From a phage, in the NCBI GenBank assembly GCA_014161675.1, contig GCA_014161675.1_4760.1: a DNA stretch of 64,000 nucleotides; one strand, 5' to 3'. This document shows positions 1 to 64,000 of the stretch, in pieces. Numbering within the stretch: position 1 is the first letter of the stretch; every line of letters starts with the position of its first letter. The position numbers were made by a program, and so were the translations under genes. The notes below the pieces were generated by a model, which had not been told where the DNA came from, made no database searches, and saw only the letters and a program-made list of their open reading frames with translations.

Positions 1-82
1 AATCTGCGTCGGTAATATTGATTTCTTCCATGCGCCCAAATCGAGAATAAACCATGTGTGCGATTGCATTGTGTACTAACAT
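1..82 (-). CDS. hypothetical protein, 5' part only (gene runs off window start)
   Basis: ATG at 80-82 on minus strand preceded by GAGGAA RBS; frame open to window edge. Confidence 0.3.
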   Translation of the reverse strand, partial: MLVHNAIAHMVYSRFGRMEEINITDAD

Positions 83-103
83 AATATATTCCTCACTCAA
101 GAA

Positions 104-262
104 TTACTTAATGATACTTACTTTACCAGATCCATGACAATGAGCGCAACACCCATCACCACGCAATCCTGTTCCGTTACAGTGTTTACACTTCTTCAAC
201 GGTAAAGCCATTATAGCAAATAAAGCAATAATGAATACCGAAACTAAATTCTCAATAATCAT
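104..262 (-). CDS. small membrane-anchored zinc-finger protein, 52 aa, two CxxCxGxG motifs
   Basis: own translation MIIENLVSVFIIALFAIMALPLKKCKHCNGTGLRGDGCCAHCHGSGKVSIIK; below ORF-track size cutoff; overlaps stop of next gene. Confidence 0.35.
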   Translation of the reverse strand: MIIENLVSVFIIALFAIMALPLKKCKHCNGTGLRGDGCCAHCHGSGKVSIIK

Positions 263-521
263 AAATCGCCCTCAGTTCTTTATAGCCTCCAATGTGCTCG
301 TTGTCAATGAATATCTGGGGGTATACAAACCGGAGGCTCTTTGAGTTCAGCCTCCCCGCCAGTTCTTCAATCATATCACGGTCGGGAATAATGTCAACCC
401 CGACCTGCTTGAATACTGGTTTAAGTGTATACGGAATACCCAGATCATCCAGTAGATTCATTGCACTAATACAACCATAACAATGATAAGCCTCTTTCGG
501 TATACCGTATATCTCGATCAT
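252..521 (-). CDS. nrdH: NrdH-like glutaredoxin
   Basis: 89 aa, CxxC redox motif (HCYGC), position immediately downstream of nrdG as in T4. Confidence 0.6.
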   Translation of the reverse strand: MIEIYGIPKEAYHCYGCISAMNLLDDLGIPYTLKPVFKQVGVDIIPDRDMIEELAGRLNSKSLRFVYPQIFIDNEHIGGYKELRAIYDY

Positions 522-1018
522 TTCTCAGCCTTTAATCTTTCTAGTTCTTCTTCCAGTTCCTTGATCCGTTGGTCACGTTCAAAGTCACGCTGTAGCTTAG
601 TGGCAAATACTCGCTTAAACTGATTGTAATCATCGATTTTAAACACTTCTTCTTCGCCATAGCGACGCACAGAAACTTCGTAGTTATTGAAGAATTGTTG
701 CATCATTGCTTCGGATGATAGCTCTGCTGATACCACTTTAAAATATTGATCTTCTGTAGGCGAAAACCAATTACAAGCATAAAGATAAACCTTTTCATTG
801 TCTGGACACTGGTAAGCCTTACCATCGATTTCAATCACAGAAACATATTCAGGTATACTAGATGAATCAATAGCTAAGACTTTAAACGCACGGTCCCCGA
901 TAAACTCGGAGATCACACGATTCGCATCACTGGTTGCAAATGCTTTACGCGCTTGTTCGTTTTTCCACTGATAGGTCATACCAACAACAAACATATTACC
1001 AACCTCGCTCTTTACCAA
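518..1018 (-). CDS. hypothetical protein, member of 8-gene paralogous family (globular domain + C-terminal coiled coil)
   Basis: shares GKxY...FKVL..D..G.V..IE.DG...W....E.KYF motif with neighbours; C-terminal KELEEELERLKAEK. Confidence 0.55.
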   Translation of the reverse strand: MVKSEVGNMFVVGMTYQWKNEQARKAFATSDANRVISEFIGDRAFKVLAIDSSSIPEYVSVIEIDGKAYQCPDNEKVYLYACNWFSPTEDQYFKVVSAELSSEAMMQQFFNNYEVSVRRYGEEEVFKIDDYNQFKRVFATKLQRDFERDQRIKELEEELERLKAEK

Positions 1019-1820
1019 TCAAAAATTCAACTTCACGACGTTTAATGTCTTCTTGAAGGTCTTTAATCTTCTGGCGATCTTGCATGATTTCATCCATCTT
1101 GTCAAGTGCTGTAATGAAGTCATCGAAACGTTCAAAGGTTTTACCTTCATTTGCTTCGCCAAATTTAACCATTGTCAGGCCATAACGACTACTAAACAGA
1201 CGTTTCAACTGTCCAACGATCTTAGAATCAGTGGTTATAACTTCCAATTCTTCTACTTCACGAAAGAATTTTCTATCAGAATCAATAAACCAGCTAGTTC
1301 CTTTATGGTCTCTATCTTCGGTTGCACTCATTAGAGTATGGTCTTTACCATCAATTTCAATTACATTAACTTGCCCACATAGACTAACATTTTTAACAGT
1401 AAAAGGTCTATAATTTATTGCTCGTGCAATAACATAATTAAGGTTAGATGCGTTTTCAGCATAATGGCAGAAGTCTGTCATAGCATTCACATCTTTCCAA
1501 GTATAAGTTTTACCAACTTCCCATTTCTGGGGAACTTCTTCAACTTCACGAAAGAATTTTCTATCAAATGGACTAAAGAAATATGTTGCAGTCCAAATGT
1601 CTTTTCCTGTAGCAGTTTTCGCCGTATGATAAACACCGTCTAGCTCTATTGCATCAATCCAACCGTTACCATCGATCTCGATGATGGTAAATGGCTTGTC
1701 ACCAATAGCTGCACTAATATCGCTGTTAAGTGGAGAAAGAACACCTTCTCCGTTAGTAATAAACTCAGTTTTAGCGTTTTCATCTTTCCAGGTGTAGGTT
1801 TTACCAATTTCCCATTTCAT
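996..1820 (-). CDS. hypothetical protein, paralogous family, two tandem domain copies
   Basis: MKWEIGKTYTWKDENA and WEVGKTYTWKDVNA repeats; FFSPFDRKFFREVEE and WFIDSDRKFFREVEE repeats. Confidence 0.6.
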   Translation of the reverse strand: MKWEIGKTYTWKDENAKTEFITNGEGVLSPLNSDISAAIGDKPFTIIEIDGNGWIDAIELDGVYHTAKTATGKDIWTATYFFSPFDRKFFREVEEVPQKWEVGKTYTWKDVNAMTDFCHYAENASNLNYVIARAINYRPFTVKNVSLCGQVNVIEIDGKDHTLMSATEDRDHKGTSWFIDSDRKFFREVEELEVITTDSKIVGQLKRLFSSRYGLTMVKFGEANEGKTFERFDDFITALDKMDEIMQDRQKIKDLQEDIKRREVEFLIGKERGW

Positions 1821-1832
1821 AATATATTCCCC

Positions 1833-2333
1833 TTAACCGATTTTATCAAGTTCGTTTAATGCTTTCTCTGCTTCCTGTATAGCTTGCACTCTTTCCGGCA
1901 TTTTGTCAAGAAAATCTTTCAACTCTTCAAAACTGGAGATATGACGCAAGGCATTAGCACCGATAGCCGCATGTGATTTGCATTCAAAGCGAATTTTATA
2001 ATTATCCATCGCCAATTTGAGAAGGTCTATTAGATCATATTCATGACCAGGCAATAAAACTTCTTTGAAGCACGCTCGGTCGCCATCGGAAAACCATATA
2101 TTATCACCAACATCGATAGAACTAATATAATCCCCTTCGTGATTATAGATTGAACGTACATTACCCCAACGGTCTACCGTAGCGACAGTAAATGGTTTAT
2201 CTAGATATGTAAACACACCATCAATATTAGGTTTTTGTTCGTAACGCCAACAATCACGCAAAATGCGCTTTTCGTCCTCACCAACCAACTTATATGTCTT
2301 CCCTTCTTCCCATTTCATAATATCATCTCTCAT
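1833..2333 (-). CDS. hypothetical protein, paralogous family
   Basis: MKWEEGKTYKL...IWFSDGDRACFKEV; start may be internal Met at 2318. Confidence 0.55.
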   Translation of the reverse strand: MRDDIMKWEEGKTYKLVGEDEKRILRDCWRYEQKPNIDGVFTYLDKPFTVATVDRWGNVRSIYNHEGDYISSIDVGDNIWFSDGDRACFKEVLLPGHEYDLIDLLKLAMDNYKIRFECKSHAAIGANALRHISSFEELKDFLDKMPERVQAIQEAEKALNELDKIG

Positions 2334-2859
2334 TTTTGATACGTGATTCTAATTGGACCATACGGTCGCGCGTTTGCTTGTATTCGCGGATAGCACCGAT
2401 CCGGCTAGGCATACCATCAAGCACGCTCTTAATCCCTTCTAGGGTAGTGATTTTAGCAATACTATTATGTAATCCCATCTTATCGATTAACTGAATGTCG
2501 TAGGCTTCCATAAGCAGACCCAGACGTTCTAAAGTTAGGTCTTCTTCTTTTTCTTCCGATTCTGGAATCTTAGGTTCAATAGTAACTTCGGTAAAGAAAC
2601 GACGCTCACCCGACCAAAACCACACACCGGAACAACCAATAGGGGATTCTTTTAACGTCATAGAGTCGAAATCACTACCAATAATAGTAATTTCTCTAAC
2701 ATCACCATCATCGTCAAGGTCTTCTACCCTAAACGGGCGACCAGCCAACAAGTCAACAATACATCTGTTAATAGACGACGAAAATTTAGTCAGTTCGGCT
2801 TTCGACGCTTCGCATTCAATCTTGTAAGTTTTACCAACTTCCCATTCCATAATAATCAC
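2323..2859 (-). CDS. hypothetical protein, paralogous family
   Basis: MEWEVGKTYKI...VWFWSGERRFFTEV; C-terminal helical tail. Confidence 0.55.
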   Translation of the reverse strand: MIIMEWEVGKTYKIECEASKAELTKFSSSINRCIVDLLAGRPFRVEDLDDDGDVREITIIGSDFDSMTLKESPIGCSGVWFWSGERRFFTEVTIEPKIPESEEKEEDLTLERLGLLMEAYDIQLIDKMGLHNSIAKITTLEGIKSVLDGMPSRIGAIREYKQTRDRMVQLESRIKNER

Positions 2860-2860
2860 C

Positions 2861-3370
2861 TCAAATAATTTTCACTGGAATACTATTAACAATCTTGTAT
2901 TGTACTTGATTGTCAGACCCCCGCCACGGCTTCTTCGTTGGCATATCTTTAATATAACGCCCATCGATGAACATGTCAACTGATTCTACAATTTTTCTTT
3001 GCTCATCATTCAATTGGTCAAGGGTATAACCAGACCATAGCCAAATATCTTTATTTGGCATCCATGATTTTACTTCATCGATGATCCGCTGTACACCCTT
3101 TAAATTGCGTTTATACAGCGGATCGCCACCTAAGAATGTTAGCCCCTGAATAAAATCAGGTCTAAGCAGATCCAGAATCAATCCCATTGTATCATCGGTG
3201 AATGGTTCCCCGTTCTTAGGATTGAGTAGGCTAGCATTAAAGCAACCATCACATGCGTGTGAACATCCGGTAACGTAAAGGGAGACTCTCACCCCCTCAC
3301 CGTTCACCATATCACAATCTTTAATATCGGCATAGCGTAGTTTGCCGTATGTATCAGAACTCATATTCAA
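2861..3370 (-). CDS. nrdG: anaerobic ribonucleotide reductase activating enzyme (radical SAM)
   Basis: Cx3Cx2C cluster (CSHACDGC), GGDPLY motif, adjacent to nrdD; matches T4 NrdG from memory. Confidence 0.9.
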   Translation of the reverse strand: MNMSSDTYGKLRYADIKDCDMVNGEGVRVSLYVTGCSHACDGCFNASLLNPKNGEPFTDDTMGLILDLLRPDFIQGLTFLGGDPLYKRNLKGVQRIIDEVKSWMPNKDIWLWSGYTLDQLNDEQRKIVESVDMFIDGRYIKDMPTKKPWRGSDNQVQYKIVNSIPVKII

Positions 3371-3548
3371 TTACCCCAAACTCGTTTACAATCTGCGCTT
3401 TATAGTAACCACCGCGAGATGCTAATAGATAAGCTGGGCTTAGGTATTCGTATTCACGGATTTCTACTTGTGCGTTTTCAGTTTCCCAAATCAGTAAAGT
3501 CCACATATTTGATTCTCCTGTAAAGTTGTATCTCGTCTTGATGAATAT

Positions 3549-3577
3549 AGTATAGGGGATCTCGCGATCCCCGTCAA
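3549..3577 (-). promoter_or_regulatory. early promoter with hairpin in spacer (PeSL-like)
   Basis: minus sense TTGACg - GGGGATCgcgaGATCCCC - TATACT. Confidence 0.5.
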
Positions 3578-3581
3578 GCAT

Positions 3582-4130
3582 TTATTTTAAATTTTTTCGA
3601 ATGTATTCAGACCATTCCTTCCCTGTCATTTCGGACCCGTTCTGGAAACTGAAATATTCATACGGCATCGAGTCAAGATAAAACAGGATCATACATCGCG
3701 CCATATAATACCAATCACGATTAAAGTAAACTACGTTATCACCAGTACCATCAACCCCTTTATCATAACCATCGCGGGTACTGGCGACCCATTGAATAGT
3801 ATCAGTTTTCTCACGGATCGTAACAGGTTCCCAATATCCAGCACATCCAGCATGACCACACGAACAAGTAAGGAAATATTGTCCTTTTGCTTTGTTGTCA
3901 TCCCATTCACGATGGATTGGTTCGATCTCGTGAAACAGTGCTAAGCAATCATGATTATGCAACACTGGCTTACCATCAATCAATGCATGGAATGTATACA
4001 AACGACCCGTAGACAAATAGTTATCTTCTCGCTCTACAAGTTCAATAGCAATCTTTTTAGCTCGTTCTTTGTGTCGTTGTGCTTTACGCTTACGGTTTAA
4101 TGATTTCATATTCACCTCACACATTATCAA
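3582..4130 (-). CDS. hypothetical protein
   Basis: 182 aa ORF between nrdG and nrdD, cysteine cluster CSCGHAGCAGY; own promoter-hairpin element upstream. Confidence 0.45.
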   Translation of the reverse strand: MIMCEVNMKSLNRKRKAQRHKERAKKIAIELVEREDNYLSTGRLYTFHALIDGKPVLHNHDCLALFHEIEPIHREWDDNKAKGQYFLTCSCGHAGCAGYWEPVTIREKTDTIQWVASTRDGYDKGVDGTGDNVVYFNRDWYYMARCMILFYLDSMPYEYFSFQNGSEMTGKEWSEYIRKNLK

Positions 4131-4669
4131 AGGTCGCGATATAGTACATTATGAAAATGAGAACTTGCATTACCAATATTGTAGATAATAAATTCTTCAT
4201 CCGGCGCTTGCGCTACAAATTGAGTATGAGCAACCGCCACAACCTTAAAAATACGATCCGTGATCTTGTGTTTAATTTCTGCCCCTACTTCCATAGGAAC
4301 ATATTCATTTGTTTCTGTTTCAGTCGCAAAACAGCCATCTTCTTCATAAGCACGAACAAATCGATCGCAATCAGTACGCTTAACAAATTCAAGAGTATAC
4401 AATTCTCGTGAATTGTCGGTATAGACCAATACAGAATTATTATGATAGCGAATCACATACAGGTTATTATCATCGTCAATTACGCAAAAGCTACGGATTC
4501 CTTCGCCTTTACTCCAGCAGATATTAACCACAGTTCCTCTAATAAAAAAACTTTCCTTTAAATTAAAACTAGCCAATGTGCTAGCGTGCATTTTAACAAC
4601 AACACCATCGCCAATTTCCAGTTTACGAAGTTTAACTTCTTTGCTCAGTACACAAAACATCATCATCAT
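4127..4669 (-). CDS. hypothetical protein
   Basis: 180 aa ORF; sigma70-like promoter (TTGACA-16-TATAAT, minus sense) at 4699-4726. Confidence 0.45.
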   Translation of the reverse strand: MMMMFCVLSKEVKLRKLEIGDGVVVKMHASTLASFNLKESFFIRGTVVNICWSKGEGIRSFCVIDDDNNLYVIRYHNNSVLVYTDNSRELYTLEFVKRTDCDRFVRAYEEDGCFATETETNEYVPMEVGAEIKHKITDRIFKVVAVAHTQFVAQAPDEEFIIYNIGNASSHFHNVLYRDL

Positions 4670-4738
4670 GTTGTCCTCTCGTTGTTTTCGATGTGAGCAT
4701 TATACATTAGCTAATCATGTTGTCAACACCCCAAAACG

Positions 4739-4763
4739 AAAAAGCCGACCCTTTCGGATCGGC
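4739..4763 (-). terminator. rho-independent terminator after nrdD
   Basis: minus sense GCCGATCCGAAAGGGTCGGC + UUUUU. Confidence 0.6.
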
Positions 4764-4769
4764 TGAAAT

Positions 4770-6632
4770 TTACATGTGCTTAACGCGGTTTACCATCTCG
4801 GAGTGTTTCCCGTGGTTAAATGGACGCAGATCAACAGATCCAAGATATCCACTAACGCGACGGATAACATTCATCTTTTCCAGATTGTCATTGCCGCAAT
4901 CAGGACAAACAAAACCAGACTCGGTTGCTCTCATTTCCTTAGTAGATCCGCATACATGACATACATCAGAAGGAGTATTAACACCGAAGTAGTGCAATTT
5001 ATCCATTGCATAGTCTACTACAGTTTCAAGACCTTTCAGGTTGTTTTTCATGTCTGGGAACTCAACATAAGAGATCATGCCACCGGACGCCAGCCAGTGA
5101 TAATCTTTCTCAAAGTCGATTTTCTCAAATGGAGTGACTTTCCGGTCTACGTCAAGGTGGAATGAGTTGGTGTACCAGTCTTTATCGGTAGCACCCTTAA
5201 CAATACCAAATTTCTCTCTGTCCAGTCGATTAAATCGATAGCAAAGGCTCTCGGCTGGCGTACCGTAAAGACTAAACCCAAGTCCGGTTTCGTCCTTCCA
5301 TTTTTCAGTATAATGACGCAAGATCTTAAGAATATGTTTACCGTATCGCTGCGCATCTTCCGAATCAAACGGATGAACACCAAACAGGACGCTCAATACC
5401 TCATGTAAACCAATATATCCAAGAGAGATACTAGCGCGACCATCTTTCAACACTTCCAAAATTTCATCGTTTTGATGAATACGGAAAAATGCACCTTCGG
5501 TATACAGTACAGGAGCAACATTGGCTTTAGCCCCTTTTAAAGCGTCTACGCGACTCATAAGCGCATCAAAACAAATAGGCAGACGATTCGCTAGCTCTTG
5601 TTCGAATAGCTCAATTCTGCGCATTACAGACGCTTTACCGGCACGACGCGCGGCAATAAGGGCAATACGCGGAAGATTCAGAGTCACAACACCTAAGTTA
5701 TTACGTCCGTCTAATACTTCTTCGCCTTTCTCATTATGCCACACACCCAGGAAGCTACGACAACCCATCGGGCTAACCGGAACACTAGATCCAGTGATGC
5801 TACGGTTATTCTTCGCAGAGATATAATCAGGGTAAAGACGCTTACTAGAACATTCCAATGCAAGTTGCTTAATGTCGTAGTTCGGATCTTCCGGTTTAAG
5901 GTTTAATCCTTCTTCTAAGAACATCACCAGCTTAGGAAACACCGGAGTGATACCATCTTTACCTAAACCTTTAGTTCGAACGTTCAGGATCGCTTTCTGA
6001 ATCAGTTTTTCTTCCCAGCTAGTACCCATACCAAAGGTTAAAGTCACAAAAGGCGTTTGACCGTTGGTGGAGAACAAAGTGTTGATTTCATATTCCAACG
6101 CTTGATACCCGTCTAAAGTTTCTTTTTCTGTCTTCTCTTGTGCATAGAGAGTATCAGCTTTGATTCCGTAGGTTTCGGCATCAGCAAGGTGTTTATGATA
6201 TGTTTTCTCAACATACGGTGCTAACACCTGATCGATGTTTGCGATTGTGGTCCCGCCATATTGATGACTTGCCACCTGTGCGATAATTTGAGCGGTTACA
6301 GCACAAGCAACGCCGATTGATTTCGGACTTTCGATTTGTGCGCTACCCAATTTAAAACCATTCTCTAACATGTCTTTGAGATTAACAAGACAGCAGTTAG
6401 TAAACGGCATAGCGGGTGCATAATCCATATCATGATAATGAATATCACCGTCTACATGCGCTTTATAGATGTGCTCAGGTAACACGGTTTTAGCAATCTG
6501 TTTAGACACAGCACCAGCAATCAGATCTCGACGTGTCGGGAATGTTCGCGCGTCTTTGTTCGCGTTCTCTTTGCTTACTTCGTTTTCTTTACCCGTTGCG
6601 ATTTCTGTAATGTCTTTGATTAGTTTTTCCAT
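4770..6632 (-). CDS. nrdD: anaerobic ribonucleoside-triphosphate reductase, class III, intron-less
   Basis: 620 aa; FTNCCLV, SPMGCRSF and C-terminal glycyl-radical RRVSGYLG motifs; strong similarity to T4 NrdD. Confidence 0.95.
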   Translation of the reverse strand: MEKLIKDITEIATGKENEVSKENANKDARTFPTRRDLIAGAVSKQIAKTVLPEHIYKAHVDGDIHYHDMDYAPAMPFTNCCLVNLKDMLENGFKLGSAQIESPKSIGVACAVTAQIIAQVASHQYGGTTIANIDQVLAPYVEKTYHKHLADAETYGIKADTLYAQEKTEKETLDGYQALEYEINTLFSTNGQTPFVTLTFGMGTSWEEKLIQKAILNVRTKGLGKDGITPVFPKLVMFLEEGLNLKPEDPNYDIKQLALECSSKRLYPDYISAKNNRSITGSSVPVSPMGCRSFLGVWHNEKGEEVLDGRNNLGVVTLNLPRIALIAARRAGKASVMRRIELFEQELANRLPICFDALMSRVDALKGAKANVAPVLYTEGAFFRIHQNDEILEVLKDGRASISLGYIGLHEVLSVLFGVHPFDSEDAQRYGKHILKILRHYTEKWKDETGLGFSLYGTPAESLCYRFNRLDREKFGIVKGATDKDWYTNSFHLDVDRKVTPFEKIDFEKDYHWLASGGMISYVEFPDMKNNLKGLETVVDYAMDKLHYFGVNTPSDVCHVCGSTKEMRATESGFVCPDCGNDNLEKMNVIRRVSGYLGSVDLRPFNHGKHSEMVNRVKHM

Positions 6633-6676
6633 TGTATCACCTATGAAAAAGCGGGATTTCTCCCGCTCGTTGATAG

Positions 6677-7171
6677 TTATTTTACCAGTTCTGCTAATTC
6701 TTTTTCTTTAGCTTCTAGTTCAGCTTTAAGCTGTTTAATCTCTTGTCGCTTCTTATTAGCGGCTTCCTGCTTACTATTTCGGATAACCTGATCTAGATAC
6801 AACTCCCAATCCTGAATATTTTTGATAATGTAACCGTCAACATTAATTGGTCGGAGATTCAGTACAGCTTCCAGTTTAGTTGCAAAAACTTTAATTGCTG
6901 GGGTGAAGTATTCATATTCGTTATCTTCAAACCAATAACCTAGACTTGCATTATCAATACGAAGACGAAGTTCAAGATCAAGGTCTTTATCTTCGGTGTA
7001 TAGGTCTTTTACACACCCCATAGAATTAACAACAACTTTAAAACGAATTTTATCTACACCACCAAACACATCAGTAAGGATACCAGCAATTGAGCTATTA
7101 GCGCAAGATTGGTCGCTGAATGCGTCAAGGTTTTCTTTAGTTACAGTATACCAAACATCTTGTACCCACAT
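6677..7171 (-). CDS. hypothetical protein, paralogous family
   Basis: YWFEDNEYEYFTPAIKVF motif plus C-terminal coiled coil KQLKAELEAKEKELAELVK. Confidence 0.55.
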   Translation of the reverse strand: MWVQDVWYTVTKENLDAFSDQSCANSSIAGILTDVFGGVDKIRFKVVVNSMGCVKDLYTEDKDLDLELRLRIDNASLGYWFEDNEYEYFTPAIKVFATKLEAVLNLRPINVDGYIIKNIQDWELYLDQVIRNSKQEAANKKRQEIKQLKAELEAKEKELAELVK

Positions 7172-7195
7172 AATATAATCCTCTCGTTGTTAAGT

Positions 7196-7229
7196 GGGAG
7201 TATTATAGCATACTCCCTTCGCATGTCAA
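7196..7229 (-). promoter_or_regulatory. early promoter TTGACA-16-TATAAT overlapping GGGAGTAT hairpin
   Basis: minus sense TTGACAtgcgaaGGGAGTATgcTATAATACTCCC then GAGGATTATATTATG. Confidence 0.55.
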
Positions 7230-8404
7230 GCACTAACTTTTTTCTTTACTGCTTTCACCTTCTGGCGAATTGCTCGAATCTCTTCGATCTCTTTTTCAGT
7301 CTCTTTAACAATTTCTTTGCGATTCTGAATATCTGTATCGAGATTATCATCAAGTTTAGGCAGCATGTCAATCAAGAACTTTTTAAAGTCTTTCAGGTTT
7401 CGAATAACAGCACCTTCGCCCATTACCGCAACACCCACACCATCCGGCAGATCACCAAACAGCTTAACCAGTTCAGACAGATGATCATGATCTTCTAGTG
7501 CTTCTTCCGGTTCAGATGGCAGTTCAACAAAGTTATAACGTTCATCATTGCTGATCAAGTGATACCAGCAAAGCCCGAAAGATTTCGGTGTATATTCTAC
7601 ACCATCAATTTCAACCGCGTCAACACTTCCATAATCATCCACTTTAGTTACCTTAAATCCTTGTCCCAGCTTTTGAACAATTTCAACAACATGACTTGAT
7701 ACAGTTTCAGCGGTAAACCAATATGGCAAATTATGCTGATTTGGTTTGTAGCGTTCACCTACTTTAAATCTCTGACCATCCGCTTGCATAGAATGAAATT
7801 GTTGTTTCGTGATTTCCGCGAAGTATTCAAATTCGCTACCGTCAAACAAGCAATTCCATTGATCACAAAAACGGTCCGCCTTAACAGTTTCACCTTTCGC
7901 GGTGATCATGGTAGCCGATCCATGAAATTCTTCTTCAACCAAAAAGCCATATTCGACAAAATCAACAAGTTTCATGGCTTCTTTGTGCTCTGGGTCATGC
8001 TCTCCCCAGAATCGCTTAAATTCTTGCAAACCTTCTGGGGTAAACGAATAACATTTACCTTTTTCAAAGTAAGTCGGCATTGCATCCTCTTTCTTGTTCA
8101 TCGCTTCGTATGCCTCTTTTGAGATACGTTTAAAGTATTTGCGCTCATTGTGCATAATCATAGTAGACCAATAATAAACGATATCCTCAGCGGAATAAAC
8201 TACATCTCCAGCTTCAATAGTAATAACATGACCGTGGTCATCTTTTTCTAATACTTTAAAGCCCTTTTCTACGATTTCAGCAACCCGAATATGACCACGG
8301 CGCGAAGCATCGGTCAGAATAATTGAATAGCGAGAAAAGTCTAGAAACTCATCTTTACCGCCTTCACGGAATGCATAGTAATGACCTTCAAAGAATTTAG
8401 CCAT
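7226..8404 (-). CDS. hypothetical protein, paralogous family, multi-domain
   Basis: 392 aa; repeated NERKYFKRISK / SEFEYFAEITK / NDERYNFVELP motifs; C-terminal coiled coil. Confidence 0.55.
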   Translation of the reverse strand: MAKFFEGHYYAFREGGKDEFLDFSRYSIILTDASRRGHIRVAEIVEKGFKVLEKDDHGHVITIEAGDVVYSAEDIVYYWSTMIMHNERKYFKRISKEAYEAMNKKEDAMPTYFEKGKCYSFTPEGLQEFKRFWGEHDPEHKEAMKLVDFVEYGFLVEEEFHGSATMITAKGETVKADRFCDQWNCLFDGSEFEYFAEITKQQFHSMQADGQRFKVGERYKPNQHNLPYWFTAETVSSHVVEIVQKLGQGFKVTKVDDYGSVDAVEIDGVEYTPKSFGLCWYHLISNDERYNFVELPSEPEEALEDHDHLSELVKLFGDLPDGVGVAVMGEGAVIRNLKDFKKFLIDMLPKLDDNLDTDIQNRKEIVKETEKEIEEIRAIRQKVKAVKKKVSA

Positions 8405-8428
8405 AATATAATCCTCTCGTTGTTTAGA

Positions 8429-8464
8429 TGGGAGTATCTTACTACTCCCGTTTCATCATGTCAA
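8429..8464 (-). promoter_or_regulatory. early promoter with GGGAGTA hairpin
   Basis: TTGACA (minus) at 8459-8464 and hairpin GGGAGTAtcttacTACTCCC. Confidence 0.45.
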
Positions 8465-8467
8465 GCG

Positions 8468-9046
8468 TTAAAGTGACTTTTTAATCTCTTTCAGTTCTTC
8501 CACTTTCTCGGCGCTGAATTTAGCGTAGGTATCATGTCGAATAATTTCACTTTCAAGAAAGGTTTCCAGTCGAGATCTATTTTCAATAAGGAACTCTTTC
8601 AGGTCTTCCGCGTTCTTGACAAAGATTTTATTGTCGGTAATGTCATCTTCAATCGCAAAGGAGATAGAGCGAACTTTACCAAACAAGTTAATCAGATCTT
8701 CCAGAGATTCTTCTTTCTTAACTGGTTTCATTTCTTCAAACTGCTTTTTAGTGATGCGTTTAAAGTATTTGCGCTCGTTTGCAGCAATCAGAACAGATGC
8801 ACCTTCATACCCATGAGTTTCTACCAGATACACACGCCCCATCGCATCAACAGTGAGAACTTTAAAGCCGTTACAAAGCACGTCATACAAGAACTTATTA
8901 TGTTGCGGACATCGTTTGATAAATTCTGCGGCTGTTTCTGCACTACGGAAAGTATAGTAACGACCTCGTTCAAAAACAGCATCATTTGAAGACTTAGCCG
9001 GATACAATTTATACGTTTTCTGTACCATAATATAATCCTCTATCAT
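8468..9046 (-). CDS. hypothetical protein, paralogous family
   Basis: NGFKVLTVDAMGRVYLVE...ANERKYFKRITKKQFEEM closely parallels 7226..8404. Confidence 0.55.
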   Translation of the reverse strand: MIEDYIMVQKTYKLYPAKSSNDAVFERGRYYTFRSAETAAEFIKRCPQHNKFLYDVLCNGFKVLTVDAMGRVYLVETHGYEGASVLIAANERKYFKRITKKQFEEMKPVKKEESLEDLINLFGKVRSISFAIEDDITDNKIFVKNAEDLKEFLIENRSRLETFLESEIIRHDTYAKFSAEKVEELKEIKKSL

Positions 9047-9375
9047 TTCACTAATTGAACAGCACGGAACAGAATGCGCTCACACGGAAGCAGCATAAAT
9101 TCCCAACGCGGGTCAAAGTCTTTAGCGGTGTATGTTTTCCCATCAACCGCTATTTCACTTACATAACCAACAGGTGACACTTTAAGAACAGTAAACCCAT
9201 TCTTGATGATTTCGTAGGTATCTTTCACCCCTTCGTATTCATCATCTAAGAAGTCTTTATGTGCTTGCTCAGATTTAAAAACATAGGCCACACCGGATTT
9301 AAACATCTTACGCATTGTTGATTCTCCTTCTTGATTAGATGGGAGTATTTTACTACTCCCATTTCTTATTGTCAA
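9043..9375 (-). CDS. hypothetical protein, paralogous family (short)
   Basis: NGFTVLKVSPVGYVSEIAVDGKTY motif. Confidence 0.45.
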   Translation of the reverse strand: MTIRNGSSKILPSNQEGESTMRKMFKSGVAYVFKSEQAHKDFLDDEYEGVKDTYEIIKNGFTVLKVSPVGYVSEIAVDGKTYTAKDFDPRWEFMLLPCERILFRAVQLVK

Positions 9376-9378
9376 CTA

Positions 9379-9867
9379 CTATCTTAATCTTTGTATGAAT
9401 TGTTTCTTATACTTCTTCGTGATTTCTTCTCTTGTATCAGCGTCGCAGTAATCGAAACCTTCTGCGTCCATAATAGCAACCATCTCCGCGCGTGTCAAGC
9501 GTGAAAATCGTTTTACTTTATCAACAGCATATTGAGGATGTAAATGATTGTTGGTGTAGTCTCCTTTGATGTAATTAACATAGTTTGTAGCCCAAACAAC
9601 GAAATCAGCACCTAAAGCACCAACACCAAACCGTTTAAAGTCTCCGGTCAACGATCCTTCTAGTCGGTTGCAACACGAATGAAGCAATCCCCTTACGCGG
9701 CCTTGCCCTTTACCATCTAGATCGTGGTCGTGGTCAAGATGGTTTTTGCTCATATCCTCAAAAAGTGGCAATTGACAAAGGGGGCAAATGCCCCCCTGTT
9801 TTTCGAATAGTTCTTGTTTGTACTCTTTAGCACTCTTAGCAGTCAGTAACATAAATTCACCCTCCAA
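9379..9867 (-). CDS. 49: endonuclease VII (Holliday junction resolvase)
   Basis: CPLCQ...HLDHDHDL...RGLLHSCCN zinc/HNH-like motif as in T4 gp49. Confidence 0.85.
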   Translation of the reverse strand: MEGEFMLLTAKSAKEYKQELFEKQGGICPLCQLPLFEDMSKNHLDHDHDLDGKGQGRVRGLLHSCCNRLEGSLTGDFKRFGVGALGADFVVWATNYVNYIKGDYTNNHLHPQYAVDKVKRFSRLTRAEMVAIMDAEGFDYCDADTREEITKKYKKQFIQRLR

Positions 9868-9876
9868 AGAAGGTAT

Positions 9877-10170
9877 TTAACCATTAATCTTGTTTTTGAC
9901 TACAAAGGATCTGAACTCATCAAAACCACCTATATAATCACCATTATAGAAAATCTGCGGCATGGTGGCAATAACTTCTACCCCTGCGCGATCCTGAATG
10001 TCGGCAATGATAGAATCAATCTTTACCGGACGACCGTTTTCGTCTACACCATCATTAACCGGAATGTAGATGTAAGGGATCTTACGCGATTCACAAAGGC
10101 GCTTTGCATTCTGGCAATACTTACAGTTGTAACCTTCAAAACCAAAAATTTCTACCATGTTATACCTCAA
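9877..10170 (-). CDS. nrdC: thioredoxin/glutaredoxin NrdC
   Basis: 97 aa, CKYC active site, PQIFYNGDYIGGFDE glutaredoxin fold motif. Confidence 0.8.
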   Translation of the reverse strand: MRYNMVEIFGFEGYNCKYCQNAKRLCESRKIPYIYIPVNDGVDENGRPVKIDSIIADIQDRAGVEVIATMPQIFYNGDYIGGFDEFRSFVVKNKING

Positions 10171-10979
10171 TCTACGTTAGTTACATAAACTTCTTGCGTA
10201 TCAGAAGACTTACCACCTGAACGATCTAGGCAATAGGTCTTATTCAACAGGACGCAGTTTAAATCATTCCGCTTGATAAAGTCAAGAAGATGATCATTTA
10301 CCTTTCCCTTATGATGCGTGACATTACTGATACCAAACTGAAAACCACGCGCCATAATAGATTCTACCCACTGATAGAATTTAATCTCTTCCTCGTCACT
10401 CCAGAACTTATTATATTCCGCAGAAGTGATAAGATACGGCGGGTCCAAATAAACGAAATCACCTGGCAAGATCTCGATCTCGTCATATCGTCCAGAAGTA
10501 AAAATGATTCGACCGTCTTTGTTTTCTTCCTTAAAATTCAGGACACGCTCTACCGCGTTTTCGTTAAAAGTCCGGCGACCAAAATTAGCATTAAATTCGC
10601 CCTTCCGGTTATGGCGGTTAATGTTGCTAAAACTATGCTGAATCAACACAAACAGCGATAGCGGATCTGGATTCTCGTTATACGTCTTACGGAATGTCAT
10701 GTAAGCGTCTTTATCTTCGCGAGACAAACCATTTTCGGCAATAATCCGCTTGATCGTAGAAACCGGATCAGGACACTCGTCAATCGCTTTGTACGCGTCA
10801 ATTAAGCGGTGATCATAGTCATTAGCCAGAACATCCCCTTCGACGTACAGAGACACGCTCAAGCCGCCACAAAAGGCATCAACAAAGCGGTTATAGTGCT
10901 TAGGGAAATACTTACTAACACCAGGCAATAACTTTTCCTTATTGCCAGTATAGGGAATTAAACCTAATGCTTTCTTCAT
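10167..10979 (-). CDS. dam: DNA adenine methyltransferase (alpha class, DPPY)
   Basis: FCGGLSV motif I and DFVYLDPPYL motif IV; similar to T4 Dam from memory. Confidence 0.9.
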   Translation of the reverse strand: MKKALGLIPYTGNKEKLLPGVSKYFPKHYNRFVDAFCGGLSVSLYVEGDVLANDYDHRLIDAYKAIDECPDPVSTIKRIIAENGLSREDKDAYMTFRKTYNENPDPLSLFVLIQHSFSNINRHNRKGEFNANFGRRTFNENAVERVLNFKEENKDGRIIFTSGRYDEIEILPGDFVYLDPPYLITSAEYNKFWSDEEEIKFYQWVESIMARGFQFGISNVTHHKGKVNDHLLDFIKRNDLNCVLLNKTYCLDRSGGKSSDTQEVYVTNVD

Positions 10980-11410
10980 TATCCCTTCCTCAAATAAGTT
11001 CGCTCAATCTCTACCAGTTCAAAAAATTCTTGCCAATCACACGGAAAATTGCAGTTTCCGAAATGATCCTCTTTGTAAAGTTCTTTACCGGATGGCAGCT
11101 TAATATCTGTTACGCTGTAGTATCCGCAACAATCGCAATCACCCTCTGTATATTCTGTTTTGGTAGGAATATCCATCATTGCCAGATACAAAGGTACATC
11201 GTCTTGCTCAAAGTTCATGTAACCTTCATGGTCGAATGAAACAAAGTTATCATCGCCACCGAAAGGGATATAATGGTCATAATCGGTTACAGGTTGACCG
11301 TGCAATTCCCATTCTACAATTTTAACATTACCGCTAAACTTGATACCCATAATTTCAACAAGAAAATGAGTATCGTCAATGTAAATCTTACTAGGAGTTG
11401 GATAACACAT
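10979..11410 (-). CDS. hypothetical protein
   Basis: 143 aa ORF, Cys cluster DCDCCGY. Confidence 0.45.
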   Translation of the reverse strand: MCYPTPSKIYIDDTHFLVEIMGIKFSGNVKIVEWELHGQPVTDYDHYIPFGGDDNFVSFDHEGYMNFEQDDVPLYLAMMDIPTKTEYTEGDCDCCGYYSVTDIKLPSGKELYKEDHFGNCNFPCDWQEFFELVEIERTYLRKG

Positions 11411-11420
11411 TATATAATCC

Positions 11421-11717
11421 TCATATCTCAGAGAATAGAATCTCTGTTAGCTTCACTGACTGCTCTCTGAATGTTAGCGTATACTCGAAAGGAAAGTCAA
11501 CACCTAATTTCAGAAGAGAATAGCCTACCGCCTCTTTATGCTTATCGGTTAGGGCGATCCTAACCAATTCCCGTTGAATCTCTTTAGGAGGTGAATGGAT
11601 AGTAACACGGGTATCATGCAATGTCCAGTCACCATTTCGAATTAAGATTAACGGTTTATCATCATTGAAGATCACCGACCCTTTTCCGGTCGGTGAATGT
11701 TTTATATTAATCATCAA
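11421..11717 (-). CDS. hypothetical protein
   Basis: 98 aa ORF in minus-strand gene array. Confidence 0.4.
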   Translation of the reverse strand: MMINIKHSPTGKGSVIFNDDKPLILIRNGDWTLHDTRVTIHSPPKEIQRELVRIALTDKHKEAVGYSLLKLGVDFPFEYTLTFREQSVKLTEILFSEI

Positions 11718-11928
11718 ATTCTAAGAAATATTCTGGAACGATATAACCGTTAAAGTCATTGCACTTATAAAAATGTGGTGCATTTAATGCTGGATGAGCA
11801 TTAGTAAAGAGTTTACCCTCTAGAAACAGAATGTAATTAATCGGTCTAATACCGACAGAATCAGGGTCTAAACCTTTTTCTTTCAGTTCAGCCAGCGTTA
11901 AAACTCGTCCAGATCTTAACTTAGCCAT
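11707..11928 (-). CDS. hypothetical protein
   Basis: 73 aa ORF. Confidence 0.4.
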   Translation of the reverse strand: MAKLRSGRVLTLAELKEKGLDPDSVGIRPINYILFLEGKLFTNAHPALNAPHFYKCNDFNGYIVPEYFLEFDD

Positions 11929-12214
11929 GATTTACCCCCAATTCATCAAGATTATGTCGCAGCATTTCAGAGTATTTTTCTACTTCCTTAATCTTAGTGT
12001 GGATCTCCACGATCTCATCCACACTATCAGAAATTTTAATGGCATTCGCGAGCGTGCTTTTACCCGCTTTCACAGTCTCTTTCATTTCAACCAACATGTC
12101 CGCGTGTTTCAATAGTAATTCTTCACGTCGAACATAAGCGGCGGTCAAAGCCTCATCAGCGATTTCTAAAGCATTTTCAGCGACACCAACAACCATTTTA
12201 CGAGTAGACAGCAT
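11921..12214 (-). CDS. hypothetical protein (helical)
   Basis: 97 aa ORF. Confidence 0.4.
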   Translation of the reverse strand: MLSTRKMVVGVAENALEIADEALTAAYVRREELLLKHADMLVEMKETVKAGKSTLANAIKISDSVDEIVEIHTKIKEVEKYSEMLRHNLDELGVNHG

Positions 12215-12228
12215 AAATTCACCTCACA

Positions 12229-12537
12229 TTATTTCACGTTAACGCCGTCATCAATCCAGCCGACGCTATTTGGTTTAACAGTTTTACCATAGGATGCATA
12301 CTTAATCAAGCATGGTTTAACATCATTATCAAATCTTCCTAAACGTACCCCAAGATCAGGAATATCCATGTATGCGGCTTTATATCCCCATGTACAATAT
12401 TCAGCATCAATCTCGACCGGGCGGCCTTTAAAAGCATATACTACACCGTGACGGTCAACGATAACATAGCAATAGCCAGCCGGAAGATACACAGTTTCGC
12501 CGTAAACTTTAACTGGAGTAGCAGAAGAGATAAACAT
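12229..12537 (-). CDS. hypothetical protein
   Basis: 102 aa ORF; class-II leader GAGGATTATATTATG upstream. Confidence 0.45.
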   Translation of the reverse strand: MFISSATPVKVYGETVYLPAGYCYVIVDRHGVVYAFKGRPVEIDAEYCTWGYKAAYMDIPDLGVRLGRFDNDVKPCLIKYASYGKTVKPNSVGWIDDGVNVK

Positions 12538-12606
12538 AATATAATCCTCACATCGTTCATTTGATGCGGCTATTATAGGATAACCGCATTTTCATGTCAA
12601 CAGTTT

Positions 12607-12981
12607 TTAAAAATCTTCTTCCGGTTTATATCGACCGTCGTCTTCTTGTTTTGGAGTAAATCCTTTATGCGTGCGCGGCTTCGCTTCCGGTTTACCAGCA
12701 ATCATCAAACCAAAACATTTCAGCCCTTTATAACACATAACAATATTAACCACGGTCCATGTTATAGGCCAGACGATTGCAGCAATACAAAATGCTCCTG
12801 TATCGACCTCTTTGGTGTCCTTGTCGAATCTGGCGTACAAGCAGAATACAAGATACGAGATCATTGCACCTGTAGGCCAGATATAAAGTACATTAACAAT
12901 ATCTTGTGACGTCACGTTATCCTCCTTACATGTCTTGCAGTGCATAAAAGCATTTTTCTTCATAGTCATAGAAAATGTCAA
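12607..12981 (-). CDS. hypothetical membrane protein
   Basis: 124 aa, two hydrophobic segments. Confidence 0.4.
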   Translation of the reverse strand: MTFSMTMKKNAFMHCKTCKEDNVTSQDIVNVLYIWPTGAMISYLVFCLYARFDKDTKEVDTGAFCIAAIVWPITWTVVNIVMCYKGLKCFGLMIAGKPEAKPRTHKGFTPKQEDDGRYKPEEDF

Positions 12982-13204
12982 AGTATGCCTTTTCTACATA
13001 CTCACCATTGATCCAAGCGGCAGTAACAATCAGAGTGGTCCAGTTAGATCCGCTCTCAACGGTAAAGGTTTTAATACCCAGCTTCGCTGCCAAGTCGAAC
13101 GCAAACCGGACGCAACCACGACAGGAAGTGATGTTGGAAGTTTTGATTTTAAAGCCACCGCGAGTTTTAGAAATTTCTACTTTAGCGAAAGACAGGTTGC
13201 TCAT
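12926..13204 (-). CDS. hypothetical protein
   Basis: 92 aa; conserved leader AGGAGAATCAAAATG and promoter-hairpin element upstream. Confidence 0.5.
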   Translation of the reverse strand: MSNLSFAKVEISKTRGGFKIKTSNITSCRGCVRFAFDLAAKLGIKTFTVESGSNWTTLIVTAAWINGEYVEKAYFDIFYDYEEKCFYALQDM

Positions 13205-13245
13205 TTTGATTCTCCTTAAGAAAGTGTGTTTCGTTTTGATGTGTG

Positions 13246-13274
13246 TAGTATAGGGGATCAGTGATCCCCTGTCA
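13246..13274 (-). promoter_or_regulatory. early promoter with hairpin in spacer (PeSL-like)
   Basis: minus sense TTGACA - GGGGATCActgATCCCC - TATACT; same architecture as 3549..3577. Confidence 0.5.
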
Positions 13275-13291
13275 ATAACTTTTTTATGATT

Positions 13292-13546
13292 TTAGTGAAT
13301 CAACTCTACACCAAAATGAGGCACAGAGAACGCCTTACGAAACACATATTCATCATGTTTAGGAATCGCCCCTAACCTCTCTATTTCGCTAGCCAACACG
13401 ATAAATTGTTTATCTGGTGCATATGCCTTGTATGCTTCAACAACACACGGAAAACGCGTTTTAGAGAGTTCTGGATAGTTTTCTGAATCCAGAAGGACAA
13501 TGAATACTCTGTTACATTGATTGTAGAATCCTGTTTTTGATTTCAT
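13292..13546 (-). CDS. hypothetical protein
   Basis: start moved to internal Met (MKSKTG) with AGGAG RBS; the longer ORF would overlap the upstream gene by about 100 nt. Confidence 0.4.
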   Translation of the reverse strand: MKSKTGFYNQCNRVFIVLLDSENYPELSKTRFPCVVEAYKAYAPDKQFIVLASEIERLGAIPKHDEYVFRKAFSVPHFGVELIH

Positions 13547-13853
13547 CAAGTTTTCTCCTATGAGCAATTCGTGCAATCTTCCTTTCATGATTTCGTTGGT
13601 TCTTGTCTTCACAGTTTACCCACTCAACAAGATCTTTACCCAACTCGAAAGCCCATTCTCGGTCTTGCTTTACGTTTTGTAGGTATGGACTTTCTGACAC
13701 TCTACGAAGTGATGTTGTCATAACAAGAATGATCTCAGGAATGGTCGGATGTTCCTTGCCATAAACAATAGGACGCGAGTCACTATCAATACCTTGTAAG
13801 AAGGTGTATCCTGAATCACTTAGAATCATATACTTTTTCATTTCACACATCAC
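13512..13853 (-). CDS. hypothetical protein
   Basis: 113 aa ORF. Confidence 0.4.
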   Translation of the reverse strand: MMCEMKKYMILSDSGYTFLQGIDSDSRPIVYGKEHPTIPEIILVMTTSLRRVSESPYLQNVKQDREWAFELGKDLVEWVNCEDKNQRNHERKIARIAHRRKLDEIKNRILQSM

Positions 13854-14107
13854 AGTTTCCTCAACCAGTTATTAAAGCGAGCAAACCATGACGCTTTTCG
13901 TGCTTCTTTTACTTTATGTGCACGCAAACCACTGAAACACCATTCATAATCATCACTGAAACATGATTCAACAGGAACACCCGCATTTCGTAGTTCTCTG
14001 GTCTTTATCATGAATCCTTGACATAAGGGTCGACCTTCAACAATGATAGGAAGTTTAACTTTTTCCATGAAAGTATACCCAGCACGGTCAATAATTTCAA
14101 TCTTCAT
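13850..14107 (-). CDS. hypothetical protein, tandem paralog A
   Basis: MKIEIIDRAGYTFMEKVKLPIIVEGR... near-identical N-terminus to 14126..14323. Confidence 0.5.
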   Translation of the reverse strand: MKIEIIDRAGYTFMEKVKLPIIVEGRPLCQGFMIKTRELRNAGVPVESCFSDDYEWCFSGLRAHKVKEARKASWFARFNNWLRKL

Positions 14108-14125
14108 AATATAATCCTCAATTAG

Positions 14126-14323
14126 TTATACCGCCCAGGCTTCATTTGCACGAAAACACCATTCATACTCAGGAAAATAACCTTTAATTGGCACGCCAGC
14201 TTTTTGTAGTTCCTGCGTTTCTACAAGATAATCAAGCCCATAACGACGACCTTCCACGATGATAGGAAGTTTAACGCCATTCATGAAAGAAAATCCACCG
14301 TCATCAATAATTTCAATTTTCAT
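14126..14323 (-). CDS. hypothetical protein, tandem paralog B
   Basis: MKIEIIDDGGFSFMNGVKLPIIVEGR... Confidence 0.5.
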   Translation of the reverse strand: MKIEIIDDGGFSFMNGVKLPIIVEGRRYGLDYLVETQELQKAGVPIKGYFPEYEWCFRANEAWAV

Positions 14324-14567
14324 TTACATTATCTCCATAGATCTTTCCAGCAATATCAATTTCACCAGCGCGAACATCTAGGATAAGATGCGGTAGGTGT
14401 ATGCAGTTTTCCCACCCTACGCGCTTCATTTCTGAAACAGTGACGTAAGCCCACCCGTTCGCTGTAATAAAGTCTACTTCAACCTTGAGAGGAAAGCAAG
14501 ACTTTTCTATGTTTTCAAATCCGACAATATGTTTTGTTGTTGAATATGGAATATATCCGGTGATCAT
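14313..14567 (-). CDS. hypothetical protein
   Basis: 84 aa ORF. Confidence 0.4.
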   Translation of the reverse strand: MITGYIPYSTTKHIVGFENIEKSCFPLKVEVDFITANGWAYVTVSEMKRVGWENCIHLPHLILDVRAGEIDIAGKIYGDNVNEN

Positions 14568-14998
14568 TTTGTGATCTCCTTATACTCAACACACCATAAG
14601 CGGGTAGCCCATGATAAACGCTCATAACGCTGGCAGAAATCGGACCATAGATATTGTGTACCGTCTTGCATGGTTGAAATATGCGTTTTCTCTCCAACTT
14701 TCACGAAAGAAGTATTCGATTTTGTGATCTCGACCGGAGTATATCCGAAAGCGGGTTCCAAGCCAACATCTGAACTAAATGCCAATTTAACAGAATTTGT
14801 TTTTCTGACCGCTGTCCGGTTTCCTTCTGGGTATAGCACAGCAGGTTTAGCGCCTAAGCGGATAAACTCAGTATTTTTAATAAACAGAATATCATGATAA
14901 CCGTCATATTCCGACACTTCCATAGTAACAGGAAAATCGACATGTGCTAAACCTGGTAGATCTCGCATATCATGAAATGTAGCCATCAACTTTTTCAT
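14564..14998 (-). CDS. hypothetical protein, C-terminal domain paralogous to 15009..15254
   Basis: ITKSNTSFVKVGEKTHISTM...LSWATRLWCVEYKEITK. Confidence 0.45.
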   Translation of the reverse strand: MKKLMATFHDMRDLPGLAHVDFPVTMEVSEYDGYHDILFIKNTEFIRLGAKPAVLYPEGNRTAVRKTNSVKLAFSSDVGLEPAFGYTPVEITKSNTSFVKVGEKTHISTMQDGTQYLWSDFCQRYERLSWATRLWCVEYKEITK

Positions 14999-15008
14999 CT
15001 TGTATTCC

Positions 15009-15254
15009 TCACTCTTCTGTAATTACTTCATATTCAATTTTCCATACATCAATCGCCCAGCTTAAAAGCTCATACGATTTACAGAAAGATGACCAAATAT
15101 ACTGTTTTCCGTGCATCGTTGTTATGTGTGTATTCTCACCAACTTCAACGAAAGACATATTTGACTTTGTGATAACTATAGGAATGCGGCCGAATGGTGG
15201 CGGTATTACTGATTCGTTGGTCTTCATTCTATATTCCTCACTCTTCTGTTTCAT
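15009..15254 (-). CDS. hypothetical protein, paralog of C-terminal half of 14564..14998
   Basis: ITKSNMSFVEVGENTHITTM...LSWAIDVWKIEYEVITEE. Confidence 0.45.
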   Translation of the reverse strand: MKQKSEEYRMKTNESVIPPPFGRIPIVITKSNMSFVEVGENTHITTMHGKQYIWSSFCKSYELLSWAIDVWKIEYEVITEE

Positions 15255-15435
15255 TTCTTTTATATGGTACTATAACAGGATTAATACAGCAAGCACCAAT
15301 TACGTTATGAGCACCACAATTTAAGCATTTATAGTCATGGAACTTATTAAGGAATCGACCAAACTCATAACCGACTAGCGCCGCATGTACTTGAGTCTCG
15401 ATCTCATCCATATCAGCCAATGTTTTAACCTTCAT
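15238..15435 (-). CDS. hypothetical Cys-rich small protein
   Basis: start placed at Met with GAGGATTATACTATG leader; CLNCGAHNVIGACC. Confidence 0.4.
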   Translation of the reverse strand: MKVKTLADMDEIETQVHAALVGYEFGRFLNKFHDYKCLNCGAHNVIGACCINPVIVPYKRNETEE

Positions 15436-15445
15436 AGTATAATCC

Positions 15446-15736
15446 TCAAACGGTAGTTTTGCGAAGATGGTCATTACATGCTTTTAATGCATCAGTCGCG
15501 GTGTCATAGCGAGTATTATCATAGCACCAGTAACCATCTGTCAACTGATAAATCAACCCATCCCTTTTAGCTTCGATAAAAGATAACTCTTTGAAAGTTT
15601 CTACTTTCTTTGCTGATACTCCACGGTCACGGCGCTTATAGAGTTTAGCTAAAATGCGTTCAGCTTGTTCCTCTTTATCACCAGACAGATCCCAAATAAT
15701 GTTGCGGATATGTTTGATTAATTGTTCAGTGGTCAT
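15446..15736 (-). CDS. hypothetical protein
   Basis: 96 aa; terminator + promoter + conserved leader upstream. Confidence 0.45.
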   Translation of the reverse strand: MTTEQLIKHIRNIIWDLSGDKEEQAERILAKLYKRRDRGVSAKKVETFKELSFIEAKRDGLIYQLTDGYWCYDNTRYDTATDALKACNDHLRKTTV

Positions 15737-15837
15737 CTTTGATTCTCCTTAGTTGGTATGTGTGCATTATAGCACTATGATTTTCATTGTCAACAACTAA
15801 AAACAAAAAAGGCTACCCCGAAGGATAGCCCATAAAA

Positions 15838-16614
15838 TTACACGCGAGCACCGTAGATCGTGCCTACTTTATCCCAGCGTGGAGCATTACCAGTAACGGC
15901 TTTACCAGCAGCACCACCGTTATATTCTGTACCGTTCCCCTGAGTATTACATCTCCCTCCAGCAGCACCAACGTTACCGCCCGCACCGCCTGTATATGCA
16001 CTAAGAGACCCCTCACCAACAGATCCTTTACCTGGAGCGGAAATGGAGCCAGCGGTTGCACCAGAACTCATATTAGAGGAAGACCCACCAGCACCGAATG
16101 GGCGACCACCGCCGCCACCAAATACTAGTCGACCCCTGTTACCGCCACCACCGCCACCGCCGCCACCAGCGATAGCACCGTTATTTGTAATTCGTAGACG
16201 TGTACCGATAGCGTTATTGATTGCGTTTCCACCAGCAGCGCCAGCAGCGTTACTACCACCATTACCCCCACGTCCGTAGACAGTCACACCTGAGTTAATG
16301 ATCAATGTTACATATTCGTTTGTTAACGAGCTAGGGAAGTCAAGACAAGGAACGCCAGTAGATTGGGAAACAATATTACCCGTGATAGTAATTACTACCG
16401 GAGTAGATCCTTGTGCTTTCATCCAGTTAATAAGAGTGTCTTTATTGTAAGAGTTACTAGCACCAATGCTATAATGAATCTCTTTAGAACGTCCGACCAT
16501 TGCTGACATATACGCCGGACGACCTAAGCGAACAGCTTGCATTGCGGCGCTCATCCACCGTTGACCAGTCTCGGACACAGCAGATGATCCTACCCATCCA
16601 GAAGATATTGCCAT
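15838..16614 (-). CDS. polyglycine-rich protein, gp38-like (T2-type tail-fibre adhesin) candidate
   Basis: 258 aa; globular N-terminal about 120 aa followed by multiple glycine-rich motifs (GGGGGGGGG, GGGGGRPFGAGG) separating variable segments. Confidence 0.45.
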   Translation of the reverse strand: MAISSGWVGSSAVSETGQRWMSAAMQAVRLGRPAYMSAMVGRSKEIHYSIGASNSYNKDTLINWMKAQGSTPVVITITGNIVSQSTGVPCLDFPSSLTNEYVTLIINSGVTVYGRGGNGGSNAAGAAGGNAINNAIGTRLRITNNGAIAGGGGGGGGGNRGRLVFGGGGGRPFGAGGSSSNMSSGATAGSISAPGKGSVGEGSLSAYTGGAGGNVGAAGGRCNTQGNGTEYNGGAAGKAVTGNAPRWDKVGTIYGARV

Positions 16615-16668
16615 AAAATTTCCTCACAAGAAAAGCCCCAATTAAGGGGCATTGATTGATAATATTAC

Positions 16669-16890
16669 TTAGATGATCTCTGCTTCACCATTCAGGAAGA
16701 AAGACCATGTTTTGTTAGGATAGCGAAGCGCCCATGATTCAGCGGTTTTAACACCAGCTTCGAACAATTGACGGCTGGTTACTTTCGCCATACCATCTTC
16801 AATGTCAACGTTTTCAATAATCATCGGGTACTTAGCGCCACGCATGAAACCGAAGCCAGCGGAAGATTTGATAATTTTAACAGTTGCCAT
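16669..16890 (-). CDS. hypothetical protein
   Basis: start at Met (MATVKIIK) behind conserved AGGAGAATCAAAATG leader. Confidence 0.5.
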   Translation of the reverse strand: MATVKIIKSSAGFGFMRGAKYPMIIENVDIEDGMAKVTSRQLFEAGVKTAESWALRYPNKTWSFFLNGEAEII

Positions 16891-16977
16891 TTTGATTCTC
16901 CTAGAAAGTGTATCTCGTTTCGATGTGTGTATTATGCAATAACACCGGAACGCTGTCAACACTTTCTAAGAAAAATT

Positions 16978-17262
16978 TTAAATTAATCGAATATATCCCA
17001 GAATTTCAGCACCTTTAGCCAGTCCTAAAACCTCCCATTCAAGGTCGCCGTAGTCATAATTTGCAACCATCAACTGACCATTTTTCATGCAGCAATCATG
17101 GGAGAAAATTTGCCCCGCATAAACTACGATAGTAATAAACTTTCCTGATTCTGGCGGTGTGGAAGACAAAGCGACCATATGACCATTCAGCTTAGTCACC
17201 AGTGATGGAACAATAAAATTCGGGCTTACCTGAATACCGTTAAATTCGTTTGTGTCTTTCAT
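16978..17262 (-). CDS. hypothetical protein
   Basis: 94 aa ORF. Confidence 0.4.
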   Translation of the reverse strand: MKDTNEFNGIQVSPNFIVPSLVTKLNGHMVALSSTPPESGKFITIVVYAGQIFSHDCCMKNGQLMVANYDYGDLEWEVLGLAKGAEILGYIRLI

Positions 17263-17609
17263 GCCAGACCTCGCAAAACACTAATAGCATAATCATGCTG
17301 GTTATTCATAATATCGATTGCATTGTGATAACGAGCTAAACCATCAAGGATAAATTCTTGTTTATCCTGTTTCAGTTTGGTATCACGCGCAGCCATAAGA
17401 GCATCAAGAACAGGTCCAAAGTGATTATCTAATTCATCTTCGGTTGCAATGTTTCCTATTGCCTCGTCGATCCGTGATTCTAATGCTTGCTTTTCGTTGA
17501 TCACTTGCTGGGTATATTCCAACACATCAAGAATATCGCGGGTAACGTCGCCATGATAAGGTATTCCCGCATGAAGATGATCAATTAGTCGTTGAATGTC
17601 AATGTTCAT
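17259..17609 (-). CDS. hypothetical protein
   Basis: 116 aa ORF. Confidence 0.4.
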   Translation of the reverse strand: MNIDIQRLIDHLHAGIPYHGDVTRDILDVLEYTQQVINEKQALESRIDEAIGNIATEDELDNHFGPVLDALMAARDTKLKQDKQEFILDGLARYHNAIDIMNNQHDYAISVLRGLA

Positions 17610-17944
17610 TTGTAACCCTCCTCTGAAAGCACATCCCAGATCGTTGAGTCAAGGTGCATTAAATTCCACATAATAGAGTCATAACTACCGAAGCCAGAAG
17701 TAAAAATTACATCACACTGGCGATAGGTCTTATGAAAATCGGTGGCTGTCTCTGCATCAATAGGCATATCGTCACCGGAAAGCACCAGACATTTAAGAAT
17801 CATAACTCTGTTAGCCGTTGGCGCTTGCTTAGTCTTTTCAGCATATTTTTCGATGATCCGTTTTGCCTTTTCTTCTTTGATACGTCCAGACCAAATCCGG
17901 TTTCGGTATTGATTCATAATAATTTCAATCACATCATTTTGCAT
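17606..17944 (-). CDS. hypothetical protein
   Basis: 112 aa ORF. Confidence 0.4.
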   Translation of the reverse strand: MQNDVIEIIMNQYRNRIWSGRIKEEKAKRIIEKYAEKTKQAPTANRVMILKCLVLSGDDMPIDAETATDFHKTYRQCDVIFTSGFGSYDSIMWNLMHLDSTIWDVLSEEGYK

Positions 17945-18143
17945 TCTTCACGGTCTCCATAATTGTTTTGTAAGCCAGTTTAAGATGATCACCGAAAAAC
18001 TTTGCGGTGTTACCCTTCGGATCGCGGAGCATGGTTTCTACGATCTCATCGGCAGTAACAATTTCTCCTTTCTTTGCTGCATGTTCTACCATATACTTCA
18101 AAGTTTCTTCGGAAGCAAGTGCTGCGGCTACTGGATTAATCAT
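17934..18143 (-). CDS. hypothetical protein
   Basis: 69 aa; terminator + TTGACA promoter + conserved leader upstream. Confidence 0.45.
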   Translation of the reverse strand: MINPVAAALASEETLKYMVEHAAKKGEIVTADEIVETMLRDPKGNTAKFFGDHLKLAYKTIMETVKNAK

Positions 18144-18214
18144 TTTTGATTCTCCTTTTTTGTCGATGTGTGCATTATGCTATACCCTATTCCGGTTGTC
18201 AACACCTAAAAACG

Positions 18215-18237
18215 AAAAAGCCACCCTTTCGGATGGC
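18215..18237 (-). terminator. rho-independent terminator
   Basis: minus sense GCCATCCGAAAGGGTGGC + UUUUU, immediately followed by next promoter -35. Confidence 0.6.
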
Positions 18238-18471
18238 TTTTGATTATATTTTATTCACGTCCATTTGTATAGTAGTGTTTGAATCGACCTTTGCTAAACT
18301 AGTTAAACATAGTAACCAATTCACCATCCCTTTCCAATGATAACCCTTCCTCGTCTTAGACGGGTCTTCCGATTCGGCAGTAATTGAACACGCGAAAGTA
18401 TGAGGAAGCCAAATAGTTGTGTTAATGCTAGTATTCTTTTACTTCTGGTATGCATCCCACGGTGACTAACA

Positions 18472-18870
18472 TTAAGACAGTCGAGTGAGTTTATAAATTG
18501 TTTTAAAACATAGAGCTTTGATATCGTCTAAAACGCTCTGTAACGAGCTATCAACATCATTATAAATCTCACTAGCCATTTGCGTTAACTCTTGCAAATA
18601 GGCAATTTCGCTAATCTCCTTGCGGACGACCAACGTTGGCTGATAACGACCAGTGATCCCAATATTGGTTTCAGTGAAATCATCAACCAATTCTTGCATT
18701 TCAAGATAGAACTCTTCTAGAGCCTTATGTTTTGCATAAGATCCAGTACCAGTTACCCCAAAATGCGCAGAATGCATATAAGTAACACTCATCAGACATT
18801 CACCGATAAAGCGGTCAACTTTATTAGCTTTCCCCTCTTCGGACGTCTTTCGAAAATCACTGAATTTCAT
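18472..18870 (-). CDS. hypothetical protein
   Basis: start at Met (MKFSDF) with GGAGAATCGAGAACATG leader. Confidence 0.4.
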   Translation of the reverse strand: MKFSDFRKTSEEGKANKVDRFIGECLMSVTYMHSAHFGVTGTGSYAKHKALEEFYLEMQELVDDFTETNIGITGRYQPTLVVRKEISEIAYLQELTQMASEIYNDVDSSLQSVLDDIKALCFKTIYKLTRLS

Positions 18871-19159
18871 GTTCTCGATTCTCCATATTATGCAACATAA
18901 CAAACTGTTGTGCGGCATATTCCCCCATAATAAAACACTGCTTAGAATCCATACATTTACTACGAGCATACATCTTCATAATATGGGCATGAAATTTCTG
19001 GCTGGTTTCAATGGAAGGAGATATTTTGTTTACATATACTATCATTGCACCGTCGAAATAATCAGTAAAATCACCAGTTGGATCATATTGATCAGCACTG
19101 ACACTTCCGACCGCAGTCAAGCATATTGCCGCTGTTAGAGTTTTACGAATAAATGACAT
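18857..19159 (-). CDS. rI: periplasmic lysis-inhibition regulator rI-like
   Basis: 100 aa, N-terminal signal peptide, two Cys, located directly downstream of tk as in T4. Confidence 0.5.
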   Translation of the reverse strand: MSFIRKTLTAAICLTAVGSVSADQYDPTGDFTDYFDGAMIVYVNKISPSIETSQKFHAHIMKMYARSKCMDSKQCFIMGEYAAQQFVMLHNMENREHEIQ

Positions 19160-19227
19160 AAGTCATTCCCCCAGATTAAAAATATTCAGTTATATTTATA
19201 ATCTGGGGCTTTATTTATGATTAACTC

Positions 19228-19824
19228 TTATTTGGTAGTACCGTCAATAAAATGTTTACGGCACACAGAGACATATTTATCCTCTGCACCAACTTCTATT
19301 TGAGCACCATCGCGAATAACATTACCCTCTTTATCTACACGAAGGACCATTGTTGCTTTCTTGCCACAATGACAAATACCCTTCATTTCGACCAGTTTAT
19401 CAGCAAATGCCATTAATGCCGCAGATCCTTCAAATAGATTGCCCTGAAAGTCGGTGCGAAGGCCATAGCACAGTACAGGGATATTTGCATCATCGACAAG
19501 CGCACACAAGCCTAAAACATGCTCTTTAGTCATAAATTGGGCTTCATCTACAAATACAGCATCAGGACGCCATCGATCCGGTCTACGCTTACCTAACGAT
19601 TCACGATAAACCAAATCGAAAAGATCATCCGATTCAGTGAAGGTGATCGCTGGAGCACTTAGGCCAATTCGGGAAACAACTTCACTTTCTGAATCTCGAT
19701 TATCAATCGCTGGCTTAAGAATTAATACTCGCATATCACGTTCGGTATAGTTATAAGCACTTTGTAACAGAGAAGTTGATTTGCCAGCGTTCATAGATGC
19801 ATAGTAGAAATATAGTTGCGCCAT
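19228..19824 (-). CDS. tk: thymidine kinase
   Basis: P-loop MNAGKST, C-terminal zinc motif CHCGKKAT...VCRKH; typical TK1-type. Confidence 0.9.
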   Translation of the reverse strand: MAQLYFYYASMNAGKSTSLLQSAYNYTERDMRVLILKPAIDNRDSESEVVSRIGLSAPAITFTESDDLFDLVYRESLGKRRPDRWRPDAVFVDEAQFMTKEHVLGLCALVDDANIPVLCYGLRTDFQGNLFEGSAALMAFADKLVEMKGICHCGKKATMVLRVDKEGNVIRDGAQIEVGAEDKYVSVCRKHFIDGTTK

Positions 19825-20117
19825 TAATTAATCTCCAAAAATCCAGCAAGACCTAAACCGATATAAGTCCAGATACAAAGGAAAAAGAAGCAAACACCCA
19901 TAGCAAAGATAAATCCGCGTAGTGTCTTTGGATAACCTACCCAATATTCCCGACCATCTTCTAACCGGATCAGCTTATTTCCTTGAGAGTCCATATCAAT
20001 TACAACATGTTTATTTCTGGATTGTAACAGATATTGCTTGACAATCTCAATACCCGCCATAATAACAATAACGAAATTGAAAGTCCACATAACAAGGTTA
20101 ATGGTAGTCTCAAGCAT
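19824..20117 (-). CDS. hypothetical membrane protein
   Basis: 97 aa, two hydrophobic helices. Confidence 0.4.
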   Translation of the reverse strand: MLETTINLVMWTFNFVIVIMAGIEIVKQYLLQSRNKHVVIDMDSQGNKLIRLEDGREYWVGYPKTLRGFIFAMGVCFFFLCIWTYIGLGLAGFLEIN

Positions 20118-20352
20118 TTTCTATCACCTCCACCCAATCAGGCGTTTCCTGAAATACTCCTTCGCCTTCGTGGTGGATGCATCCTTTATTGCTACAATAC
20201 ATCCACCAATCCCACATTCCCCACGGTAAACGCTGCATATCGTCGTTACAGCAAGTGAAGACAATAGGCCAACCACATCTAACACATCGGCAGTTTTCCT
20301 TCATGTGAGCGGTATTAGGCTTCTTCATAGATGACTCCAATATAATCGACAT
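20110..20352 (-). CDS. hypothetical Cys-rich protein
   Basis: CRCVRCG...TCCNDD...CSNKGCIHHEG. Confidence 0.4.
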   Translation of the reverse strand: MSIILESSMKKPNTAHMKENCRCVRCGWPIVFTCCNDDMQRLPWGMWDWWMYCSNKGCIHHEGEGVFQETPDWVEVIENA

Positions 20353-20519
20353 TTACATTTAGGGCAATGCGGTTCTTTAATATAATACCCGTCTGTCTTT
20401 GGAACACTAACAGGAGCGGTTTTTATATTGTATTCCGTGAAACAACGAAAACAAGTTACGTTTTCCACAGACTGACGTTTCACCCAATAACCGGAATAGA
20501 GGTCATTTTTATTTGTCAT
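20325..20519 (-). CDS. hypothetical zinc-ribbon protein
   Basis: CFRCF...CPKCKC; start moved to internal Met. Confidence 0.4.
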   Translation of the reverse strand: MTNKNDLYSGYWVKRQSVENVTCFRCFTEYNIKTAPVSVPKTDGYYIKEPHCPKCKCRLYWSHL

Positions 20520-20964
20520 ATTCCACCACCACAATGTTAATGTCTGGAGTAGCAATATTAATGATTTCTTCTACACATTCCCACTCAAGGCCACCGATAC
20601 CGCAACCGATTTTAGGGATATAGAAAGGCTGTATAGCACCTTCAAAAACATCATTGAGAGTCTCAAATCCTTTCAGGATAGCACCATATTCAGCATTTGG
20701 ACCCGGTCGGAATTGGGTATAGAGATTCACCCCGCACCAGTTATAACCATTAACTTGATGCGTCCAGACACTAAACCCACCCAACTTTTCTACCTTACCG
20801 CGAGAAGTTTGCTTGTCAATTTCTAACGCTTGCGGGAACTCTTTCGCGATATCCGCAGCAATACCAGCGCCCATAGTATGAAAACAATTACAACCATGAA
20901 TTAAATGACCGTTTCCTTGTTTAAACAGGGCGATGAGATCGCCCTTTACAGTATCAATAATCAT
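20509..20964 (-). CDS. macrodomain protein, TARG1/OARD1/DarG-like ADP-ribosyl hydrolase
   Basis: VKGDL...HGCNCFHTMGAGIA and IPKIGCGIGGLEWE motifs paralleling human TARG1 (GDLF...CRMGAGIA ... PRIGCGLDRLQWE). Confidence 0.7.
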   Translation of the reverse strand: MIIDTVKGDLIALFKQGNGHLIHGCNCFHTMGAGIAADIAKEFPQALEIDKQTSRGKVEKLGGFSVWTHQVNGYNWCGVNLYTQFRPGPNAEYGAILKGFETLNDVFEGAIQPFYIPKIGCGIGGLEWECVEEIINIATPDINIVVVEYDK

Positions 20965-20979
20965 ATTATAAACCTCTAA

Positions 20980-21339
20980 TTAGTCACGGGAAGACAACCC
21001 AGCCATAAAACGGCTTAACAGTGTGTCGCGATAAGCAAAGCATAATTGCTTATCAGGGGCAGTATCACACAGGTTACGTTTTGTTTTAGCAAAGCTGGCA
21101 ATACTCAGATCCCACGCTCGATTTTTTCGTTTTTCGTCTCGACCTTGTTTGTATGCCTCGTCAAGTTCAAGTGCGATAAAATCGCTACACATGTTATCAT
21201 CATCACAGAAGGTTTTAATGATCTTTTTGTTGATCTCAAATCCTTTGTATTCGAACTTTGGATAAGGGCGCTCATTACTAGCAAGCGCACCAGCCGAGAA
21301 CATCATAGCAATCATAGCAACTATTGTCAACTTTTTCAT
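20980..21339 (-). CDS. hypothetical secreted protein
   Basis: N-terminal signal peptide MKKLTIVAMIAMMFSAGALA. Confidence 0.45.
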   Translation of the reverse strand: MKKLTIVAMIAMMFSAGALASNERPYPKFEYKGFEINKKIIKTFCDDDNMCSDFIALELDEAYKQGRDEKRKNRAWDLSIASFAKTKRNLCDTAPDKQLCFAYRDTLLSRFMAGLSSRD

Positions 21340-21346
21340 ATATTCC

Positions 21347-21937
21347 TCAATAGCGTTTAGTTTTAAGAATGCCTTTACTCTTTAGATGGTTAGCCTTTTT
21401 TAGTACGTCATCAGCATAGCCTAACCCAGCTTTATAGTTCCATCCAGCATTGTAAGAAGCTAGCGCGAGTCGGATATTACCGTTTCTAACATCCAGCCAG
21501 TATGCTAACTCATCCATCGCGTAGAATGCAGAAACCTCGCGATTCATGATAAAGTTGATAGTCTGGCGATCACTCATTTTAACACCGCGCTTTGCATTTT
21601 TCGCTTTCACCGTTTTAAGGTAATTTTGAAATAATCCATAAGCATGATGATTTTTCTTTGGTGCTAAGTTTGCACCCGCGCTTGATTCTTGCCATGCGAT
21701 ACCCGCCAGGATGTGACCTAAACCCTTTCCGTTATAGCGAATATTCGGATGGTCCTTTTTCAACTTACCGCTTTTCTCGAATTGCTCGCCGTATTGATAG
21801 GCGAAATGTAAATTATCTAGTTGGTGTGCTGTAAAGTTGTCTATCGGCGCTTTTTTGATCGGTGCGCTAGTCGATGCGTGTGTAGCACCAACGGCTAGTG
21901 ACAGACTCAATACTATCGCTTTTAGAACTTTTAACAT
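21347..21937 (-). CDS. secreted lytic transglycosylase (SLT domain)
   Basis: signal peptide; catalytic AWQESS motif, GLFQ and YNAG motifs. Confidence 0.65.
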   Translation of the reverse strand: MLKVLKAIVLSLSLAVGATHASTSAPIKKAPIDNFTAHQLDNLHFAYQYGEQFEKSGKLKKDHPNIRYNGKGLGHILAGIAWQESSAGANLAPKKNHHAYGLFQNYLKTVKAKNAKRGVKMSDRQTINFIMNREVSAFYAMDELAYWLDVRNGNIRLALASYNAGWNYKAGLGYADDVLKKANHLKSKGILKTKRY

Positions 21938-22023
21938 TAATTTCTCCTGTTTGGCTTAACTTTCTGATTCCATAATATAGCCCTATCACCAGAAAGTCAA
22001 GCATTATTTTTAACCAATTTCCA

Positions 22024-22446
22024 TTATTGGTCTACCTTCAAAACAACCGCCGACATTTTACCCGCCAGTCGTTTTGGATTCTCTATAATCATTCGGCAGC
22101 ATAGACCGTGATATGGCTTACCCTCTTCGATTAGATCTACTGTCATCCCGATCCACATGTTACCGTCAGTAATTTCTAATCGATTCGGTCGGTCTTCCAT
22201 TTTCAGGAAGTCGAAGATCTCCGGCAAACGAGTTTCTATCTTATTGAATAGTTCCATTGTCTTATGTTCATCGATATGACGATCGGTTAGACGGTCGATC
22301 ATATGCGGACTAAAGCGAATGAAAATATACTCACCGTAACCATTATTCAAGCACTTTTCTTTGATTTGTGCGTTAGTCTTACGCATTTCAGTTTCGAAGA
22401 ATCTGCGCAGCTTGCTACGGCGAACGTGTACATTAATTGTTTCCAT
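22024..22446 (-). CDS. regB: site-specific endoribonuclease RegB
   Basis: RRSKLRRFFETE...GRLEITDGNMW...CRMIIENPKRLAGK matches T4 RegB from memory; start at METINV. Confidence 0.8.
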   Translation of the reverse strand: METINVHVRRSKLRRFFETEMRKTNAQIKEKCLNNGYGEYIFIRFSPHMIDRLTDRHIDEHKTMELFNKIETRLPEIFDFLKMEDRPNRLEITDGNMWIGMTVDLIEEGKPYHGLCCRMIIENPKRLAGKMSAVVLKVDQ

Positions 22447-22447
22447 T

Positions 22448-22786
22448 TTATTCTCCTTTCTTAAACAAATTGCGAAGCCAGTATACAAACGGGATTTCTT
22501 TAAACTTGAATTTCTCTATAGTTAATTCTTTAGTAGCAAGATGAATACCATAAGCATCATGTGTCACGATATGCCATTTTCTATAGTCCAAATGTGAACA
22601 ACCGTCTGGATCTAGGTTAATAAGAGTTTCTCGCTCACTAGGATTATTTTTCCACAATTTTGTAATAGGATCGCACATAATTCGACCTAGCGTACCATGA
22701 ATAATCTCACAACGGTAAAGTTTTCCAGCAGTGAGATAGGCGCACCCGTCATAGTCGGTATAAACAAACACTTCTTTAACACTCAT
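22448..22786 (-). CDS. hypothetical protein, two copies of a small CSHL-motif domain
   Basis: DYDGCAYL and DPDGCSHLDYRKW repeats; start at MSVKE behind AGGAG. Confidence 0.45.
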   Translation of the reverse strand: MSVKEVFVYTDYDGCAYLTAGKLYRCEIIHGTLGRIMCDPITKLWKNNPSERETLINLDPDGCSHLDYRKWHIVTHDAYGIHLATKELTIEKFKFKEIPFVYWLRNLFKKGE

Positions 22787-22843
22787 TTTAATACTCCTTT
22801 GTTTCGATGGGGGTATATTACTACCCCCGATCATGTGTGTCAA

Positions 22844-23104
22844 CTACTTTTTCAAGATTTTTTTAATTGCGTTCCAAAGACCTTTATTCTCAGGTTGTTT
22901 TGGTTCTTCAATCAGTGTCCAGGTTCGACCGTCTAAGTGTGCACAATTTTTAAGACAAATAAAAATCTGGTGTCCCTTATCATCACGGATATAACCACTA
23001 TTCGCAAATCTTTCATGTGGTGTATATTCATACAGTGTATTTGGTGTAATATACTTGCGGTTACTATAAGGTGTCATCACATACATCATGGTACTAACTC
23101 CCAA
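22844..23104 (-). CDS. hypothetical protein, CSHL-motif domain paralog
   Basis: GYIRDDKGHQIFICLKNCAHLDGRTWTL. Confidence 0.45.
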   Translation of the reverse strand: MGVSTMMYVMTPYSNRKYITPNTLYEYTPHERFANSGYIRDDKGHQIFICLKNCAHLDGRTWTLIEEPKQPENKGLWNAIKKILKK

Positions 23105-23280
23105 CGATCACCGCGAAGATGAGAACATCCACCATCAAGAAGTATCGTAATACGATAACCTATATCATCTTTGATGTAACCGATTGTCGGTGGATTTTCG
23201 TCGTCTCGTGTCGGGGTAAAATCATACATCTTTCCAGGCGTAATATCTTGTCCTTTATTGCTATTGGTATAAACTTGCAT
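23086..23280 (-). CDS. hypothetical protein, CSHL-motif domain paralog
   Basis: GYIKDDIGYRITILLDGGCSHLRGDRWEL. Confidence 0.45.
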   Translation of the reverse strand: MQVYTNSNKGQDITPGKMYDFTPTRDDENPPTIGYIKDDIGYRITILLDGGCSHLRGDRWELVP

Positions 23281-23301
23281 TTTCTTAATCTCCTATATTA
23301 A

Positions 23302-24000
23302 CTAACCACGGGTATAGTGTTCCAGAACAACTGTCAGATGAATATATTCTAATAGATCTTTCCAAAAGTCAACATCTGGTTCTTCCGGCATACCGTTTTT
23401 CTTTGCCTCTTCACGCGCGAGTTTAACACGCTCGTAGAGATCTTTCAATTCTTCCCGCACATTATCAAAGGTTCTTTCTCCTAACTTACACGCTAAAATA
23501 GAAGAACGTCGCGCGAGCGGGAATTGTAGATCACCAGTTTGATAGATTTCAAGTAGCTGATAACCAACACGCAGAGCATGAGAAAGATCTTTCCAGTTAC
23601 TGAAATACTTTTCAGATTTGGCTACCTGCTTTTTGAGATAGCCAGACAAACCCCACATACCAACATGATAGAATTTATCGCGATGTGTTCGGATGTATTC
23701 CCATTCTCTGGAGGATTCAATCAACATGTTACTAGGAGCGTGCACCATGTCAATAGCGCCGATATCGCCTTTACATGCCAGATTGATAAACCGTTTTAGA
23801 CTGAACATATTAACGTCAATGTCGTCTTTGGTGTTCTTGATCCCTTGACCGCTAGTGCTTTGATCATAGTGTTCTTTCATCGATCCTAAGATAATTTCTT
23901 TCGCAGTCGGAACAAAGATACCACGATAATCTTTATCTGAATTTTCAGTATCAAGGCCGTATAAGTGAGATCCGAAGACCATTTTAACCATTGTATGCAT
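23302..24000 (-). CDS. Pol-beta-superfamily nucleotidyltransferase (unknown specificity)
   Basis: FGSHLYGLDTENSDKDYRGIF = hG[GS]x9-13D[DE]h NTase signature, followed by second acidic motif DIDVNMF. Confidence 0.55.
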   Translation of the reverse strand: MHTMVKMVFGSHLYGLDTENSDKDYRGIFVPTAKEIILGSMKEHYDQSTSGQGIKNTKDDIDVNMFSLKRFINLACKGDIGAIDMVHAPSNMLIESSREWEYIRTHRDKFYHVGMWGLSGYLKKQVAKSEKYFSNWKDLSHALRVGYQLLEIYQTGDLQFPLARRSSILACKLGERTFDNVREELKDLYERVKLAREEAKKNGMPEEPDVDFWKDLLEYIHLTVVLEHYTRG

Positions 24001-24018
24001 AATTAAACCCTCATGTTA

Positions 24019-24612
24019 TTAAACATATTCAGCAACAACATTATGTTTAAAATTACCGCTCATTTTTGGATTTGGATTTTTCAATCGACTATGTATTAAA
24101 TTTTTGTTGTATCCGGTTGCTTTAGACGCTTCGCCAATACTTTGATAAACAACACCATTAACACGAATCGGACGAGACTTCTTAAACAGTTTATTCAATC
24201 CGGCATCATATGCATGGTTTTGGTTTTCTTGTCTCGTTGCGATCTCAAGATTCCAAACACAATTACAAGATTTTACCCCACTTTTATGATTAATTTCAAG
24301 CCCTTCACAATCACCTATAAAGTGTTCAGCAACTAGTCTATGAATATAGCGATATTTCTTAGTTTCCCCGTCATGCAAGCATATATTATAATAACCATCA
24401 CCAGCGCGTTTAGGTCGGAGTAGTTTACCTTTAACACGTTTTATAGTAGGGAACTCACCAAATTGATTTCGCTGGATAAACGGAATCTCGCGGTCTAATG
24501 AACGGATTCGACCATAGTTAGACACTTGATAAAAACTTTCATAGCCTTTAATTGGCTTCCATATCTCAGGAATTTCTACACCATCAATAACAACAAGTTT
24601 AAATTCTTCCAT
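24019..24612 (-). mobile_element. free-standing HNH homing endonuclease with NUMOD4-like N-terminus
   Basis: YESFYQVSNYGRIRSL (NUMOD4-like), HRLVAEHF...INHKSG...NLE...ENQNH (HNH). Confidence 0.75.
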
Positions 24613-24660
24613 ATTTCACCTCATAAAAATAAAGCCAACCCTTTCGGATTGGCTTGTCGA

Positions 24661-25077
24661 TTACATAGATTCCGTAAAGGTACGGGTGATAATATCAAGT
24701 TGTTGTTCGCGTGTCAAGGCGTTGAAGCGGGTAGCATAACCACTGATTCTAATAGTCAATTGCGGGTACTTCTCAGGATGTTCAACCGCGTCCAGCAACA
24801 TTTCTCGTAACAATACGTTAACATTCAAATGCTGACCACCTTCGACAACCGGAGCACCATTATCTACAATAACAGGACGGAAGCTAGTTGTGTGCAGTGC
24901 CAGCGAATCGACGTCTTCTGCGGCGATCACATGGTCTTCTGCGAAAGTTTTACTAACAATTACTTTAGCGCCGATCAGGGCTTTCGGTTCGGATACCAGA
25001 ATCATAGGCGCGAAATGTCCACCGATAATAGTACCTTTATGCTCACCTTTCATGATTTGAATTGCTTTAAATTCCAT
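24661..25077 (-). CDS. autonomous glycyl radical cofactor (GrcA/YfiD-like; T4 Y06I-like)
   Basis: [12 protein letters not shown]...[20 protein letters not shown]...TFTESM, near-identical to the GrcA glycyl radical domain. Confidence 0.8.
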
Positions 25078-25212
25078 AATTCACCTCTTATAGATCAGGA
25101 CGTTCGTCATTAATTTTACCAACCAAAACACCATAGAGTTTATCAGGTTGGACTTTACGATTCTTTTTAATTGTAGCACGAAATCGACGAGCTACGCTAT
25201 CTTTATTTTTCA

Positions 25213-25698
25213 TTAGTTGATACCTAAGCCAATGAAAATAGGTTGGTCTTCTACATTACCCATCCCAACACTAAGTCGATTTACTTCTAAAAACTGCAAT
25301 ACGCTGTCAGTAAATCCGCGCATGGTAGTATCTAGGATAAAAATTGTTTTGTCAAGACTACGACCTCGCCATGTGATCGGATTCAGGAAAGTTCGGATCG
25401 ACGTACAATCTACATTTGAAATATTTACATTTTCACCGCGACCGCGATCTCGGATCGTTTTGGCATGTTCCCGCGTCGTTGAAACGATAAAGACACTATA
25501 GCCTTTTCTAGTATAATGGTCATATAACTTGATTGTAGCGTCTGTATGCCCTGTCTGACGTCCTAAATTGATTGAGACAATGGAATCTAGGTCATCAGCA
25601 AAATTGCGTCGCTTACGACGTTCTATGATGCCATTTACGGCAGAAACACACGCAGCATAAATCAAATCTTTACTTTCTAATTTTACATCAATATTCAT
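25213..25698 (-). CDS. hypothetical protein
   Basis: 161 aa ORF. Confidence 0.4.
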   Translation of the reverse strand: MNIDVKLESKDLIYAACVSAVNGIIERRKRRNFADDLDSIVSINLGRQTGHTDATIKLYDHYTRKGYSVFIVSTTREHAKTIRDRGRGENVNISNVDCTSIRTFLNPITWRGRSLDKTIFILDTTMRGFTDSVLQFLEVNRLSVGMGNVEDQPIFIGLGIN

Positions 25699-25760
25699 GG
25701 TAAAGTCTCCAGTGAACGGGGAGAGATCCTTAGATTGTCTCCCCGTTGATGGTTAATATT

Positions 25761-26150
25761 TTATTTTGGATCTGGGTATTTGCTGTGTGGCAATTGTAGA
25801 TGAGGACCATCTTTAAAACTAGTCCAATCCCCGCCCCATTCAACAGGAACACCCAATTCTCGACCAGCTTGTTTAAACGCATCAGCGATCATGCGGTAAT
25901 ATTTCATGTTCCATGTATCTTTATCTTTCGGATACGCTACAACATCAACCGCGAAACCGTGAAGATGACGAGATTTCATAGTCTTAGATTTACCTTCCGC
26001 AACATATTTCTTTTGCGTTTCTAGACTACGCACACCTTCCGTAATACCAAAATCGACCGGAGTCAGTTCTAATGCACGATGAACGACTTTTACCAGATCA
26101 GGATGCACACCAACAAGCCGATCTTTGCTTCTTTTAGATAATTTAAACAT
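25761..26150 (-). CDS. endolysin, peptidase M15 (L-alanyl-D-glutamate endopeptidase type)
   Basis: SRHLHGFAVDV and WGGDW...DGPHLQL zinc-ligand motifs as in VanY / T5-type endolysin. Confidence 0.75.
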   Translation of the reverse strand: MFKLSKRSKDRLVGVHPDLVKVVHRALELTPVDFGITEGVRSLETQKKYVAEGKSKTMKSRHLHGFAVDVVAYPKDKDTWNMKYYRMIADAFKQAGRELGVPVEWGGDWTSFKDGPHLQLPHSKYPDPK

Positions 26151-26178
26151 TATTCACCCCCTTTGTGAGTGATAATAT

Positions 26179-26370
26179 TTAGATTCCGGCGATCCTGCAT
26201 ATAGTTCTTGTATTAGCACCAATCAGGATCGCATTAACGACAACCATTCCCCAATCAACCCACTGATTATTATAAATGCTAAACCCGTTTGCAAGACCAA
26301 ATACAAGCATTCCGGTACACATACTCAGAGCAATAATCAACATCACGGTAAAACCAAATGCAAATCTCAT
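26179..26370 (-). CDS. small hydrophobic membrane protein
   Basis: 63 aa, two predicted TM helices. Confidence 0.4.
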   Translation of the reverse strand: MRFAFGFTVMLIIALSMCTGMLVFGLANGFSIYNNQWVDWGMVVVNAILIGANTRTICRIAGI

Positions 26371-26371
26371 A

Positions 26372-26638
26372 TTATTTTCCTTTTCTCTGTTTACGTTTAT
26401 AAAAGTAATACATTACCTCATCGCGTCCGGTTATCCAACATGCTAGGGCGGTAAACAGGTTTACAATTCCCAACACACCTACGGATGCGGCGCTGTCAAC
26501 AGACATAGGAACAGTAAAGGCCATAGCTAACATAGCAACGCCACAAATGACATTAAGCACCATTATAATAAGACCGAAGAAAACCATTGTCAATCCTCCC
26601 AAATAAGAAAACCAACAATCACGCCAGTGATAAGACAT
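26372..26638 (-). CDS. small hydrophobic membrane protein
   Basis: 88 aa, TM helices; start uncertain. Confidence 0.4.
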   Translation of the reverse strand: MSYHWRDCWFSYLGGLTMVFFGLIIMVLNVICGVAMLAMAFTVPMSVDSAASVGVLGIVNLFTALACWITGRDEVMYYFYKRKQRKGK

Positions 26639-26781
26639 GATGCGCCGCTAATAAGACAACCCGCGCCAAGTGATTCCCACCAGATCAGAGAAGCGACAAT
26701 AACACAGAATCCCCATACTACCGCAATCACAACATAGGCAAGGGTCGCCCAAAACATATATTTGTTCATAATAAATCCCAT
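26590..26781 (-). CDS. small hydrophobic membrane protein
   Basis: 63 aa; start uncertain. Confidence 0.35.
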   Translation of the reverse strand: MGFIMNKYMFWATLAYVVIAVVWGFCVIVASLIWWESLGAGCLISGASCLITGVIVGFLIWED

Positions 26782-26954
26782 TCACCAAACAAATAAGAAA
26801 AAAGCCATATCAACAGAAACGAGGCAATTGATCCGGCAAGCAAAATGATATTAGAGAATCCGCCGTCTATCCAGGCGACAAAACAGAATACGCCAGTATA
26901 GAAGCATAAACCCAGTACAAAGCATACTATAAGCAACCATAGACAAAACGTCAT
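26766..26954 (-). CDS. small hydrophobic membrane protein
   Basis: 62 aa, two TM helices. Confidence 0.4.
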   Translation of the reverse strand: MTFCLWLLIVCFVLGLCFYTGVFCFVAWIDGGFSNIILLAGSIASFLLIWLFSYLFGEWDLL

Positions 26955-27176
26955 AGAAAGCCCTCCAGTGAGCTAATTTAGTGCGGGTAGTACATTACCC
27001 TACCCGTATTGTTAATCATCGCAGAGCTTCTTCTAGCGCGATCCCAAACCATCCACAAACAACGCCCATACAGACAGCTACAAGAAGATTCATTCTCTCT
27101 TTAGGGATCATTGCAATCATAACAACAACCATACAGAAAGCCATTACCATTGAAGTTAACATTTGTTCAACCATTA

Positions 27177-27515
27177 TCACACCTTTAAAGTCATAGACGC
27201 ATAAACATTAATGCCAGGCCAGTTAGGATCGCAATTATACTCAACATCCCACAAATAAAGCGGTTTAGATGTATCAGCCAAGTTTTTAAAATCTTCTACC
27301 CACATTTCAAGGCTATATGATGGATAAACTAGGCTATCATATCCGCCGTAACGTTGGCCTACTGGTCGGTCAGTAAAAACTACCTCAAGATCCGGTAATT
27401 CTTTTTCAAGGATAACCGCCAGCGCATAAATCAGACGGTCTTCCTTGTTACGCTGCCGAAGGACCGTTGTCAGTTGGTTTTTCTGGTTCACTAGCAAGCA
27501 CCTCCACATTTTCAC
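27177..27515 (-). CDS. hypothetical protein
   Basis: 112 aa ORF. Confidence 0.35.
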   Translation of the reverse strand: MKMWRCLLVNQKNQLTTVLRQRNKEDRLIYALAVILEKELPDLEVVFTDRPVGQRYGGYDSLVYPSYSLEMWVEDFKNLADTSKPLYLWDVEYNCDPNWPGINVYASMTLKV

Positions 27516-27768
27516 AGAATGAAATTTTCACAGACACAATTTTACCATAAGTGAAGAATGAATATACATTATCGAGATATTCAACGTCACCTACAATCAC
27601 ATCAAACTGCGGATCAGCAACCGCCGCAACATATTCTACCAGTTCATCAAGAGAATGCAACTTAATTTCATCAATTCGGCTGTATTTGGTTGCATCTTTA
27701 ATTTTAAAACCACGTTCTTTCAGTTTGTCAATCAGAATTTCACGCGGAGTTTCAAACAGTTTGCTCAT
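27448..27768 (-). CDS. hypothetical protein
   Basis: 106 aa ORF with GAGGATTATATTATG leader. Confidence 0.45.
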   Translation of the reverse strand: MSKLFETPREILIDKLKERGFKIKDATKYSRIDEIKLHSLDELVEYVAAVADPQFDVIVGDVEYLDNVYSFFTYGKIVSVKISFCENVEVLASEPEKPTDNGPSAA

Positions 27769-27789
27769 AATATAATCCTCACATTAAAT

Positions 27790-27990
27790 CTAAAATTTGT
27801 TAACGACGAATTGCATAATTAGACTAATCACAAACATTGCAAACCAAGTATAAATGCAACAGATAAAAGCTACATACAATTCAATCTGGTCAGAGAATAC
27901 ACCGGGTAAAAGCATTAGCAAAATAACAACAGTAAAGACGCTAGCGATACCCGCAACAAAACCAATATCATTTTTACTAATCGTCATCAA
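27790..27990 (-). CDS. small membrane protein
   Basis: 66 aa hydrophobic. Confidence 0.35.
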   Translation of the reverse strand: MMTISKNDIGFVAGIASVFTVVILLMLLPGVFSDQIELYVAFICCIYTWFAMFVISLIMQFVVNKF

Positions 27991-28186
27991 GTCACCGTTT
28001 TGTAAAGAAACACAATAAAATCCAAGACAAGAAAGACAGTGTAAATGATCATCGTCAAGACAGTAAACACTGTCAAATTTTCATCGTTAGTTAATTCATA
28101 GTCGCCCGTCCATACAATCACAAGATATAGCATTGAAAGAATGGAAGCACCTACGAAGTTAAAAAAACATATTCTTGAGCGTCATA

Positions 28187-28369
28187 TTAACAATCCTCGC
28201 GGCTTAAGTCAACAGCAATTGCATACAGCATAATGAATATGCTAGCAGATCCGAGAATCAATGCACCGTCACATTTTGAAACTCGCTCATCAAAATGCAA
28301 CATTATCCATCCGAGGATGTTAAAGGCGCACACCGCGCCTATGTTATCTAACCAATTAATCTTTTTCAT
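28187..28369 (-). CDS. small membrane protein
   Basis: 60 aa hydrophobic. Confidence 0.35.
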   Translation of the reverse strand: MKKINWLDNIGAVCAFNILGWIMLHFDERVSKCDGALILGSASIFIMLYAIAVDLSREDC

Positions 28370-28377
28370 AATATACC

Positions 28378-28704
28378 TTAGAAAGAAACCGTTTTCAAGA
28401 AATCCAGATTTTCAGTACCGAAAACAGAAAAGTAGTGTTTTCCTTTTTCGGTTTTAGAGAAAGCGATTGTCTTCTCTACATGGTGACGGAAGCCAGACAG
28501 ACGATCACCCAGGTCAAGGCGGCAAGCGTAAGTAGTGCCGTTTTCGAAAGTAACCTCGATTTGAGTTTTGTCATATTCGCTTTCATAGGCTTTTGCTGCC
28601 GCGTCCTGTGCTTTACGCTCGAAGTCTTCGAAGTGGAATACTTCGTTTGCGTTAGCGAATACAGAAGATTCAGAGAAGATAACTTTAACAGATACTGGTT
28701 TCAT
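28378..28704 (-). CDS. hypothetical protein
   Basis: 108 aa; promoter + conserved leader upstream. Confidence 0.5.
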   Translation of the reverse strand: MKPVSVKVIFSESSVFANANEVFHFEDFERKAQDAAAKAYESEYDKTQIEVTFENGTTYACRLDLGDRLSGFRHHVEKTIAFSKTEKGKHYFSVFGTENLDFLKTVSF

Positions 28705-28783
28705 TTTGATACTCCTTAGTAGTTCGTGTTTCGTTTCGATGGGTGTATTATGCTATACACCCTATCGCGTGTCAACAACTTTT

Positions 28784-28972
28784 TTAGTCTTTTTTCAAAA
28801 TTTTTAAGGCAGTTTCTACAGCACCTTTCCAACCCTCCCACATAATGGACATAGTAATGAAGTTAAAGCACCCGCAGGAATCAACCTTTTTAGAGATAAA
28901 CCATTCAACAAATCCTTCGCTCATACCATGCTCTTTAGCGGATTCGCGTAATTGTTCAATTTGGTCTTCCAT
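28784..28972 (-). CDS. hypothetical protein
   Basis: 62 aa ORF. Confidence 0.4.
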   Translation of the reverse strand: MEDQIEQLRESAKEHGMSEGFVEWFISKKVDSCGCFNFITMSIMWEGWKGAVETALKILKKD

Positions 28973-28981
28973 AGTATCACC

Positions 28982-29182
28982 TCAACACTTAACATTATTC
29001 AAACGATTTTGAAAGTACATATAGCAAGCATAATTTTGTTTTGGCTGTACCGTGTCAGATAGACACGCTTTTACAGCCTCGCGGTCCGATGGATCTACAC
29101 CCTCAGCGTTAAGCAATGCTAAGATCTGATAATAGCGTACTCTCAGTTGCGTTAATGGTTTCTCTCCCATAAACCCCTCCAA
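28982..29182 (-). CDS. hypothetical protein
   Basis: 66 aa ORF. Confidence 0.4.
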   Translation of the reverse strand: MEGFMGEKPLTQLRVRYYQILALLNAEGVDPSDREAVKACLSDTVQPKQNYACYMYFQNRLNNVKC

Positions 29183-29410
29183 TTAAAGTTGATCAGCGAT
29201 GTATGCGGTGCAAGCGCGGAGTTTTGCCATAGCACCGCCTTTCATGTCACTAGCACCGACAATGTTCATGATCTCTAAGCGATCCGCTGGATTTAAGCGG
29301 GTAGCCCAGATCTGATTAGCCAGTTCCAGTTTACCCATTTGAGGTTCAATTTCTAACATTTCACGCTCAAAGTCGATGATTTCTTTTGCTGCTTCTTTAA
29401 AGTTGATCAT
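29183..29410 (-). CDS. hypothetical protein
   Basis: 75 aa; promoter-hairpin element + leader upstream. Confidence 0.45.
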   Translation of the reverse strand: MINFKEAAKEIIDFEREMLEIEPQMGKLELANQIWATRLNPADRLEIMNIVGASDMKGGAMAKLRACTAYIADQL

Positions 29411-29477
29411 TTTGATTCTCCCGTTTCGTTGATGATTGTATTGTAGGGGAGTTATACTCCCCTGTCAACACTTTTTA

Positions 29478-29663
29478 TCAGAAATATGCGATATAGTTTG
29501 CCAGTCCTACAGAGTCATCATTCGGCATTGCTTTTACTGCTAGTTCAAACCCTGCTTCAACTTTCTGTTTAGCGGATTCTTCGTTATAACCCCAGATGAC
29601 CAGAATAGCTACTACGTTTTCTTTGCTTACTGCTTTCAGTGCTTTAGTGATGCGACGTGCCAT
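29478..29663 (-). CDS. hypothetical protein
   Basis: 61 aa; terminator + promoter + conserved leader upstream. Confidence 0.45.
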   Translation of the reverse strand: MARRITKALKAVSKENVVAILVIWGYNEESAKQKVEAGFELAVKAMPNDDSVGLANYIAYF

Positions 29664-29764
29664 AATTTGATTCTCCGTTTAAGAAAGTGTGTTTCGTTTC
29701 GATGGGTGTATTATGCTATAGGCGTGATCTGGTGTCAACAACTTTTTTAAAAATTTTAGGCAAT

Positions 29765-29788
29765 AAAAAAGCCACTCCGAAGAGTGGC
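29765..29788 (-). terminator. rho-independent terminator
   Basis: minus sense GCCACTCTTCGGAGTGGC + UUUUUU. Confidence 0.6.
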
Positions 29789-29938
29789 TTATAGGGAAGG
29801 TAGCGAATCTTCCTTGTCTCCAACCTGCTAGCGGCCTAGCAAGTGAATGCTTTAGCGTACCGGATCACCCCATACGCTGTAATAAATGCGGCTAGGTGAC
29901 GTCCAAATCATTCTAACCGCGCTGTCTTTAGTTCACTA

Positions 29939-30157
29939 TTATTTATATCGCTTTCTCTCGCGACGTTTTTGATCTTCTTCCTTGATAGAGTTAAACGCAT
30001 CAAAAAGACACATGACACTGATAATGAACATAACCGTATTTTCTACGATATCCCACGGCTTCGCATCAGTACAGATCCCCCAAACGGTAAGAAATGCAAA
30101 TAGTGCAGAAGAGATCACAAGCATGATACTTGCTAAGATATAAAAAGTCATTTTCAT
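29939..30157 (-). CDS. small membrane protein
   Basis: 72 aa, two TM helices, basic C-terminus. Confidence 0.4.
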   Translation of the reverse strand: MKMTFYILASIMLVISSALFAFLTVWGICTDAKPWDIVENTVMFIISVMCLFDAFNSIKEEDQKRRERKRYK

Positions 30158-30348
30158 GGTTTTACCTCAATTCTTCGATATTCATCACACATCCACGCAG
30201 TAAGCAAGAATCCCAGCACATAAGCAACAAAATACGTTAATGCTTCTTCTGGTTTCGTGCTATGTATCATCAGTAAACCAGCGAGAAAGGTCTTAACAAT
30301 TACATTTAAAATAATTAGCCACGCAAATAATTTCATCGTTTGCCCCAT
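30154..30348 (-). CDS. small membrane protein
   Basis: 64 aa. Confidence 0.4.
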   Translation of the reverse strand: MGQTMKLFAWLIILNVIVKTFLAGLLMIHSTKPEEALTYFVAYVLGFLLTAWMCDEYRRIEVKP

Positions 30349-30572
30349 TTCGGTCGAGTCTTTTCAAACTTATACATTCCGTAACAATCTCGAATCATCC
30401 ACGTAACAAGAGCACCAGTCAACACAGACAATACACAGAAGAAGTAAAACGGTCCGGTTGCATTATCAACATGAGCAAGCCATGTAAAGAAAACACATGC
30501 AAGGAACGTGAAGAACATCATAAAGCACAAGAAAGCAAAATATTTTATACTACTCATAGCGCCACCATACAA
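30333..30572 (-). CDS. small membrane protein
   Basis: 79 aa. Confidence 0.4.
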   Translation of the reverse strand: MYGGAMSSIKYFAFLCFMMFFTFLACVFFTWLAHVDNATGPFYFFCVLSVLTGALVTWMIRDCYGMYKFEKTRPKWGKR

Positions 30573-30660
30573 CAGATCACAAGAAACCCCAACGCAATAA
30601 GAATTGCATCAAATTTAGTGAACTCCTGTCCACCTATCAACATCATTCGTTCTATTTCGT

Positions 30661-30903
30661 TCATAGCGTACAAAGCCATTTAAAAGCACCACATAAAGCG
30701 AGCAGAATACTAGGTATAAACGAGACCATAACAAGTTTGCAAAAATCATCTAAGGTAACGCCGGAATAGCTACCTACTGTAACAACACCTATCATCAGAC
30801 ACAGAAAGAAAACAAATGCAACCAGAAACAAAGTATTGCTAAACAGTTTAGTGATCATTAGACACCCCACGACGATCAATTTCAAAAACTTTTTTACCAT
30901 CAA
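30661..30903 (-). CDS. small membrane protein
   Basis: 80 aa. Confidence 0.4.
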   Translation of the reverse strand: MMVKKFLKLIVVGCLMITKLFSNTLFLVAFVFFLCLMIGVVTVGSYSGVTLDDFCKLVMVSFIPSILLALCGAFKWLCTL

Positions 30904-31051
30904 CGAAGCATGTCACAACTGCCTCGTTGACTTCCGCAAATTGTTGTGTTACCCACTTAAGGTCAGAGCGAAACAATGTTCTATTAATAACAAATGTTTT
31001 ACCGCTCTTATCCTTACCCATAAATTTTGCTTTAACCATATCCAATTCCAT
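30848..31051 (-). CDS. hypothetical protein
   Basis: 67 aa ORF. Confidence 0.35.
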   Translation of the reverse strand: MELDMVKAKFMGKDKSGKTFVINRTLFRSDLKWVTQQFAEVNEAVVTCFVDGKKVFEIDRRGVSNDH

Positions 31052-31060
31052 ATTATCACC

Positions 31061-31219
31061 TTATTTGCTAATCGCTAAACCCAATCCGAAGAGAGCACCC
31101 GATGCTACAGTATACCCGAAAGTTTCAAATGCAGTAAAGATATCTAAGCCACCAGCTAACAGAGTTGCAGTAAACAGAGTACCAGCTACGAACATAAAAG
31201 TTTTACCGATGAATTTCAT
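31061..31219 (-). CDS. small hydrophobic protein (52 aa)
   Basis: own translation MKFIGKTFMFVAGTLFTATLLAGGLDIFTAFETFGYTVASGALFGLGLAISK behind conserved leader; below ORF-track cutoff. Confidence 0.4.
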   Translation of the reverse strand: MKFIGKTFMFVAGTLFTATLLAGGLDIFTAFETFGYTVASGALFGLGLAISK

Positions 31220-31285
31220 TTTGATTCTCCTTTCGTTTGTTTGTGGGGGTATCTTACTACCCCCGTTTCATGTTGTCAACTATTT

Positions 31286-31663
31286 TTAAGAATATTTTAC
31301 TTCGTCTACAATGTCTTTCATGACATTGATTTCCATTCCGGTCAGAACACGTTGGAACATGTGCTGCACATACGCTTTCAGGTATTCATTTGATGGCTTA
31401 CTATCGAAAGTCTTTTTAGTGTAGTAGTCATCACCGAAAGCTACTGTAATTACATTTTCGTCGTCGTTCCAAGCGATATAAGCAAATTTGCCGTTATCCC
31501 AGAAGCGAGCACTAATTGCTACTTTTGTTGAATCGAATCCTACTTCGCTGTGAGATTCAAGAACTACTTGCGTGCCAGTTTCTTTATGAATGTAGTATCG
31601 GGATACTAAGTCAAAGTTACGGGTGTAGTGACATTCGAATTTATCTTTAAACATCATCATCAT
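31286..31663 (-). CDS. hypothetical protein
   Basis: start at MMMMFKD behind conserved leader; promoter and terminator upstream. Confidence 0.5.
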   Translation of the reverse strand: MMMMFKDKFECHYTRNFDLVSRYYIHKETGTQVVLESHSEVGFDSTKVAISARFWDNGKFAYIAWNDDENVITVAFGDDYYTKKTFDSKPSNEYLKAYVQHMFQRVLTGMEINVMKDIVDEVKYS

Positions 31664-31740
31664 TTTGATTCTCCTAAGTGTGTTTCGTTTCGATATGTGC
31701 ATTATGCTATAGTCGTTTATGGTTGTCAACACCTAAAAAC

Positions 31741-31765
31741 AAAAAACCCCGAAAAAATTTCGGGG
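31741..31765 (-). terminator. rho-independent terminator after 57B
   Basis: minus sense CCCCGAAATTTTTTCGGGG + UUUUUU. Confidence 0.6.
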
Positions 31766-31772
31766 TATAGAA

Positions 31773-32243
31773 TTACAGTTTGGTCGTCCACTCCAGGTCT
31801 AGATCTTCGACATACTCATGAGATCGGACAATCTCTAAATCGAACTCTAGGTCAGTGCCAAATTTACGCGCACCAACATCATAAGAAAGCGTGATATGCG
31901 GTACATATTCAGGATAATCCCACGTCGCGCCTAAAGCAGTGCCTATATCGTGTCTGAATTGCATGTAGTCGCTTTCAAATGCCAACACAAGCGCATTAGT
32001 ACCGGATTGAGTTTCAAACACTTTAAGATGGCATAGAGAGCCTAAAAACTTTTCACCCTCTTCTGGTATAAACGGAACATAGACACGAGAATATAAGATA
32101 GTGCTATGCAGTTTATCACGAGGAACGGCATTAGGCAGATCGTAGAACTCCTGCAATTTTTCAATGCGGTCTAGTGTATCCTCAGTGAATTTAACCGCCG
32201 CATATGTACCTTTAACGGATTCTCTAAACGGGGTCATAATCAA
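31773..32243 (-). CDS. 57B: 2H phosphoesterase, T4 gp57B / Acb1 (anti-CBASS nuclease) homolog
   Basis: two H-x-T motifs (HSTILYS, HITLSYD) about 70 aa apart; sits directly upstream of 57A and gene 1 as T4 57B does. Confidence 0.65.
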   Translation of the reverse strand: MIMTPFRESVKGTYAAVKFTEDTLDRIEKLQEFYDLPNAVPRDKLHSTILYSRVYVPFIPEEGEKFLGSLCHLKVFETQSGTNALVLAFESDYMQFRHDIGTALGATWDYPEYVPHITLSYDVGARKFGTDLEFDLEIVRSHEYVEDLDLEWTTKL

Positions 32244-32497
32244 GCCTCCGTGATCAGTTCTACTTCCTCTTCTGCGGCTTCGTCTTTAGGGAGAAGTGCT
32301 TTCACTTCTTCGACAATAGCATCAAGGGAAACAGTGCCGTTTTCGTCTGGCTGAATACCCAGAATGCGTACCAGTTCCATCAATACACGCTCACGATCTT
32401 TCAGTTGACCTTCTAAGAATGCGGCCTTTTCTTGAGTGTCAAACAGACGTACTTTCAGGACATTAATCATTTGTTCATGCTGATTGGACATATTCAC
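32240..32497 (-). CDS. 57A: tail fibre assembly chaperone gp57A-like (coiled coil)
   Basis: 85 aa helical protein between 57B and gene 1. Confidence 0.5.
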   Translation of the reverse strand: MNMSNQHEQMINVLKVRLFDTQEKAAFLEGQLKDRERVLMELVRILGIQPDENGTVSLDAIVEEVKALLPKDEAAEEEVELITEA

Positions 32498-32523
32498 ATC
32501 TCCTACTTGTTGATAACTTTTTA

Positions 32524-33180
32524 TTAAATGTTCGCGAGAATCGCGCTTTCAAATTCTTCTAATGTACCATTATTTATGATAATGGTTTCACCGTCAATAG
32601 GCAAAATTCCTTTTTCGGTGGAGTGAGTCGATACAATACCAGTATCACGCTGAATATGCAACACCTTAGCACCCATAGCACGCATGAGAGCAATTTCAAT
32701 AGGCTGACGCACATCAACCACTACAAAATACCCTTCTTCATTTTTGCGCTTCATAAACTCATCCACAAAGAGATTACACCAATAAAGCGGATTGATCAAG
32801 TTAACCATTATATCAGTACCGAGAGTGGTTAACATGAGACGAATAGACCAGACGTTATTATGTTTTTCGCCGATCTCATTAACGACCTTGTAAATCTCAG
32901 CCAGACGATCACAAGTAAAGGAACTACCGCCATACTTCGAATCTAGCATAAGCAGACACTGAATAAACCACTTATGCGCGGTATAGGTATCAATACCTAG
33001 ATCGGCTTCTCTGTCACGCCCTAACCCGTCAAAGTCAAGATAAGTCAGACCTAAGTCTGGTTGACATTCGCATAAGATTTCTTTGATCGGTGCTGCCAGT
33101 TGATAACTATGCCCATCAATTATTAACGCGGCAGTGTCTTTTCCTACTCGCTTTTTACCACAAAGTGCAATCAATTTCAT
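32524..33180 (-). CDS. 1: deoxynucleoside monophosphate kinase
   Basis: MKLIALCGKKRVGKDT P-loop start closely matching T4 gp1. Confidence 0.9.
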   Translation of the reverse strand: MKLIALCGKKRVGKDTAALIIDGHSYQLAAPIKEILCECQPDLGLTYLDFDGLGRDREADLGIDTYTAHKWFIQCLLMLDSKYGGSSFTCDRLAEIYKVVNEIGEKHNNVWSIRLMLTTLGTDIMVNLINPLYWCNLFVDEFMKRKNEEGYFVVVDVRQPIEIALMRAMGAKVLHIQRDTGIVSTHSTEKGILPIDGETIIINNGTLEEFESAILANI

Positions 33181-33195
33181 TATATAAGCCTCTTA

Positions 33196-33786
33196 TTACT
33201 TTCTAAAAGCAGGGTGCATAGCTTTAATACCTTCCACCCGCTGACGATCCGCCGCCTGAATTGCTGGGCGAGGAACGATCAGTTGACCATCACGTTCAAT
33301 GCTCATTGTTTTAAAGGGAAGAATTGCAGTACACACCAGAGATTCATGCATATCATCGGTGTATGTTAACTCAAGTTCCCCCAATTGTGAACACCAACAA
33401 CCATAAAAGTTAAAAGTGCACACAATGTTACGTCGTTCGTTGTCCATCATGTGAACTTGAACGGCTTCCGGCATTGAATCCTTCCACGCAGTGGAGTTAC
33501 CGTTATTGTAGTCTACTATAGAAAGCATCCATGTGTAAAGGTTTAGATAGCTTTCCAAATGCTCATCGACAATAAACCGGACTACCAACGGGTCAAACTC
33601 CACATGACTAGACGGATAATCAGCGACCGCCAAACCATATTGACCAGCAACTTGCTTAGTAGGTGGAATGGTTATAGCAGGAAGTGTAACACCTTGAGCA
33701 TTTAAAGTAAAGCCTTTTGTTAGTTGTCCATCTGGAATATTGATCTGCCAGTTGCTAGGGTTAGCATAGTTAAAGAGATTAGACAT
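33196..33786 (-). CDS. 3: tail completion / sheath stabiliser gp3-like
   Basis: position between gene 1 and gene 2 as in T4; 196 aa. Confidence 0.55.
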   Translation of the reverse strand: MSNLFNYANPSNWQINIPDGQLTKGFTLNAQGVTLPAITIPPTKQVAGQYGLAVADYPSSHVEFDPLVVRFIVDEHLESYLNLYTWMLSIVDYNNGNSTAWKDSMPEAVQVHMMDNERRNIVCTFNFYGCWCSQLGELELTYTDDMHESLVCTAILPFKTMSIERDGQLIVPRPAIQAADRQRVEGIKAMHPAFRK

Positions 33787-33975
33787 TACTGATTCCTCAA
33801 ATGAAAATATTTATTAACAATTGTCGCTTTGCGACGTGCCGTAGGCACTGACTACTTTTTAACCGAAACAAATTTTTATTATTCTAAAGATCTTTCTTCG
33901 TTTTGGTTATGTTTTAACCAATAACTATATTTTTATACAGTAATAAATAAAACGGGTACTATACGAGGACTTCTT

Positions 33976-34230
33976 ATGACAGAAGACATTTTGTTAAAAC
34001 TCTATGATCGTCTGGATAACGAATTGGCAACATTGCGGGGTGAAGTTCTCTATTTGTCTAAATGCAATACAGATCTGCTTAAGCAGATTGCAGAAAGGGA
34101 TGATCAAATAAAATCCCTTTCAGGTGCATTACGTGATCGCGACAAGGCATTAGAGATTTTACAGCGTGTTACCAATAAGGAAGAATTAAAAGACTTCTTA
34201 CATGGTTATGCTCATGCTATCGATCTATAA
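33976..34230 (+). CDS. hypothetical coiled-coil protein
   Basis: 84 aa ORF on opposite strand between genes 3 and 2; GAGGAC RBS 7 nt upstream of ATG. Confidence 0.4.
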   Translation: MTEDILLKLYDRLDNELATLRGEVLYLSKCNTDLLKQIAERDDQIKSLSGALRDRDKALEILQRVTNKEELKDFLHGYAHAIDL

Positions 34231-34259
34231 TAAAAAGCCCGTCAATGACGGGCTTAATG

Positions 34260-35081
34260 TTATGCATCCTTCCAAACTTTCCTTGCGTCGTATTTCTTGC
34301 CTTTTGACATAAACTGATATGTAGGCATATAGATAATATTGCTCCAGTCTTTCGGGCTAATCTCAACAAGTTTTGTTTTAATGTGTCCCGGTAGATATGC
34401 TTTGATCATGTGATCACTTCCACGCATACCTTTTACATCGCTCCATTTGATTTTTAAGCGTGTTTTATTGCTCAATGTAGGAGTAGATGCATATTGCTTT
34501 AAAAGTGCTTCCAGAAACTGCTGACGGGCTTTAGGCGTTACATAGTGTAAGTTAAGACCCAACATTACAGTATTACCCGCCTTTGTCTTAGAATCACCCA
34601 GACAAATGATCAGCGGGAAAACATCCCAATATGGCAAAGTGTCTTTATACTTCGCATCATACATAAATGTATAGATTCGCCCTACTTGCGGTTTTACAAT
34701 CTGGTGTCCCTTTATTCCCGCTTTTATTGTTTTAGTAAACCACTCCTGTGATTTTTCTTTAGGACGACTCTTTGATACAGCACGCATAGACGCACGAAAA
34801 TCATTAATCATCATCATTGCGCGTTGCTGCTTATTGAGACCCTTTGCACTTTTCCCTTTTAGTTTTTCAACTTCTATTGCTGTTTTAATTTCGCTGGCAT
34901 AACGAGACATACTTTTAGTGAAAGTCGCATAGGCTATTCCCTTAGAATCTGCAAATGCTTTAGCTGTCATTCCTTTGGCTTTTGCTTTCGCAAATTCTAC
35001 ACCCAATTCGACCCACTGTTTAGACTTTCGTTTTTGGGGAGACGGCTTTTCGTCTTCGGTGATTATTTCAAATACGCTCAT
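34260..35081 (-). CDS. 2: DNA end protector gp2-like
   Basis: 273 aa, basic N-terminus, position as in T4. Confidence 0.6.
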   Translation of the reverse strand: MSVFEIITEDEKPSPQKRKSKQWVELGVEFAKAKAKGMTAKAFADSKGIAYATFTKSMSRYASEIKTAIEVEKLKGKSAKGLNKQQRAMMMINDFRASMRAVSKSRPKEKSQEWFTKTIKAGIKGHQIVKPQVGRIYTFMYDAKYKDTLPYWDVFPLIICLGDSKTKAGNTVMLGLNLHYVTPKARQQFLEALLKQYASTPTLSNKTRLKIKWSDVKGMRGSDHMIKAYLPGHIKTKLVEISPKDWSNIIYMPTYQFMSKGKKYDARKVWKDA

Positions 35082-35092
35082 AATATTATCCT

Positions 35093-35566
35093 CTATTTGT
35101 TAAGCCCTTTAAAGCCAAACACTTTCTTTAATGCATGTTCGGTTATGATCTTAAACTCCATGTTATGCTTTTGGCATAATTTCACGGCAGCTAACCATTT
35201 TTCAGTATTTTTTGTGTACGTCCATACTTCATGCATATATCGTTGCTTTGTCTTCGCGGTCATTCTTTTTGGCTTTTCCGGTGGCCTTGTCTCTTTAGCT
35301 GGTTTAACTTCCCATAAATGCTCCTTGCCATCATCAAACTTAACGTAAAAATCCATAAAGTATCTGTGTCTTTTCCCGTCTGTTGATGACTCATAAGGAA
35401 TTACTACGGTCTCAGATCCCCATTTTGCAACTCTAGGATTGCGGTCTAGCCACTGCATGATCCATCTTTCCCAGCTTGAACGGTATGTGATCTTACGTAT
35501 ATCCCCTTTATACTTTTCCTTATTCTCAGGAACATACTTGCCCTTATAAGTGTTAGATCCTCCCAT
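35093..35566 (-). CDS. 4: head completion protein gp4-like
   Basis: 157 aa, position as in T4. Confidence 0.6.
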   Translation of the reverse strand: MGGSNTYKGKYVPENKEKYKGDIRKITYRSSWERWIMQWLDRNPRVAKWGSETVVIPYESSTDGKRHRYFMDFYVKFDDGKEHLWEVKPAKETRPPEKPKRMTAKTKQRYMHEVWTYTKNTEKWLAAVKLCQKHNMEFKIITEHALKKVFGFKGLNK

Positions 35567-35581
35567 TTTAGCACCCTTTAT

Positions 35582-35589
35582 TATAAATA
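35582..35589 (+). promoter_or_regulatory. T4-type late promoter TATAAATA for gene 53
   Basis: exact TATAAATA about 30 nt upstream of gene 53 ATG; enclosed by 10-bp inverted repeat TTAGCACCCT/AGGGTGCTAA. Confidence 0.6.
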
Positions 35590-35621
35590 CATAATACTAT
35601 TTATCAATTGAGGGTGCTAAA

Positions 35622-36176
35622 ATGCTCTTTTCTTTCTTCCCTGCCATTGAATACAACGGCAAGATGATTACTGACATTGTGCGCAATTACCGCGCATATT
35701 TCAACGCAATAATTTCCGATTATAACATACAAACATATTACATTCAAGGTAGTCCACGACCGGAACAAGTTGCATATGAAGTATACGGAAACCAACAACT
35801 TTATTGGATCTTGCTGATGCTTAATGACGTATACGATCCGTTCCATGACTGGATCACCGATCAAGAGACAGCATATGAATCAGCCGAACAACGATATGCA
35901 AACGTAGGAGGAAATCAAGTATTATACCACGTTGATATTGACGGAAACAAGTATTGGAATCTTACCGAATATCCGAAAGGATCAAGCAATTGGTATGATA
36001 AAGGGGATATTCATCATCGTCATTTGCAGTTTCAAGGTGCACTATCGGCAGTAGACACACTGGAAGATGCGATCCTCCGCAATGAGGAACGACGCAAGAT
36101 CAAGATCATAGATCCTACACAAATTAAACAATTTATTAACGCATTCATTCGAGAAATGGAAAAGGCTGATGTGTAA
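35622..36176 (+). CDS. 53: baseplate wedge protein gp53
   Basis: TYYIQGSPRPE...YGNQQLYWILLM matches T4 gp53 from memory. Confidence 0.85.
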   Translation: MLFSFFPAIEYNGKMITDIVRNYRAYFNAIISDYNIQTYYIQGSPRPEQVAYEVYGNQQLYWILLMLNDVYDPFHDWITDQETAYESAEQRYANVGGNQVLYHVDIDGNKYWNLTEYPKGSSNWYDKGDIHHRHLQFQGALSAVDTLEDAILRNEERRKIKIIDPTQIKQFINAFIREMEKADV

Positions 36177-36187
36177 GGTGATTAATT

Positions 36188-37987
36188 ATGCTAATGTTTA
36201 ATAACTCCGTTAAATGGTTTACCGGAATTGTAGAAAACAGGGAAGACCCATTAATGCTGGGGCGTGTTCAGGTTAGGATTCATGGTATACATCCCTCGCT
36301 ATCCGCGCACGGTGACATTCAAGGTCTTCCAACCGAAGATCTATTATGGATTACGCCAGTACAAGATATTACAAGCGCGGCGATCTCCGGTATCGGTCAA
36401 AGCCCTACTGGTATTGTTGAAGGTTCAATGGTATTTGGTTTGGCTTTAGATGAACGTTATTTAAACTGCGTTATTCTTGGTACTATTGCCGGACAATATA
36501 CAGAGAAACCACTCACTACAGAGGGTTTTTGTGACCCTTCTGGTGCATATCCTCGTTATATTGGTAATGATGTTAATATTCTTGCTCGTGGCGGTATTAA
36601 CCCAGAAACCGGACAAACAACAAAACCTGATAGTGTCTATATTCGAGATGAAAACACTGGAGTTGCAGTAAATCCAGACGACGAGCCATTAGACCAAATT
36701 CCGGTTGATGATAATCCTGATTTTACAATAGAAAAAATGCTGCGGGGCGATGAGGGATATCGCGAGAAATGGTATCTTGATTCAGAAGGATATCCGACAA
36801 TAGGCATCGGGCATTTGATCATTTATAAGAAAACCAGTGATCTTGGTATTATCAATAATGAACTTTCTAAGCTGGTAGGGCGTGAAGTTACAAACGGAAG
36901 ACTTACCGCCGAAGAAGTTAGTAAAGTATTTGCTGACGATATAGAAAAGACTCGTCGTGATATGCGCAAACATCCACGAATTGCACCTGTCTATAATAAA
37001 TGTAATGCCTCACGTCGTATGGCATTAGAAAATATGGCGTTTCAAATGGGTGTTGGTGGATTGGGTAAATTTAAGAATAGTCTTGCTGCGATGTTAGCGG
37101 AAGAATGGAAACAAGCCTATGATGGATTACGTCAATCGGTATGGGCTAACCAAACTCCAGGACGCTCCAGCCGTGTTTCTAAAATTATTTTAACTGGTAA
37201 CTTAGAATCATATGGCGTAATTGCTCCAAAGAAAGAGGAATCAATTTCTGATGATCCGCGAGCACGTTTAAGAAATGCCCGTATTGCGGCCTATAAGACG
37301 CAGAGAGCAGAAGAAGACCCAGAAGCACCGTTTACCCCACAAGACACACGAATCATGTTTAAAGAGCCTAAGAGTTCGTATTCTGCAAGGTATCCTTATA
37401 ACCATGTGTACGAGTCAGAGAGCGGTCATATTATCGAGATTGATGATACTCCTTCTCATGAGCGATATCATCGTAAACATCCTTCTGGTACATTTGAAGA
37501 AACCAGACCGGACGGAACGAGGGTAGAAAAGATTGAAGGCGATGATTATCTGATCGTTAAACAAGGCCGGAAAGTAAACGTTAAGGGTAATTTGCAAGTT
37601 GTTGTTGAAGGTGACGCGCAAGTTTATTATATGGGTAATGTGATGCAAACCGTTGATGGTAACGTCACGGAATTTATTCGTGGTAATGTTAATCAGACCG
37701 TTGAGGGTACAGCTAATATGCATGTTGTAGGTGATGTTACCGCTCAGCTTGACGCTAATTTAACGGCTAACGTCAAGGGTAATGCTGAATTAATGATCGA
37801 GGGTAACACTACCGAAACAATTAAAGGTAACTATGATTTAACCGTTGAGGGTAATTTTAATATGACCGTCAATGGCACGAAATCAGATCAGGTTAATGGT
37901 GACTGGTCCCGTAATTGTGGTGCAAGCGTTAAAGATATTGCATCTGGTACAGTTAAAATTGATGGTAGCCGTATTGATCTTGGGTGA
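36188..37987 (+). CDS. 5: baseplate central spike with lysozyme domain gp5
   Basis: OB-fold N-terminus, lysozyme motif EGYPTIGIGHLI, C-terminal VxGxxxxx beta-helix repeats. Confidence 0.9.
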   Translation: MLMFNNSVKWFTGIVENREDPLMLGRVQVRIHGIHPSLSAHGDIQGLPTEDLLWITPVQDITSAAISGIGQSPTGIVEGSMVFGLALDERYLNCVILGTIAGQYTEKPLTTEGFCDPSGAYPRYIGNDVNILARGGINPETGQTTKPDSVYIRDENTGVAVNPDDEPLDQIPVDDNPDFTIEKMLRGDEGYREKWYLDSEGYPTIGIGHLIIYKKTSDLGIINNELSKLVGREVTNGRLTAEEVSKVFADDIEKTRRDMRKHPRIAPVYNKCNASRRMALENMAFQMGVGGLGKFKNSLAAMLAEEWKQAYDGLRQSVWANQTPGRSSRVSKIILTGNLESYGVIAPKKEESISDDPRARLRNARIAAYKTQRAEEDPEAPFTPQDTRIMFKEPKSSYSARYPYNHVYESESGHIIEIDDTPSHERYHRKHPSGTFEETRPDGTRVEKIEGDDYLIVKQGRKVNVKGNLQVVVEGDAQVYYMGNVMQTVDGNVTEFIRGNVNQTVEGTANMHVVGDVTAQLDANLTANVKGNAELMIEGNTTETIKGNYDLTVEGNFNMTVNGTKSDQVNGDWSRNCGASVKDIASGTVKIDGSRIDLG

Positions 37988-37995
37988 GGTAACTA

Positions 37996-38562
37996 ATGGT
38001 TGAAATTCTTCCGATGAGTTCAAAATTGGAGGATATCAGCGAGCGAGAAATCTTTGAGGTGGTGTTCTCTTATAAAGCAACGCCACCGGATGCAAATACC
38101 ACATACACGATTAAAGAGTTTAAGATCAGCGAGTATCGCCCTAATAAGGGCGTTACCGTTGAAGAAACTAAAATATCTGGTGAGTATCGGGATAGTTTTT
38201 CGCTTGGCGCGGATTCTCTTAAATATATAACGAAAGATCGAATTAAAAAATCTGCCGGAAGTTTTGATGATTTACCAGATCCAACTACCGCAGATCTATA
38301 TTATTTTAACGCTCCTACACGTCTACAGGAGGTTTATACTTATAAAGTAACCCTAACCTATATCCAATCTGTTTCAGAGTCTTCTGGTGGTTCTGGTGAA
38401 GGAAATATTGGTGGTTCCAATAGCCGAGAGGGTGCTGGTGAAACTAATCCGCCTCCGGTAGTAACCGAGCACACAATAGAGAAAGTTTATACTCAAACCG
38501 TTTTTGGAAATTGGGATGTGTGGAGTAAACAGTTAAGAGATTATGTACATAGGGGTGTTTAA
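37996..38562 (+). CDS. gp5.1-like hypothetical protein
   Basis: 188 aa ORF between gp5 and PAAR gene. Confidence 0.45.
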
Positions 38563-38855
38563 TGGCTGGATTATCCTACGATAAAGCTAAAACTACAGGG
38601 CACGGAAACTACCCACCTACGGTAATTAATGCAACTCAATCTAAGGTATTTGTTGAGGGTATCCCTGTATTAGTCGAAGGAGACCCAATTACACCACATA
38701 CAAAAACAACAAAGCCTTATGATACACACGGGGGAACTACGGTCGCCAGTACCCCGAAAGTATTTGTTACCGGAAAGAAAGCAATTCAAATGGCAGATCG
38801 TATTAGCTGTGGCGATACCGTCGCTATGGCATCACCGAAGGTATTCATAAAATGA
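38562..38855 (+). CDS. 5.4: PAAR-repeat spike tip protein (gp5.4-like)
   Basis: 97 aa, PAAR-like repeats. Confidence 0.65.
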
Positions 38856-40756
38856 CAAAGCAAAAGATTACACAAATTCCTGATATTTTTAATGCTGCTA
38901 CATTCGATGAAATTAAAAGCGCATTAACAGACTGGATGAGAAACCAGGAAGAATTTAAAGATTTTGATTTTAATGGTGCTGGTATTAACGTATTGATGGA
39001 CTTGCTCGCATATAACACTCTGTATATTCAGCAATTCGCTAACGCCGCGCTATATGAATCTTTTATCAGAACGGCAATTAAGCGTAGTTCAGTTGTTCAA
39101 GCCGCGCAAGATTTAGGATATTTGCCAGCAAGTAAAACTAGTGCATCGACTACAATTATGTTGCACGTAACACATCCTCGAAATCCGGCAAGTATTCGAA
39201 TCCCACGAGGAACTAAATTTATTGCAAGTGTGGATCGCCAGACTTCTTACCCGTTTGTGACTACAGAAGACGTTGTGAGCGTTTTAGGTTCAAATGGTTT
39301 ATATACGCCTATGCTTAAAGTCGCACAAGGTCGTATTGTTCGTACAGAAATGTTATTTGATCCGAAGAAACAAATTCTGATCCGCGATCCTGATATTGAC
39401 CGCGCTCAGGTTAAGTTGTGGGTAGATGGTGCTGAATGGAAAGACTGGACGCGAGAAAGTATTGTTAATGCAACTGGCGCTAGTAATATTTTCTATATGC
39501 GTGAAACCGTAGACGGACATACTGAAATTTTCTTTGGTGAGGGTGAATCAACTTTATCTGCCGCTGGCGGTGCACTGGAAGCAAATTATATTGGTGGACT
39601 TAAGCCGTCAACTGGTGCTAATATTGTTATCGAATATATCAGCACTAAAGGCGCGGAAGCAAACGGTTCAGTTAATTTCACATACGCGGATACATTGGCA
39701 TCAATTTCTATTGTTAAAATTATTGAGAATCCGACAAATGATCGTGATTATGTCGGTGCAGATGGTGGTGGTGATCCTGAATCAATCGAACGTATCCGTG
39801 AACTTGCTCCGGTAATGCGTGAATCTCAGCGTCGTTGTGTGACTGCTTCCGACTATGAGGCTTTTGTGTCTAGCCGTTTTGGTAGTATTGTTCAGGCGGT
39901 ACAATGTTTCACCGACCGAGAAAAACCGGGTTATGCTTTTGTTGCTGTTAAGCCTAAATCTGGCTTGCGCTTGACAACCGTTCAAAAAGAAGATATGCGG
40001 GATTATCTGGCAAAATATAACCTTGCCCCTATCACGCCGAGCATCATTGACCCTAACTATCTGTATATTAAACAGAATATTAAAGTTTCCTATTCAATCA
40101 ACGACTTGTCAGAATCAGAGCAGTGGTTGCGCGGTGCGGTTATTGATCAGATTGATGCATATTATACCGACGAAGTGGAAATTTTTAACCAGACATTTAG
40201 TAAGTCTAAAATGCTTGCTCGTATTGACAAAGCTGATGTATCTGTGATAGGTTCTAGTGCAGAAATCGAGATGGTGCGAGAGATCGACAACTTCTATAAA
40301 GCACCGATGGCGGGAATCAAGTTTTTAAACCAGTATAAGAGCGGAATCAAGTCTAGTTCATTCAACTTCGAAAAGGACGACAAGCAATATCCGATCCATT
40401 ATGTAAGTACAGAAATGAACAAAGAATCCGGTTTAGCTAAATTGCTGGTTGGACCTTTCCCTGTTGATTCTACAATCGCTTTACCGCACTATTCCGGCAC
40501 TGATTTTGATAAAGAGGTTATTGACGGGGCGGACCTATACTTTGAGGTTGGAGAGGTTCAGCATTATGACGACCTTATTTCATGGGATCTGGGTAAACTG
40601 AATATCAATAGCGATCGCTTTACTGGTTCATATATTGAGTTGACAGCTAAACCGATTGCTGATAACATCTTTACTAAAGACGGTTCTTTGATCGTGTTTG
40701 AAAACGATCTCCGTCCTCAGTACACAACTATTAGTCTGGAGGCAATTGCTCAATGA
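38852..40756 (+). CDS. 6: baseplate wedge protein gp6
   Basis: 634 aa, position and size as T4 gp6. Confidence 0.8.
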
Positions 40757-43700
40757 TTAAAGCGCCTAGTGTAACTAGCTTGACAATAGAAAAATTGTCT
40801 GCTAATCAGGCGTATATCACATGGGATGACGTAGGCGAAAACTTCTTTTATTTTGTGGAGTTAGCCGAAACCAGAACACGAGACGGGGAGATCATCCCCG
40901 TCGATGAGTTAAGCTGGGTAAACCTGGGATATACTGCCGACCAAAACTGGTTTGAGGATAAAAACCTTTTTCCAGAATATTATTACAAGTTTCGTGTAGC
41001 AGTAGCCGCAGAAGGATTTGAACAAAGTAAATGGGTTGAAACAGAAGAGTTTCAGACATTTAAAACAAACGCATATAATTTTTCTATGATGCGAGAGTTC
41101 AACCTTGCAAACGAGTTTATAAAGGAAAAATTTACATACGATAATCGAGAGTATGTCAAGTTTAATACTGACCTGATTCAAGCATCATTAATGAAGGAAG
41201 ATTTTGTCTTTAGTCCTGAATATGCAAACATGACAAATATCTCAAACTACATTGTAGTGGATGAGAACTTTCATGAAATACAGGATCACATAGAAAAAGT
41301 TTGTACTGATATAAACCGCACTATGTTAGCGGAAATGAACGGTGTTTTGTACCTTTTCGAACGGTTCCAGCCGATCGTGAAAGTGTCAAATGATAAAGGC
41401 CAATCATGGAAAGCATACAAGGCTTTTAATGACCGTGTAGGCAATCCGGTTTCCCGTACATGCGTTTATCAGTCTAAAACCACTACTTACGTTTTAGGAT
41501 ATGACCGAATCTTTTACGGACGACAAGCGAGCGATACTCGATGGAGCGCGGACGATGTTCGATTTAGTGATGATACGATCACTTTTGCAAAGGTCGGTGA
41601 CGAAAACGATTTAGGCTTTGACGTTGAGGTCTTTGGTGTATTTTCCAGATTAACAGGTGATACCACAAAATACGCCGAAGCTATGGCGTGTAGTGATGAC
41701 TATTTGTGGGTTGGTGCTAAAGATGTTATTCGCAGGATTCGTCTTAAGAATACTCCTGTTGATACCGTACAGGGTTCGCCTACGTTTGGAGAAAAAATAT
41801 TCGATCCTGATGTTATCCGAGTAACAGGAAATGATAAAGCTGTCATTCAGAAAATGGATGTGATCGACGGTAAATTGCTTGTATTTGTTACGGGTGAAGT
41901 TAAACAGCGTTATCAAGATCCAACTAAACCAGAAAACGTTGTTCCGTCAGATGATGCGGGTGTATACTTAATAGGGAGTGATGGTCTGTCTTTTCAGAGA
42001 GTATTTGGCAACACTCCGCAGGAAAGGGAATATATTCAGCATGGGTTCAGTAATATGTCAACCAATGGTGATGAGGTGTTCATAAGCCATTATAATCATC
42101 ACTTCGAAAGCATTTTACCTGATCCAGAAACTGCCGAGAAATATGAATTGGGCGAAGCTGTAAAATATTCTCAGGAGCCAACTTATCTAACTGATAAGAA
42201 AATACATCAAACTACTTTCAGAGCAAGTTATGATGATTTGCGTATTTGGGAGTTAGGACCGCAAGCGTATTATAACGAGGCTGATTATACATGGATGCGT
42301 CGAAACGGTGTCCGTGTGTGGATCACAAATGATAATCGCCCGTTGGTTGTTTATCCAGAGGTTATCTATACTCAAGAAGTTGATACGTCTGGCATTCTTG
42401 ACCAAAATAGGGTCAACCGAGAAGTTTATGATAAAGGGACCGTGACCTGTTATCTTAACAATGTTAAATTTGAAGGATTCAAACAATATGCATCCGGTGT
42501 AATGTTCCATAAAAACACAGGAGAGATCATAGGATTCTATCAATTTAATTATCGTGTTCGTGATCAGGTTGGTGTATATTGGAAACCTACAAATGTAGCA
42601 TTTGTTGCTGAATTGCAAAATCAGGTTCGAGAGGTTCCCTGGGTTCCGGTTCACTACGATCGAGAGCAAGATCCAGATTTGCGGCCTTTACTGAATAAGA
42701 TGACCCCTGATAGCTTTTTACTTGAGAACGAAAATTTCAGAAAATTCTCTGAATATTATCTGCAATTCTTAAGCGATGGTTCAGGAACATATTATAATAA
42801 ACTAAAAAATCTGATTAAAAACAAATATCCACGCGAGAAAGATGCATATGAGTATCTTTGGTCAGAGATGAACAAACGAAACATCTATGCAGATAAAAAC
42901 AAGCGAGATGCGGTAGTAAGATTCTTTGAATCCCGCAAATCAGATTTTTATTCCACTAAGGGCGTGGAGGCTTCTTATAAGTTCTTGTTTAAGTTACTTT
43001 ATAATGAAGATGTGGAAATTGAGGTTGAATCACAAGCCGGACTAGAGTATGATATTGTTGTTAGTTCAACGAACATTGACGAGGATATCGTAGGTCGCAC
43101 GATTTATACTCCAACCGGACGGGCTAACGTGACGTATCTTGAAAGGGAATATGAAGGTGGTCGCCTACGCTGGCGAGTAACCATTCATAACCTGATCGGG
43201 CGGTTCGAAGAAGGTCAAGTGATCAAATCAGAGAAAACAGCGTTTGAAGGGATGATCCTTGTTGGTGTACGTGGTAAAGAGTTGTTGAGTAGTTCAATCG
43301 ACTATATCAACCGCTCACGAAGCCAATACACCATGAAGATTAAAAGTGCATTGCCAGTTTCGCGCTATGCAAATGATGTAATGCGATTCGTTCATCCTGT
43401 CGGCTTTGGGTTTATCGGTGTTACCCTGCTTACAATGTTCATTAACAGCGGGTTAAGCATGAAGCACACCGAGACTATAATTCAATCTCTGAAAAATTAT
43501 AAGTTTGACAGCGGATTGCCTAGCGTGTATCCTGATCGGGTGGCAGACCTTGACGTTGACGGAAACATTAAGAAAGACCCGCTTACCGGAAAAGCATTAT
43601 ATTTGACTTCACCTTTAATTGGTGAAGAATTTCCGGTTCCTCCTGAATATGATCAGGAGAACAGCGAATTGTTCCACGGACTTAAAGCAAGCGAACGAAG

Positions 43701-43839
43701 ATTTGCAATGAGTCCACTGTTTGACCAGTCGGCGGTAACATTCTCTATGTTCCGTGAACTTGTAGATAAACGGTTGAAGGATAATATAGGGAATCCACGC
43801 GATCCGAAGAATCCGACACAGAGGAAAATTAATGGCTAA
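40753..43839 (+). CDS. 7: baseplate wedge protein gp7
   Basis: 1028 aa, position and size as T4 gp7. Confidence 0.8.
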   Translation: MIKAPSVTSLTIEKLSANQAYITWDDVGENFFYFVELAETRTRDGEIIPVDELSWVNLGYTADQNWFEDKNLFPEYYYKFRVAVAAEGFEQSKWVETEEFQTFKTNAYNFSMMREFNLANEFIKEKFTYDNREYVKFNTDLIQASLMKEDFVFSPEYANMTNISNYIVVDENFHEIQDHIEKVCTDINRTMLAEMNGVLYLFERFQPIVKVSNDKGQSWKAYKAFNDRVGNPVSRTCVYQSKTTTYVLGYDRIFYGRQASDTRWSADDVRFSDDTITFAKVGDENDLGFDVEVFGVFSRLTGDTTKYAEAMACSDDYLWVGAKDVIRRIRLKNTPVDTVQGSPTFGEKIFDPDVIRVTGNDKAVIQKMDVIDGKLLVFVTGEVKQRYQDPTKPENVVPSDDAGVYLIGSDGLSFQRVFGNTPQEREYIQHGFSNMSTNGDEVFISHYNHHFESILPDPETAEKYELGEAVKYSQEPTYLTDKKIHQTTFRASYDDLRIWELGPQAYYNEADYTWMRRNGVRVWITNDNRPLVVYPEVIYTQEVDTSGILDQNRVNREVYDKGTVTCYLNNVKFEGFKQYASGVMFHKNTGEIIGFYQFNYRVRDQVGVYWKPTNVAFVAELQNQVREVPWVPVHYDREQDPDLRPLLNKMTPDSFLLENENFRKFSEYYLQFLSDGSGTYYNKLKNLIKNKYPREKDAYEYLWSEMNKRNIYADKNKRDAVVRFFESRKSDFYSTKGVEASYKFLFKLLYNEDVEIEVESQAGLEYDIVVSSTNIDEDIVGRTIYTPTGRANVTYLEREYEGGRLRWRVTIHNLIGRFEEGQVIKSEKTAFEGMILVGVRGKELLSSSIDYINRSRSQYTMKIKSALPVSRYANDVMRFVHPVGFGFIGVTLLTMFINSGLSMKHTETIIQSLKNYKFDSGLPSVYPDRVADLDVDGNIKKDPLTGKALYLTSPLIGEEFPVPPEYDQENSELFHGLKASERRFAMSPLFDQSAVTFSMFRELVDKRLKDNIGNPRDPKNPTQRKING

Positions 43840-44827
43840 TGAAAATAGTGTGATCTATCGCTCAATCATTACTAGTAAATTCAGAACGGAAAAACTTCTG
43901 AATTTCTATAATTCTGTAGGCGATGAGGCAAATCAAATTACAATTTATGGAACGTTTGGACGTTCGGAGCCGTGGTCAGAAAACGAAAAAGAGGTGGGCT
44001 TTGCCCCACCTTATCCGACCGATTCAACGGCTGGTGTTGTTGACATGTGGACCCATATGATGGGGGCGGTTAAGATTAACAAATCACTTCTTGATGCGGT
44101 TATCCCTCGTAAAGATTGGGGTGATACCGGACAGGATAACCCGCGCACATTCTTTATCAATGACATTGTTGTTGTCAACTCAGCACCATATAACAGAACT
44201 GATGTTGGTAGCGGCTGGATGGTGTATCGCGTAACCGATGTTCCTGATCGCGGTTACTGCTCGATTTCAAGCATTGACGCTAAAGTAGAGTGTTTGAAGT
44301 TGGGCGGAAAGTGGACCCCCACTCATGAATCAATTGCGCCACCTGTAGGAAAGGGCGATTCTATTGATATGGGTGATGGGTATCGTTGGGAATATCTGTA
44401 CACAATTCCACCTGATGCGGCGATCAACCGTTGCACCAATGAACATATTGTTGTACCGTTCCCCGATGAACTGCGACAAGATCCGGCGCGTTGGGGTTAT
44501 GACAATGTGATCACCTGGTATAATGACTATAATCTGCTTTATCGGCTGAAAGTAGTAACTTTGCGTTTTCAGGCTTATATGGACTCTGCGCAATTCCCAA
44601 CTACCGCGTTAGTGGGTAATACTGGTTTCCGTCAGTTAAGCATTATCCTTAACCCATTGGAAAAGAAAGCACGCCCTAGCGATCCAGACGTTAAAGCGGT
44701 CAAAGATAAGTACCGACCGCAAGACTTAGAGCCACACTCAGGCGAAATGATCTACATGGAAAACCGACAACCTATCGTTCGGTCATTAGATCAAACAGAA
44801 CTTGTTTCTGTATTGTTTGAGTTCTAA
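43832..44827 (+). CDS. 8: baseplate wedge protein gp8
   Basis: 331 aa, position and size as T4 gp8. Confidence 0.8.
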   Translation: MANENSVIYRSIITSKFRTEKLLNFYNSVGDEANQITIYGTFGRSEPWSENEKEVGFAPPYPTDSTAGVVDMWTHMMGAVKINKSLLDAVIPRKDWGDTGQDNPRTFFINDIVVVNSAPYNRTDVGSGWMVYRVTDVPDRGYCSISSIDAKVECLKLGGKWTPTHESIAPPVGKGDSIDMGDGYRWEYLYTIPPDAAINRCTNEHIVVPFPDELRQDPARWGYDNVITWYNDYNLLYRLKVVTLRFQAYMDSAQFPTTALVGNTGFRQLSIILNPLEKKARPSDPDVKAVKDKYRPQDLEPHSGEMIYMENRQPIVRSLDQTELVSVLFEF

Positions 44828-44840
44828 GTGTATGATTTAA

Positions 44841-44867
44841 AAGCCAATTCGAGAGAGTTGGCTTTTT
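44841..44867 (+). terminator. rho-independent terminator after gene 8
   Basis: hairpin AAGCCAATTCGAGAGAGTTGGCTT followed by T-run. Confidence 0.6.
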
Positions 44868-44879
44868 CTATTTTGGGTG

Positions 44880-44907
44880 TTGACAATCTTGTCTGATAAG
44901 GTATAAT
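44880..44907 (+). promoter_or_regulatory. sigma70-type (early) promoter, perfect TTGACA-16-TATAAT
   Basis: TTGACA at 44880-44885, TATAAT at 44902-44907, GGAGGA RBS then ATG at 44937. Confidence 0.65.
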
Positions 44908-44936
44908 GATCACATCTAAACAACGGAGGATAAATT

Positions 44937-45194
44937 ATGGCACGTCGTAAATTTACAGATAATTGTGAAGCAATTCAGGTATCCCCTTGCGGTTGGGATG
45001 TGATCGCGAACGGTGAAAAGATCGGAGAGATCATCGATCATACTCATTCATCACTAGCCGATTACACCGATGAACTATGGGAGGGTATCAACTTCATGAA
45101 TGACACTAAACGATTCAAGACTATCGACGAAGCTATCTATTTTGTGTATAATCCAACTTTCGGTATGTGGGGTAATAGAAAATGGCACGCGTAA
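44937..45194 (+). CDS. hypothetical protein (cassette gene 1)
   Basis: 85 aa, starts MAR like the next two genes; overlaps next start. Confidence 0.5.
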   Translation: MARRKFTDNCEAIQVSPCGWDVIANGEKIGEIIDHTHSSLADYTDELWEGINFMNDTKRFKTIDEAIYFVYNPTFGMWGNRKWHA

Positions 45195-45514
45195 ATATTA
45201 AATTGCATTACACAATGAATAAAGCTAAGTTCCCAATGCAAAAGCATTACTATGGTCTACGTGCACAAGATCCTAAACTCTATGGTACTCATTGGTTTTG
45301 TAAACATGATAACCAATGGCACACATACGAAGAAATGCACGAGATGATGAAACAGGGTATTGAATTTAGTTATTCTAATTATGACCATCGTATAACTTGC
45401 ATTCGAAAATTGAAACGATGGATTCGTAAGAATCCGCAATTTAAAAACTTTGTGTTCTTTATGTCTCATGTTTATTTGGGGCATAGCGTTACCGTCACAG
45501 CAAAGGTTAAATAA
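45182..45514 (+). CDS. hypothetical protein (cassette gene 2)
   Basis: 110 aa, His/Cys-rich, starts MAR. Confidence 0.5.
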   Translation: MARVNIKLHYTMNKAKFPMQKHYYGLRAQDPKLYGTHWFCKHDNQWHTYEEMHEMMKQGIEFSYSNYDHRITCIRKLKRWIRKNPQFKNFVFFMSHVYLGHSVTVTAKVK

Positions 45515-46353
45515 TGGCACGACTTTCTAAACAAGAACAAAAATTACACGATCGGGTGATGGAGTTGATTAATTCAGATCGCCCATTGACATATGAAGAA
45601 AAAGAATTTTGCTATAATAACTATCATGGCGATGGTCTAGGCGGTTCAGGTGCATTCTTTACCCCAGAAGGGCTTGCATGGGATTTTACCATCGATGCAC
45701 ATTGCACAGGAAAAGTATTAGATCTTTGTGCTGGGATCGGTCGCTTATCTTTTTGTATGTTACATCGTTGTAAGCCAGAAAAGATCGTATGCGTCGAACT
45801 CAATCCAGAATTTGCGCGGATTGGCAAGAGACTATTACCGGAGGCAGAATGGATCACCAGCGATGTATTCGAATTTGAGTCAAACGAAAAATTCGATGTG
45901 GTGATCAGCAATCCACCTTTCGGGAAAATCAATACAACCGACACAAAGGATGTATTTGAGTACACTGGCGGTGAGTTTGAATTTAAGGTTATGACATTAG
46001 GCCAGAAGTTTGCCGATGTAGGTTATTTTATTGTTCCTTCTGGTTCCGCTGGTTTTGCTTATTCCGGCAGACCTTATTATGACGGGACCATGAAGTCTAA
46101 TAAATATCTAAAATGGAGCAAACAAACTGGTTTGGTGACTTATGCCGGATGTGGGATCGATACATCAATCTATCGCGATGAATGGCATAGTACAAACGTT
46201 TTAACAGAAGTGGTTGAGGTTCGGTATTACGAGAAAGAAGCCGTAGAAGCGCCTAAAACACGTCCTAACGAACAAATAGAAGAAAGTAAGGAGATTACCT
46301 TACCGAAACAGGAAAGCGAGTCTGGGACGCTCTCAGATTTGTTTGACATTTAA
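45514..46353 (+). CDS. gamma-class amino-methyltransferase (N6-adenine/N4-cytosine DNA MTase or related small-MTase family)
   Basis: motif X AFFTPEG, motif I VLDLCAGIGRLS, motif IV VISNPPFG in gamma order. Confidence 0.7.
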   Translation: MARLSKQEQKLHDRVMELINSDRPLTYEEKEFCYNNYHGDGLGGSGAFFTPEGLAWDFTIDAHCTGKVLDLCAGIGRLSFCMLHRCKPEKIVCVELNPEFARIGKRLLPEAEWITSDVFEFESNEKFDVVISNPPFGKINTTDTKDVFEYTGGEFEFKVMTLGQKFADVGYFIVPSGSAGFAYSGRPYYDGTMKSNKYLKWSKQTGLVTYAGCGIDTSIYRDEWHSTNVLTEVVEVRYYEKEAVEAPKTRPNEQIEESKEITLPKQESESGTLSDLFDI

Positions 46354-46357
46354 TTAT

Positions 46358-46384
46358 AAGCCGTCCTTGTGGGCGGCTTTTTTG
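46358..46384 (+). terminator. rho-independent terminator after methyltransferase
   Basis: hairpin GCCGTCCTTGTGGGCGGC followed by TTTTTTGT. Confidence 0.55.
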
Positions 46385-46393
46385 TATGTATTT

Positions 46394-46401
46394 TATAAAT
46401 A
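46394..46401 (+). promoter_or_regulatory. T4-type late promoter TATAAATA for gene 9
   Basis: exact TATAAATA 28 nt upstream of gene 9 ATG. Confidence 0.6.
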
Positions 46402-46428
46402 ATACATCATAACATGAGGAATTAAACA

Positions 46429-47283
46429 ATGGCACAAGTTCCAAAGAAAAGAATAGACACAGGTACTGTCGGCAATCCATCGACTGGCGATATCTTATAT
46501 GATGGCGGTAATAAAATTAACGATAACTTTGATTCAATATATGACGCATTTGCTGATCAGAGGTTTAAAGACGTAGACCACGGCGTGGGAAGAATGGTTA
46601 TTCATGCAACCGGATACTATCAGAAGCATCCACGTCAAAGCTACGCGGGTTCCGCTGTTGAGATTGGGAGTCTACACGATATCGATACAACTCAAGGCGC
46701 ACTTATTGCTATTCTACCTAAAGCAAAGGTCGGCGAGGGTGTTGTATTCATAAATAGTAACGGTAGCCTTTCAACGACGACACCTCTCAATATTCGAACT
46801 CAAGCAGGTGATTCTATTAGCGGTTATTCCGGTGATGCTACAATAACACAACCATTTTCAAAAGTCACTGTTTGGTGTACTGCCGTTGAAGGTAGTCGCG
46901 TAACATGGCGATTGGGTATCGAAAGTATGTTTACCGATACAACAACGCCATTAGATAAAACAGTTAACGTAACTGGAGTAGCAACAAACGTTGCTATTGC
47001 CGCAAAAACAGAATACGTTTCCATCAAATTATTAACTACCGCTAGCAATACATCCGGTTCAAAAATGCGTTCAAGTGAAACGCTACTGATGATTGATTCT
47101 AAAGCCGGAAAAGTTTATGCGACGGAATATGCAGTTTTGCAGAAGACAGAAGATGAACTATACACGGTTCGTTATTTCATCGGTTCCGGCGATAAAGTAT
47201 ATGCAGAGTATAAGGCTACTGGCGAAAATATTCGTTTAGCAGTTAAAGCCGTAGACACTATTAAAATCGGGGTTGCTACATGA
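46429..47283 (+). CDS. 9: baseplate wedge / long-tail-fibre socket gp9
   Basis: 284 aa, position and size as T4 gp9. Confidence 0.8.
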   Translation: MAQVPKKRIDTGTVGNPSTGDILYDGGNKINDNFDSIYDAFADQRFKDVDHGVGRMVIHATGYYQKHPRQSYAGSAVEIGSLHDIDTTQGALIAILPKAKVGEGVVFINSNGSLSTTTPLNIRTQAGDSISGYSGDATITQPFSKVTVWCTAVEGSRVTWRLGIESMFTDTTTPLDKTVNVTGVATNVAIAAKTEYVSIKLLTTASNTSGSKMRSSETLLMIDSKAGKVYATEYAVLQKTEDELYTVRYFIGSGDKVYAEYKATGENIRLAVKAVDTIKIGVAT

Positions 47284-49082
47284 AACAATTAATTAATATC
47301 GGTAACGTTGTTGATGACGGTACAGGTGATTATCTAAGAAAAGGCGGTCAAAAGATTAATGACAACTTTTCTGAACTTTATACTAAGCTGGGGGATGGTG
47401 ATATCCCTCATGCATCCGGCGCGTGGAAAACTCACACACAACCAGTATTAAAACCAAATTTTGGTGATGCATGGGCGATTAATACAACGAACAACGCTGT
47501 TTCTGTTGAATTGCCTAAAGGAAGCGCGAGTGATTATAATAAAACAATTAAACTTCGTGATGTTTGGCGCTCATGGGCTGCACATAACGTAACGTTGAAG
47601 CCAGCACAAGGTGATACCATTAAGGGATCTCCAATCGACCGTGAGTTGTATAAAGATTTCATGGATGTTGAATTGGTTTATTGTGCGCCCGGACGTTGGG
47701 AATATGTCGAAAATAAACGAGTAGATACTATCACCACTTCCGATTTAAGCACAGTCGCTAAGGAAGTTTATATTGCAACCGAAGGACAAACAGACTTCCC
47801 TAATGTGTTTGGTTCCAATACTTACAATATTCGAAATGTTGAAGTGTATTATCGCGGTAACTTGCTTTATTATGGCAAGGATTTAACCGATGATTCTAAC
47901 TATGGTTCAATCGGTGAAAACGGTGATATTGTTCCTCTGGACGGTAAAAGCATTAAATTACGCTTCCCTTGTTCGGCGGGTGATACCATTCAAATCATCA
48001 CTTATATGGACGGTATCGCATCCTTCCGGTCAAGCTATATTACTCATACAATCCGCGTTTATGAAACAGGAATGACCACTTTTGAATCCATCCCTGGTGA
48101 AGTTTGGGTCGGTGAACTTGCTAATAAGAAAGAGTTTACTAATGCTGAATTAGGCGTAAGTAAGCGAGATCTTATTAATCCAAATTCATTTGAATTGCTG
48201 ATCAACGGCACACAAATGATTAAAGCGGGTGATGCGGATTTACCTTCCTTTATTTGTGAAGGTGCTGACGGTGAAACGGAAGAAACCTGCGTACTTGCTG
48301 GCGGTCAATGGGTGGAATCTGGTGAAGATTATTCATTAATGTTTGACGAAAACAGCGTGGTGACTGGTATTAAATTATCTAAAGCACTAGATAACAGAGA
48401 CACTATCACAATTCGCTGGTTTAATAATGATATCGGAACATTAATGGAATGGGACGGTGTAGGCGGTATTAAAGAAAAAGCAGATAAAATCTATCTTAAT
48501 AACGAAGATGAAGTTACTCTGACAAATCGAATTGAATATACCGATTTCCAGAATCCAAGCCAAGCAACTAAACGCCCAATGGAAGATTATACAGGTCGTG
48601 TGATGGATATATATTCCATCTTTGATATTTTCCATCCTATAGGCACAATTTATGAAAACGCGCATAACCCAGCTAACCCGGCGACATATATGGGAATTGG
48701 TACATGGGTACGTTATGCGGAAGGAGAATTTCTGGCTGGTTGGTCTTCTGACGCAAGCGATCAAAACTTCGCACTAAACAACAACGATCTTGATACACAT
48801 GGTCAACCTACACACACCGCAGGTGGTAACGGTGGTGATGTTGCATACCAGATCAAGAAAAATATGATTCCTGAATTACAGAGCAACGATCGAGTTCTTG
48901 TAAAAGATGATAACGGAAATATTATTATCGGTGGTTGTCAGGTAGACCCTGATGCAGTAGGTCCAGCGTTTACCAAATATCGAGAAGATAATGTTAAGGT
49001 TAATCAGGGAAATACCGATCCATCAATGATGGGTATTCTTCCTCCATACAGAACTGTCTATCGTTGGCTAAGGGTAGGTTAA
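47280..49082 (+). CDS. 10: baseplate wedge protein gp10
   Basis: 600 aa, position and size as T4 gp10. Confidence 0.8.
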   Translation: MKQLINIGNVVDDGTGDYLRKGGQKINDNFSELYTKLGDGDIPHASGAWKTHTQPVLKPNFGDAWAINTTNNAVSVELPKGSASDYNKTIKLRDVWRSWAAHNVTLKPAQGDTIKGSPIDRELYKDFMDVELVYCAPGRWEYVENKRVDTITTSDLSTVAKEVYIATEGQTDFPNVFGSNTYNIRNVEVYYRGNLLYYGKDLTDDSNYGSIGENGDIVPLDGKSIKLRFPCSAGDTIQIITYMDGIASFRSSYITHTIRVYETGMTTFESIPGEVWVGELANKKEFTNAELGVSKRDLINPNSFELLINGTQMIKAGDADLPSFICEGADGETEETCVLAGGQWVESGEDYSLMFDENSVVTGIKLSKALDNRDTITIRWFNNDIGTLMEWDGVGGIKEKADKIYLNNEDEVTLTNRIEYTDFQNPSQATKRPMEDYTGRVMDIYSIFDIFHPIGTIYENAHNPANPATYMGIGTWVRYAEGEFLAGWSSDASDQNFALNNNDLDTHGQPTHTAGGNGGDVAYQIKKNMIPELQSNDRVLVKDDNGNIIIGGCQVDPDAVGPAFTKYREDNVKVNQGNTDPSMMGILPPYRTVYRWLRVG

Positions 49083-49083
49083 T

Positions 49084-49728
49084 ATGATTTCTAAAACACG
49101 TTCAAAAGCTAGTGTATTTTCCAGCGATGCGGCGTTTATTTCATACGATCCAGGATCGAAAGATCCTGTTATCGGTGGTTCTCGTCCAATTGGTGGCGTT
49201 AATGTCGATCAATCAAGAAAAGGTTCCTATGTAAACAACGTTCAATCTGCAATTGATGACCTTTATTCATTGTCAATGATCCGAATTGGTGATGTGTTGG
49301 TTACAACCGACTCAACTCCACCACAAGCCGCAGGACAGATTGAAACTCTGTCATTTTCTGGTTCTGTTAACAATCAGCATAATCCAGACGCAAACAAAGT
49401 ATTAATTGATGTTTTGGGTTATCCATTTATTGTTGATGTTGGGTCTTCCGGCGTTTCTCTATGTGAGAAAGTAACGGAAAAATTTACCGAACTAATGAAT
49501 AAAAACATTATGTTCAAAGAAGTAAAAAGAAAAGGAAGTAGCAACGACCAATTAGAAATTCATTATATCGATTCTCTTGAACACCCACCAACCGATATTA
49601 ACAAGTACGGAATTACAATCACAGGAAATGTTGATTCTCCTGCTCGTGTTGGTTATGGTTCATGGTCTCGAATGGGTACAGAAGAGAAATTTGGAACTAC
49701 CCTATATTATTTCAAACGTATTGCATAA
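49084..49728 (+). CDS. 11: baseplate wedge protein gp11
   Basis: 214 aa. Confidence 0.8.
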   Translation: MISKTRSKASVFSSDAAFISYDPGSKDPVIGGSRPIGGVNVDQSRKGSYVNNVQSAIDDLYSLSMIRIGDVLVTTDSTPPQAAGQIETLSFSGSVNNQHNPDANKVLIDVLGYPFIVDVGSSGVSLCEKVTEKFTELMNKNIMFKEVKRKGSSNDQLEIHYIDSLEHPPTDINKYGITITGNVDSPARVGYGSWSRMGTEEKFGTTLYYFKRIA

Positions 49729-49739
49729 GGTGATGTATA

Positions 49740-51140
49740 ATGGCAAACAATACTATTAACCATGTAAAAGACGATGCTCAATACGTCAAGTTTAACCCTG
49801 TAAATGATTGGCCTCAAAGCATTACCAACGTACAAGCGGCTTTAGCCGCTATTAATGGCTTTGCCGTAAATGGATTACCGGACGCTACGGAAGATACAGC
49901 CGGGATCGCTGCAATCGCAACTCAGGAAGAAGTAAACGACGGCACTGTAGACAATAAGATCGTGACTCCAAAAACACTAGCTGTTAAAATGTCACGTCCA
50001 GATGCTACAAAAGAAGTAAAAGGCATTACCCGATTTGCCACGATGGAAGAATCGCTGCAAGAGAGCAACGAGAACATGGCAATCGGTCCAGACACACTAA
50101 ACCATTACTTCACCACTAAAAAGGCGTCAGAGAGCGTTCAGGGGACTATTAAGATATGTTCTCTTGAGGCGGCAAAGATTGGCAGTGATGACACAATGGC
50201 AGTAACACCGAAAAAGATGCACACTGCCATTGCACAGATTGTGCCGGGATTAATTCCAGATCAAAACACAGCAACCGAAAGCGCACAGGGTTTAGTTCAG
50301 TTAGCAACTAATGCGCAGGTTTTACAAGGCCAGATTCGAGAAGGTTTTGCAATTAGCCCTTATGCATTTGCAAATGCTCGCGCCAATGAGAATCAGGCGG
50401 GTACTGTTAAGATCGCCAGCCAGTCACAGATGAATGCTGGTTCAGATGATACTGTAGTTGTTTCTGCTAAGAAGTTTGCAAGCACTAAGGCAACAACGTC
50501 TCAATACGGCATTGTTAAACTACGAGACACCGTAGGAAGTGAGGCTAACGCTGCACTATCAGCAAATGCTAAGGTTCTTCCTAGCACTGGCGGTACGGTA
50601 AGCGGAAACGTCTATAAAGGTTCAAACTCAGACGGCAACCAGTTTGTTACTAAAAATGAATTAGCGAATCACGCAATGCCAATTGGTGGTATTATCCTTT
50701 CTGGATTCAATGCCGATCGAGGTGACTTTCTGATCTGTAATGGTCGTTCACTGAATAAAAATCAATATCCGCAATTATTTTCTGCGATTGGTTATACCTT
50801 TGGTGGTTCAGGTGACAATTTTAATCTTCCTGATATGCGCGGTTTAGTTGCTCGTGGTTGCGATCATGGAAGAAACCTTGATCCAGGTCGTCGATTTGGT
50901 TCTTATCAAGAAGACGCAATGCAGAGAATTACTGGTAAATTCCCTGTAGCTGACCGCTGGCGCGGTTGGTATGGTGGCGCATTTACTGCACAGCGCGGTC
51001 AATGGAGCACGAACTATAAAAACGGTGGTGGTGATGATTGGGGTTCTACTGTTAACTTTGATTCAGGAAGATCCGTAAGAACGGCTAACGAGACTCGCGT
51101 CAAGAGTCTGGCATTAAACTATATCATAAGGGTGCGCTAA
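49740..51140 (+). CDS. 12: short tail fibre gp12
   Basis: N-terminus MANNTINHV...YVKFNP...VQAALAAI and C-terminal NLPDMRGLVARG match T4 gp12 pattern. Confidence 0.85.
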   Translation: MANNTINHVKDDAQYVKFNPVNDWPQSITNVQAALAAINGFAVNGLPDATEDTAGIAAIATQEEVNDGTVDNKIVTPKTLAVKMSRPDATKEVKGITRFATMEESLQESNENMAIGPDTLNHYFTTKKASESVQGTIKICSLEAAKIGSDDTMAVTPKKMHTAIAQIVPGLIPDQNTATESAQGLVQLATNAQVLQGQIREGFAISPYAFANARANENQAGTVKIASQSQMNAGSDDTVVVSAKKFASTKATTSQYGIVKLRDTVGSEANAALSANAKVLPSTGGTVSGNVYKGSNSDGNQFVTKNELANHAMPIGGIILSGFNADRGDFLICNGRSLNKNQYPQLFSAIGYTFGGSGDNFNLPDMRGLVARGCDHGRNLDPGRRFGSYQEDAMQRITGKFPVADRWRGWYGGAFTAQRGQWSTNYKNGGGDDWGSTVNFDSGRSVRTANETRVKSLALNYIIRVR

Positions 51141-52909
51141 TGATTGAACAATTAAACATCCACGAGATCCCACATGTTGACGGTGTACCAAGCGAAGGAC
51201 AGCACCGTATTAACTGGATCAAGAATGGCGAATGTTTAAGCGCAGCAACGACACAGACTGGCAATGACGGGACGCTTAACCGCGCCCCGGTTGCAATTCA
51301 AGAAAACGTTGCACGCGTAAACGAAAACGCAAAATCAACCGTCGCTAAAGTTAACGAGGTTGTAACGGCGGTTAACGATATTAAAACAACTTTAGGGGTA
51401 ATTTCTGACGGAAGTATCATTGATGTGGTTAACCAGACTGTCGCAAAAGTTGAATCCGTCGAAGATAACTTAGGAGAAACAGCAAGAACTCTACAAACAA
51501 CGGTAGACGCTGTATCAGAACTTAACATCAAGATTGGTGATCGCCCCGCTGCCGATCCTAGCACAAGAACAATCTATGATGACATTTCTTTCATCAAACA
51601 AGAAATGGGTTCTTATCCTAACTTTAATATCAATGGTTCCCCTGATGCTGGCAGTTCCGGTTCTGGCATCAAATACCGAGTTATTCAGAATACCGCAGCA
51701 TTAAATGACCACGGTCGCCGAATCATTCAGCTTGAAAACGACTGGCAAGATTCTGACGTCGGCGAGTTAACAAAACAAGTTAACAAAATGCGCAGTGAGA
51801 TCGGCGACACGTCTCTTGCAACACAAGAAAATGTGTATGTTCGTCTCCGCACCAACGCAAGAAACATTGCTAACTTATCAAACGAAGTTCTAGAAGTCAA
51901 GAAAGCAATTTTGTTTGATTCAATCCCTGATATCGGGACTAAAGTCACTACGCTGGGAACTAATTATGAACGTCTAAACAATGATGTTAATGGTGTAGAT
52001 TCCGGTATTCGTCCTCGTCTTCTGGCTGTCGAGAATAAGATCGGAACGCCTCAATCGGCTGGAAGCATTGACTATCGATTAACCAACACAGAGCGAGAAT
52101 TTTTAGATCTTAAACAGGTTGTTGGTGTAAGCGGTGCTGACGGTTTGCGCGGTGAAGTTGTTCGACTTTCCAATGAGATTGGCACTGACAGCGATCGACA
52201 TACTCTAGCCGGACGTATTAAAGTTGTAGAAAACACTCAGGGTCGGTTAGAAGCAAGCGTACAGGACATGGAACAGATTGTAGGTGATCGCGAATCAGGT
52301 TTGACCGCTGGCGTTATTAAACTATCAAGTGATATCTATGGCGATGATGGTTCAGAAGATCCATTTACTCAGAAAGGCGTGATTAAAATCGTCAAAGAGC
52401 TACAAACATCTAACGGAAACAAAGTAGATGATGTACCTGATGACGGTTTCCATTATCTGCGTAAGCGCGGAGAATGGGTGCAAGTTGCATATGCTGCTGG
52501 AGCATTTAAAAATACCGCAGATATTACGGTTGAGCTGGACGAACAGGATGTTTATAAACCGATTCCGCTTAACGACATGGCGGAAGAAGTTAATGCGCGT
52601 CAAATGGTGAAAAGTGAATCTGTTATTACCGTTCAGGACAAAGGTTTATTCCGTTGTGTATTCCGTTGTGATGTACAAGCTCAACATAATGCAACATTCA
52701 TTGTTGCGATTTTCAAAAATGGACAGATGGTACATGAAGCGAAAAATGGTCATTACGGAACAGACGAATTGATCAGCTATTCTACCAGTGCTTTCCTAAA
52801 TATTGAAACGGGAGATCAGATTAACATCCGTATTAAGGGTGTATCTGCCGAAGCAGTAGCACAGCCAGTACAAATTAAAGAGTTCCTCTTTGGGATTTCT
52901 CCGGTATAA
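51140..52909 (+). CDS. wac: fibritin (whisker) with extra C-terminal globular domain
   Basis: N-terminal DGVPSEGQHRINWIKNGE, foldon-like DGFHYLRKRGEWVQV, then about 140 additional residues. Confidence 0.8.
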   Translation: MIEQLNIHEIPHVDGVPSEGQHRINWIKNGECLSAATTQTGNDGTLNRAPVAIQENVARVNENAKSTVAKVNEVVTAVNDIKTTLGVISDGSIIDVVNQTVAKVESVEDNLGETARTLQTTVDAVSELNIKIGDRPAADPSTRTIYDDISFIKQEMGSYPNFNINGSPDAGSSGSGIKYRVIQNTAALNDHGRRIIQLENDWQDSDVGELTKQVNKMRSEIGDTSLATQENVYVRLRTNARNIANLSNEVLEVKKAILFDSIPDIGTKVTTLGTNYERLNNDVNGVDSGIRPRLLAVENKIGTPQSAGSIDYRLTNTEREFLDLKQVVGVSGADGLRGEVVRLSNEIGTDSDRHTLAGRIKVVENTQGRLEASVQDMEQIVGDRESGLTAGVIKLSSDIYGDDGSEDPFTQKGVIKIVKELQTSNGNKVDDVPDDGFHYLRKRGEWVQVAYAAGAFKNTADITVELDEQDVYKPIPLNDMAEEVNARQMVKSESVITVQDKGLFRCVFRCDVQAQHNATFIVAIFKNGQMVHEAKNGHYGTDELISYSTSAFLNIETGDQINIRIKGVSAEAVAQPVQIKEFLFGISPV

Positions 52910-52955
52910 GAAATTAAAGGGGCGTTAAGCCCCTTTTTCGTTTATAGGTGATATT

Positions 52956-53888
52956 ATGTCAGGATATGTAACCAATAACCCAAGAGAATTAAAAGACGCT
53001 ATTCTGCGTCGTTTAGGCGCACCAGTAATTAACGTAGAAGTAACAGAAGACCAGATTTACGATTGTATTCAGAGAGCATTAGAACTCTATGGGGAATATC
53101 ATTTCGATGGTGTGAATAAAGGATATAAAGTATTTCGTGTTAGTGCCGAGCAAGCGCAACACGGGGTATTTGATTTAAGCGATTCTGGAGTATTCGCAGT
53201 AACTAAAATAATTCGAACAAACGTAGGTAGCGCGGCTACGATGGATGGTACTGCCGTTTATCCGTGGTTTACTGACTTTCTGTTGGGTTTAGCTGGTGTA
53301 AATGGCGGTTTAGGATCTGGCTGTAGTAAATTTTATGGTCCAAATGCAATGGGTGGTGATCTAGGATATTTCGAACAGCTTATGAGCTATCGAGCCACTA
53401 TGCAAAATATGCTCAATCCGCTGCCAGATTATTGGTATAACAGCGCAAACGGACAACTTAAGATAACAGGAAACTTCCGAGAAGGTGATCTCATTGTTGT
53501 TGAATTATATGTTAAAAGCTATGTAGACGTTCCTGATATGATCGGCGCGGTTGCTGGTTATGCTCATGCTGGAGGATGTTCTACCGCTGGAGGGATTAGC
53601 GCCGTTTATGATAATCCAACTGCTGGTTTAAGCGGGATTGTTGCTGGCATGGGACCGATCAGTGAGAACAAGCAGGGCGCATATAATAACCGTTGGGTTA
53701 AAGACATGGCAACCGCTTTCACTAAGGAGGTGTGGGGGTCTATCATGGCTAAACATCAAGGTCTGCAATTACCCGGCGGTGTCACTGTTGATGGTATCCG
53801 AATCATTGAAGAAGCACGCGCCGACATTGAGAAATTGCGACAAGAACTAGAATTATTAGATCCTCCGTTCGGCATCCTCATGATTTGA
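52956..53888 (+). CDS. 13: neck protein gp13
   Basis: 310 aa, position and size as T4. Confidence 0.8.
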
Positions 53889-53924
53889 TTTATTGGGGGA
53901 GTATTCCCCCATTTGGAGTAACAT

Positions 53925-54665
53925 ATGTTTAACAACACTCTTTTTGCTCGCCTTGAATCGCAAAAGGATTATGAGAATACACGACAAACAGAGATTCTTA
54001 ATCCTTATGTGAACTTTCACAAATATACAAATACTCAGACGTTAGCCGACGTTATGGTCGCCGAAGCTATTCAGATGCGAGGTGTAGAATTATATTACAT
54101 CCCTCGTGAATTTGTCAAACCAGATATGATCTTTGGTGAGGATGTTCAAAGCAAATTTACTAAAGCATGGAAATTTGCGGCGTATATTAACTCATTTGAT
54201 GGGTATGAAGGAGCGGGTAATTTCTTCTCTAGTTTCGGGTATCAAGCTAATGATGAATTAACTTTTACGGTTAACCCCAACCTATTCAAACATCAAGTAG
54301 ATGATCAAGAGCCAAAATCAGGTGACTTAATTTATATTCCGATGAGTAATGATTTATTTGAAATTAATTACGTTGAGCCATATCAGCCGTTTTTTCAGGC
54401 TGGCAAAAATGCCATGCGTAAAATTATTGCAGAGAAATTCGTGTATAGCGGTGAGGAATTGCGACCAGAATTACAACGCAATGAGGGAATTAATGTTGAT
54501 GAGTTTGCGGATCTGGATCTTGCACCGATCACTAATCTGGACGGGTTAACAGATATCAACCTAGATCAGTACAAAGAAGATAAGCAATTCAGAAGCGAAG
54601 GACAAGATTTTATTGATCCGTTTGATCCTATTAATGGCAAGGGTTCACCTTTCGCCGATTTTTGA
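53925..54665 (+). CDS. 14: neck protein gp14
   Basis: 246 aa. Confidence 0.8.
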
Positions 54666-55525
54666 TAAATACTCATAAACAAGGGGGTCAAATGTTCGGT
54701 TGGCACTATAATTCGTCAATTAGACGGTATATTGTATTGCTGGGTAATTTATTCTCCGGTGTACAAATTAAAAGGGTGCGTAGCGACGGTGAGCGTTTTA
54801 TTAAAGTTCCTATCACCTACGCAAAGAAAGAAAAATTCATGATGAGTCTGGACAAATATAACAATATCTCAAGTGAGGAAGACGTAGCAAAGGTAGAAAC
54901 TATTTTACCGCGTATGTGTCTTTCTTTGATTGATATGACATACGCCCAGAACTTTAAAACAAATATTGCAAATAAGACAGTACCAAAATATACGGCTGAT
55001 GGAATCAGGAGCGTAACACAATATAATCCTGTACCATATAAGTTTACTTTCGAGTTAGGGATTTATACGCGTAACGAAGATGATATGTTTCAGATAATTG
55101 AACAGATTCTTCCTTACTTCCAGCCTCATTTTAACTGTAAGATTAAAGAACTACACGGTAATGATGTATGGATTGATCGAGATATTCAGGTCACAATTAG
55201 TTCTATTACTCCAGATGAACAGGTAGGAGAAGATAAGTTTTCTCGTCGTCGTCTTGAGTGGACCATTATGTTCGAATTTATCGGGTTTATATATCCTCCA
55301 GCTACCGACGTTAAGGGGGAAATTAGAACGATTTATCTTGATTTTCATGCCAATTCTCGTGAATTGAATCCTAGCGGTAATTTTGAATCCGTGGATCACG
55401 AGGTCGTTAAACGTGACGTCGAGCAAGATGATTGGGACGGAACTATCAAAGAATCATATTCTAGTGATATTCCAATACCAGTTGCACCGACCCCACCGGG
55501 TCCACGTATTGTAAGAGAATTTTAA
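54662..55525 (+). CDS. 15: tail sheath stabiliser / terminator gp15
   Basis: 287 aa. Confidence 0.8.
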
Positions 55526-55538
55526 GAGGTAATTTATT

Positions 55539-59138
<3,600 letters not shown>

Positions 59139-59172
59139 ATACGATAATGCATAAAAAGATGAGGAAATTCTA

Positions 59173-61176
59173 ATGACTCTATTATCACCGGGTTTCGAAA
59201 CGAAAGAAACTACTCTCTCCACTACCATTGTGCAATCTGCGACTGGTCGCGCGGCACTGGTGGGTAAATTCCAATGGGGTCCAGCTTTCCAAATTGTTCA
59301 AGTAACTAATGAAGTTGAATTAGTTAATAAATTTGGTCAGCCGGATAATAACACCGCAGACTATTTCATTAGCGGGGCTAACTTCCTCCAGTACGGTAAT
59401 GATCTGCGTGTTGTTCGCGTATTGAATAAAGAAAAAGCGAAAAACGCAACTGCCCTAGCTGGTAACATCGAGTTTGAAATCACAAACGAAGGTTCAAACT
59501 ATGAAGTAGGTGATACCATCAAGATTAAACATAACCGTCAAGATATTGAAACGGCTGGTAAAGTAACTAAAGTTGATGGTGATGGTAAAGTTAAGGGCGT
59601 ATTTATCCCAACTGGTAAAATTATCGCTCACGCTAAAGCAATCGGTGTATATCCAGAACTTGATGGCGGTTGGACGGCAGAGTTCACTTCTTCGTCAGGT
59701 AACGGTAGTGCGGCGCTGTCAGTGACTAAAATTGTTACTGATTCCGGTCTTCTGTTAACGGATCTGGAAACTTCCCGCGCCAATATCACAAATCAAACTT
59801 TCTTGACTAAACTCCAGAAGTATGATATGCCAGCGGTAAGTGCAATCTATGCTGGTGAGATCGGCAACTCTCTGGAAGTTGAAATTCTGGCACGTAGCGC
59901 GTTCAGTGGCGCGGTAGCACCTGAATTAACCATGTATCCGTTCGGCGGAACTCGTGCCGCAGCACGCAACCTGATTCCATATGCACCGCAGAATGATAAT
60001 CAATATGCATTTATTGTTCGTCGCGATGGTGTTGTGGTAGAATCCTATGTACTGTCTACTCTGAAAGGGGATAAAGACGTATACGGCAATTCTATCTACA
60101 TGGACGACTTCTTTGCTCGTGGTTCTAGCCAGTACATCTATGCAACCGCTCAAGGATGGGTAGATGGTTTCAGTGGTATTATCTCTCTTGCTGGTGGTGT
60201 TTCTGCTAACGAAGCAACGACTGCTGGTGTTGGTGCTGATCCGTTCATCGGTGCGATGATGCAAGGTTGGGATCTGTTTGCTGAACGAGAATCTATTCAC
60301 GTAAACCTGTTGATCGCTGGTGCATGTGCTGGCGAAGGCGATGCGTTCTCTACCGTACAGAAACATGCTGTTTCCATCGGTGATGAGCGTCAGGATTGCT
60401 TAGTAATGGTTTCTCCGCCGCGTAGCACTGTTGTTAATATTCCGGTGACTACCGCAATTGATAACCTGATTGCATGGCGCGAAGGTTCAGGAAACTATAA
60501 TGAAAACAACATGAACATTAATACCACTTACGCTGTTATTGATGGTAACTACAAATATCAGTATGACAAATACAACGACGTAAACCGTTGGGTTCCGTTG
60601 GCTGCTGATATTGCTGGTCTGTGCGCTCGTACTGATGCTGTATCCCAGCCGTGGATGAGTCCGGCAGGTTATAACCGTGGTCAGATCATGAACGTGGTTA
60701 AACTGGCAATTGAGCCTCGCAAAGCGCACCGCGATCGTCTGTATCAGGCCGCAATTAACCCGGTGATCGGTGCTGGTGGTGAAGGGTTTATCTTGATGGG
60801 TGATAAAACCGCTACGACTGTTCCTAGCCCGTTTGACCGCATTAACGTTCGTCGTCTGTTTAACATGCTGAAAAAGAATATCGGCGATTCAAGCAAATAC
60901 AAACTGTTTGAAAACAATGATAACTTTACTCGCGCTTCCTTCCGTATGGAGGTTTCGCAATATCTCAGCACGATTCGCTCTCTGGGTGGAATTTATGACT
61001 TCCGAGTACAATGCGACACCACGAATAACACGCCGGATGTAATTGATCGTAACGAATTTGTTGCTAGTATGTTCATCAAACCAGCAAAATCGATCAACTA
61101 TATCATGCTCAATTTCACTGCTGTTGCAACTGGTTCTGATTTTGACGAAATTATCGGTCCAGCTAACCAGGCATAA
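59173..61176 (+). CDS. 18: tail sheath protein gp18
   Basis: 667 aa, position and size as T4. Confidence 0.9.
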   Translation: MTLLSPGFETKETTLSTTIVQSATGRAALVGKFQWGPAFQIVQVTNEVELVNKFGQPDNNTADYFISGANFLQYGNDLRVVRVLNKEKAKNATALAGNIEFEITNEGSNYEVGDTIKIKHNRQDIETAGKVTKVDGDGKVKGVFIPTGKIIAHAKAIGVYPELDGGWTAEFTSSSGNGSAALSVTKIVTDSGLLLTDLETSRANITNQTFLTKLQKYDMPAVSAIYAGEIGNSLEVEILARSAFSGAVAPELTMYPFGGTRAAARNLIPYAPQNDNQYAFIVRRDGVVVESYVLSTLKGDKDVYGNSIYMDDFFARGSSQYIYATAQGWVDGFSGIISLAGGVSANEATTAGVGADPFIGAMMQGWDLFAERESIHVNLLIAGACAGEGDAFSTVQKHAVSIGDERQDCLVMVSPPRSTVVNIPVTTAIDNLIAWREGSGNYNENNMNINTTYAVIDGNYKYQYDKYNDVNRWVPLAADIAGLCARTDAVSQPWMSPAGYNRGQIMNVVKLAIEPRKAHRDRLYQAAINPVIGAGGEGFILMGDKTATTVPSPFDRINVRRLFNMLKKNIGDSSKYKLFENNDNFTRASFRMEVSQYLSTIRSLGGIYDFRVQCDTTNNTPDVIDRNEFVASMFIKPAKSINYIMLNFTAVATGSDFDEIIGPANQA

Positions 61177-61249
61177 TCAGTAAATTAGCATAGATTAAAA
61201 GTTAAATCAAGCGGGGAGAAAATCCCCGCTCTATTAAGGAATATCAATT

Positions 61250-61744
61250 ATGGCACTCGATTTGAATGATATTACACGCGGTTTCGAGTCTGGCGATTTT
61301 GCTCGTCCTAACCTGTTTGAAGTTGAGATCCCGTATCTGGGGCAAAACTTTAAGCTGATGTGTAAGGCTGCGACTGTCCCGGCTGCTACCGTAGAAAAAA
61401 TTGCTATAGGCTATCAAAACCGTAAAATTAACATCGCTGGCGACCGTGTATACGACGACTGGACCATCACTGTATTCAACGATGACGCACACAAGATCCG
61501 TGATGCTATCGTTGCATGGAGCGATCAGACACACGGCACTGGTTCGGCGATCACGGGTGCAACTCCTGCACAATATAAGAAACAAGCTATTGTTCGTCAA
61601 CTTAACCGTAACACCGAATCAACTAGCGAAAAAACATTGTACGGTATTTTCCCGACCAACGTTGGTGAAGTAACCCTCGATTGGGAACAAAACAACGAAG
61701 TTGAAACGTTTGAAGTTACTTTTGCTATCGATTGGGTAGAATAA
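61250..61744 (+). CDS. 19: tail tube protein gp19
   Basis: 164 aa. Confidence 0.9.
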   Translation: MALDLNDITRGFESGDFARPNLFEVEIPYLGQNFKLMCKAATVPAATVEKIAIGYQNRKINIAGDRVYDDWTITVFNDDAHKIRDAIVAWSDQTHGTGSAITGATPAQYKKQAIVRQLNRNTESTSEKTLYGIFPTNVGEVTLDWEQNNEVETFEVTFAIDWVE

Positions 61745-61802
61745 ATATATTATCATGCGGGGAGAAGTTCCCCGCCTAATTTCTCCCAATTCGAGGTGAA
61801 TA

Positions 61803-63368
61803 ATGTTTAGTAGATTAAAAATGCTTGCGCGTTGGGCTGATTTTGACAACGACAAATACGAAGAACAAATTAAAGATAAAGCAGAGTCTATCGCCGCACC
61901 TAAAAACAATGATGGTGCTACGGAAGTAGAAATTAACGATAATTCACCTGCTAGCTCGTGGAACTCTCTTACCCAGCAATTTTACAGCACCGACCAGAAA
62001 ATCAGCACAACTAAGCAATTAGTTAACACATATCGCGGTTTGATGAATAACCATGAAGTCGAAAACGCTGTACAAAATATCGTTAACGATGCGATTGTAT
62101 TTGAAGAAGGTCATGAAGTTGTTTCATTAAATCTTGAGGCGACTGGCTTTAGTGAATCTGTAAAAGAGCGCATTCATGAAGAATTTAAAGATCTTTTAAA
62201 CACTATCCAGTTTGATAAGCGTGGTCAGGATATGTTCCGTCGCTGGTATGTCGATTCTCGTATTTTCTTCCATAAAATCATCGGCAAAAATCCAAAAGAT
62301 GGTATCGTAGAATTACGCCAGCTTGACCCACGAAATCTTGAATATGTTCGCGAGATCATTACAGAAGACACACCGGAAGGTAAAATTTATAAAGCAACGA
62401 AAGAATATTTCATTTACACTGTAGGCAATAGCTCTTATTGCGCGGGTGGTCAAGTATTCTCTCCCAATAGTCGCGTTAAAATCCCGCGTAGTGCTATTAC
62501 ATACGCTCACAGCGGCTTGATGGATTGCGATGATAAATATATCATTGGTTATTTGCATCGGGCTGTTAAGCCAGCAAACCAGCTTAAATTGTTGGAAGAC
62601 GCAATGGTCGTTTATCGTATCACGCGTGCACCGGAACGCCGAGTGTTCTTTATTGATACCGGAAACATGAACAACCGCAAGGCTGCACAGCACATGAACT
62701 CAGTGGCACAGTCTTTTAAAAACCGCGTTGTTTATGATGCATCGACTGGTAAACTTAAAAACCAGCAAGCAAATCTATCAATGACAGAGGACTACTGGTT
62801 ACAGCGTCGAGATGGTAAAGCAATCACCGACGTTACTACTTTACCCGGTGCATCCGGTATGAGTGATATCGATGATATTCGCTACTTTAACCGTAAATTG
62901 TATGAAGCGTTGCGTGTACCATTGTCACGCAGTAATCTCTCCGATGCTAATATGGTGATCGGTGGTGACGGTTCAGAAATTACTCGCGATGAGTTGGAAT
63001 TTTCGAAATTCATTAGAACTCTGCAATCACAGTTTTCGGAAGTATTGCGCGATCCTCTGAAATATAATCTGATTCTCAAAAATGTAATTACGGAAGACGA
63101 TTGGGATCGTGAAATAAATAATATCAAGGTGGTTTTCCATCGGGACTCTTATTATACAGAAGTTAAAGACGCGGAAATTTTAGAACGTCGAATCGGTCTA
63201 ATCGAACGTATTACACCTTACATTGGTAAATATTTCTCTAACCAGACAGTGATGCGTGACATTCTGAAATATACCGATGACCAGATGGACACCGAGAAGA
63301 AACAGATCGAAGAAGAAGCGAACGATCCGCGCTTTAAACAAACTCCCGATGAAATAGAGGATTTTTAA
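61803..63368 (+). CDS. 20: portal protein gp20
   Basis: 521 aa. Confidence 0.9.
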   Translation: MFSRLKMLARWADFDNDKYEEQIKDKAESIAAPKNNDGATEVEINDNSPASSWNSLTQQFYSTDQKISTTKQLVNTYRGLMNNHEVENAVQNIVNDAIVFEEGHEVVSLNLEATGFSESVKERIHEEFKDLLNTIQFDKRGQDMFRRWYVDSRIFFHKIIGKNPKDGIVELRQLDPRNLEYVREIITEDTPEGKIYKATKEYFIYTVGNSSYCAGGQVFSPNSRVKIPRSAITYAHSGLMDCDDKYIIGYLHRAVKPANQLKLLEDAMVVYRITRAPERRVFFIDTGNMNNRKAAQHMNSVAQSFKNRVVYDASTGKLKNQQANLSMTEDYWLQRRDGKAITDVTTLPGASGMSDIDDIRYFNRKLYEALRVPLSRSNLSDANMVIGGDGSEITRDELEFSKFIRTLQSQFSEVLRDPLKYNLILKNVITEDDWDREINNIKVVFHRDSYYTEVKDAEILERRIGLIERITPYIGKYFSNQTVMRDILKYTDDQMDTEKKQIEEEANDPRFKQTPDEIEDF

Positions 63369-63608
63369 ATGAAACAATTTATCGAAGCAATTAAAACTCG
63401 CGATCTAACGCTGATCGAAAAAGAATTTGATAAGATCATGGAGGCTAAAAAAGCCCAGATCATCGAATCCCAGCGTGTCGAAATCGCATCCAGTATCATG
63501 ATCGAAGGTGAAGAAGAAAAAGACCGCGATGATGAAGATATGGAAGATGAGGACGACGAAGACGAAGAACACAAAGACGATAAAAAAGACAAAGAAGACG
63601 ACGAATAA
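63369..63608 (+). CDS. 67: prohead core protein gp67 (acidic)
   Basis: 79 aa with poly-acidic C-terminus. Confidence 0.7.
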   Translation: MKQFIEAIKTRDLTLIEKEFDKIMEAKKAQIIESQRVEIASSIMIEGEEEKDRDDEDMEDEDDEDEEHKDDKKDKEDDE

Positions 63609-63620
63609 TAGGAAGCCAAC

Positions 63621-64000
63621 ATGATTAAAGATTTTACTCCTAAAGCTGACTTAGAAACTTTTCTGCCGGAAGCACAGGAAAAATTGGACATGTTGGCTAT
63701 GTTTGAGTCAGAAGAACTATTGAAAATCGTTGAAGGTATCTCCGAGGATGAGCCGGAACTGGCGGTAGCAATGCTGTCTATCATCGACGGAATTACTGTA
63801 AATGAAGCAATGGTTAAACATGTAAACGCACGCGGGGAAGTTGCACGTAAGAAAGATCGCAAAACCCGTGAGCGCAATGCTTACATGACTACTGGCCTAA
63901 GCAAAGCTAAACGCCGTCAAATTGCCCGTCGTGCTGCAAAAACCAAACGTGCAAATCCATCTATCGAACGTCATGCGGAACGTAAGCGCAAAAAAGCAAT
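63621..64000 (+). CDS. 68: prohead core protein gp68-like, 3' end beyond window
   Basis: ATG at 63621, open to window end; acidic N-terminus and basic C-terminal segment. Confidence 0.55.
   Translation, partial: MIKDFTPKADLETFLPEAQEKLDMLAMFESEELLKIVEGISEDEPELAVAMLSIIDGITVNEAMVKHVNARGEVARKKDRKTRERNAYMTTGLSKAKRRQIARRAAKTKRANPSIERHAERKRKKA

Follow-up and report, generated by a model that had tools for sequence, protein, structure and literature searches.

Phage counter-defence against anticodon nucleases has its textbook example in bacteriophage T4, whose PseT and Rnl1 proteins repair cleaved tRNA. To our knowledge, a tRNA that has had a nucleotide cut out, the kind of damage done by RloC, is beyond the reach of this pathway. 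That such nucleotides are replaced has been proposed before (Burroughs and Aravind 2016, cited by both PMC12776372 and PMC7824862), for the RlaP family of Pol-beta nucleotidyltransferases (NTases); the name was given by the same authors because, according to the introduction of PMC12776372, some members share operons with RNA ligases, and this name-giving adjacency is true of only some members. Among jumbo phages, RlaP and RNA ligases follow matching distributions, and RlaP is predicted to restore RloC-removed nucleotides before ligation (PMC7824862). A preprint of December 2025 has described two bacterial enzymes, PfRlaP from Pseudomonas fluorescens and PaRlaP from P. aeruginosa, which add one or two NMP to RNA 3'-OH ends in vitro, use any NTP and also dATP, prefer Mn2+, and do not act on DNA or protein (PMC12776372). 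These enzymes prefer the broken end (the 5' half) of a cleaved-tRNA mimic and partly rescue the aminoacylation of a tRNA lacking one anticodon-loop nucleotide, and the crystal structure of PfRlaP consists of an NTase domain and a C-terminal helical domain with a cleft between them and three catalytic aspartates (PMC12776372). Their genes lie inside rtcB-rtcA operons, and the same preprint notes an incompatibility, as RtcB requires a 3'-phosphate; what RlaP does biologically is no more than a proposal there, the title reading 'potentially involved' (PMC12776372). The T4 protein NrdC.11 is listed as an RlaP of cluster 5, whereas the characterised enzymes belong to cluster 1a (PMC12776372). As early as 2006, orthologues of nrdC.11 had been assigned the NTase domain of COG3541 (PMC1524935), and T4 tolerates a deletion from nrdC.11 to mobD.3 in the laboratory (PMC9825161), a dispensability that fits an accessory role and from which no phenotype follows.

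Here, we analysed a stretch of phage DNA of 64,000 nucleotides (hereafter the window). Megablast of the DNA surrounding the gene under study returned 59 phage records at 90-99 % identity, all of them Krischvirus, the genus of RB49-like T4 relatives infecting E. coli and Shigella. The minus strand at 23302..24000 holds an ORF of 232 codons plus a stop codon, which starts with ATG and is preceded, 7 nt 5' of the ATG, by a Shine-Dalgarno sequence GAGGG (24008..24012, minus strand) recognized by reading the sequence; residues 1-29 of its product are MHTMVKMVFGSHLYGLDTENSDKDYRGIF. The corresponding CDS in the RB49 GenBank record (AY343333) is gene nrdC.11, with the note 'similar to T4 tk.-11'. The window protein differs from this RB49 copy by one amino-acid change and matches two other Krischvirus records at 100 % identity, and T4 NrdC.11 (NP_049709, 'nucleotidyltransferase', 336 aa) aligns to its residues 1-222 with an E-value of 1e-50. 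By these alignments, T4 nrdC.11 has its Krischvirus orthologue in this ORF. A preliminary description of this DNA, made from the letters alone, had found no match to a named T4 gene, which is superseded by this assignment; the protein has been known as an NTase since 2006 (PMC1524935), and 'nucleotidyltransferase' is the annotation of NrdC.11 in many records. Homologues are present in 1,620 of 50,697 phage records, from T4-like phages of many hosts and also from phages of Mycobacterium, Gordonia and Bacillus. The gene, its family and the functional hypothesis discussed below have already been published, the window adds no new principle, and NrdC.11 at this locus is a correct but ordinary finding and not a discovery.

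Membership of NrdC.11 in the RlaP family (PF10127, COG3541) is firmly established, because the Pfam score, the invariant motifs and a full-length profile-profile match to bacterial members all point to it. The window protein scored 53.6 bits (E 3.4e-14, residues 7-191) on PF10127, 'RlaP, RNA repair pathway DNA polymerase beta family', whose gathering cut-off is 23 bits; T4 NrdC.11 scored 46.6 bits and the bacterial relatives examined scored 64-75 bits. On PHROGs, the window protein matched phrog_388 'nucleotidyltransferase' at 2e-79. A search of the NCBIfam profiles with it found nothing, and a search of the PADLOC profiles gave only one chance-level match (0.032) and no defence-NTase. When the phage alignment A2 was compared with an alignment of bacterial PF10127 members (A5) by hhalign, the two matched from N- to C-terminus over 236 columns (99.9 %, E 3.3e-33), with the motifs GS, DxD, NTKDD(I/V)D, GY..Q..K, K..(S/M)H..R and LP..PD in register. 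The bacterial relatives came from a scan of bacterial genomes, which revealed a chromosomal or prophage RlaP clade in Bacillaceae and Planctomycetes with ~27 % identity and a length of 250-257 aa. The Bacillaceae members (Bacillus tequilensis, Terribacillus) resemble the window protein in full-length homology, shared motifs and the lack of a large insertion, and differ from it in being cellular or prophage genes with an N-terminal extension of 15-20 residues. The likeness to PfRlaP and PaRlaP, compared through the preprint's description, extends to the Pfam family, the two-domain layout and the three catalytic aspartates (PMC12776372).

The catalytic signature is intact. The motif hG[GS]-x10-DxD runs from F9 to D24 (23929..23976, minus strand) within residues 9-29, FGSHLYGLDTENSDKDYRGIF, and contains the catalytic residues G10-S11, D22 and D24. 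The third acidic motif, D60-I-D62 (23815..23823, minus strand), opens the DIDVNMF sequence of residues 60-66, and D62, a probable third metal ligand, stands at the start of a strand (62-67) in the structural model. In two alignments of 16-17 phage homologues at 39-57 % identity (A1 and A2), G10, S11, D22, D24 and D62 were invariant, and D60 was invariant except for N in T4; G10, S11, D22 and D24 were also invariant in 12 bacterial PF10127 members, in the form GS..YG....SD.D. Other residues invariant in the phage clade were H87, K124, W136, K137, S140, H141 and R144. The last four of these form a family-wide motif, K137-x2-S-H141-x2-R144 (WKDLSHALR; 23569..23592, minus strand), and its K, H and R were invariant in the bacterial RlaPs as well, as K..MH..R and in register by hhalign. 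This motif is predicted to line the substrate cleft and may take part in substrate binding. The window protein is almost certainly an active NTase of the RlaP family.

An AlphaFold2 model built from an alignment of the window protein (pLDDT 90.2, pTM 0.86) showed an alpha/beta Pol-beta NTase domain at residues ~1-112 (23665..24000, minus strand), followed by a HEPN-like helical bundle at residues ~113-232 (23305..23664, minus strand) with helices at 116-131, 136-155, 165-172, 178-201 and 210-230. In this model, the fold is the classic KNTase-type layout of an NTase domain plus a HEPN-like bundle, as in ANT(4')/kanamycin nucleotidyltransferase, AadA and LinB. The preliminary description had quoted the Pol-beta signature with the acidic motif DIDVNMF and a helical C-terminal domain, and both are borne out: the motif residues are invariant, Pfam, PHROGs and the fold agree, and the five predicted helices span 116-230. 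It had also proposed profile, conservation and structure checks and had named non-conserved acidic residues or an unrelated fold as refutation; the acidic residues proved to be conserved and the fold to be Pol-beta. Its suggestion of families held for the KNTase/ANT type, which is structurally the nearest, but not for CD-NTases, the minimal MNT type or CCA-adding enzymes, and its phrase 'unknown specificity' no longer fully holds for the family, as bacterial members of PF10127 add one or two NMP to RNA 3'-OH ends (PMC12776372).

Among solved structures, the nearest in a fold search was HalB of the Hailong system, a DNA-synthesising NTase, at a TM-score of ~0.42 and 12-14 % identity. Searches of PDB sequences, with the single sequence and with the clade profile, found no NTase; the only matches were haemoglobin (E 0.19) and HhH-GPD Ogg glycosylases (E 0.021), the latter a marginal match that aligns 'GIDWKALSHALR' with the 'GIGYKEASHFLR' helix-hairpin-helix. 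Several related families were also considered and rejected. For CD-NTase or cGAS-like enzymes, there was no PADLOC or Pfam match, and the Foldseek probability to cGAS was 0.15-0.23 at a TM-score of ~0.2. CCA-adding or tRNA nucleotidyltransferases gave no Pfam match and were absent from the 50-60 structural matches listed per search, and the minimal MNT type was excluded on structural comparison. Antibiotic NTases of the ANT/KNTase type showed neither sequence membership nor a close structural match, and for Hailong HalB we found neither a sequence or close structural relationship nor a HalA partner in a defence context.

Between the window and RB49, nrdC.11 differs at 15 nucleotides, 14 of them at third codon positions, and the genes on either side show nucleotide differences of 10-12 %. 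Although the DNA has diverged, 58 Krischvirus records share the protein at an identity of 99 % or more. Because 14 of the 15 differences fall on third positions, only one residue is changed and the flanks are more diverged, nrdC.11 is, on this comparison, under purifying selection. RB49 also encodes the 5'-kinase/3'-phosphatase gene pseT and the RNA ligase gene rnlA, away from nrdC.11, and the pseT-rnlA segment is present in 59/59 Krischvirus records. Elsewhere, Mycobacteriophage LeBron carries a NrdC.11 homologue together with a PNK, an RNA ligase and a Ro-like RNA-binding protein, and in Gordonia phage Neville the homologue is clustered with an RNA ligase, a Ro-like protein and tRNAs; in Bacillus phage JBP901, no RNA ligase is annotated within ~4 kb on either side of the homologue.

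Starting from what is established here (the gene identity, the family, the intact catalytic signature, purifying selection and the occurrence of pseT and rnlA in every Krischvirus genome, with a predicted fold), we infer an RNA substrate, the addition of one or two nucleotides and a biological role, and propose that NrdC.11 replaces nucleotides trimmed from cleaved tRNA before ligation, a proposal that we regard as somewhat favoured. By analogy with the characterised enzymes, which prefer Mn2+, D22, D24 and D62 would bind the NTP together with two divalent metal ions, and the NTP would occupy the cleft that separates the NTase domain from the HEPN-like bundle. The substrate is probably an RNA 3' end, which would be held in the inter-domain cleft and by that face of the helical domain which carries K137, H141 and R144, and one or two nucleotides would be added to its 3'-OH without a template. 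In an infected cell, a host anticodon nuclease would cut a tRNA and remove a nucleotide, as RloC does; PseT would convert the 2',3'-cyclic or 3'-phosphate to a 3'-OH and phosphorylate the 5' end; NrdC.11 would restore the missing nucleotide in some of the tRNA molecules by extending the 3'-OH; and RnlA, which needs a 3'-OH and a 5'-phosphate, would seal the break. From this order of PseT, NrdC.11 and RnlA, it would follow that NrdC.11 is an accessory of counter-defence RNA repair. The PseT and RnlA route would be chemically compatible with the product of an RlaP without extra steps, unlike the RtcB route; in contrast to the Pseudomonas rlaP genes in their rtcB-rtcA operons, the phage gene is solitary, and its genome relies on PseT and RnlA. 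If NrdC.11 were the nucleotide-replacing step, this old T4 ORF would complete the PseT/Rnl1 pathway, and a repair role would explain the retention of nrdC.11 in ~1,600 phage genomes.

For the specific role of tRNA repair against nucleotide-excising anticodon nucleases, we see a chance close to even. The reading is weakened by the difference in cluster between the characterised enzymes (1a) and T4 NrdC.11 (5), and it has further against it that the nearest solved structure, HalB, synthesises DNA and that nrdC.11 lies away from pseT and rnlA. There was no conserved neighbour or operon partner of nrdC.11 in T4, RB49, Klebsiella phage Miro, Acinetobacter phage AM101 or Aeromonas phage AS-gz, and its neighbours in the window are an HNH endonuclease gene, vs.6 and small ORFs rather than an RNA ligase gene; likewise, the two loci examined for bacterial relatives had no RNA-ligase neighbours. 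This separation would suit an enzyme that tails RNA 3' ends for another purpose, for example with short tails that direct tRNA fragments, or the transcripts of host or phage, towards decay or protection; it would then act with RNA-turnover genes such as regB, which is close to nrdC.11 in the early region, instead of with PseT and RnlA. Tailing and repair would share the same family-level biochemistry, and the labelling of both rRNA-sized and tRNA-sized RNAs by the Pseudomonas RlaPs with all four NTPs implies low specificity (PMC12776372). However, the preference of PfRlaP for a damaged-tRNA mimic (PMC12776372), the co-occurrence of RlaP with RNA ligases across phages and the lack of a decay factor consistently linked to nrdC.11 speak against tailing, which we consider unlikely. 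A further reading has NrdC.11 nucleotidylylate a protein or a small molecule, as MNT antitoxins do when they AMPylate HEPN toxins, or as ANT/KNTase/Lin enzymes do, for example to neutralise a host toxin; this is very unlikely.

The likeness to HalB raises the question of DNA synthesis. HalB (PDB 9dbh, 9dbi, 9dbj) is a tyrosine-primed, processive synthase of oligo-dA whose defence operon also encodes its partner, the HalA channel, and NrdC.11 could by analogy be a template-independent oligodeoxynucleotide synthase whose product, for example oligo-dA, would keep a Hailong HalA channel closed. The similarity is at the level of the fold, with no detectable sequence relationship: the clade sequence profile retrieved no HalB chain from the PDB even at E-values up to 10, and PADLOC gave no defence-NTase. 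Nor is there a HalA-like partner, as the adjoining genes encode the HNH endonuclease and a 64-aa ORF in the early region of a lytic phage, and RlaP enzymes spare DNA and stop after one or two nucleotides (PMC12776372), so that we hold HalB-like synthesis to be highly improbable. Given that no solved fold came nearer than that of HalB and that dATP is accepted by RlaP enzymes, we also entertained the thought that the compact Krischvirus NrdC.11, having secondarily lost the alpha/beta module of the T4-type proteins, is not a simple repair accessory but has a substrate range other than that of T4, most unusually as a HalB-like synthase of a decoy ligand that would silence a Hailong-type, oligonucleotide-gated defence; this is a long shot. 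At the other extreme, the RB49 form, which has lost ~100 residues relative to T4, might be a decaying and inactive remnant, in keeping with its being 104 residues shorter than T4 NrdC.11 and with the dispensability of the T4 gene in the laboratory (PMC9825161). This reading has next to no probability and is effectively refuted by the conservation data, namely the protein identity across the Krischvirus records with nearly all substitutions synonymous; moreover, the catalytic and family motifs are all intact, the model is confidently folded, and the missing segment is a clade-specific insertion that is also absent from canonical bacterial RlaPs. The window protein, as a naturally minimal phage RlaP of 232 aa, would be convenient for biochemistry.

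Two minor points are new, the distribution of short and long forms of NrdC.11 and the pattern of HNH insertion. The window protein shares with T4 NrdC.11 and other Straboviridae orthologues an end-to-end alignment and the catalytic and K-H-R motifs, but lacks an alpha/beta module of ~104 residues between the NTase and helical domains. In T4-type proteins (300-350 aa), ~100 extra residues are found between the positions of K131 and W136 of the window protein; the number of residues at this insertion site is 12 in the window protein and 17-26 in bacterial RlaPs. In a modelled T4-like homologue, the extra segment forms a discrete alpha/beta module (residues ~131-240, pLDDT 83-92), and a fold search with this model returned, among the matches listed, only NTases, HEPN-domain proteins and other helical-bundle proteins, leaving the module itself unmatched. 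In a neighbour-joining tree rooted on the bacterial RlaPs, which carries no support values, short forms arise three times, each nested in long forms; the three groups (the window protein with P0002; P0153; and P0143 with P0230) have different junctions. The module therefore seems to be an insertion of the phage clade that was lost repeatedly, at least three times, and this reading is tentative because the tree is without support values. In the 2006 study, only two of the six nrdC.11 orthologues aligned fully to the COG domain (PMC1524935), and the partial alignments probably reflect this difference between short and long forms.

The second point concerns the surroundings of the gene. nrdC.11 sits in a leftward early region in which the order of transcription is vs.8, a small ORF, vs.6, the HNH gene, nrdC.11, three small ORFs and regB, the last being four genes downstream of nrdC.11; vs.6 encodes a glycyl-radical GrcA-like protein. 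The homing endonuclease that the preliminary description had placed next door is indeed present, as a free-standing gene of 197 aa at 24019..24612 (minus strand) with NUMOD4 (Pfam 4e-18) and HNH_3 (2.5e-10) domains. It is a neighbour of nrdC.11 and no functional part of the enzyme. The cassette, ~610 bp in length (~24014-24628), is a clean replacement of ~36 nt of the RB49 intergenic spacer and lies between a hairpin downstream of vs.6 and the nrdC.11 ribosome-binding site. As it is found in nine of the 59 Krischvirus records and is absent from RB49, comparison of the records identifies the NUMOD4-HNH gene as a sporadic insertion. The hairpin, a G+C-rich structure followed by a T run that was found by a terminator scan (24632..24655, minus strand), is conserved in RB49 and marks the upstream edge of the insertion. 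A consensus scan further predicted a sigma-70 promoter-like site, TTGACA-17-TATTAT with TG, at 24689..24717 (minus strand; 11/12 matches), which could drive both the HNH gene and nrdC.11.

The position of this insertion has a counterpart in T4, which carries the free-standing HNH gene mobD directly upstream of nrdC.11 (PMC2988022). In both phages, nrdC.11 is an accessory gene of the early region with a free-standing HNH gene upstream, whereas its further setting differs, the T4 gene lying between nrdC.10 and mobD and the window gene between ORF097c and vs.6. Homology of the window HNH protein to MobD was rejected (BLASTP E 0.042). As the adjoining HNH proteins are unrelated, independent homing endonucleases have settled 5' of the conserved nrdC.11 gene.

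The T4-type NrdC.11 proteins contain a discrete alpha/beta insertion module of approximately 100 aa (residues ~131-240 in the predicted structure of the T4-like homologue P0017) that is absent from both bacterial RlaPs and the window protein, in which the gap falls between residues 131 and 136. In a neighbour-joining tree, short forms of NrdC.11 occur at three separate places and their junctions differ, which suggests that the module has been lost repeatedly. Among the matches listed by a fold search with modelled P0017, none gave the module an identity. A weak sequence match (E 0.021) links the long-form segment 'NEGIDWKALSHALR.GYQ' to archaeal Ogg glycosylases (3fhf, 3knt), in which the matching stretch is the helix-hairpin-helix 'KGIGYKEASHFLRNVGYD'; the region concerned spans positions 158-278 of the profile of the phage-clade alignment A2 and takes in window residues 136-144 (WKDLSHALR). 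This marginal similarity could hint at a nucleic-acid-binding element of helix-hairpin-helix type.

The NUMOD4-HNH cassette (24014-24628, minus strand) is carried by only 9 of the 59 Krischvirus genomes and is placed precisely in the interval that separates the vs.6 hairpin from the ribosome-binding site of nrdC.11. T4 nrdC.11 likewise has an HNH gene immediately upstream, mobD (1130-1909 of the T4 locus L003), which occupies the corresponding position and is unrelated to the HNH gene of the window; the target gene of mobD is entered as unknown in PMC2988022. We speculate that homing may repeatedly be directed at nrdC.11 through its highly conserved 5' end. On the far side of the cassette, the minus-strand Vs.6 orthologue (24661-25077) belongs among the small glycyl-radical proteins (PF01228, 1.9e-15) and resembles the autonomous glycyl-radical cofactor GrcA/YfiD. 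This gene is far more diverged from its RB49 counterpart (43 of 417 nt, 11 aa) than is nrdC.11 (15 of 699 nt, 1 aa). The 3' end of vs.6 contains a predicted sigma-70 promoter of the extended -10 type, close to consensus (TTGACA-17-TATTAT; 24689-24717, minus strand); it is followed, just ahead of the HNH gene, by a strong hairpin that carries a T tract (24632-24655, minus strand).

Genes for NAD+ salvage or reconstitution are often found within a few kb of NrdC.11 homologues, as read from the loci of Gordonia phage Neville (L009), Aeromonas phage AS-gz (L065), Klebsiella phage Miro (L063) and mycobacteriophage LeBron (L066). These comprise PRPP-synthetase-like and NAPRT/NAMPT-like genes, a 'bifunctional protein' and a cytidyltransferase. 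LeBron carries genes of this kind (gp71, gp72) at another place in its genome. This frequent proximity suggests that the two groups of genes share accessory or counter-defence islands. Many homologues are wrongly labelled 'thioredoxin' in GenBank and UniRef records, an error that has evidently spread from the gene name nrdC, and occasional entries read 'HNH homing endonuclease' or 'DNA polymerase'.

In addition to pseT and rnlA, RB49 encodes ORF229c (158 aa; 18234-18710 of the RB49 locus L006), annotated as 'similar to putative bifunctional polynucleotide kinase/RNA ligase', and the annotation of the RB49 genome, examined in full except for about 108.9-114.1 kb, lists no rnlB (T4 24.1). Between nrdC.11 and regB, three small tandem ORFs on the minus strand (22448-23280) are the counterparts of RB49 ORF095c, ORF096c and ORF097c. 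None matched Pfam in our search; judged by their common motif, G.(L/M)Y..TP...GYI.DD.G..I.I.L..GC(S/A)HL.G..W.L(V/I), they look like paralogues forming a small-protein family at this location.

Follow-up and report, generated by a model that had tools for sequence, protein, structure and literature searches.

A Predicted Acb1 Anti-CBASS Phosphoesterase at the Gene 57B Position of an RB49-Like Coliphage

Introduction

The product of phage T4 gene 57B (NP_049750.1), the founding anti-CBASS nuclease, is the accession to which Hobbs et al. gave the name Acb1 in 2022 (PMC9117128). Its catalytic tetrad consists of H44, T46, H113, and T115; the bases of the ligand stack on the aromatic residues Y12, W74, F107, and W147, adenine N6 is contacted by E141, and a C-terminal lid (residues 145-152 in both T4 Acb1 and its counterpart from Erwinia phage FBB1) closes over the ligand (Hobbs et al. 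2022, PMC9117128). The same study tested nine further acb1 homologues, all nine of which cleaved both 3'3'-cGAMP and cAAA (PMC9117128).

The lid is needed for activity, that is, for catalysis. T4 Acb1 cleaves the adenine-containing signals 3'3'-cGAMP, cUA, cAAA, and cAAG on the 3' side of adenosine, but not cGG or cA4, and work with T4 delta-acb1 phage has established that Acb1 protects the phage from CBASS in vivo. The FBB1 enzyme, from a phage of another host genus, has been crystallized both in its apo form (PDB 7T26) and with 3'3'-cGAMP (PDB 7T27).

Here we describe a gene located within a 64,000-nucleotide stretch of phage DNA (NCBI GenBank assembly GCA_014161675.1, contig GCA_014161675.1_4760.1; hereafter the window). 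It very probably encodes Acb1, as the Krischvirus (RB49-type) orthologue of T4 gp57B, and its product is a predicted anti-CBASS 2H phosphoesterase.

Results

Origin of the DNA and Structure of the Gene

Identity of the window DNA to RB49 is approximately 98.4%, and to other Krischvirus isolates it reaches 99.2%; around the gene, the DNA is 98-99% identical to approximately 60 Krischvirus genomes, among them those of RB49, JSE, and FL15. This identifies the window as DNA of an RB49-like coliphage. What can be observed directly for the gene itself comprises an open reading frame, its homology, the conservation of residues with assigned roles, synteny, and an operon and terminator context. The gene and its internal features are as follows.

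31773..32237, minus strand: acb1 (gene 57B) coding sequence, 154 amino acids plus a TAA stop codon (31775..31773), with its ATG start at 32237
32245..32249, minus strand: Shine-Dalgarno sequence GGAGG of acb1, within the 3' end of gene 57A, read directly from the sequence
32100..32108, minus strand: first catalytic motif, H44-S-T46 (CAT AGC ACT), aligned with H44/T46 of T4 and FBB1 Acb1
31890..31898, minus strand: second catalytic motif, H114-I-T116 (CAT ATC ACG), aligned with H113/T115 of T4 Acb1
31776..31796, minus strand: C-terminal lid segment LEWTTKL (residues 148-154, with W150 equivalent to T4 W147), placed by the alignments

An open reading frame occupies the full interval 31773..32243 on the minus strand and would specify 156 amino acids if read from its first possible start, a TTG at 32243. 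We rejected this codon: it lies only 1 nt from the GGAGG, it overlaps the stop codon of 57A (TGA, 32242..32240), and the RB49 annotation of gene 57B uses the ATG that corresponds to position 32237, which in the window is separated from the GGAGG by 7 nt. The true start is, therefore, almost certainly the ATG at 32237. Because the gene has a good Shine-Dalgarno sequence and is followed by a terminator (see below), we regard it as a real, expressed gene.

Homology to the Acb1 Family

The protein matched the Pfam Acb1 model (PF23474) with an E-value of 1.5e-51 and 174.4 bits, far above the curated cut-off of 27 bits, and its residues 9-152 covered profile positions 1-143 of 144. T4 gp57B/Acb1 was 47% identical over its full length (E 3e-47), and FBB1 Acb1, the only relative by sequence in the PDB, was 53% identical over residues 10-153 (E 1.8e-43; 142 of the 144 crystallized residues aligned). 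No NCBIfam model matched the protein. Homologues were present in 1,476 phage records, with 56 at 99% identity or higher and nearly all others below 60%. The closest, RB49 gp57B (NP_891697.1, RB49p126), is 100% identical: it has the same 154 amino acids and the same ATG, and there are no differences at the protein level.

A single-sequence AlphaFold2 model of the 154-residue protein (mean pLDDT 37.5, pTM 0.36) was too poor to be used for a fold search; from the 53% identity to the FBB1 protein, whose crystal structure was solved at 1.1 Å, we infer a compact 2H fold.

These data support the Acb1-type identity proposed in the original prediction, which rested on a reading of the DNA alone: the family match is strong, the T4 and FBB1 enzymes are homologous over essentially the whole protein, and, as described below, the catalytic and ligand-contacting residues are retained. 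That prediction had proposed alignment to T4 Acb1, with inspection of the catalytic His and Thr positions, as a check on itself, and the full-length alignment places the entire tetrad in aligned columns. It was also right to describe the gene as an expected counter-defense gene and not a new one. At the level of sequence, acb1 of the window is already known: its product belongs to an established family and is the same protein that was deposited as part of the RB49 genome in 2003. A literature search combining Acb1 or CBASS with RB49 or Krischvirus found no paper, and with it no biochemical or genetic test of any Krischvirus Acb1.

The HxT Motifs and Their Evidential Weight

The protein contains two H-x-T/S motifs approximately 70 residues apart, the arrangement by which the 2H phosphoesterase superfamily is recognized. 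Both motifs had been correctly noted in the original prediction as H46-S-T48 and H116-I-T118, numbers that apply when the protein is read from the TTG; numbered from the ATG they become H44-S-T46 and H114-I-T116, and H44 and T46 then coincide with the numbering of T4 Acb1. The further statement that two such motifs define a 2H phosphoesterase did not hold up. Among 92 stop-to-stop segments of 100-220 amino acids drawn from all six frames of the window, 4 contained at least two HxT motifs and 11 contained at least two Hx[ST] motifs. The motif pair by itself is thus weak evidence, within the range of chance, and it acquires its significance from full-length homology.

Conservation of Catalytic and Ligand-Contacting Residues

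All nine residues to which Hobbs et al. assigned a role are kept in the window protein, as H44, T46, H114, T116, Y12, F74, Y108, W150, and E144, and according to the alignments each is either identical to its T4 counterpart or an aromatic replaced by another aromatic. The two enzymes thus share the HxT/HxT tetrad, the adenine-reading glutamate, the aromatic stacking positions, and the lid tryptophan, but differ by W74 to F, F107 to Y, and overall length (152 amino acids in T4, 154 in the window). F74 and Y108 are the residues present in the crystallized FBB1 protein, which agrees with the window protein at Y12, H44, T46, F74, Y108, H114, T116, the glutamate, and the lid tryptophan. An alignment of seven Straboviridae homologues (T4, FBB1, and representatives from Acinetobacter, Aeromonas, Vibrio, and Klebsiella phages) showed Y12, H44, T46, H114, T116, and E144 to be invariant down to 34% identity.

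The lid is complete, with L148-E-W-T-T-K-L154 of the window protein aligned to L145-D-W-A-D-D-L-K of T4. A two-residue insertion is located before the last strand, near residue 131, where the window protein reads D-L-E-F-D-L-E and the segment is shorter in both T4 and FBB1 (E-Y-K-V-P in the latter). Judged from these alignments, the insertion is the only notable difference of the window protein from T4 and FBB1 Acb1.

Genomic Context

The gene is the last member of a compact minus-strand module, whose other members and flanking signals are listed here.

33196..33786, minus strand: gene 3 (tail completion/sheath stabilizer), first in the module (Pfam Phage_T4_gp19, E 1.9e-07; phrog_45, E 4.9e-43; RB49 annotation)
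32524..33180, minus strand: gene 1 (dNMP kinase; Pfam DNMK, E 4.5e-68)
32240..32497, minus strand: gene 57A (tail-fiber chaperone; Pfam GP57, 27.6 bits against a cut-off of 27; phrog_1002, E 3e-26)
31735..31766, minus strand: intrinsic terminator found by a terminator scan, a 9-bp GC-rich stem (ACCCCGAAA/TTTCGGGGT) with the loop TTT, followed by TTTTTTGTTTTT
31701..31729, minus strand: sigma-70-type promoter-like site, TTGACA-17-CATAAT (11 of 12 positions; consensus match only), serving the next gene downstream

The order on the minus strand is 3-1-57A-57B, with gaps of 15, 26, and 2 nt, and it is kept in T4, in RB49, and in Aeromonas, Vibrio, Klebsiella, and Acinetobacter phages. The original prediction, which gave no strand, was thus correct in assigning the gene to the 57B position by synteny with T4, but not in calling it upstream of 57A and gene 1: that description applies only to plus-strand coordinates, and in the direction of transcription 57B lies downstream (3') of both. 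The stop codon of 57A is 2 nt before the acb1 ATG, and translation of acb1 is coupled to that of 57A.

The terminator begins 6 nt past the acb1 TAA, and its RNA folds at -12.8 kcal/mol (z -3.3 relative to shuffled sequences). The promoter-like site beyond it delimits the 57B transcription unit. In T4, 57B is likewise followed by a stem-loop and an early promoter, PE2. Further sigma-70-like matches inside genes 1 and 3 are matches to the consensus only, and we do not claim them as promoters of 57A-57B. The T4 late-promoter motif (TATAAATA) had no site near the module; the window as a whole contains 5 sites against an expected 6.2, which is no enrichment.

The neighbors in RB49 are those of the window: 57A, 1, and 3 on one side and RB49p125, RB49p124, and dmd on the other. 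Conversely, the genes that follow 57B differ from those of T4. There, the next gene is ipI, whereas in the window a 124-amino acid gene and a 52-amino acid gene, neither with an assigned function, precede dmd.

Absence of Recognizable Acb2 and IpI

Searches with T4 Vs.4 (the Acb2 sponge) and T4 IpI (tblastn, and phmmer --max), which are sensitive to sequence-level similarity to those proteins, returned no homologue of either one from the window or from the complete RB49 genome; the best E-value was approximately 3. Acb1 may be the sole anti-CBASS factor recognizable by sequence in the genus Krischvirus.

Discussion

By analogy with the work on T4 and FBB1 Acb1, we infer how the window protein acts chemically, which substrates it cleaves, and that it counters CBASS. 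On that model, a small, metal-independent 2H phosphoesterase would be made during infection and would bind the cyclic di- and trinucleotide messengers synthesized by the CD-NTases of host CBASS systems. Aromatic residues would stack on the bases, the glutamate would read adenine N6, and the C-terminal lid would shut over the ligand. The enzyme would then strain the bound cyclic nucleotide so that the 2'-OH of adenosine could attack the 3'-5' phosphodiester over the HxT/HxT tetrad, forming a 2',3'-cyclic phosphate on the way to a linear product that ends in a 3'-phosphate. Removal of 3'3'-cGAMP, cUA, cAAA, and cAAG would leave CBASS effectors unactivated and the abortive-infection response silent.

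A different role is implied by existing annotation, since RefSeq and phrog_755 name the 57B protein an RNA ligase: the protein would then be a LigT-type 2'-5' RNA ligase or 2',3'-cyclic nucleotide phosphodiesterase active in RNA repair, for example in healing tRNA that has been cut by host anticodon nucleases. The likeness to LigT/ThpR proteins extends to the two HxT motifs that are common to the whole 2H superfamily, to the presumed 2H fold, and to a metal-independent transesterification that proceeds via a 2',3'-cyclic phosphate. It is also reflected in matches to Pfam 2_5_RNA_ligase2 (PF13563; E 0.0011, 19.4 bits) and LigT_PEase (PF02834; E 0.057, 14.1 bits). These matches are weak, partial, and below their thresholds (27 and 23.3 bits, respectively), whereas the Acb1 model matches end to end at 174 bits, and on this basis we rejected membership in the RNA-ligase/LigT family; no NCBIfam LigT or ThpR model matches the protein either. 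What sets Acb1 apart from LigT/ThpR is a distinct ligand pocket with a C-terminal lid, both suited to cyclic oligonucleotides, and the residues used for their recognition (Y12, F74, Y108, W150, and E144) are conserved here together with the lid. RNA repair in RB49 is, moreover, provided for by a separate PseT kinase/phosphatase and RnlA ligase, and the name 'RNA ligase' is older than the characterization of Acb1 in 2022. A role in RNA repair is thus highly improbable. The notion that this is a chance reading frame with coincidental HxT motifs would draw on the recurrence of such pairs in comparable segments of the window, but can be dismissed in the face of full-length homology with E-values of 1e-43 to 1e-51, of homologues in so many phage records, and of a Shine-Dalgarno sequence, a terminator, and translation coupled to that of 57A.

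Somewhat less remote, though still quite unlikely, is that the protein is a genuine Acb1 whose main physiological substrate in the hosts of Krischvirus is not the one that T4 Acb1 acts on, through a narrower or shifted range or through another signaling defense, so that 'anti-CBASS' would be only partly correct. The 2H phosphodiesterases of T4 Acb1's structural group are reported in the literature to vary in substrates and products, with specificity set by the enzyme core, and T4 Acb1 itself also degrades 2'3'-c-di-AMP. At 47% identity to the T4 enzyme, the replacements at residues 74 and 108 and the two-residue insertion could shift substrate preference. Set against this, the ligand-contacting positions are all conserved in kind, F74 and Y108 are those of an FBB1 enzyme crystallized with 3'3'-cGAMP, and every one of the diverse homologues assayed by Hobbs et al. 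cleaved both of the signals noted above. An Acb1 with the T4-like activity outlined here is the reading that we prefer.

The apparent lack of Acb2 bears on how such an enzyme might be deployed. Panoptes is triggered in T4 infection by Acb2, not Acb1, although over-expressed Acb1 can trigger it. Because Acb2 was not found and is the Panoptes trigger, we propose, as a speculation with rather long odds, that RB49-type phages are Acb1-only in their response to cyclic-oligonucleotide signals, evading CBASS without tripping decoy-nucleotide defenses, and that the substrate range of their Acb1, through its core substitutions and two-residue insertion, is perhaps tuned accordingly. Given the same apparent absence, knocking out acb1 in a Krischvirus would test CBASS evasion more cleanly than doing so in T4.

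The value of acb1 in this phage lies mainly in annotation and experimental design, and it adds little new biology. RB49-like phages used in host-range or defense tests should be expected to resist CBASS systems whose signals are cyclic di- or trinucleotides containing adenine, and over-expression of Acb1 might bring sensitivity to defenses that sense cyclic-nucleotide depletion.

Neighboring Genes and Annotation

Product names given to acb1 in RefSeq, in PHROG-derived annotation, and in the public records of the genus are either 'RNA ligase' or 'hypothetical protein'. These names are a matter of annotation lag and not of biology, the Pfam Acb1 match being unambiguous.

Just downstream of acb1, with two genes between them, is a homologue of the Dmd antitoxin (30848..31051, minus strand; Pfam Dmd, E 7.8e-15). 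The first of the intervening genes, the direct downstream neighbor of acb1, encodes the 124-amino acid protein (31289..31660, minus strand; phrog_15253), for which we found no Pfam, NCBIfam, or meaningful PDB match; the best PDB hits, to HLA chains at an E-value of approximately 0.09, are attributable to chance. The second encodes the 52-amino acid protein (31061..31219, minus strand), between the 124-amino acid gene and dmd. Two known counter-defense genes thus flank two uncharacterized ones at the place that ipI occupies in T4 (30848..31732, minus strand), an arrangement that suggests a small anti-defense islet in which the latter two genes are candidates.

On the other side of the module, an 84-amino acid open reading frame with weak coiled-coil-type Pfam matches (33976..34230, plus strand; RB49p130 in RB49) lies on the opposite strand between gene 3 and gene 2, and a terminator-like hairpin (34255..34235, minus strand) directly follows gene 2.

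Farther away, the slot of T4 vs.3-vs.5 contains two adjacent small open reading frames of 86 and 64 amino acids (22844..23104 and 23086..23280, both minus strand). Neither has a Pfam match; at 40% identity (E 8e-13), the two form a paralogous pair that shares the pattern G-Y-I-x-D-D-x-G ... C-x-H-L-x-G-x-x-W.

Lastly, a 197-amino acid HNH homing-endonuclease open reading frame (24019..24612, minus strand; Pfam NUMOD4, E 4.3e-18; HNH_3, E 2.5e-10) is located between an nrdC.11-like nucleotidyltransferase gene (23302..24000) and vs.6/GrcA (24661..25077). In RB49 this site is without a gene, and the sequence occurs in only 9 phage records, compared with approximately 60 Krischvirus records, which makes the open reading frame a mobile element that some genomes carry and others lack.

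Follow-up and report, generated by a model that had tools for sequence, protein, structure and literature searches.

The 1.6-kb interval between baseplate genes 8 and 9 of the phage studied here is, on balance, probably an accessory cassette driven by a PeSL (promoter-early stem-loop), fixed in the baseplate block of Krischvirus and carrying as its constant cargo a replisome-tethered orphan N6-adenine DNA methyltransferase. The new element in this interval is a C-terminal peptide shared by the methyltransferase and the phage DNA polymerase, which is also its most informative feature. In our best reading, made from sequence, the methyltransferase would be an early-expressed orphan enzyme recruited to the gp45 sliding clamp, as DNMT1 is recruited to PCNA.

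A fixed insertion between genes 8 and 9

The window, by which we mean the whole 64,000-nt stretch analysed, belongs to a Krischvirus (an RB49/Phi1-like coliphage) and is 99% identical to Krischvirus phages. The borders of the insertion, taken from the ORF list and the Phi1 annotation, are gene 8, encoding a baseplate wedge subunit (43832..44827, + strand), and gene 9, encoding the baseplate wedge/tail-fibre connector (46429..47283, + strand). The spacing between them measures 1601 nt, as expected from the separation of about 1.6 kb, with an insert, described in an initial sequence-only reading of the window. That reading also took the two genes to be adjacent in T4, and indeed the gap is 9-63 nt in T4, Aeromonas phage Aes012, Citrobacter phage Citrof4 and Klebsiella phage Roth88.

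The interval contains, in order, a terminator, a TTGACA-16-TATAAT promoter, two small ORFans, a methyltransferase gene of 279 codons, a second terminator and the octamer TATAAATA, followed by gene 9. The cassette is kept in 58 of the 59 matching Krischvirus-type records. More distant relatives, from metagenomes, always have the methyltransferase, preceded by 0, 1 or 2 small ORFs, and divergent relatives retain the succession of terminator, sigma-70 promoter, methyltransferase, terminator, TATAAATA and gene 9.

Transcription signals and identity of the PeSL

The first intrinsic terminator (44839..44871, + strand), which would end the late transcript of genes 6-7-8, consists of a hairpin at 44839-44866 with a 12-bp stem and a GAGA loop, followed by a T-run; its predicted RNA fold has -15.6 kcal/mol (z = -3.7), and none of 200 shuffled sequences was equally stable. 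It is followed by a sigma-70 consensus promoter (44880..44907, + strand) with 12/12 matches, in which TTGACA (44880) and TATAAT (44907) are separated by 16 nt. Six perfect TTGACA-N15-18-TATAAT sites are present in the window, compared with 0.12 expected, and that of the cassette is the only one on the + strand. The terminator closing the cassette (46358..46385, + strand; hairpin 46358-46379) has a predicted fold of -15.9 kcal/mol (z = -4.3) and is conserved in two divergent relatives (L099 and L102). The two terminators and the perfect promoter had all been recognised in the sequence-only reading, and these values agree with it.

The same reading had assigned a late promoter to gene 9. The octamer TATAAATA is present at 46394..46401 (+ strand), 28 nt upstream of the gene, and in L099 and L102 it likewise follows the terminator, at the equivalent place. 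Within the window it shows no enrichment (5 found against 6.2 expected), and enrichment was dropped as an argument for a late promoter, since the difference is not significant. The assignment as a putative late promoter is based on position and on its conservation in these two relatives.

The terminator/promoter unit is a PeSL, an element already described by Arbiol et al. (2010). As in the PeSLs of RB49 and Phi1, a terminator stem-loop stands before a sigma-70 promoter that is nearly perfect, and a Shine-Dalgarno sequence and the start of an accessory ORF come next (PMC2839356; PMC4122927); here the Shine-Dalgarno sequence, read directly, is GGAGG at 44925..44929 (+ strand). The unit is intergenic, lies directly 5' of the accessory ORF and has kin within the window, where the layout of hairpin, T-run, GGGTG and TTGACAA recurs at 4699 and 15766 on the minus strand, the sites 4699(-), 15766(-) and 44880(+) sharing the pattern hairpin-TTTTT-..GG(G)TG-TTGACAA ... 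TATAATg.(t)cacat...aac.a..gag. What sets this copy apart is its place, within the baseplate block and on the late (+) strand. The authors who described the elements mention that a few PeSLs are found in virion modules, where they adjoin genes whose function is unknown (Arbiol et al. 2010; Comeau et al. 2014; PMC2839356; PMC4122927), and the main text of these papers names no ORF140, ORF142, ORF143, methyltransferase or baseplate. PeSL promoters and stem-loops were tested functionally by their authors and are active in vivo for other copies, PeSL206/205 and 211/210 (PMC2839356). Together, the promoter consensus and these tested PeSLs suggest that the cassette would be transcribed early.

The methyltransferase core

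The third gene of the cassette (45514..46353, + strand) encodes a 279-aa protein, Phi1 ORF143 or RB49ORF143w, which has been listed as a methyltransferase-domain match since 2006. It has the Rossmann-like fold of class I SAM-dependent methyltransferases, with an N6-amino core of gamma order in residues 1-239. The sequence-only reading had placed motifs X, I and IV in this order, and they are found as GAFFTPEG (aa 46-53), LDLCAGIG (aa 69-76) and NPPF (aa 133-136), with key residues that are invariant in an alignment of 20 homologues. These are F48, F49, T50 and P51 in motif X (AFFTPEG, 45652..45672, + strand), C72, A73, G74, I75 and G76 in motif I (VLDLCAGIGRLS, the SAM-binding loop, aa 68-79, 45715..45750, + strand), and N133, P134, P135, F136 and G137 in and next to motif IV (NPPF, the catalytic tetrapeptide, 45910..45921, + strand).

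The protein matches the Pfam Eco57I family with 29.0 bits (cut-off 25.3). An alignment of more than 209 residues, which takes in motif X (FFTP) and the N-terminal helices, is obtained with DNA enzymes of the HsdM type and with MmeI, and nearly all of the structured part of the protein (aa 1-243) is matched by catalytic domains; no target-recognition domain, or HsdS-like neighbouring gene, was recognised in the protein or in the surrounding ORFs. A functional parallel is the Dam of T4 (D12 class, DPPY), which is also a phage-encoded N6-adenine DNA methyltransferase independent of a restriction-modification system, with a presumed anti-restriction role, but the ORF143 product differs from it in its gamma order, its NPPF motif and the absence of a PF02086 match. 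The protein does not fall in the Dam/D12 (alpha) class, the Phi1 homologue of the window's own Dam scoring 108 bits against the same profile. That Dam, a DPPY enzyme encoded at 10167-10979 on the minus strand, is indeed a distinct enzyme, as had been supposed.

We infer that DNA modification with an anti-restriction role is the best-supported function of the cassette enzyme. In the Krischvirus TB34, whose copy of the protein is 97.8% identical, no modified nucleosides were detectable in the DNA by HPLC/MS, and m6dA goes unmentioned in the TB34 paper. This result argues against dense methylation, yet it allows a sparse, site-specific mark.

A polymerase-like C-terminal tail

Downstream of the core, the protein continues with an acidic/polar linker (aa 240-271, 46231..46326, + strand) predicted to be disordered (pLDDT below 50 for aa 244-279), and ends in TLSDLFDI (46327..46350, + strand), which we propose as a gp45 sliding-clamp-binding motif. 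The end of the methyltransferase (...ESGTLSDLFDI*) aligns with that of the Phi1 DNA polymerase gp43 (...KVASLTDLFDI*), with 6/8 identity to SLTDLFDI; T4 gp43 ends in ...KASLDFLFG* at the homologous position. The other clamp clients of Phi1 have the tails SLDQFYEIEN (gp55) and NTLDI (gp33), and the window's true Dam ends in ...VYVTNVD, with no clamp-like tail. Over 18 distinct Krischvirus sequences, none of the eight tail positions varies, compared with 13 of 32 (41%) in the linker and 12.6% in the core. The DNA identity between the 3' ends of gene 43 and ORF143 is confined to the motif (21/27 nt), with unrelated flanks, which does not support a recently duplicated 3' end of gene 43 as the source of the tail.

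The C-termini of gp43, gp55 and gp33 are established gp45-binding epitopes attached through variable linkers, and a review of gp45 ligands lists these together with the clamp loader and includes no methyltransferase (PMC2988020). The ORF143 product resembles these proteins in having a short hydrophobic/acidic end peptide, near-identical to that of its own gp43, after a variable and flexible linker. It differs in that the carrier is a methyltransferase, whose role as a gp45 ligand is putative. In an incomplete search of the literature we found no report of clamp-bound prokaryotic or phage methyltransferases, beta-clamp clients included.

The most serious competitor to a clamp-tethered enzyme is an orphan anti-restriction DNA methyltransferase that acts freely, its resemblance to the polymerase tail being incidental or serving a partner other than the clamp. 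Chance can produce short hydrophobic/acidic C-termini; however, the methyltransferase is the only one among 951 Phi1 ORFs that exceeds 3/8 identity with the end of gp43 (the next-best reaching 3/8), this identity lies at the extreme C-terminus, and the tail is invariant despite the variable linker. Further points on both sides come from the wider family.

Tails, gene contexts and phylogeny of the family

The protein belongs to phrog_3820, with 1078 representatives at 50% identity. Of 80 homologue loci retrieved from IMG/VR, 31 have Q.[SD][LI]F at their end, and a further 5 approach this motif. A C-terminal QL(S/D)LF is a documented binding motif for the bacterial beta clamp, and mobile elements, IS transposases among them, make use of it (PMC4549789); the likeness to these users lies in the ends of other family members and not in the window protein, which has no Q-type beta motif and carries the proposed phage-clamp version. 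Of 145 family representatives at 50% identity, 31 contain Q..[LMIF]F within their last 12 residues, whereas among control phage ORFs the motif is seen in 4 of 1107 (Fisher p = 1.6e-26); the strict form QL[SDTGAE]LF occurs in 12 of the representatives and in none of the controls. In homologues from temperate-phage contigs and from a plasmid-like element, the terminal motif reads QLSLF, QLDLF or QADLF, with 0-4 residues behind it; L065, for example, ends in QLSLFGDAA. PIP-box (PCNA-type) tails were absent among 149 family representatives.

The genes next to several of these homologues are involved in replication or DNA methylation. One follows directly after DnaB (L069), one adjoins RecT (L054), one is immediately 5' of a C5 DNA methyltransferase (L081), and one is flanked by MT-A70 and C5 DNA methyltransferases, with a helicase and a primase-polymerase adjoining (L062). 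In RB43 the homologue is found in the replisome cluster, between genes 61.1 and 41, and the RB43-like proteins have a different hydrophobic tail (..LFTFTIE), loosely resembling those of their own gp43, gp33 and gp55. Tail-less lineages comprise enterobacterial prophage copies, Aeromonas phage AS-zj and Cronobacter phage GAP32.

In a simple neighbour-joining tree of the core, with midpoint rooting, the tail-less enterobacterial prophage copies are the sister group (83%) of the Krischvirus clade (95% bootstrap), from which two further clades, RB43-like (91%) and beta-motif (100%), are separate. As the Krischvirus clade stands apart from both of these, the tails were gained or remodelled independently. 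We give an even chance to the broader proposal that this is a widespread orphan adenine DNA methyltransferase family of mobile elements, coupled to replication by a swappable C-terminal peptide that matches the clamp used by the element, QLxLF for the host beta clamp in the temperate-phage and plasmid-like homologues, and a polymerase-like peptide for gp45 in T4-type phages.

These data also bear on the freely acting enzyme. The sequences nearest to it, 54-61% identical copies in enterobacterial prophages and chromosomes, function without a tail, and the RB43-type tails match their own polymerase tails loosely, which would both suit an enzyme that needs no clamp. Against this, homologues that rely on the host clamp for replication show an enrichment of about 75-fold for the motif of that different clamp, QLxLF, and we regard free action as unlikely.

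A substrate other than DNA appears much less likely still. An RNA or protein methyltransferase, similar to RsmC/METTL5 or to PrmC/HemK, could alter the host translation apparatus early in infection, and the Pfam MTS domain is indeed matched above its gathering threshold (38.5 bits vs 23), but this match covers the generic SAM-binding half only. Both specific assignments were rejected, with 37.5 bits against the NCBIfam cut-off of 199.1 for PrmC/HemK (TIGR03534, the match being limited to aa 64-137) and 29.2 bits against 295 for the RsmC equivalog, and there is no support for the label 'release factor glutamine methyltransferase (PrmC)' that several GenBank records give to this gene. The sequence-only reading would have been contradicted by an interval conserved in close relatives together with a housekeeping RNA or protein methyltransferase profile; the interval is conserved, and the profile scores stay far below the cut-offs. 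The alignment of the FFTP motif and N-terminal helices with HsdM-type enzymes and MmeI likewise argues against RNA or protein targets, as do the replication genes and other DNA methyltransferases next to the homologues and the clamp-binding motifs that these carry, since a clamp tether would be senseless for such targets.

Proposed mechanism

In the mechanism that we propose for a clamp-tethered DNA methyltransferase, the host sigma-70 RNA polymerase would fire the TTGACA-16-TATAAT promoter directly after infection, in keeping with its consensus and with the tested PeSLs. The flanking terminators would insulate the cassette from the late transcription of genes 6-8, and gene 9 would restart at its own putative late promoter, TATAAATA. 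The 279-aa product has, by sequence and fold, an intact gamma-order amino-methyltransferase core (FFTP, LCAGIG, NPPF), and its disordered, fast-evolving linker ends in the invariant TLSDLFDI, a near copy of the clamp-binding epitope of the polymerase. This peptide may attach the enzyme to gp45 clamps that are loaded on phage DNA in replication; nascent DNA would then be methylated during synthesis, at the replication fork. The likely benefit would be to shield phage DNA with unmodified cytosines from host restriction.

An analogous arrangement is known in eukaryotes, where DNMT1 is brought to newly replicated DNA by a motif that binds the PCNA clamp, as proposed here for the ORF143 product; DNMT1 differs in that it maintains C5-cytosine methylation and has its PIP box at the N-terminus (PMC9690074). 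The enzyme described here is of the N6-adenine type, with a C-terminal motif of the gp45 or beta type, and shares no homology with DNMT1.

The least probable explanation is that the tail makes the protein a gp45 competitor, which would tune polymerase processivity or delay late transcription that depends on gp45, catalysis being of secondary importance. In its favour, the tail is a copy of the polymerase epitope, the gene is positioned behind an early promoter, and gp45 also activates late transcription via the interchangeable gp33 and gp55 tails (PMC2988020). This explanation is at odds with catalytic motifs that are all invariant family-wide, and with the maintenance of homologues that have no tail. 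Beta-motif homologues, moreover, come from temperate-phage contigs and from a plasmid-like element, in which gp45-type control of late transcription is not known to act.

Phages with unmodified cytosines, such as RB49, have hundreds of genome copies to protect within minutes, and how a diffusing methyltransferase matches the pace of replication is a practical question, to which a clamp tether, if true, would be a simple answer. Such a tether would also add a new class of clients to the gp45 and beta-clamp 'toolbelts', and it would show the exchange of a short linear motif as a gene moves between elements with different replisomes. Within the literature found, it would be the first arrangement in viruses or bacteria to correspond to DNMT1-PCNA, and it would point to a general strategy in which nascent DNA is methylated before host restriction enzymes cut. 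As Krischvirus phages are in therapeutic use, the host range in phage therapy would also be concerned.

The two small upstream genes

The two genes preceding the methyltransferase, ORF-A (85 aa, Phi1 ORF140; 44937..45194, + strand) and ORF-B (110 aa, Phi1 ORF142; 45182..45514, + strand), encode ORFans that belong to phrog_16603 and phrog_12630, respectively, both of no known function. All three cassette ORFs start with MAR and overlap successively by 13 nt and 1 nt, as expected from the translational coupling proposed earlier. Neither small protein has a Pfam match, a search of a 5.8-billion-protein set retrieved near-identical phage sequences only, and AF2 predicts ORF-B with a low pLDDT of 62. 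A conserved three-gene module was rejected, given that ORF-A and ORF-B are missing or replaced in L099 and L102 and are not beside the methyltransferase in RB43; they are exchangeable ORFans sharing the promoter. ORF-A is found only in Krischvirus and in 3 further records at 60-80% identity, among them Escherichia phage HMD-6. ORF-B has two Krischvirus alleles, with about 99% and about 72% identity, and homologues with 58-60% identity in FV3/PDX-type coliphages of about 135-145 kb.

The tail of the cassette methyltransferase

The 279-aa methyltransferase encoded between genes 8 and 9 ends in ...LPKQESESGTLSDLFDI, while the DNA polymerase of the close relative Phi1, gp43, ends in ...YEKVASLTDLFDI and Phi1 gp55 in ...LPSLDQFYEIEN. 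The T4 counterparts at the homologous positions are ...EEKASLDFLFG (gp43) and ...SPSLDFLYEAND (gp55). The C-terminal epitopes of gp43, gp55 and gp33 that bind the sliding clamp gp45 can be swapped for one another, and in gp55 the epitope is joined to the body through a divergent linker of variable length (PMC2988020). Scanning the entire Phi1 genome in all six frames yields 951 ORFs of 40 aa or longer. Of these, only the methyltransferase matches gp43 at 6/8 of the final residues, and the next best reaches 3/8. In a comparison of 18 distinct Krischvirus sequences, variable positions make up 12.6% of the core (residues 1–239) and 40.6% of the linker (240–271); the eight positions of the tail, TLSDLFDI, are all invariant. 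At the DNA level, similarity to the end of gene 43 is confined to the motif (21/27 nt), with unrelated flanks, so recent copying of a longer stretch of gene 43 is not supported as the source of the tail. The methyltransferases of divergent relatives end in ...TKTLDFVDFSEI, ...GDGSLSMFDI and ...SGTLTDLFDI.

The DprA-like Phi1 ORF164 (L009:48177-48764, − strand of the Phi1 locus) also has a hydrophobic/acidic C-terminus, ...GGSDLSWLDI, with a final LDI as in gp33 (...NTLDI) and comparable to gp43 (...LFDI); judging from this ending, it could be another gp45 client.

Tails across the family

Searching 1.84 billion cluster representatives with a family profile retrieved 1078 members (E ≤ 1e-3). 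Relatives are encoded on 186 IMG/VR stretches, and the C-termini of the 80 loci retrieved sort into three groups.

The first comprises T4-type phages (12 loci). The Krischvirus tail TLSDLFDI stands beside gp43 SLTDLFDI (read in Phi1). RB43/RB16-like phages have ..AQNLFTFTIE, their own gp43, gp33 and gp55 ending in ASLNTLFGDDW, TLDDFM and TLEMFL. Loci L046 and L047, KP15-like by label only, have ..KSDLFTFTIE (gp43 ASLNDLFGDW), and a further viral locus, L037, has ..SSATFDFRIE (gp43 ASLSDLFDF). For the RB43-type tails the likeness to their own clamp-client tails is limited to a loose [S/T/N]-L-x-x-F pattern.

In the second group, 31 loci on contigs of ~12–67 kb carry a Pro/Ala-rich linker followed by a motif of the type that binds the bacterial clamp, beta (QLSLFDAA, QLDLFGMAA, QADLFGVAA, QASLFGDAA, QLDIFEQIA), and five further loci are near-matches. 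C-terminal QL(S/D)LF is a documented beta-clamp-binding motif (PMC9690074; PMC4549789). Of the 145 near-full-length representatives, 31 show Q..[LMIF]F within their last 12 residues; among 1107 phage ORFs taken as controls, 4 do (odds ratio 75, p = 1.6e-26). The strict beta motif is found in 12/145 versus 0/1107. The third group, on enterobacterial prophage-type contigs and in chromosomal copies, is tail-less (236–247 aa), as are the homologues of Aeromonas phage AS-zj and Cronobacter phage GAP32.

When the core sequences are placed in a simple neighbour-joining tree, the clade of Krischvirus enzymes (95% bootstrap) lies beside the tail-less enterobacterial copies (83%), separate from the RB43-like (91%) and beta-motif (100%) clades, which suggests that the tails were gained or remodelled independently.

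Gene neighbourhoods of the homologues

The beta-motif homologues sit in replication or DNA-modification neighbourhoods: directly 3' of DnaB (L069), adjoining RecT (L054), upstream of a C5-cytosine DNA methyltransferase (L081), or between MT-A70 and C5-cytosine DNA methyltransferases, with an SF2 helicase and a primase-polymerase alongside (L062). One belongs to a plasmid-like element that also encodes ParA, ParB and a relaxase. The RB43 homologue is part of the replisome cluster, with 61.1 on one side and 41 on the other.

On the temperate-type viral contigs L062 (9456-14098) and L081 (9429-12583), one small ORF separates the clamp-motif methyltransferase from the downstream C5-cytosine enzyme. 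The upstream neighbour in L062 is confirmed as MT-A70 (DPPW), and in L081 the upstream ORF has DPPW in its N-terminus. In the Citrobacter freundii chromosomes L002–L005 a tail-less homologue (54% identity; gene at 8001-8717) adjoins yliH and borders an island made up of small genes that lack annotation, together with an HNH protein and fragments of transposases; on the IMG/VR prophage contigs, the homologue is the last gene on the contig.

The methyltransferase core

The protein matches the Pfam families MTS (1e-9), Methyltransf_25 (8e-8) and Eco57I (1.4e-6), all above gathering scores, and the PHROGs family phrog_3820, 'DNA methyltransferase' (1e-117). Across 20 homologues there is no variation in motif X (FFTP), motif I (LCAGIG), the acidic E95, which we read as a probable motif II, or motif IV (NPPFG). 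No target-recognition domain is visible. An AF2 model is confident for residues 1–243 (mean pLDDT 81) and disordered for 244–279; the predicted fold by itself does not discriminate between DNA and RNA methyltransferases.

Krischvirus GenBank records label the protein variously as 'release factor glutamine methyltransferase/prmC', 'DNA methyltransferase', 'putative methyltransferase' or 'hypothetical protein'. The PrmC label of several records is unsupported: the protein scores 37.5 bits with that model, whose cut-off is 199. In phages Miro and Matisse the homologue is labelled 'radical SAM protein'; Pfam shows SAM-dependent methyltransferase domains only and no radical SAM family.

The gene 8–gene 9 cassette

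The sequence-only reading had described a gap of about 1.6 kb between genes 8 and 9, holding a terminator, a perfect promoter, three coupled ORFs starting with MAR and a second terminator, and each of these elements was recovered. Gene 8 ends at 44827, followed by a 12-bp hairpin with a T-run (44839-44866; −15.6 kcal/mol, z = −3.7) and TTGACA-16-TATAAT (44880-44907, + strand; 12/12 consensus matches). The overlapping + strand ORFs encode 85 aa (ORF-A, start 44937), 110 aa (ORF-B, 45182-45514) and the methyltransferase (start 45514), and a second hairpin (46358-46379; −15.9 kcal/mol, z = −4.3) precedes gene 9 (start 46429). Of the late promoter proposed for gene 9, TATAAATA is present at 46394-46401; the window has no excess of this octamer (5 found, 6.2 expected), so its putative status rests on position.

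All 59 coliphage records matching the cassette region, among them the Krischvirus members RB49, Phi1, JSE, kaaroe and ECD7, are at least 90% identical to it, and 58 span at least 80% of the query; over the 2.1 kb around the cassette, the best 30 of the 59 show 97.5–99.3% identity. Phi1 is annotated with ORF140, ORF142 and ORF143 ('DNA methyltransferase') in this interval, and RB49ORF143w was entered by Nolan et al. 2006 as a 'Methyltransferase small domain' match (PMC1524935). Since genes 8 and 9 are only 63 nt apart in T4 and 9–11 nt in Aes012 (Tulanevirus), Citrof4 (Pseudotevenvirus) and Roth88, the insertion is lineage-specific.

The terminator/promoter unit is a known element, the PeSL, a stem-loop terminator plus sigma-70 consensus early promoter ahead of an accessory ORF. 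Arbiol et al. 2010 found ~50 such motifs each in Phi1 and RB49, demonstrated promoter and terminator activity for some, and noted a few within virion modules beside genes of unknown function (PMC2839356); the gene 8/9 copy is not named in the main text of that paper. Perfect TTGACA-N15-18-TATAAT sites number six in the window (0.12 expected), and only that of the cassette shares the + strand with the late virion genes. The other five (4699-4726, 15766-15793, 7202, 12572 and 54089) are on the − strand, with the last (54089-54118) inside the late-gene block. Layout and much flanking sequence of the cassette copy (44839-44907) recur at 4699 and 15766, the pattern common to all three being hairpin, T-run and ..GG(G)TG-TTGACAA ... 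TATAATg.(t)cacat...aac.a..gag; these two of the five carry the whole hairpin/T-run/GGGTG/TTGACAA...TATAAT/cacatc...aacaacgagagga frame.

In metagenomic relatives (gp8 81–89% and gp9 56–77% identical to the window) the order gene 8, hairpin, sigma-70-type promoter, methyltransferase, hairpin, TATAAATA, gene 9 is kept. The number of ORFs upstream of the methyltransferase varies from none (L099–L101) to one (an unrelated ORF of 154 aa in L102) and two in the window; the methyltransferase is the constant cargo of the cassette. ORF-A is limited to Krischvirus and three further records (60–80% identity), Escherichia phage HMD-6 being among the matches listed. ORF-B has two alleles among Krischvirus genomes otherwise 96–99% identical: one, in some genomes, at about 99% identity, and the other, in Sf20, GEC-3S, FL04 and Makalu_001, at about 72%. 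It also has homologues at 58–60% in FV3/PDX-type coliphages of about 135–145 kb. This distribution suggests that the gene as a whole was replaced within the cassette. Neither ORF gives a Pfam hit, and protein searches found no homologues further afield; both resemble the exchangeable ORFans whose shuffling is attributed to PeSLs.

The three ORFs have their first 8 nt in common, ATGGCACG (Met-Ala-Arg; 44937, 45182 and 45514, + strand). Three of its five occurrences in the window (1.6 expected) are these start codons, within 580 nt. MA[KR] starts occur throughout the methyltransferase family. The common start of ORF-A and ORF-B could be a recombination scar of module insertion or a translation-initiation preference.

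Proposed function and relation to Krischvirus DNA modification

The simplest reading of the family is that the tail would be a clamp-binding peptide matched to the clamp that replicates each element, and therefore that the substrate would be DNA. In Krischvirus, the PeSL promoter would drive early synthesis of the enzyme, which would ride on gp45 and methylate nascent phage DNA, presumably at adenine N6, with anti-restriction as the probable benefit. The cassette, the gene and the PeSL were known already; what appears new is the C-terminus, a putative clamp-binding short linear motif on an orphan phage methyltransferase. Full-text literature searches found no phage or bacterial methyltransferase described as having a clamp-binding tail; a sliding-clamp review mentions only DNMT1, as a PCNA partner (PMC9690074), and a study of DNA-modification genes in KP15/KP27 reports only the methylases Dcm and Dam.

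HPLC/MS found no detectable modified nucleosides in DNA of the Krischvirus TB34, m6dA being unmentioned (PMC13390438). Since the TB34 enzyme is 97.8% identical to that of the window, dense, non-specific methylation is unlikely; a sparse motif would be compatible with this result. The 99.96% identical SAP is reported to have fully cytosine-modified DNA, TB34 being unmodified; neither carries known pathway genes for cytosine modification, and the authors leave the difference unexplained (PMC13390438). Outside the window, Phi1 ORF189 (L008:17297-18013, − strand of the Phi1 locus; 238 aa, no Pfam match) is a third 'DNA methyltransferase', with motifs F-x-G-x-G, FPPC and ENP like a miniature C5-cytosine methyltransferase, and may bear on the cytosine modification reported for SAP.
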